A DNA stretch of 14,272 bases. Origin: Myxococcales bacterium. GTDB lineage: Bacteria > Myxococcota_A > UBA9042. Shown piece after piece: positions 1-14,272 of this stretch (its first letter is position 1; the number at the start of each line of letters is the position of its first letter). The stretch lies in contig JBBISH010000145.1 in assembly GCA_037441385.1 (NCBI GenBank), forward strand, positions 1 through 14,272, given 5' to 3'. The notes beneath the pieces were generated by a model. That model did no database searches, had not been told where the DNA came from, and was given only the letters and a program-made list of their open reading frames with translations. The position numbers and the translations under genes are program-made.

Positions 1-122
1 CGGACTCGAAGACCGACCGCTCAGACGCGGACCCGAACCGCGTAGCACGCGAACCGCCGGATGCGGACCCGCATGTCCGGTGGTGTGGGAGGGGCGTCGG
101 GCAACCGGCGCCCCTACCCGAT
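1..122 (+). mobile_element. 3' end of a group II intron, class IIC-like (domains V and VI); 5' part and any RT ORF lie upstream of the window
   Basis: Domain V hairpin at 53-84, ACCGCCGG-ATGCG-GACC-CGCAT-GT-CCGGTGGT, is short, has a CGC catalytic triad (55-57) and a 2-nt bulge. Domain VI at 87-119, GGGAGGGGCGTCGG-GCAA-CCGGCGCCCCT-A-CCC, has a GNRA loop and bulged branch A at 116. The element ends in ...CCCGAT (AY terminus) at 122. Confidence 0.93.
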
Positions 123-462
123 AGGGCTTTCGGCGCTGCGTCAGAGTAGGCAAGCGGTAAGGCAGGTTTCGTGCGCCCCAGAAATTGCCCCCCATCCTCC
201 TAACGGGCTCGGCGCGTCAGCTTTCGCCCTGTGCGGCCTGTGCTTCCGCGACTGCTCGGACCTCTCCGCAAGCGCAACCGGCCGCGCGGGACCCTGGATA
301 GCCTCGCCGCGACCAACGTGCCCCTTGTCCACGCGAAGCAGCCATGCCGCATGGCTCGCACCACGCGACGGTTGGTGGGCTGAGGCCCAAGCAGGACTGC
401 CAATCGAACCGTAGAAAATCTCGAAAGTCTGATTGGTTGTGTGTCATGCCCTCGGGCCACTA

Positions 463-493
463 GTGCCTTGGCGCGGTGCCTTGGCGCGGTGCC
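463..493. repeat. 13-bp perfect tandem repeat (GTGCCTTGGCGCG x2 + GTGCC)
   Basis: Units at 463-475 and 476-488, partial unit at 489-493. Confidence 0.9.
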
Positions 494-572
494 CCCCTGC
501 TGCGCCAGACCGGCCCTTGATGGCATCACCTCTCTGCGGCCGTCGGCGTCGCCGCTCCCGTCCACGTTCTCG

Positions 573-601
573 TTGACACAGCTACGGCCGGCCGTCACAA
601 T
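573..601 (+). promoter_or_regulatory. Putative sigma70-type promoter of the chemosensory operon
   Basis: Perfect TTGACA (573-578), 17-bp spacer, CACAAT (596-601), 42 nt upstream of the first cheW ATG. Confidence 0.65.
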
Positions 602-629
602 CGGAATCGGACCAATCGGAATCGGACCA
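598..629. repeat. 15-bp perfect tandem repeat CAATCGGAATCGGAC x2, containing four AATCGG hexamers and overlapping the -10/start-site region
   Basis: Units at 598-612 and 613-627, plus CA. Confidence 0.9.
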
Positions 630-643
630 CCGGAGCAAGGCGA

Positions 644-1192
644 ATGGCTGACCACGCCAGTGATACCCTGCCCTCAGCAACCAGCGCAGGTGGCGCTAGC
701 GCGCCAGAAGCGTGGGTCGGCTTTTGCCTGGACGAGTTGACGTTTGCCGTCGACCTGCGGCGCGTGGTGCGAGTGCTGCAAGTAGTGGAGATTACGCCGC
801 TCCCTGGCGCTCCAGCCGTCGTGGCCGGCGCCATCGGCTTGGCGGGCGAAGTCTTGCCAGTCATCGACTTGCGGGCGCGCCTGGGGCGTCCGCGTCCGCC
901 AGTGCGGCTCAGCGACCAACTGCTCATTGTGCAAGCGAAAAGCGGCACGGTTGCGCTACTGGCGGATACTACGGTAGGGGTGCTTTCACACGCTCCAGGG
1001 CCGCTGGCCTCAGACAACTATATGCCTCCAGAGCTACGGTCTCTAGAAGGAATATTTGTGTCCGAAGGGCAGCTCGTCTTGGTCTATGACCTAGAGCGAC
1101 TGCTGCGTCCAAACGAGGAGTCGTCTCTGCAAGCCGCGCTACTGGCAGCCAGGGACAACACCACCCCGGCCGCCGTGGCCCAGGAGCCGTGA
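644..1192 (+). CDS. cheW: CheW-family coupling protein (WspB-like)
   Basis: CheW motifs FAVDLRRVVRVL, ITPLPGAPAVVAGAIGLAGEVLPVIDL and LVLVYDLERLL; GGAG upstream; first gene of the cluster. Confidence 0.92.
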   Translation: MADHASDTLPSATSAGGASAPEAWVGFCLDELTFAVDLRRVVRVLQVVEITPLPGAPAVVAGAIGLAGEVLPVIDLRARLGRPRPPVRLSDQLLIVQAKSGTVALLADTTVGVLSHAPGPLASDNYMPPELRSLEGIFVSEGQLVLVYDLERLLRPNEESSLQAALLAARDNTTPAAVAQEP

Positions 1193-1195
1193 ACG

Positions 1196-2587
1196 ATGAC
1201 CGACCTGGCCACGCACCGCATCCGCGCGCTTAGCGCACAGGTCGCGAACCTGTTTGGGCTATACTTCCCAGCGGATCGCACGGCCGACCTGGAGCGGGCG
1301 CTCGGCCAAGCTGCGCGGCACCTGGGCGACAGCGACGCGGCGAACTTGTGCAACGCCTTGCTCCAGGATCGGCTCTCGGCGCCGCAGTGGCACGCGCTCA
1401 CGGCTCATCTCACAGTCGGCGAAACGTATTTCTGGCGCGATCCCGGCCTGTTCGCCACGCTCGAAAACACCCTGCTGCCAGAACTTGCCCAGCGCGCAAT
1501 CGGCGAAGCCCGCCCTCTGCGGCTGTGGAGCGCGGCGTGCGCCAGCGGCGAAGAGGCCTACTCGTTGGCCATCGCGTGCCTGCGAGCGCTCTCCGAGCCG
1601 GCCCGCAGCCGCGCCGCAGTGTGGGCGACGGACCTCAACGAGGCGGCACTCGCCAGAGCCGAGGCCGCGGAGTACGGTCCGTGGTCTTTGCGCGATGCCC
1701 CCGATTGGCTCCATCACTACGTGCCACAAGTTGACGATAGGCGCTTTCGCGTGGCACCGGCGGTGCAGAGGCTGGTCCGCTTCGCCACGCTGAATCTGGC
1801 TGACCCCGCGGCCCAGCCCCCCGCCTTGTGGGTGCCGTTTGACCTCATCGTCTGCCGCAACGTGCTCATGTACCTGACCCCAGAGCACCAACGCGCCGCG
1901 GTCGCCAAGCTGCGCTCGTGCCTCCGCGACGGCGGCTACTTGGTCACCGCGCCGGCCGAGGTAAATCGCGGACTATTTGAGCATTTCGAGGCCGAGGTCG
2001 TGGGCGGCAACACGGCATTTCGCCGCAACGACGCCGGGGTGCGCACGACGCCCGGGCCCGAATTACCAACAGTCGCCTGGCACCACCTCGTCGCCACGCC
2101 GGTCGAACACATTGGCGCTGAACTCGCCCAAGCCATCTTGCCCGCCGAACCGCCGCCCGAGCCCGCCGCCCAAGACCCAGCACCGGCCAAGCCAGAGCCG
2201 CAGGCGCTGGTCGACCATGCCCGGCAACTCGCCGATGCGGGCCGCCTGCCCGAGGCCTATGCCGCGAGCCTTGCTGCGGTGGCGTGCGCGCGCAGCGACC
2301 CGGCGGCGTACCTGCTGTGTGGCTTGATTGCGGCCGAGTTGGGTCGGCCGGGCGAGGCGGTAACCGCGGTAGAAAAAGCGCTATTTCTCGACAACGATCT
2401 GCTGGTCGCCCACCTCCTGCTGGCGCGACTGCACGGCAGCCTGGGTCACCCGCGTCGCAGCGCCCGCCACGCAGCGGTGGCCAAGCAACTGCTGGGAGCC
2501 CGCCCGCGCGACCAAGTGACGACGGACACGGCCGGCCTGACCAGCGGCCGCTTGCTCGAAGCCTGGACGGCTCTGGGGACATCATGA
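1196..2587 (+). CDS. cheR: CheR methyltransferase with C-terminal TPR region (WspC/FrzF-like)
   Basis: LTVGETYFWRD, WSAACASGEEAYSLA, ATDLN, FDLIVCRNVLMY and LRDGGYL motifs; Pro-rich linker; TPR-like AYLLCGLIAAELGRPGEAVTAVEKALFLD. Confidence 0.95.
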   Translation: MTDLATHRIRALSAQVANLFGLYFPADRTADLERALGQAARHLGDSDAANLCNALLQDRLSAPQWHALTAHLTVGETYFWRDPGLFATLENTLLPELAQRAIGEARPLRLWSAACASGEEAYSLAIACLRALSEPARSRAAVWATDLNEAALARAEAAEYGPWSLRDAPDWLHHYVPQVDDRRFRVAPAVQRLVRFATLNLADPAAQPPALWVPFDLIVCRNVLMYLTPEHQRAAVAKLRSCLRDGGYLVTAPAEVNRGLFEHFEAEVVGGNTAFRRNDAGVRTTPGPELPTVAWHHLVATPVEHIGAELAQAILPAEPPPEPAAQDPAPAKPEPQALVDHARQLADAGRLPEAYAASLAAVACARSDPAAYLLCGLIAAELGRPGEAVTAVEKALFLDNDLLVAHLLLARLHGSLGHPRRSARHAAVAKQLLGARPRDQVTTDTAGLTSGRLLEAWTALGTS

Positions 2588-2726
2588 GGCAGATTCAGGC
2601 GACGCCTGCTTGTAGGCTGAGACAATTCACCTGCTCTGCGGCAAGGTTGCGACCTCTTCGGCGCCGCTCGCTGACCGCCCCGACCCCCTGGTGCGCCCAA
2701 GGCTGGGCCGGCTGCGCGAGGTGTCC

Positions 2727-3338
2727 ATGACGGGAGCCCCGATTGACTGGCCGGCGCTCCGCGACCGTCTGAGCGCGACGGCGAGCGAGCAAGCGGACGA
2801 AGAACCGCGTCGCGTAGCTCAGATCCTGCGGCAACGGGCGCGGACCGCGGCACAAGTGCCCGTAAAGGCAAGCGATGTGCCCACCCTCAGCGTGCTGACC
2901 TTTGGGTTGGCCGGCGAGACCTACGCCCTAGAAACCAAGCACGTGCGGCAAGTGTTTCGCCTCCACCGGTTGACGCCCCTGCCCGGCACGCCGCCCCACG
3001 TCGCGGGCGTGACCAACCTGCGTGGCAATGTGCTGGCCGTCTTGGATCTGCGGAGCTTCTTTGACATTCCCACCCGCGGCCTGGCCGAGTTCGACCGCGT
3101 GGTCGTGCTCGGCGACCCAGCCCACGGCGGCTTTGGCTTGCTGACGGACAGCATCGATGGAGTCCGCGCGTTGCCGGTTGGCGAACTGGCCGCGAACTTG
3201 CCCACGCTGGGCGGTGTGCGGGCGCGCTATCTGATCGGCGTGACTGCGAGCGCTGTGGTAGTGCTCGACGGCGCCAAACTCTTGGCCGACCCGGGCCTCA
3301 AAGTCGACGCCGTCCGCGGGCGCACTGGGGCAGTCTGA
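2727..3338 (+). CDS. cheW: Second CheW-family protein with N-terminal extension (WspD-like)
   Basis: YALETKHVRQV, LTPLPGTPPHVAGVTNLRGNVLAVLDL, FGLLTDSIDG. Start placed at ATG 2727 (GAGG at 2718-2721) rather than GTG 2691. Confidence 0.92.
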   Translation: MTGAPIDWPALRDRLSATASEQADEEPRRVAQILRQRARTAAQVPVKASDVPTLSVLTFGLAGETYALETKHVRQVFRLHRLTPLPGTPPHVAGVTNLRGNVLAVLDLRSFFDIPTRGLAEFDRVVVLGDPAHGGFGLLTDSIDGVRALPVGELAANLPTLGGVRARYLIGVTASAVVVLDGAKLLADPGLKVDAVRGRTGAV

Positions 3339-3362
3339 CCGACACCATCGAGGAGGATGACG

Positions 3363-5006
3363 ATGAACTGGTTCAAAAACCTGAAGATTCGCAACAAGCT
3401 GCTGCTCGGGTTTGCGGTGGTGGTGGCCACCATGATCGCCCAGGCCTACTTGAGCTACGCGGCGCTGGCGTCGATGCAGACCGTCGAGCGCGAAGAGGTG
3501 GCGCCGGCCGCGGCCGCGCTTGTGCAAATCGCCAGTGTGGTTCAACTCGAACACGCGATTCGCAAGACCACCCTCGCCTACATCACCTACCGCGATCCGA
3601 CGCAACGAGCAGGGTTCAAGCGCGACCTAGAGGCCCAAGTGACCGAGGCCACCGTGGGCCTGACCGCTCTAAAGGCCCGCATCGAGGCGCACATGCCGAC
3701 CGAGCGCGCGCTCATGGCCAGTATCGACAAAGAAATCAGCACGTATCGCAGCGGTCGCGAGCGCGAGTTCGAACTGGTAGCTGCCGGCAAGGACGACGAG
3801 GCCGTGGCCGCGAGCGGCGGCGAACAGGCGCGGCAACACGCGGCGATTCTTGCCGATTTGGGCAAGCTGCAGACCAATATCGAAGCGGTCCATCAAGCCG
3901 CAGTGGCCGAATCGACCCGCGTGTTCGACGTGGCCGGAAGGCAGCTCGCCGCAGTGGGCGTGGCCGCGGTGCTGTTGGCGTTGATCATCGTGCAATTGCT
4001 CAATGCTCTGTTGGCGGTGCCGCTCCGCGAGGTTCGGCGCATCGCCAACGCTGTGGCTGGGGGCGACTTGACCGTGACCGTGGCCGTGGACGCCCGCGCC
4101 GATGAGCTGGGCGAGTTGCAGCGTGCCCTGGCGACGATGGTGGACAGCTTGCGCGCGCAGGCGCGGCAACTCCAGGAAGGGTTTGGTATTTTGGCTGCGG
4201 CGGCCTCCGAAATCCTGGCCACGGCCACCCAAGTCGCCACCGGCGCGACCGAGACGGCGACCGCCGTGAGCGAGACGTCGGCCACGGTAGAGGAGGTCAA
4301 GCAAACCGCGCACTTGGCCGTTCAGAAGGCCGGGGCGGTCATGGATGCGTCGCGCAAGGCGGCGGCGGTCGCCCAGACCGGACTCAAGGCGGTCGAAGGC
4401 ACCGTGGCCGGCATGGGCCGCATCCGCGAACAGATGGAGGGGATCGCCGGCACCGTGGTTCGCCTAGCCGAACAGGGTCAAACGATTGGTGAAATCATCG
4501 CGACGGTCAGCGACCTGGCCGAGCAGTCGAACCTTCTGGCGGTCAACGCGGCCATCGAAGCGGCGCGGGCTGGCGAGCACGGTCGCGGTTTTTCCGTTGT
4601 GGCCCAAGAGGTGCGCAGTTTGGCCGAACAGTCGCGCGAAGCGACCGCTCAAATCCGCACGATCCTGATGGACATTCAAAAGGCCACGAGCGCTGCAGTG
4701 ATGACGACCGAGCAAGGGACCAAAGCAGTGGCCTTGGGCGTGCAGCAATCCGCAGATGCTGGTGAGTCGATTCGGGCGCTTGCTGCCGGAGTGGCCGAAG
4801 CAGCCCAGGCCGGCACGCAAATTGCTGCGTCGAGCCAGCAGCAGCTGATCGGCATGGATCAAGTAGCCGTGGCGATCGGCAACATTCGCGGGGCCGCGTC
4901 GCAAAATATGTCGGGTACCAAGCAACTAGAAGAGTCGGCCCGCAGTCTGCATGTGCTTGGAACCAAGCTGAAAGCGCTGGTCGACGCCGAGCGGCTCGCC
5001 ACCTGA
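3363..5006 (+). CDS. Methyl-accepting chemotaxis protein (TM, four-helix-bundle-like sensor, TM, HAMP, signalling domain)
   Basis: [18 protein letters not shown]-terminus, two hydrophobic segments, HAMP (PLREV...GDLT...DELGEL), hairpin tip [38 protein letters not shown] at 3351-3356 favours ATG 3363 over ATG 3357. Confidence 0.96.
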
Positions 5007-5028
5007 GGACGGACCCCGAGGGATCGCC

Positions 5029-7443
5029 ATGGACAGCAAGCGAGAAGCATTCTTGGCCCGCCTGCGCGAGACCTTTCGGGTCGAGGCGGCTGAGCACCTG
5101 GAAGCAATCGGCCGCGGCGTGCTCGAGCTCGACCGCGAAACGGGTGTTGACCGGCAGGCCGTTGTCGAGCGGGTGTTTCGCGAGGCGCATTCGCTCAAGG
5201 GCGCGGCACGTTCGGTGAACCTGACGCGGGTCGAGGGGGTGAGCGCGGCCCTGGAAGGTGTCTTTGCGGCGGTCAAGCGCGGGGAGGTGCAGCCGTCACC
5301 TGGGCTCCTCGACGCGGTGCAAGAGGCCGTCGCGATCTTGGAGGTGGCGTGTGCCGGCTTGGCCGAACCGCCCGCCGAGCAGGTCACGGACCGCGAGCAT
5401 CGGGCAGTCGCCAAGCTGCAAGCGCTTGCGGGTGCCAGTGGCCCCCCGCAGCCCCGCGATGGGCCGACCCTGCCCCGCACTGCGCCAGCGCAGACGCCGG
5501 CACCCGTCGGCGCCAAGAGGAGCCAAGAGCAGGAGGCAGCTAAGGAATCACCGCCAACCCCAGCGGATCCCAGTCCCGGCGACAGCGTGCGCGTGGGCCT
5601 GGACAAGTTGGACCAGCTGTTGCGCGCGGCCGAAGGCCTGTTGCCCGAAAAGCTGGCGCGCCAAGCCTTGGCCAACGACCTGCGAGCGCTGACCGCCGAA
5701 GTCGCGGTGTGGAACCAGCGCTCGCGGCGCGAGGTCGGGCAGTTGCCCGCGGAGTTCACCGCGACCGCGCCGATGCACGCCGGGCCTGACGTGGCGGATC
5801 TGTTGCCGATGACGCTCCAGTTGGAGGCCACGCTGCGCAAGCTGAGCCAGGCTGCGCGCCGCGATGCATCGACCTTTGGCAGTGATCTGGACAGGTTGCT
5901 CGATCACGCGCGGTCGGTGCTCTTGCTCCCGTGCGCACAGCTACTGGGGCCGCTGGCGCTGACACTGCGCGAACTGGCCCGCGAGCAAGGCAAAGACGCC
6001 GAGCTCGTGATCAAAGGCGACGACATCGAGCTCGACCGGCGCGTGCTCGAGGCGCTCAAGGTGCCGCTCACGCATCTGATTCGCAACAGCGTGGATCATG
6101 GCATCGAGAAGCCGGATGTGCGCCGGCAACGCGGCAAGCCCGCGCGGGCGCGGGTGACACTGACGGTCCGACCGCTGGAAGGCCAGCGAATTTCCATCGA
6201 GTTTGCCGATGACGGCGGTGGCTTTGACTTGAGCCGGGCGCGGGCGGCGGCCGAACGCCACTTGCATCTGATCCCAGTTCCGTCCGAATCGGATCGAAAA
6301 CTCGGGCAATTATTCGGGCCCGAACCGGGGTCGCCGCCTGATTCTCGCCAGTTGCAGAACGCGTCAGAAAGTCCGTACAGGCGCGAATCAGGTGGGGTGC
6401 GTATGACGCCCGAGGCTGCGCGAGACCTGAGCGACGCCGAGGCGATCGAAATGCTGTTCCGCTCGGGGGTGAGCACCAGCCCGATGGTGACTGATCTTTC
6501 GGGTCGCGGCCTGGGCCTCGCGATCGTTCGCGAGAAGCTCGAACAGCTGGGCGGCAGCGTCACCGCCACGTCGCAGCCTGGCCAGGGCGCGCGATTCAAC
6601 CTGGAAGTGCCTTTGACTTTGGCGACCTTGCACGGCGTGCTGGTCCGCGCGGCAGATTTCAGCTTCATCATTCCGGCCGAGGGGGTGGTCGGTGTGGCGC
6701 GCTGGCGTTCGGGGGATCTGCGCAGCGCCGAAAACCGTCAGGTGGTCGAGTTTCGCGGCCGGCCGGTCGCGTGGGTGCGGCTGCGCGATGTGTTGGGGCT
6801 GGACGGGGCGGATCCCGAGGGCGTCGTGTCCCTGCCGGCGGTCATCGTTCGCTCGGGCGCATCCGAGGTTGCGCTACAAGTCGATGCCGTACTGGGCGAG
6901 CAAGAGGTAATGGTCAAAGATCTGGGTGCGCAACTGCGCCGCGTGCAGAACATCGCGGCGGCCTCAGTCAATGGTAGCGGCGCGGTGGTTCCCGTGCTGA
7001 GTGTCGCCGATCTGGTCGAGAACGCGCGCCTCACGGCTAGCCCAACGCAGCAAGAGGCGCCGTTTGCCGGCAAAGCGCAGCCGCGGCTGCTGATTGCCGA
7101 AGACTCGATCACGGCGCGGACCTTACTGAAAAGCATCCTGGAGGCTGCTGGTTACAGCGTGACGGCGACCGTGGATGGCCTGGATGCACTGACCCGGCTG
7201 AAGTCCGACCGTTTCGACCTGGTGGTCTCAGACGTCGACATGCCACGACTCAATGGCTTTGAACTGACCGCGCGTATTCGGTCTGACAAAAAACTCGCGG
7301 ATATCCCTGTCGTTTTGTGTACAGCGCTTGCCTCGCAGTCCGACAGAGAACATGGAGTGGAGGTCGGAGCCAGTGCCTACCTTGTCAAGAGTGACTTCGA
7401 CCAGGGCAATTTGCTCGACATCGTGCGACGGTTCGTTGGCTAG
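5029..7443 (+). CDS. cheA: Hybrid CheA-REC kinase (WspE/FrzE-like) carrying a 45-aa in-frame repeat-derived insertion
   Basis: Hpt FREAHSLKGAA; P3 SVRVGLDKLDQLL; N box HLIRNSVDHGIE; G1 DDGGG; F box LFRSGVST; G2 SGRGLGL; CheW-like P5; C-terminal REC (AEDS, SDVDMP, YLVKS). No P2 domain evident. Confidence 0.96.
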   Translation: MDSKREAFLARLRETFRVEAAEHLEAIGRGVLELDRETGVDRQAVVERVFREAHSLKGAARSVNLTRVEGVSAALEGVFAAVKRGEVQPSPGLLDAVQEAVAILEVACAGLAEPPAEQVTDREHRAVAKLQALAGASGPPQPRDGPTLPRTAPAQTPAPVGAKRSQEQEAAKESPPTPADPSPGDSVRVGLDKLDQLLRAAEGLLPEKLARQALANDLRALTAEVAVWNQRSRREVGQLPAEFTATAPMHAGPDVADLLPMTLQLEATLRKLSQAARRDASTFGSDLDRLLDHARSVLLLPCAQLLGPLALTLRELAREQGKDAELVIKGDDIELDRRVLEALKVPLTHLIRNSVDHGIEKPDVRRQRGKPARARVTLTVRPLEGQRISIEFADDGGGFDLSRARAAAERHLHLIPVPSESDRKLGQLFGPEPGSPPDSRQLQNASESPYRRESGGVRMTPEAARDLSDAEAIEMLFRSGVSTSPMVTDLSGRGLGLAIVREKLEQLGGSVTATSQPGQGARFNLEVPLTLATLHGVLVRAADFSFIIPAEGVVGVARWRSGDLRSAENRQVVEFRGRPVAWVRLRDVLGLDGADPEGVVSLPAVIVRSGASEVALQVDAVLGEQEVMVKDLGAQLRRVQNIAAASVNGSGAVVPVLSVADLVENARLTASPTQQEAPFAGKAQPRLLIAEDSITARTLLKSILEAAGYSVTATVDGLDALTRLKSDRFDLVVSDVDMPRLNGFELTARIRSDKKLADIPVVLCTALASQSDREHGVEVGASAYLVKSDFDQGNLLDIVRRFVG
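6272..6403 (+). mobile_element. 132-bp MITE-like palindromic element, copy 1 (in frame inside cheA)
   Basis: 7 mismatches to copy 3 over 132 nt by manual alignment; flanked by TGA (6269-6271) and TGA (6404-6406). Confidence 0.9.
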
Positions 7444-7500
7444 TACTAAGAACCCGAAGTTCTTTCCGGGTTAGGATCTTCGAATGGTTTGTAGCACTAG
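7440..7500. repeat. CTAG-flanked imperfect palindrome overlapping the cheA stop codon
   Basis: CTAGTACTAAGAACC versus the reverse complement of the right end CTAGTGCTACAAACC (12/15); inner CGAAGTTCTT / AGGATCTTCG arms; AT-rich relative to its surroundings. Confidence 0.6.
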
Positions 7501-7582
7501 CATTTTCAGTCAGCAAAGGGGGCGCGCCGCGCACTCTTGGACGCCCGCCCCCTGCGACCCGCGCGCGCGGCTAGCGCCGCGT

Positions 7583-7631
7583 AGTACACCGAGGGGCCGC
7601 AACTCGGAACGAACTTACGGCTTGGTGTACT
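7583..7631. repeat. Imperfect palindrome/hairpin upstream of cheB
   Basis: Outer stem AGTACACCGAG...CTTGGTGTACT and inner stem GCCGCAACTCG / CGAACTTACGGC. Confidence 0.6.
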
Positions 7632-7652
7632 TGGCCGCGAAGGGGGGGACGG

Positions 7653-8726
7653 ATGATCGATGTGCTGCTGGTCGAGGATTCGCCAACCACGGCGGCGCAT
7701 CTTGGCTTTCTCCTTGGCGAAGCCACGGGCTTTCGCCTGATCGGTGTCGCAAGTTCAGCGGAACAAGCCTTGCGCATGCTCGCGACGAGCAACCCGCAGG
7801 TGGTGTTGATGGACATCCACTTGCCAGGGATCGACGGCGTCGAGGCCACGCGGCACATCATGAGCACCCGACCGCTGCCCGTGGTCCTGTGCACCGCCAG
7901 CACCAATGCGGCCGACCTGCGCCTGGTCATGCGCTGCATGGAGGCCGGGGCCCTGGCCGTGGTCAAAAAGCCTCGCGGCTTTGGCGAGGACGACGGCGAC
8001 GCCGCCAAACTTATCGAAACGCTTCGACTCATGTCCGAAGTGCGGCTGGTGCGCCGCTGGTCCAGCACGCTCTTGGCCCCCGATTTGTCGAGTGGTGTCG
8101 CGCCGCCCGCGGCTCTGGCCGCGCCAGCCGTGGTCGCGATGGGCGCCTCGACCGGCGGGCCGCCCGTGCTGCAGCAGATCCTGGCAGAGCTACCGCGCGA
8201 TTTCCCTTTGCCGATCCTAGTGGTGCAGCACCTTGCCCCCGGCTTTGTCGCCGCGCTGGCGCAGTGGCTGGCGGCGGAGGCGCAGCGACCCGTGGAGGTC
8301 GCCCAACCTGGTGTGACGCCGCGGCCGGGGCACGTCTACTTGGCTGCCGACGACGGACACCTGGAGGTCGGCCCGCGCGGTCAACTTGTGCTGACGAGCG
8401 GTGCGCCCGTCAATGGCGCTCGGCCGGCAGTAGATGTGCTGTTTCGAAGCGTGGGCGACCGGTTTGGCGCCAACGTCATCGCCGTGTTGCTGACGGGAAT
8501 GGGGCGCGACGGTGCCGGCGAACTCAAGCGGCTGGCGGACCTTGGCGCGCTGACCATCGCTCAAGACGAGAAATCTTCTGCGGTTTTTGGCATGCCCGGC
8601 GCCGCTGTCGCGTTGGGTGCGGCCCGTAACGTCCTGGCGCCCGCCGCCATTGCGCAATTGCTTGCGCAGCGCGCCTGCCGACCCGAAGCCGGGGCGGGCA
8701 ACTCCGCGCGTGTCGGGGAGGTGTGA
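7653..8726 (+). CDS. cheB: CheB methylesterase (REC + esterase domain; WspF-like)
   Basis: REC (LLVEDS, MDIHLPGIDG, KKP); catalytic motifs GASTGGP, VQHL, LTGMGRDGA, AQDE and FGMP. Confidence 0.96.
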   Translation: MIDVLLVEDSPTTAAHLGFLLGEATGFRLIGVASSAEQALRMLATSNPQVVLMDIHLPGIDGVEATRHIMSTRPLPVVLCTASTNAADLRLVMRCMEAGALAVVKKPRGFGEDDGDAAKLIETLRLMSEVRLVRRWSSTLLAPDLSSGVAPPAALAAPAVVAMGASTGGPPVLQQILAELPRDFPLPILVVQHLAPGFVAALAQWLAAEAQRPVEVAQPGVTPRPGHVYLAADDGHLEVGPRGQLVLTSGAPVNGARPAVDVLFRSVGDRFGANVIAVLLTGMGRDGAGELKRLADLGALTIAQDEKSSAVFGMPGAAVALGAARNVLAPAAIAQLLAQRACRPEAGAGNSARVGEV

Positions 8727-8769
8727 TCTTGGCTGTACAGACGAGCAACTCGATTTCTTGCAGGCGTGA

Positions 8770-8901
8770 TACCAGTTCCGTCCGAGTCGGATCGAAAACT
8801 CGGGCAATTCTTCGGGCCCGAACCGGGGTCCCCGCCTGATTCTCGCCGGTTGCAGACCGGGTCAGAGAAGCCGTACAGGCGTGAATCAGACGGGGTTCGT
8901 A
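8770..8901 (+). mobile_element. 132-bp MITE-like palindromic element, copy 2 (between cheB and the kinase gene)
   Basis: 9 mismatches to copy 3 by manual alignment; flanked by TGA (8767-8769) and TGA (8902-8904). Confidence 0.9.
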
Positions 8902-8916
8902 TGAGTGAGGTTTGCG

Positions 8917-11900
8917 ATGCGTCCTGATTTCCACCAAGGTGCGCGTATCCTGGTCGTGGAAGACAGCCCGACCCAGCGCCAAGAGCTGCAGATGGTGCTC
9001 GAGGACGAGGGATTCACCGTGGCCGTTGCCGAGAACGGTCGCCTTGGACTCGACTTGGCCAAGTCGCAGCCCTTCGATCTGGTGATCACCGACGTCGTCA
9101 TGCCCGAGATGGACGGCTTTCAGCTGTGTCATTCGCTCCGCCGCGACGCGCGCTTGGCCGACATTCCGGTCGTGCTCCTGACTTCGCTGAGCGACGCTGC
9201 CGATGTGGTGCGAGCGCTCGAGGTGGGCGCCAACAATTTTGTGCGCAAGCCCTTGGCGCCCGAATACCTGCTGACGCGCGTGCACAGCATCCTGGCAACC
9301 GAGGAAGTGCGGCGGCAGTCGCGCGGTGCGCCGGTATCGGCGGTCCGTGTCGGCGGCAAGGCTTTTCAACTGCGCGCCGAACAGCTCGACCGGCTCGATG
9401 GGCTGCTGACGATGTTCGATGGCGCGGACCTGGAGCTGGAGGACCCGCCACCAGGCCTGGACCGGCCATTGCGCGTCTTGGCGGTGGACGACAGTGCGAC
9501 GAGCGCCGCGTTGGTCAAGCACGAGCTAGAGGCGCGGGATTTCTTGGTGACCGTGGCCACCGATGGTCGCGAGGCGTTGGCGCTGCTCGAGCAGGTGCGC
9601 GTCGACGCGGTCGTGTCGGACCTGGTGATGCCAAATCTGGACGGTCTGGGCCTGTGTCGGGCACTGCGCGCCGATCCCAGGTTCGAGCGACTGCCCGTTG
9701 TTCTGGTCTCGGCGCTGGCCGACCCGCTGGATTTGGTGGCTGGCATCGAGGCGGGCGCCGACCGTTTTGTCCGCAAGCCATGTCACGGTCCCGCGCTGGC
9801 GGGAACGCTGCGCCGCTTGGTGGCTCAGCGGTGTCACGATGCGCCGGAGCCCAAGGCGCCCGACGTCGACCTTGTCTATTCGGGTCAGCACTATCGAATT
9901 GGCGCTAGTCGTTTGCAGATGCTCGACCTGCTGATGTCGAGCTACATGAGCGCGATGCAGCAGAACGAGGAGCTTGCCCAGGCTCAGGCCGAATTGCGCC
10001 GCGCCAACGAGACCTTGGAGGCACGTGTCAGCCTGCGCACCCGGCAATTGAGCAGGCGCGTTCGCGAGTTGAGCTGCATGCACAGCGCGTCGCAGTTGTT
10101 CGCCCAGGTCCATGTGTCGGTCGATGCGGTGATCCCGCCGTTTCTCGACGTCATCGTCAAGGGTTTTGACTATCCGGGCCACGCGGCGGCGCGCCTGGCG
10201 CTGGATGGGCGCGAGTGGCGCACAGGCGAGTGGCGCACAGGTGCCACCGACCTTGCCGCGGGTGCTCACCTCGAGACGCCGGTGTTCGTGGCGGGGCAGC
10301 GGCGCGGTAGCTTGTCCGTGACGTGGCCAGCGCCTGTGCCGGGTGATGCGGCGGGCCTGCCAAGCTCAGAAGAGCGCGACCTGCTGACGAGCCTGGCCAA
10401 TTTGCTGGGTGAGCACCTTGCGATGCTGGAAGAAGAGCTGCGCCGGCAAGAGGCCGAGCGCGAGTTGCATCGCGCGGTGGCGCGCTTGGAGGCATTTTGG
10501 CAGTTCAGCACCCGAGAGGATGCCAGCGCTCCGGACTTGTACGCGGCCGCGGCGGAGCAGATGGTGCGGATGACCGCCAGCCCTCTGGGTCTTTGGGCCA
10601 CCGTCAGCGACCACGGCGCCGCGATGGGTGTCCAAGCTCTGTGTGTCGCGTTTGCGGGCGAGGCCAAGCAGGTCCCCGTGCCTGGGGTGTTGCCCGTGGC
10701 GCCGGGTAGCGTGTGGGCCCAGGTCGTGCGCAATCGAACGCCGGCCATCGTGGCGGATCCGGGTGCGCTGGAATTGGGCGAAGGGTGGCAACTGCCCGTG
10801 TCTACGGCGATTCGTCGCCTGCTGGTGGTCCCAGCTCTTGAGGGCGAGCGCGTGGTTGCGCTTGCCGCCGTGGCGGACCATGGCGCTCCGTACGATGACT
10901 CGGACGCCCGGCAGCTGGGCTCGTTTGTGAGCGCGGTGTTGACCCGCATCAAGTTGCGCAGCGGCCAAGAGGCACTGGCCAAAAGCGAAGCGCTGTTCCG
11001 GGGTTCAACCGAGGCGATGATGGACGCCCTTGGCGTGTTTCGGGCAGTGCGCGGGGCGGACGGTCGCGTGGACGACTTTGCGGTAGAGTACGTCAATCCC
11101 GCGGCGCAGGCCGCGGACGGTTGCTTCGATGGGACGTATGCTGACAAAATGATGAGTGAATTGTCGCCCATGTGGCAGTCGACCCAACTGGCCGAGGCGT
11201 TTGCTCGGGTGGTCGAGTCGAGCGAGCCTTTTGCCGGGGATGCCTGGGCGTGCGAGCCGGCCGACGCGGCTGCCGGCGAAACGTGTTGGTACGATCTCCG
11301 CGCTGGCAAACTTGGCGATGGCGTGATCGTCTCTTGGCGCAATGTGACCGAGCGCGTGCGCGCCCAGGCCGAACGAGACGCCGTTCAGGCCAACCTGGCT
11401 CAGACTGACCGATTGTCGAGCATGGGCCTGCTGGCAGCTGGCGTTGCCCACGAAATCAACAACGCACTCAACTACGTGACGCACTCGACGAGCTTGCTCG
11501 GTGCGCTGGTCCCCGCAGTGGTCGATCAGCTGCGGCGCAGCCACGCCATGATTGCCAGCATCTTTGGCCAGGACGAGTTGATCCAGGCGATGGGCGGCCC
11601 TCCCCTGGCGCCCGAACGTCTGGACAGCGCGGTCGAGATGGTGGCCATTGCCCAAAACGGCGTAAAGAGAATCGCGGCCATCGCGAGCAATCTAAGGACA
11701 TTTTCGCGATCCGATCAGAACGAACTCAGCTTGGTCGACCTGCGCGAGCCGCTGGAATACGCCACCACCGTGGCGTACAACGAGTACAAGTACCGCGCTG
11801 AATTGGTCAAAGAGTTTGGCGATGTACCAGCCGTCCGGGCGTCGGAGGGTAAACTAGCCCAAGTGTTCCTCAACCTCATCATCAACGCCGCCCACGCCAT

Positions 11901-12195
11901 CCCGGCGGGGCAAGGTCCCGGCCATCAGATCCGCATACGGACCTGGAACGACGGCGCTTGGGTGTGCGCATCTATCAGCGACACGGGCAACGGCATTGCA
12001 CCCGAAGACCGCGACCGGATCTTTCGGCCGTTCTTCACTACCAAGAAATCGGGTGTTGGCACCGGCCTTGGCCTGTCGATCTGCAAGAACATCGTCGAGA
12101 GCCTGGGGGGCACGATCGAGTTTGCCAGCGAGCAGGGGCGCGGCACCACCTTTGCCGTGCGCCTGCCGGTGCCCGCTCAGCCAGACGTCGCCTGA
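8917..12195 (+). CDS. Multi-domain sensor histidine kinase: REC-REC-coiled coil-GAF-like-GAF-PAS-HisKA-HATPase_c
   Basis: REC1 (VEDS, TDVVMPEMDG, RKP); REC2 (VDDS, SDLVMPNLDG, RKP); GAF-like LLVVPALEGERVVAL; PAS (YVNPAA...RNVTER); H box AGVAHEINN; N box QVFLNLIINAAHA; DTGNG; FFTTK; GTGLGL. Start placed at ATG 8917 (TGAGG at 8906-8910) rather than GTG 8905. Confidence 0.93.
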   Translation: MRPDFHQGARILVVEDSPTQRQELQMVLEDEGFTVAVAENGRLGLDLAKSQPFDLVITDVVMPEMDGFQLCHSLRRDARLADIPVVLLTSLSDAADVVRALEVGANNFVRKPLAPEYLLTRVHSILATEEVRRQSRGAPVSAVRVGGKAFQLRAEQLDRLDGLLTMFDGADLELEDPPPGLDRPLRVLAVDDSATSAALVKHELEARDFLVTVATDGREALALLEQVRVDAVVSDLVMPNLDGLGLCRALRADPRFERLPVVLVSALADPLDLVAGIEAGADRFVRKPCHGPALAGTLRRLVAQRCHDAPEPKAPDVDLVYSGQHYRIGASRLQMLDLLMSSYMSAMQQNEELAQAQAELRRANETLEARVSLRTRQLSRRVRELSCMHSASQLFAQVHVSVDAVIPPFLDVIVKGFDYPGHAAARLALDGREWRTGEWRTGATDLAAGAHLETPVFVAGQRRGSLSVTWPAPVPGDAAGLPSSEERDLLTSLANLLGEHLAMLEEELRRQEAERELHRAVARLEAFWQFSTREDASAPDLYAAAAEQMVRMTASPLGLWATVSDHGAAMGVQALCVAFAGEAKQVPVPGVLPVAPGSVWAQVVRNRTPAIVADPGALELGEGWQLPVSTAIRRLLVVPALEGERVVALAAVADHGAPYDDSDARQLGSFVSAVLTRIKLRSGQEALAKSEALFRGSTEAMMDALGVFRAVRGADGRVDDFAVEYVNPAAQAADGCFDGTYADKMMSELSPMWQSTQLAEAFARVVESSEPFAGDAWACEPADAAAGETCWYDLRAGKLGDGVIVSWRNVTERVRAQAERDAVQANLAQTDRLSSMGLLAAGVAHEINNALNYVTHSTSLLGALVPAVVDQLRRSHAMIASIFGQDELIQAMGGPPLAPERLDSAVEMVAIAQNGVKRIAAIASNLRTFSRSDQNELSLVDLREPLEYATTVAYNEYKYRAELVKEFGDVPAVRASEGKLAQVFLNLIINAAHAIPAGQGPGHQIRIRTWNDGAWVCASISDTGNGIAPEDRDRIFRPFFTTKKSGVGTGLGLSICKNIVESLGGTIEFASEQGRGTTFAVRLPVPAQPDVA
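10211..10240 (+). repeat. In-frame 15-bp perfect tandem duplication (EWRTG x2) in the kinase gene
   Basis: GCGAGTGGCGCACAG at 10211-10225 and 10226-10240. Confidence 0.9.
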
Positions 12196-12254
12196 ACCGC
12201 GCTGCCGATGCGGAACTTGCCCCCTGCGTCTCCGGCTGCCGGGCCGATAAGGAA

Positions 12255-12386
12255 TACCAATTCCGTCCGAATCGGATCGAAAACTCGGGCAATTCTTCGG
12301 GCCCGAACCGGGGTCCCCGCCTGATTCTCGCCAGTTGCAGAACGGGTCAGAAAAGCCGTACAGGCGCGAATCAGGTGGGGTGCGTA
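12255..12386 (+). mobile_element. 132-bp MITE-like palindromic element, copy 3 (downstream of the kinase, between convergent genes)
   Basis: Same length and orientation as copies 1 and 2; flanks GAA (12252-12254) and TAA (12387-12389), consistent with a TAA duplication carrying one substitution. Confidence 0.88.
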
Positions 12387-12432
12387 TAAAATCCTTTAAT
12401 TTCGACTAGTAGAAATTGGGGGGCATTTCTGG

Positions 12433-12468
12433 CCAGCTACTTGCACAGTACACCAGCTACTTGCACAG
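12433..12468. repeat. 16-bp direct repeat duplicating the last codons and stop of the minus-strand gene
   Basis: CCAGCTACTTGCACAG at 12433-12448 and 12453-12468, separated by TACA. Confidence 0.88.
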
Positions 12469-14272
12469 GCCCGACTGGCAGGTCTTGCCGGTCGCGCAGA
12501 CAAAGCCCTCTGGATACGCGGCGGTCTGGCAACCCAGCTTGACGTCACAGCTGTCCAGGGTGCACGGGTTGAAGTCGTTGCACACCACGTCGCTGCCCAC
12601 GCACTTGCCGCCGGTGCAGGTCTCGCCCGTAGTGCACACGTTGCCATCGTCGCAGCTGTTGCTGTGCGGCGTGTGGCTGCAGGTACCGCTGCAGGCCTCG
12701 GTGGTGCAGGGGTCACCGTCGCTGCAATCGTCCCAGGACTTGGTCCCGCAGCCGTTGACGCAGCCCTTGTTGGCCCAGGGGTCCATGCGCATGATCCAAG
12801 CCGAGTTTTCCTTGCCTGCCGGCTTGGCCTGGCCGACCACGACCAGCGCGCCCGTGTCGTCGCGGACGATGGCCCCCGTCTCGGGCGCCATGTACTCCAT
12901 GTTGGTGCCGCCGGCCACCGTGCTGAGGATCTTTCCCGTCTCGTCCACTCGCCACACCTGCAGAAAACCGCCCCAATCTGGCCCCTGCCGCCCGGCGAGC
13001 ACCACAGTGTCGTCGGGCAGAGCCACCAGCCCGCCTACATGCAGCTCGACCGCTGACGGCGGCGAGATGTTGAGCAGCACCTGACCATCGACCGACACGT
13101 GCGCCAACCAGCGCCCTGGGGCAGAGTTGTGGTCGCCGGCCGCCCACACCGTGCCGTTTGGTCCCACGGCCAGGGTGCGGAACTGCTCGCCGTCGCTGGT
13201 GCCAAGGCGAACATTGCGCACGAACTTGAGGCTGGGGTACTCAAAGAACGCGATCTCGCCGTCGGTGTTGCCAAATCCTCCTGCGCCCGGCGTGGAGTCG
13301 GCGGTGAGGCCTGCCGTCGCAATCAGCTTGGGTGTCACGAACGCGCACGCGTAGAACCGTTGCGGATCCGGTGGATCGTAAGCAGTGGCAGCCAGTTGCG
13401 TGCCGTCGCTGCCGTAGGCAAAGAGCACGCCGTGCTCCCAGGCGCCGCAGTTGCAGGTGCTGTAGCCGCACGCCACAAACTCCCCGTTTTTGTTCGGGTG
13501 GGCACTGGCGCCGGTGCCCAGGTTGGCTGCGCTGCTCTGGCCTGGAGTGGTCATCACCTTGCTCCACAGAACGGTGCCGTTGCTCGCCAGCCTTTCTACG
13601 ATGTACTTGGGTACGTTCTCGCTCGTGTAGCCCATCGCGCCGTAGGTGCCATCGCCCAGGTTGACGACCGCGGTGAGCACAGGCCCTGGCAGGTCGGTGT
13701 TGATCTCGGCGAGCGCAAACGTAGAGCCCCCGCGGCCCGCGTGCAGAAATAGGCTGTGGGCGGGGGCGCTCCACACGTTCTGCGTGCCGCGTCCCACCGC
13801 CACCACGCCGTCGCTGGTCGGGGCGACACCCAACAGGCCCTCTCCGCTGGATGTGCCGAACTTCGCCATCCCCTTGTCCCAGTAGCGCGGCTTGTTCGGG
13901 TCCGATTTGCAGGTGCCGGCGCTGCACACGTCTTCTTCGGTGCAGCTACCCGACACACACGCGGCGGTATTGGGCGCGAACTGGCAGCCCTTGACCTTGT
14001 CGCACGAGTTGTCGGTGCAGACGTTGCCGTCGTCGCACGGGCTGGCGACTTCGGGCAGGCAGACCCCGCCCTTGCAGTGGCTCAGGCTGGTGCAGGCGTC
14101 GCCGTCGTCGCAAGGGTCGGCGTTGTTGGCGTAGACGCACTTGGCGGTGACGAAATTGCAGCTGTCGTCGGTGCAGGGGTTCTTGTCGTCGCAGCTGAGG
14201 ACGCCCTTGCACTGCGCTTGGTTGCATACGTCCAAGAGCGTGCAGCCGTTGCCGTCGTCGCACGGCGTCGTG
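12457..14272 (-). CDS. Cys-rich repeat protein (CDDGNxCTxDxC repeats) with a central beta-propeller-like domain, probably extracellular; 5'-partial
   Basis: The frame is open to the window edge (…TTPCDDGNGCTLLDVC…). Multiple CDD(G/K)NxCTxD repeats flank a ~370-aa beta-strand/Gly-rich region (GTVLWSK, GTVWAAG, GALVVVG). The propeller assignment is inferred from these repeats. Confidence 0.85.
   Translation of the reverse strand, partial: TTPCDDGNGCTLLDVCNQAQCKGVLSCDDKNPCTDDSCNFVTAKCVYANNADPCDDGDACTSLSHCKGGVCLPEVASPCDDGNVCTDNSCDKVKGCQFAPNTAACVSGSCTEEDVCSAGTCKSDPNKPRYWDKGMAKFGTSSGEGLLGVAPTSDGVVAVGRGTQNVWSAPAHSLFLHAGRGGSTFALAEINTDLPGPVLTAVVNLGDGTYGAMGYTSENVPKYIVERLASNGTVLWSKVMTTPGQSSAANLGTGASAHPNKNGEFVACGYSTCNCGAWEHGVLFAYGSDGTQLAATAYDPPDPQRFYACAFVTPKLIATAGLTADSTPGAGGFGNTDGEIAFFEYPSLKFVRNVRLGTSDGEQFRTLAVGPNGTVWAAGDHNSAPGRWLAHVSVDGQVLLNISPPSAVELHVGGLVALPDDTVVLAGRQGPDWGGFLQVWRVDETGKILSTVAGGTNMEYMAPETGAIVRDDTGALVVVGQAKPAGKENSAWIMRMDPWANKGCVNGCGTKSWDDCSDGDPCTTEACSGTCSHTPHSNSCDDGNVCTTGETCTGGKCVGSDVVCNDFNPCTLDSCDVKLGCQTAAYPEGFVCATGKTCQSGLCK

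What the first reader, a model, noticed from the sequence alone, without database searches (positions are those of the whole stretch)
6269..6406. A 132-bp mobile palindromic element inserted in frame into the CheA ATP-binding domain, adding 45 aa
Seen in sequence: the element (6272-6403) is flanked by TGA/TGA, so the insertion totals 135 nt, or 45 codons. It encodes IPVPSESDRKLGQLFGPEPGSPPDSRQLQNASESPYRRESGGVRM. Deleting the element plus one TGA gives ...AAAERHLHLTPEAARDLSDAEAIEMLFRSGVST..., matching the typical CheA helical segment between the G1 box and the F/G2 boxes. All CheA catalytic motifs remain intact. Established: in-frame palindromic insertions into proteins are known for Rickettsia palindromic elements (RPEs). 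Inference: this is an RPE-like case of coding sequence gained from selfish DNA, next to the ATP lid of a chemosensory kinase, possibly from an undescribed repeat family.
Basis: partly seen in the sequence, partly recalled or inferred. Interest (0 to 1): 0.88.

Follow-up and report, generated by a model that had tools for sequence, protein, structure and literature searches.

The report
Small mobile repeat inserted in-frame in CheA
A 135-base copy of a small dispersed repeat sits in frame inside the ATP-binding domain of a chemosensory kinase gene and adds a 45-residue, probably floppy loop: a clean new example of a phenomenon already known from Rickettsia and other bacteria.

Summary
Window 6272-6403, flanked by TGA at 6269-6271 and 6404-6406, is one of three same-strand copies of a ~135-nt repeat in this 14.3-kb window. 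The others are at 8767-8904 and 12252-12389, both intergenic, 90-95% identical and without indels.

In the CheA-CheW-REC hybrid kinase (5029-7443) the copy encodes residues 415-459. All 119 retrieved homologues lack this segment. The N-box to G2-box spacing is 136 residues here against 89-92 in 109 homologues, a difference of exactly 45. Solved CheA P4 structures also lack it. AlphaFold models the insert at low confidence (pLDDT 42-60) between confident flanks (85, 87).

Six more proteins on six other contigs carry the element's translation, but only as terminal extensions, in a low-complexity tail or in domain-less ORFs.

The element is not one palindrome. It has a strong right-half hairpin and a weaker left one. 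It matches no Rfam, Pfam or NCBIfam family.

Verdict: a real, apparently undescribed MITE/RPE-like repeat family with an in-frame insertion in a catalytic domain. This is a new member of a known kind. Whether the kinase still works, and how the element moves, are untested.

The parts
5029..7443 (+). Host gene: hybrid chemosensory histidine kinase, 804 aa, with Hpt (P1), HATPase_c (P4), CheW-like (P5) and a C-terminal receiver domain
   Evidence: ORF list and translation. Pfam: Hpt 12-103, HATPase_c 346-530, CheW 536-665, Response_reg 688-799. NCBIfam CheA models match below their cut-offs. Foldseek matches CheA structures.
6269..6271 (+). Left flanking direct repeat TGA. It is out of frame: the TG of Leu414 (CTG) plus the A of Ile415.
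   Evidence: Sequence.
6272..6403 (+). Body of the repeat copy inside cheA. With one TGA it makes 135 nt, or 45 codons, encoding residues 415-459.
6404..6406 (+). Right flanking direct repeat TGA (the TG of Met459 plus the A of Thr460)
   Evidence: Sequence.
6334..6395 (+). Right-half imperfect hairpin of the element. It is the most stable structural feature and is present in all three copies on either strand.
   Evidence: Inverted repeat I2, 19 nt at 84%. RNA and DNA folds.
6274..6328 (+). Left-half weaker hairpin. It is predicted in the RNA consensus fold, but the DNA folds of the three copies disagree on it.
8767..8904 (+). Second copy, with TGA at both ends. It is intergenic, 41 nt after the cheB stop (8726) and 13 nt before the probable ATG (8917) of the downstream hybrid kinase.
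12252..12389 (+). Third copy, with GAA on the left and TAA on the right. It is intergenic, 57 nt after the hybrid kinase stop (12195) and before the convergent gene that ends at 12457.

Best explanation
A copy of a small non-autonomous dispersed repeat has inserted into the cheA coding sequence at a TGA trinucleotide that straddles two codons (CTG|ACG, Leu-Thr). The repeat is MITE-like, about 132-133 nt plus a 2-3-nt direct repeat. It has no gene of its own.

Shown:
- The inserted length is 135 nt, exactly 45 codons.
- The frame in which it is read has no stop, so the CheA frame continues.
- The insert adds a hydrophilic segment rich in Pro, Ser and Gly. It lies in the loop between the helix after the G1 box and the helix before the F box of the P4 (GHKL ATP-binding) domain.
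- The model keeps the P4 fold and places the insert outside it at low confidence.

Inferred:
- The insert is tolerated as a surface loop and the kinase is probably still active.
- Insertions that close the frame or disrupt the fold would be removed by selection, so copies inside genes survive only at permissive sites in an open frame. Three of the six orientation and frame combinations stay open.
- The element was moved by a transposase encoded elsewhere in the genome.
For: - Repeat family: there are three copies in the window at 90-95% identity, on the same strand and without indels. The element is 59.8% G+C against 66.2% for the window.
- More copies seen through translation. In the same frame: P0121, P0122, P0123, P0124 and P0125, at 56-84% identity. 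In a reverse frame: P0126, at 89%. All alignments are ungapped, and the six proteins lie on six other contigs.
- Insertion: 119 of 119 homologues lack the segment. The N-box to G2 spacing is 136 against 89-92 in the 109 scorable homologues. phmmer against the PDB splits the match into residues 311-409 and 463-540, although the CheA chains are continuous apart from 7 residues.
- Short direct repeats flank all three copies: TGA/TGA, TGA/TGA and GAA/TAA. The last two bases (GA/GA, GA/GA, AA/AA) match in 3 of 3 copies.
- Frames: +2, -0 and -2 are open. +1 and -1 have internal stops, and +0 is closed by the flanking TGA.
- Fold: the AlphaFold2 model from a 107-row alignment has mean pLDDT 82.3. The ten-residue blocks 411-460 score 60, 60, 47, 42 and 52, against 85 and 87 for the flanking blocks. 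The P4 part matches 1i58/1i59 with a target-normalised TM-score of 0.86-0.89. The alignments span 231-233 columns against targets of 180-189 residues.
- Peptide: GRAVY -1.13, and 19 of 45 residues are Pro, Ser or Gly.
- Catalytic motifs and all invariant alignment columns are present.
Against: - There is no close orthologue. The best is 50-52% identical, so no empty site can be compared at nucleotide level and dN/dS cannot be measured.
- The copies are 90-95% alike, so the insertion may be recent. An intact ORF is then weak evidence that the kinase still works.
- Terminal inverted repeats are weak (14 of 30 positions; only ATAC...GTAT at the tips). No transposase is in the window. The class of mobility is therefore open.
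- None of the other six protein-level copies lies inside a folded domain. They are terminal extensions, a low-complexity tail or domain-less ORFs. Translation of the element is not shown for any copy.
- The exact 20-mer of the element core was absent from all 185,579 species-representative genomes apart from one chance 23-nt match. The size and host range of the family are unknown.
- No reads were available, so the assembly could not be checked.
Confidence: 0.8

Rival explanations
1. The insertion is real but harmful. It cripples the kinase, and the gene is a young pseudogene that stays in frame by chance. Given that the inserted length is a multiple of three, half of the possible orientation and frame combinations keep the frame open.
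For: The copies are only 5-10% diverged, so there has been little time for decay to show. The insert sits in the catalytic P4 domain, 18 residues before the F box. No expression data exist. Three of six frames are open, so an open frame is not improbable.
Against: The 804-aa ORF is intact with all motifs. The insertion point is a loop between two helices, and the model keeps the P4 fold. The rest of the chemosensory operon is intact.
Confidence: 0.25
2. The element is not a cut-and-paste MITE with terminal inverted repeats. It is moved instead as single-stranded DNA, as IS200/IS605-derived or REP/RAYT-type elements are. On this view it inserts 3' of a short target (TGA or RA) and ends in a similar motif, so the apparent target duplication is not a duplication.
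For: There is a hairpin in each half of the element, and the terminal inverted repeats are weak. All three window copies lie on one strand. The left flank (TGA, TGA, GAA) and the right end (TGA, TGA, TAA) are alike but not identical in the third copy. The features of IS200/IS605 are recalled, not taken from a call.
Against: Three copies on one strand is expected by chance one time in four. P0126 carries a copy that is reverse to its ORF. No Y1 transposase or RAYT gene is in the window. No REP-type 20-40-bp palindrome with a GTAG or CGTC head is evident on reading the sequence.
Confidence: 0.2
3. Assembly artefact: a repeat was wrongly placed inside cheA when a metagenomic contig was assembled.
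For: The window appears to be a whole 14,272-bp contig (one search lists the longest contig for this protein as 14,272). Repeats are known to trouble assemblers (general knowledge).
Against: Both flanks continue the same cheA reading frame exactly, with a net gain of 45 codons and matching TGA repeats. The cheA copy has its own substitutions relative to both other copies. A collapse or chimera would not produce this.
Confidence: 0.03
4. The direction is reversed: the 45-residue segment is an old lineage-specific part of this CheA, and the intergenic copies are duplications of that piece of coding sequence.
For: Variable sites among the three copies fall mostly on third positions of the cheA reading frame. 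Of 15 sites, 9 are at position 3, 5 at position 2 and 1 at position 1.
Against: None of the 119 homologues has the segment. Copies occur next to or within unrelated genes on six other contigs, one of them in reverse. The boundaries are sharp and the same in all three copies.
Confidence: 0.02

Closest known systems
Rickettsia palindromic elements (RPEs; Ogata et al. 2000, as described in passages of the review PMC10969869 and in the table of PMC3184786)
   Same: - A short dispersed repeat. RPEs are given as about 105-146 or about 150 bp; this element is 132-135 nt.
- Hairpin-forming.
- Carries an open frame that encodes a conserved peptide.
- Found both between genes and fused in frame inside unrelated genes without closing them.
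- The insertion is predicted to be compatible with the host protein's fold.
   Different: - No sequence relation was found: nothing in Pfam or NCBIfam for any of four frames.
- The host is G+C-rich (66%), with weak hints of Myxococcota. It is not an AT-rich obligate intracellular Rickettsia.
- Only one convincing intradomain insertion has been seen here. The review reports that nearly half of 44 RPE copies lie within ORFs.
- The element has two hairpins rather than one long palindrome.
QMITE1 of Coxiella burnetii (PMC5896051; abstract and passages read)
   Same: A MITE with short (2-3 nt) direct repeats of variable sequence. It often overlaps annotated ORFs, mostly as C-terminal overlaps. That pattern resembles P0121 and P0126 here.
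   Different: QMITE1 is 300-400 bp with clear 21-28-nt terminal inverted repeats, and it encodes basic peptides. This element is about 135 nt, has weak terminal repeats, and encodes a near-neutral peptide (pI 6.3) rich in Pro, Ser and Gly.
Enterobacterial and pneumococcal small repeats with ORFs (ERIC, RU-3, BOX and others; passages of PMC3184786 and PMC10969869)
   Same: Small repeats whose open frames are found fused to the 5' ends, the 3' ends or the interior of protein genes.
   Different: No sequence similarity was tested or expected. Those families are defined in other phyla.
CheA P4 domains of Thermotoga maritima and E. coli (PDB 1i58, 1b3q, 2ch4, 8c5v)
   Same: The host domain matches these by sequence (E 1e-29 to 1e-31) and by fold (target-normalised TM-score 0.86-0.90 for isolated P4 domains).
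   Different: The solved proteins have about 7 residues where this protein has about 53 between the two matched stretches.

Membership tests
Rickettsia palindromic elements (RPE) | Short (about 100-150 bp) repeat dispersed in many copies | tested here: met
   Three copies of 132-138 nt in the window. Six further copies were seen as translations on other contigs.
Rickettsia palindromic elements (RPE) | Inserted in frame within protein genes, leaving the host ORF open | tested here: met
   cheA reads through 45 extra codons. These are absent from 119 of 119 homologues.
Rickettsia palindromic elements (RPE) | Palindromic: able to form a stable hairpin | tested here: inconclusive
   The right half forms a long imperfect stem in all copies. 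Whole-element fold z-scores run from -2.0 to -4.3. The element as a whole is not one palindrome, and 0 of 42 predicted pairs show compensatory change.
Rickettsia palindromic elements (RPE) | Sequence belongs to one of the described RPE families of Rickettsia | tested here: not met
   No Pfam or NCBIfam match at E up to 10 for the peptides of four frames. That these libraries hold RPE domain models is recalled, not checked. G+C content and gene content are unlike Rickettsia.
MITE (non-autonomous DNA transposon) | Small, without a transposase gene, in multiple dispersed copies | tested here: met
   About 135 nt. Copies lie at three unrelated sites in the window and on six other contigs.
MITE (non-autonomous DNA transposon) | Terminal inverted repeats | tested here: inconclusive
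   The best ungapped match of the left 30 nt to the reverse complement of the right end is 14 of 30. Only ATAC...GTAT at the tips and a CxGAxTCG block agree.
MITE (non-autonomous DNA transposon) | Target-site duplication flanking each copy | tested here: inconclusive
   TGA/TGA, TGA/TGA and GAA/TAA. A 2-nt repeat (GA or AA) is perfect in 3 of 3 copies. With three copies and similar sequences, a conserved element end cannot be told apart from a duplication.
MITE (non-autonomous DNA transposon) | A parent insertion sequence with the same termini in the genome | not testable with these tools
   Only this contig is available.
REP / BIME (RAYT-mobilised) | A 20-40-bp palindrome with a conserved GTAG or CGTC head (abstract of PMC3733652 as shown in the listing) | tested here: not met
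   On reading the three copies, a CGTC occurs at 6281-6284 but is followed only by a 9-nt palindrome. The main hairpin has no GTAG or CGTC head.
CheA-type chemosensory histidine kinase (host gene) | Hpt (P1) with the phospho-accepting His, a GHKL ATP-binding domain with N, G1, F and G2 boxes, and a CheW-like P5 domain | tested here: met
   Pfam domains, motifs (patterns recalled), PDB sequence and fold matches. The gene lies in an operon with cheW, cheR, an MCP gene and cheB.

The most novel reading that the evidence does not exclude
The repeat is more than tolerated junk. Its +2 frame may be under coding constraint across the family. Nine of 15 variable sites fall on third codon positions and one on first. 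The peptide is recognisable at 56-89% identity, without indels, in seven proteins. On this reading the element spreads a ready-made disordered module rich in Ser, Pro and Gly. In CheA this module would form a new regulatory loop beside the nucleotide pocket, for example a phosphorylation or docking site in an organism rich in Ser/Thr kinases. That would be domestication of selfish DNA into a signalling kinase.
Probability: 0.08. Interest if true: 0.75.

Novelty: new member of a known kind. Interest (0 to 1): 0.42.

Why it matters
This case shows, outside Rickettsia and in a G+C-rich free-living type of genome, that a small selfish repeat can land inside the catalytic ATP-binding domain of a signalling kinase. 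It leaves the reading frame, the motifs and the predicted fold intact. The site is well defined: the loop between the G1 and F boxes of CheA P4. That makes it a natural experiment on how much insertion a GHKL kinase tolerates, and one that can be tested with a simple autophosphorylation assay. It also adds an apparently undescribed repeat family. Annotation pipelines will read this family as protein, which produces spurious N- and C-terminal extensions such as those in P0122, P0123, P0125 and P0126.

Tried and rejected
- **Genome scan.** I scanned genome contigs for an invariant 20-mer of the element core. It returned one locus (L001, a Clostridia MAG) that shares only 23 nt, which is a chance match.
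- **Plasmids.** blastn (distant mode) of the element against the plasmid collection gave no match. The phage and E. coli collections were not searched.
- **Rfam.** At gathering thresholds on the whole window, only a group II intron match appeared elsewhere. At E up to 1 on 6220-6450 there was nothing.
- **Protein families.** Pfam and NCBIfam gave nothing for the peptides of four frames.
- **Covariation.** There are 0 compensatory pairs among 42. Three near-identical copies cannot test structure.
- **Promoter and terminator scan of 6000-12600.** It found 0 promoter-like sites. It found 6 terminator-like sites against 4.9 expected, and none marks the element consistently.
- **Internal translation start.** An AGGTGG followed by ATG lies at the element's 3' end, in frame with CheA. 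It would give only a truncated P4 fragment, so I did not pursue it.
- **RNA-level removal** (intron, intein or translational bypass). No feature supports it. There is no Rfam intron match at the element, and the flanking TGAs are out of frame.
- **Literature.** A search for 'miniature inverted-repeat transposable' with 'myxobacteria' gave 1 paper, unrelated. A search for CheA, 'repetitive element', 'in-frame insertion' and 'ATP-binding domain' gave 3 papers, all unrelated. Within the held library I found no report of this family or of a repeat insertion in CheA.
- **Not checked.**
  - Read support, expression, and the copy number in the source genome remain unknown.
Full report
**1. What is in the sequence**

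The window (14,272 nt, 66.2% G+C) carries a chemosensory operon on the + strand (Pfam; NCBIfam):
- cheW (644-1192)
- cheR (1196-2587)
- a second cheW (2691-3338)
- an MCP gene (3357-5006)
- a hybrid cheA (5029-7443, 804 aa: Hpt, HATPase_c, CheW-like and receiver domains)
- cheB (7653-8726)
- a large hybrid histidine kinase (ORF 8905-12195)

Inside cheA, TGA lies at 6269-6271 and again at 6404-6406, with 132 nt between them. The ORF reads straight through.

**2. It is a repeat, not a one-off**

blastn of 6241-6440 against the window finds two more copies on the same strand:
- 12254-12387: 94.8% over 134 nt, E 1e-57
- 8767-8904: 89.9% over 138 nt, E 1e-50

Aligned over 138 positions, the three copies differ at 10-14 sites and have no indels. 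Similarity stops sharply at both ends. Both extra copies are intergenic. One lies 41 nt after the cheB stop and 13 nt before the probable start (GAGG, then ATG at 8917) of the hybrid kinase. The other lies 57 nt after that kinase's stop.

The flanks are TGA/TGA, TGA/TGA and GAA/TAA. The last two bases (GA/GA, GA/GA, AA/AA) form a perfect direct repeat in 3 of 3 copies. The element is 59.8% G+C.

**3. It is an insertion relative to every relative found**

The protein search listed 119 homologues. The best are only 50-52% identical, so no close orthologue exists in that collection.
- In a MAFFT alignment, 118 of the 119 have 3 residues and one has 4 in the columns that span query residues 415-459.
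- Without any alignment, the distance from the DHG of the N box to the GRGxG of the G2 box is 136 in the query. It is 89-92 in 109 homologues (91 in 101 of them). Ten homologues did not match my exact motif strings and were left out. The difference is 45.
- phmmer against the PDB splits the match to E. coli and Thermotoga CheA into residues 311-409 and 463-540. The chains have only about 7 residues between the two stretches.
- Removing 135 nt restores ...ERHLHL-TPEAARDL..., the same length as the ...VRLGL-IAADEAARL... of the homologues.

**4. Anatomy of the element**

It is not one 132-bp palindrome.
- The repeat finder gives one good inverted repeat, 6334-6352 with 6377-6395 (19 nt, 84%).
- As RNA, the 152-nt stretch 6262-6413 folds to -63.7 kcal/mol. 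The z-score is -3.0, and 1 of 200 shuffles folds as well. The fold has two adjacent hairpins.
- As DNA, the right-half hairpin appears in all three copies on both strands. Whole-element z-scores run from -2.0 to -4.3. The left half folds inconsistently.
- The consensus fold has 42 pairs, none with a compensatory change. Three near-identical copies cannot test structure.
- Terminal inverted repeats are weak: 14 of 30 positions, with ATAC...GTAT at the very ends.
- Three frames read through the element and its flanks without a stop: +2, -0 and -2. Frames +1 and -1 have internal stops, and +0 is closed by the flanking TGA. Given that the inserted length is a multiple of three, half of the possible insertions would keep a host ORF open.

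**5. Copies elsewhere**

A scan of one genome per species (185,579 species) for an invariant 20-mer found only a 23-nt chance match in a Clostridia MAG. The plasmid collection, Rfam, Pfam and NCBIfam gave nothing.

Searching with the translated element did find more copies.

In the cheA reading frame:

| Protein | Length and domains | Position of the peptide | Identity |
|---|---|---|---|
| P0121 | 262 aa; DSBA domain 5-194 | 212-255, a C-terminal fusion | 84% |
| P0122 | 205 aa; no domain | 9-53 | 76% |
| P0123 | 83 aa; no domain | 13-48 | 67% |
| P0124 | 529 aa; Ser/Thr kinase domain 12-280 | 365-405, in the low-complexity tail | 63% |
| P0125 | 1110 aa; TPR and CHAT domains | 4-44, at the N terminus | 56% |

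In a reverse frame there is P0126 (840 aa, DUF2330 at 32-266). Its peptide is at 751-795, 89% identical. That is beyond a sub-threshold MYXO-CTERM sorting signal at 660-688 (16.7 bits against a cut-off of 20), so the ORF is probably over-extended.

All six are singleton clusters on six different contigs. All alignments are ungapped.

The family therefore exists beyond this contig and has diverged. However, cheA is the only case seen inside a folded domain.

**6. Effect on the protein**

AlphaFold2 with a 107-row alignment gives mean pLDDT 82.3. The ten-residue blocks from 411 to 460 score 60, 60, 47, 42 and 52. The neighbouring blocks score 85 and 87. The insert lies between model helices 401-412 and 461-465.

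Foldseek matches the P4 part to isolated Thermotoga CheA P4 domains. The target-normalised TM-score is 0.86-0.89 for 1i58 and 1i59, over 231-233 alignment columns against targets of 180-189 residues. That is the fold plus an excursion.

The peptide has GRAVY -1.13 and pI 6.3, and 19 of its 45 residues are Pro, Ser or Gly. H54, the N box (349), G1 (394), the F box (477) and G2 (492) are intact (motif patterns recalled). The query has every invariant column of the alignment. The insert ends 18 residues before the F-box Phe. It is therefore near, but not in, the region I recall as the ATP lid, between the F and G2 boxes.

**7. Most likely mechanism**

A non-autonomous mobile repeat was moved by a transposase encoded elsewhere. 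It inserted at an out-of-frame TGA that spans the Leu-Thr codons (CTG|ACG) of cheA.

Because the inserted length is 45 codons and the frame read is open, translation continues. A probably disordered loop is added at a permissive inter-helix position of P4.

- Shown: the repeat family, the precise 45-codon gain, the open frame, the intact motifs and the predicted fold.
- Inferred: the mode of mobility, translation of the insert, and retained kinase activity.

**8. Rivals**

- A recent, in-frame but inactivating insertion, that is, a young pseudogene. I cannot exclude this. The copies are only 5-10% diverged, so an intact ORF says little (confidence 0.25).
- Single-strand transposition of the IS200/IS605 or REP type rather than a classical MITE. 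It is consistent with a hairpin in each half, weak terminal repeats and the imperfect flank repeat of the third copy. With three DNA copies this cannot be tested (0.2).
- Assembly artefact. This is unlikely, because both flanks continue one reading frame and the cheA copy has private substitutions (0.03).
- The cheA segment as the source of the repeat. This is contradicted by its absence from all homologues and by its spread to unrelated loci (0.02).

**9. Comparison with what is known**

Passages of the review PMC10969869 state that in-frame fusions of intragenic MITEs with genomic ORFs are 'not unusual'. According to the same passages, RPEs of about 150 bp take this to a high frequency, and the insertions are predicted to be compatible with protein folds.

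Passages of PMC3184786 list repeats fused internally, at 3' ends and at 5' ends of genes in several phyla.

The abstract and passages of PMC5896051 describe QMITE1 of Coxiella, with 2-3-nt direct repeats and frequent overlaps with ORFs.

The present element behaves like these. It is not a sequence member of any family I could test.

Two literature searches found no report of this family or of a repeat insertion in CheA within the held library.

**10. Verdict**

It is a new member of a known kind: an apparently undescribed small repeat family with one clean in-frame insertion in a kinase catalytic domain. Interest is moderate. The phenomenon is established, but the case is unusually clean and can be tested biochemically.

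One weak oddity keeps a bolder reading alive. Of the 15 sites that vary among the three copies, 9 fall on third codon positions of the cheA frame and 1 on first positions. This holds even though two of the copies are intergenic.

Noticed in passing
window 52-122 (+): Rfam match to the group II catalytic intron model (RF00029): 43.2 bits against a gathering score of 40, E 8e-06, full model length. It lies at the very start of the contig, so the 3' end of a group II intron seems to sit there with the rest cut off by the contig edge. The overlapping ORF 61-414 has no family match.
   Followed up: no
window 7484-8629 (+) versus 7653-8726 (+): The longest ORF in this stretch (381 aa) has no family match. 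The overlapping 357-aa ORF in another frame is the real gene, cheB (NCBIfam NF009206, E 9e-96, just below its cut-off). This is a reminder that the longest ORF is a poor guide in DNA this G+C-rich.
   Followed up: yes
window 644-12195 (+): The gene order is cheW, cheR (463 aa, with a weak TPR-like C-terminal part), cheW, MCP, cheA-cheW-REC hybrid, cheB, then a 1096-aa hybrid kinase with receiver domains (two matched stretches), GAF, PAS and HATPase_c. From recall, this resembles Wsp-type or 'alternative cellular function' chemosensory systems rather than a flagellar one.
   Followed up: partly
window 8727-8928 (+): The open frame of the intergenic copy at 8767-8904 is the same frame as cheB and stays open from the cheB stop (8724-8726) through the element (read from the sequence printed). 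Read-through of that TGA would append the element's peptide to CheB. This is probably coincidence (a one-in-three chance).
   Followed up: no
window 12433-12468 (+): A 16-nt direct repeat (12433-12448 and 12453-12468, period 20) spans the stop codon (12457-12459) of the convergent gene 12457-14271(-). It looks like a small tandem duplication that includes the stop.
   Followed up: no
window 12457-14271 (-): This is a large ORF of at least 604 aa, which may continue upstream beyond the window end. It has Dicty_CTDC cysteine-rich repeats (Pfam E 6e-14) and no NCBIfam family. With the sub-threshold MYXO-CTERM signal in P0126, it is a weak hint that the repeat family lives in Myxococcota-like genomes.
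   Followed up: partly
proteins P0122, P0123, P0125, P0126 (other contigs): Gene callers appear to have read copies of this repeat as protein. The results are domain-less ORFs that begin in the element (P0122, P0123), an N-terminal extension (P0125), and a C-terminal extension past a sorting signal (P0126). These are likely annotation artefacts caused by the element's open frames.
   Followed up: partly

Follow-up and report, generated by a model that had tools for sequence, protein, structure and literature searches.

The stretch of DNA analysed here (the window; 14,272 nt, contig JBBISH010000145.1 of the Myxococcales bacterium assembly GCA_037441385.1) carries a che locus. On its forward strand lie a CheA-type kinase gene fused to a receiver (cheA-cheY; positions 5029..7443; Hpt, HATPase_c, CheW and Response_reg domains), a cheB gene recognised by domain search (7653..8726), and a hybrid sensor kinase gene with two receiver domains, GAF, PAS and HATPase_c (8905..12195), whose true start is likely the ATG at 8917. 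A repeat search of the window detected one repeat family, consisting of three direct copies on one strand (spans 6271-6404, 8769-8902 and 12254-12387), confirming the three same-strand 132-nt copies described in a previous, sequence-only reading of this DNA. Copy 1 (6272..6403, + strand) is situated in frame inside cheA-cheY, at residues ~415-459 of the product, and is flanked by TGA on both sides (6269-6271 and 6404-6406). Copy 2 (8770..8901, + strand) occupies the spacer between cheB and the hybrid kinase gene, 43 nt past the cheB stop and directly upstream of a GAGG motif and the ATG at 8917, and is likewise flanked by two TGA triplets (8767-8769 and 8902-8904). Copy 3 (12255..12386, + strand) is located between convergent genes, namely the hybrid kinase gene, with its stop at 12195, and a minus-strand gene, with its stop at 12457, and is bordered by GAA (12252-12254) and TAA (12387-12389). 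The triplets recovered around the three copies are those given in the previous reading.

Pairwise comparison of the window copies over 134 nt yielded 120/134, 127/134 and 125/134 identical positions (89-95%), which agrees with the 95% and 93% identity to copy 3 that had been counted manually for copies 1 and 2. Sequence likeness begins and ends abruptly at the element ends, and the DNA outside the copies is unrelated. Three 132-nt copies at this level of identity cannot be the result of chance. As had been pointed out, the element plus one flanking triplet amounts to a multiple of 3 (132 + 3 = 135), and two of the three forward frames are open: frames 0 and 2 contain no stop in 3/3 window copies, unlike frame 1. 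These stop-free frames are weak evidence, because at 66% GC about one frame in three is expected to be open by chance, according to our estimate. They encode merely 44-45-residue peptides, and the 132-nt element contains no transposase gene.

The cheA-cheY reading frame remains unbroken through copy 1, the codon-position GC is equal on both sides of the insert, and the HATPase_c match obtained by domain search is drawn out over residues 346-530. The insertion point falls within the catalytic domain of a CheA. Thus, E. coli CheA (6s1k) aligns to residues 291-408 and 464-662 of the query, leaving the insert unmatched, and the ~45 inserted residues are absent from 59/59 of the nearest aligned CheA homologues, which show a gap exactly there. 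The cheA product may well still work with the insert. A second in-frame copy was found at locus L008 (3753-3884), within a 1599-codon PAS/GAF/kinase ORF encoding a hybrid kinase of the metagenome-assembled genome (MAG) JACRCU01. This copy is in the same frame as copy 1 and is read through in the deposited annotation (P0127), and its insertion site appears as a gap in 6/6 spanning HSPs (of 92 HSPs). With one copy in frame in cheA and another in a hybrid kinase gene, the idea that the element is tolerated inside genes stands on firmer ground than was originally claimed.

A peptide-guided scan of species-representative genomes returned 20 loci (L001-L020), every one of them in JACRCU01. As then delimited with nhmmer over the 14 kb window and 188 kb of JACRCU01 loci (~202 kb), the family comprises 27 full-length copies in two genomes (three in the window and 24 in JACRCU01) with unrelated flanks, besides fragments. 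The copies are 132 nt long in 21/27 cases, 131 nt in five and 133 nt in one, as judged from ends extrapolated from HMM coordinates, and the family consensus measures 132 nt. Variants of the kind usual in transposon families undergoing decay were also observed, among them half copies, an inverted copy with an internal deletion, and a tandem expansion within the element. In this expansion, at the end of L007 and the start of L019, at least three tandem units of the right-hand 80-nt half follow one another. The family is rare in public data, with six matches among 1.84 billion representative proteins, and left traces in a few other proteins. Moreover, it corresponds to no described family that we could find: Rfam gave no match on any window copy at E values up to 1, nor in L001-L012 at gathering scores, the plasmid and phage collections contained no match to the element, and no such family was found in the literature searched.

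In the family tree, window copies 1-3 form one clade. This clade, and the presence of three same-strand copies within 6.1 kb, would fit the duplication of a local segment, or gene conversion, at the che locus without any transposition. We reject this explanation, to which we assign practically no probability, as it is contradicted by flanks that are unrelated beyond the triplets, each copy having triplets of its own, by the 24 copies dispersed elsewhere in another genome, which also show that the repeats are not confined to this locus, and by one site at which another genome has a copy and the window has none. The latter site was revealed at the protein level. Protein P0121 from another genome and the window spacer ORF 7484-7591 differ by exactly 45 residues, i.e. 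135 nt: residues 1-5 are the same in both, and residues 55-81 of P0121 match residues 10-36 of the ORF at 21/27 positions. This comparison of translated sequences shows a predicted empty site in the cheA-cheB spacer of the window, near a TCA on the + strand whose position (7506..7508) was deduced from the codons, where the genome encoding P0121 carries a copy at the matching place. The 45-codon difference in P0121 and the 59/59 CheA homologues devoid of the insert represent presence/absence variation at the protein level.

The copies are flanked by T-N-A on both sides, and the central base is equal on the left and right in 24/26 copies, versus 8.8 expected (0/20000 permutations reach this value). 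The outer T is present on the left in 20/26 copies and the outer A on the right in 23/26, and the central base on the left is C in 11 copies, G in nine, A in four and T in two. The central flank base is therefore duplicated, and the flanks are consistent across the family. Neither confinement to this locus, nor inconsistent flanks, nor a described family in the sources searched, the outcomes named in the sequence-only reading as refuting it, was encountered. The TNA target duplication proposed in that reading is seen in the T-N-A flanks and their central base; both triplets are perfect in 7/26 copies. The bases abutting the element often deviate, with A at left -1 in 14/26 copies and T at right +1 in 17/26, and at triplet positions 1 and 3 the left and right flanks match no better than in permutations, the central base alone covarying. 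We propose that the repeats probably constitute a new MITE-like family of DNA transposons that are short, non-coding and non-autonomous and move via T-N-A target duplication. Their transposase would be supplied from another part of the genome and make a short staggered cut at the T-N-A target, and repair would duplicate this target, presumably over its full 3 bp.

The landing sites were then classified by their position relative to genes. The flank triplet coincides with the stop codon of the neighbouring gene in 9/27 copies, and six of these nine genes have Pfam matches; for comparison, stop codons account for ~65/3355 of T-N-A sites. Copies inside genes number 2/27, both in frame in sensor-kinase genes, yet coding sites represent 2833/3350 of the T-N-A sites counted, a deficit that we count as selection against genic insertion. 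Intergenic copies lie between convergent genes in eight of about 20 classifiable cases (based on crude gene calls), and the remaining copies are mainly found in short spacers, for the most part shortly after the end of a gene. At stop codons, four copies share the orientation of the neighbouring gene and five have the opposite one, and tandem gene pairs harbour five of each. Hence, the single orientation reported previously applies to the three window copies but is not a family-wide trait. According to the T-N-A transposon model, copies would persist where they are harmless: at stop codons, since TGA is itself a T-N-A site and a stop stays next to the gene, and in short spacers, chiefly those that follow a gene. 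The rare genic survivors would be those in which the added 135 nt keep the frame, are read in the one open forward frame, and fall in a tolerant loop or linker. With one copy in three placed precisely at a stop codon, the family illustrates how targeting T-N-A can leave a transposon almost without effect where genes are densely packed.

The element starts with TACC and finishes with GCATA. The imperfect terminal inverted repeats described previously (14/19) exist as the best cross-copy pairing, but they are weak within copies and in the consensus. When the first 20 nt of each window copy were compared with its reverse-complemented final 20 nt, 10, 13 and 12 positions matched, and the consensus ends are inverted-symmetric in register at 11/20 positions (21/5000 shuffles reach this value, and 147/5000 when offsets are allowed). 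Local alignment of both ends was no better than that of shuffles (1502/2000 reach the score), and the sole strong inverted repeat is internal (15/17). A likeness of the ends to ERIC, drawn solely from TAC...GTA, found no support. Furthermore, conservation is lower in the outer 3 nt than at positions 44-80, and it reaches 90% or more in the core; such an end-poor, core-rich conservation is the reverse of that of a typical MITE. Each half of the element forms a hairpin (-52 to -60 kcal/mol in all; z near -3 for 5/6 strands folded), and the hairpins sit a few bases inside both ends.

These features of the ends could alternatively indicate that the same mobile family uses an unconventional mechanism, whereby only the central base of a T|N|A target is duplicated, the abutting bases are the variable ends of the element itself, and the enzyme reads the core or the subterminal hairpins instead of inverted termini. 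Termini conserved less than the core, hairpins placed slightly inside the ends and a central base that is the sole covarying one would all be expected from such a mechanism. In addition, among the nine stop-codon insertions the side that does not serve as the stop deviates in 7/9, and right +1 = G clusters on a tree built from internal columns (five changes versus 8.2 expected; 9/2000 shuffles), as if this base travels with the element. On the other hand, that tree is based on 121 columns and 27 rows and gives no signal for left -1, the majority abutting bases (left A, right T) are those that a 3-bp T-N-A duplication predicts, and no family duplicating a single base pair is known to us. Moreover, duplications of 0, 2 and 3 bp are already reported within the IS5-related eukaryotic PHIS superfamily (PMC12730594). 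On balance, we regard the unconventional mechanism as unlikely. We consider similarly unlikely an undescribed kind of enzyme that reads the core or subterminal hairpins instead of inverted ends, duplicates one base of T|N|A and prefers stop codons, i.e. a stop-codon-homing transposon; if it existed, its insertion would regenerate the stop and be nearly harmless.

The stable folds, the highly conserved core and the location of copies in operon spacers and 3' of genes might also reflect a functional structured RNA or regulatory module under selection, such as a 3' stabiliser, an attenuator or a small RNA. However, pairing is kept no better than in shuffles (84.1% versus 83.2% paired; covariation score 0.104 versus 0.101, with 148/500 shuffles as high), the U-tract is absent, and terminator-like sites occur at chance level (six found, 5.5 expected). 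The lack of Rfam matches, the occurrence of both orientations and the presence of some copies inside coding regions also argue against an RNA function, which we find very improbable. We attach similarly little probability to a palindromic element of the REP/BIME type, or one derived from IS200/IS605, that an HUH (RAYT/TnpA) enzyme would move in single-stranded form, even though the subterminal hairpins with their strong folding, the poor inverted termini and the preference for sites just downstream of genes resemble such elements. REPs are short palindromes of 20-40 nt without target duplication, and IS200/IS605-derived elements insert strand-specifically 3' of a fixed short target, also without duplication. 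In contrast, the element reported here is, at 132 nt, far longer than a REP and has a flank base duplicated in 24/26 copies, and we did not assign it to REP/BIME. An IS200/IS605 origin is likewise disfavoured, given the duplicated and variable central base and the insertion in both orientations, at stop codons (four same, five opposite) and in tandem pairs (five of each); for an HUH enzyme, a fixed tetranucleotide would be expected instead of a stop-codon target that varies in its middle base.

Consistent with the previous statement that the window lacks a transposase, no transposase family matched any of the 11 ORFs scanned in the window, out of 72 with at least 80 aa. Similarly, neither transposase nor Y1/HUH families matched the 167 ORFs with at least 150 aa in L001-L020, which brings the total scanned for transposases to 178 ORFs. 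No longer element with the same ends, as would be expected of an autonomous partner, was present in the 14 kb window and the 188 kb of loci. With no transposase found, both the mobilisation in trans by an IS5-type enzyme and the enzyme family itself remain inferences. Among known enzyme types, the IS1031 subgroup of the IS5 family fits best, given its preference for TNA targets and its 3-bp direct repeats (PMC12016507), and the mover is probably an IS5/IS1031-like enzyme. The T-N-A flanks with their covarying middle base recall the target preference of IS5/IS1031 and derived MITEs, whereas the weak inverted termini, the scarcity of perfect triplets and the lack of a transposase or full-length partner in the DNA scanned set the family apart. 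Its ends are also unlike the 17-bp end of ISLrh, the single end of the IS1031 group that was compared (PMC12016507).

Other short repeat families share some of these traits. Rickettsia palindromic elements (RPE) and the betaproteobacterial repeat element (BRE) are described as short palindromic repeats that insert in frame in protein genes while keeping the ORF (PMC10969869; PMC3184786), as do the cheA and L008 copies. Compared by description, RPE and BRE differ in host lineage and in that genic insertion is exceptional here (2/27), most copies residing at stops or in spacers; membership in RPE, whose insertions are mainly genic and in frame, was discarded on that basis. The pneumococcal BOX, RUP and SPRITE repeats are reported to be enriched downstream of genes and between convergent genes, which has been read as the mark of parasitic elements (PMC3049150), and eight of about 20 classifiable intergenic copies lie between convergent genes in this family too. 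Like these repeats, Correia and ERIC, the element is small, structured and multi-copy, but those are AT-rich with clearer inverted ends and it is GC-rich with a conserved core. A Porphyromonas gingivalis MITE is reported to carry a minisatellite, an internal tandem expansion (PMC4596501) comparable to that of the 80-nt half; its host is unrelated and its sequence, set apart by description, apparently so.

The family adds a small transposon to a poorly known, GC-rich, myxobacterium-like lineage in which we found no described MITE. Its two natural 45-residue in-frame insertions in sensor kinases, one of them in a CheA catalytic domain, are useful for studying the tolerance of domains to insertion. 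Finally, copies of the element account for spurious or extended ORFs, such as P0121, P0122 and the start of P0123, and explain contig breaks at element sites.

A repeat search of the window, which is an entire contig of 14,272 nt with a GC content of ~66%, returned one outstanding family, consisting of three direct copies at positions 6271–6404, 8769–8902 and 12254–12387 with pairwise identities of 120, 127 and 125 of 134 positions (89–95%). Alignment of the copies with 40 nt of flanking sequence revealed abrupt similarity boundaries and unrelated flanks. An earlier reading from the sequence alone had proposed these copies as a new MITE family with a TNA target duplication; its coordinates, 132-nt length and copy identities were reproduced when the copies were realigned and recounted, as were the flanking triplets (TGA/TGA, TGA/TGA and GAA/TAA). 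According to domain matches, the + strand of the window carries a chemotaxis operon encoding CheW (644–1192), CheR (1196–2587), a second CheW (2691–3338), an MCP (3357–5006), a CheA-type kinase fused to a receiver (5029–7443), CheB (7653–8726) and a hybrid kinase with two receivers plus GAF and PAS domains (8905–12195), beyond which a minus-strand gene (12457–14271) codes for a Cys-rich repeat protein. Copy 1 lies within the cheA gene, copy 2 occupies the spacer between cheB and the hybrid kinase gene, closely 5' of a GAGG sequence and the ATG at 8917, and copy 3 is flanked by convergent genes. A 16-nt motif is directly duplicated at 12431–12467, at the 3' end of the Cys-rich repeat gene.

The cheA open reading frame runs right through copy 1, and the HATPase_c match in its product is drawn out over residues 346–530. 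When the 59 best CheA homologues (all at most 52% identical by BLASTP) were aligned, every one of them showed a gap of ~44–45 residues exactly at CheA residues 415–459. E. coli CheA (6s1k) aligned to query residues 291–408 and 464–662, so that residues 434 and 442 of that protein bracket the insert. Moreover, GC content by codon position followed a coding pattern, with an identical frame on either side of the copy. Because the homologues are gapped at this site and the coding frame continues unbroken across it, copy 1 is a 135-nt in-frame insertion into an otherwise intact kinase gene. In the catalytic domain, the insertion site is flanked by the G1 and F boxes.

None of 185,579 species-representative genomes contained an exact match to a 20-mer from the conserved core of the element, so the organism of the window is absent from that set. 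A word-indexed protein search with the insert peptide recovered only CheA itself and P0121, a protein from another contig (32/45 residues identical), and was insensitive here, since it missed a kinase from locus L008 that also carries an in-frame copy. Scanning the species-representative genomes by peptide alignment yielded 21 loci, 20 of them (L001–L020) in a single MAG, JACRCU01, labelled Deltaproteobacteria bacterium. The remaining locus (L021, Actinomycetota, tblastn E 2e-4) was dropped after nhmmer found no match there. Across the window and the loci, nhmmer returned 36 matches, 27 of them full length: the three window copies and 24 in the MAG, which establish dispersal of the proposed family beyond the window locus. 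Identity averaged 78% between window and MAG copies (range 70–86%) and 79% among MAG copies (range 67–95%). Both orientations occur across the family, so the orientation shared by the three copies in the window does not hold for the family as a whole. Just two of the 27 copies are intragenic, copy 1 and that in the L008 kinase, and both are read in one same frame and in the orientation of the gene, in agreement with the earlier proposal of a frame-preserving element tolerated inside genes. Five of the MAG copies came to light solely because they lie in the flanks of the 20 that had been ascertained, a density of ~27 additional copies per Mb of flanking sequence; by extrapolation, a genome may hold hundreds.

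Searching 1.84 billion representative proteins with a profile yielded just six matches; clustering of this set at 50% identity conceals proteins that differ solely by the insert. Two of the six are a Ser/Thr kinase, P0124, in which a diverged copy occupies residues 363–405, beyond the kinase domain, and a CHAT/TPR protein, P0123, which begins with 44 residues of an element copy and whose start is therefore probably mis-called. Partial copies among the nhmmer matches include a tandem array built of the right-hand 80 nt, a solitary left half and a copy that is both inverted and internally deleted. In the array (L007 5201–5416 and L019 1–150), the right-hand half (positions 51–128) occurs in at least three tandem repeats, and the two contig ends probably join there. 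The inverted copy, at L004 10145–10205, lies 12 nt from a full copy.

Across the 26 scorable copies, T-N-A flanks the element on both sides, with the outer T present in 20 and the outer A in 23, and the central base is equal on left and right in 24 (8.8 expected; none of 20000 permutations as high). Staggered cleavage of T-N-A targets leaves this signature. The target duplication claimed in the sequence-only reading stands to this extent; the full triplet, however, is perfect in only 7 of the 26. The bases abutting the element often deviate, the left -1 position being A in 14/26 and the right +1 position T in 17/26, and copies with a G at right +1 cluster on a tree based solely on internal columns (5 changes, 8.2 expected; as few in 9 of 2000 shuffles). 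Furthermore, conservation is lower in the outermost 3 nt of the element than at core positions 44–80. These four features (imperfect triplets, deviating abutting bases, clustering of the +1 G and variable ends) are at odds with a plain 3-bp duplication; the junction either decays in an unusual way or has just its central base duplicated. Where a G follows the right end, the junction reads AGGA or AGGAG; at L001 10134–10160 such a junction lies ~13 nt 5' of the ATG of the next gene, and it could be a putative ribosome-binding site formed by insertion.

An empty site had been suggested as a check, and one candidate was found in the cheA–cheB spacer. P0121 shares its first five residues with the window ORF starting at 7484, continues with 49 residues that include an element copy and correspond to 4 residues in the window, and then matches the window at 21/27 residues. 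It is thus collinear with window positions 7484–7591 except for exactly 45 codons (135 nt). The codons of P0121 imply T-N-A on both sides of its copy, the window counterpart being TCA (7506–7508), and the window spacer has no repeat in the L loci. P0121 is a spurious ORF; judged from the alignment, its DNA looks like an orthologous spacer, filled in that genome and empty in the window.

Gene context was assigned with a simple GC3 frame plot checked against Pfam, which gives crude gene calls. Nine of the 27 copies have a flank triplet that coincides exactly with the TGA stop codon of an adjacent gene; this gene reads into the left end in four cases and into the right end in five. Six of these nine genes have Pfam matches (RNase_T, AlgH-like, RuvB, AhpC/TSA, DUF2330 and WD40). 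To end the reading frame, such a triplet must already have stood in that frame when the element arrived, which makes the stop codon itself the target. T-N-A sites in the window and loci numbered 60 at stop codons, 457 intergenic and 2833 coding; with ~5 further stop-codon sites masked together with right-hand triplets, 65 were used. The observed 9/27 far exceeds 65/3355 (all T-N-A sites) and also exceeds 65/522 (non-coding sites; P ~0.002), a comparison limited by crude gene calls and by upstream spacers that are not neutral. The excess may be due to selection alone. The classifiable intergenic copies lie between convergent (8), tandem (10, five in each orientation) and divergent (2) genes. 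At L003 682–3525 (-), three open frames in one phase are separated by single stops, with an element separating the second from the third; either a broken gene or a chance agreement in phase among adjacent genes could account for this.

As to the imperfect terminal inverted repeats of the sequence-only reading, the first 20 nt of the consensus agree in register with the reverse complement of the last 20 at 11 positions, a score reached by 21 of 5000 shuffles (147 of 5000 with offsets permitted); local alignment of the two ends was not significant. An internal inverted repeat is strong, positions ~60–77 pairing with 110–128 at 15/17 (2 of 2000 shuffles as high), and consequently the predicted fold combines small hairpins in the left half with a long right hairpin (-52 to -60 kcal/mol). 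Covariation did not rise above shuffles and pairing was kept no better than in shuffles, so evidence for a selected RNA structure is absent. Promoter and terminator signals were at chance level, and neither an Rfam match nor tRNA-like features were detected on the element.

The best reading of the element is a non-autonomous DNA transposon, which an enzyme acting in trans would move into T-N-A targets. The IS1031 subgroup of IS5, described as having both a T-N-A preference and a 3-bp repeat in PMC12016507, is the sole family that could be documented to combine the two; duplications of 0, 2 or 3 bp occur in the eukaryotic, IS5-related PHIS superfamily (PMC12730594). No transposase family matched the 11 window ORFs scanned, in line with the earlier statement that the window lacks one, or the 167 ORFs of at least 150 aa in L001–L020. 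Likewise, no longer element with the same ends occurred in the window and loci, where left and right ends 200–4000 nt apart paired only as two separate copies in L008. Given these two results, we infer the transposing enzyme rather than demonstrate it. The left-half copy at the end of L010 (10776–10851) was rejected as an autonomous partner, as no transposase ORF follows it.

No described family was matched in Rfam, in plasmid and phage collections or in the open-access literature, where searches turned up neither this family nor any MITE from this lineage, nor a MITE reported to land on stop codons. Judged against these sources, the family is new and its kind already known: RPE, BRE, BOX and ERIC are likewise carried in frame within proteins (PMC10969869 and PMC3184786), and enrichment of pneumococcal repeats 3' of genes has been described (PMC3049150). 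Two of its features are noteworthy: stop codons serve as targets, and its junctions are unusually built.

Other repetitive and mobile sequences were observed. The MAG harbours a second small repeat family (~72–80 nt, ~86% identity), unrelated to the 132-nt element, with four copies at L010 11207–11278, L010 5230–5300 (-), L004 9849–9922 (-) and L011 7921–7991 (-). In the window, positions 52–122 (+) score above the gathering threshold for Rfam Intron_gpII (domains V/VI; 43.2 bits, E 8e-6). The contig seems to start within the 3' end of a group II intron, leaving a remnant of another mobile element at its edge.
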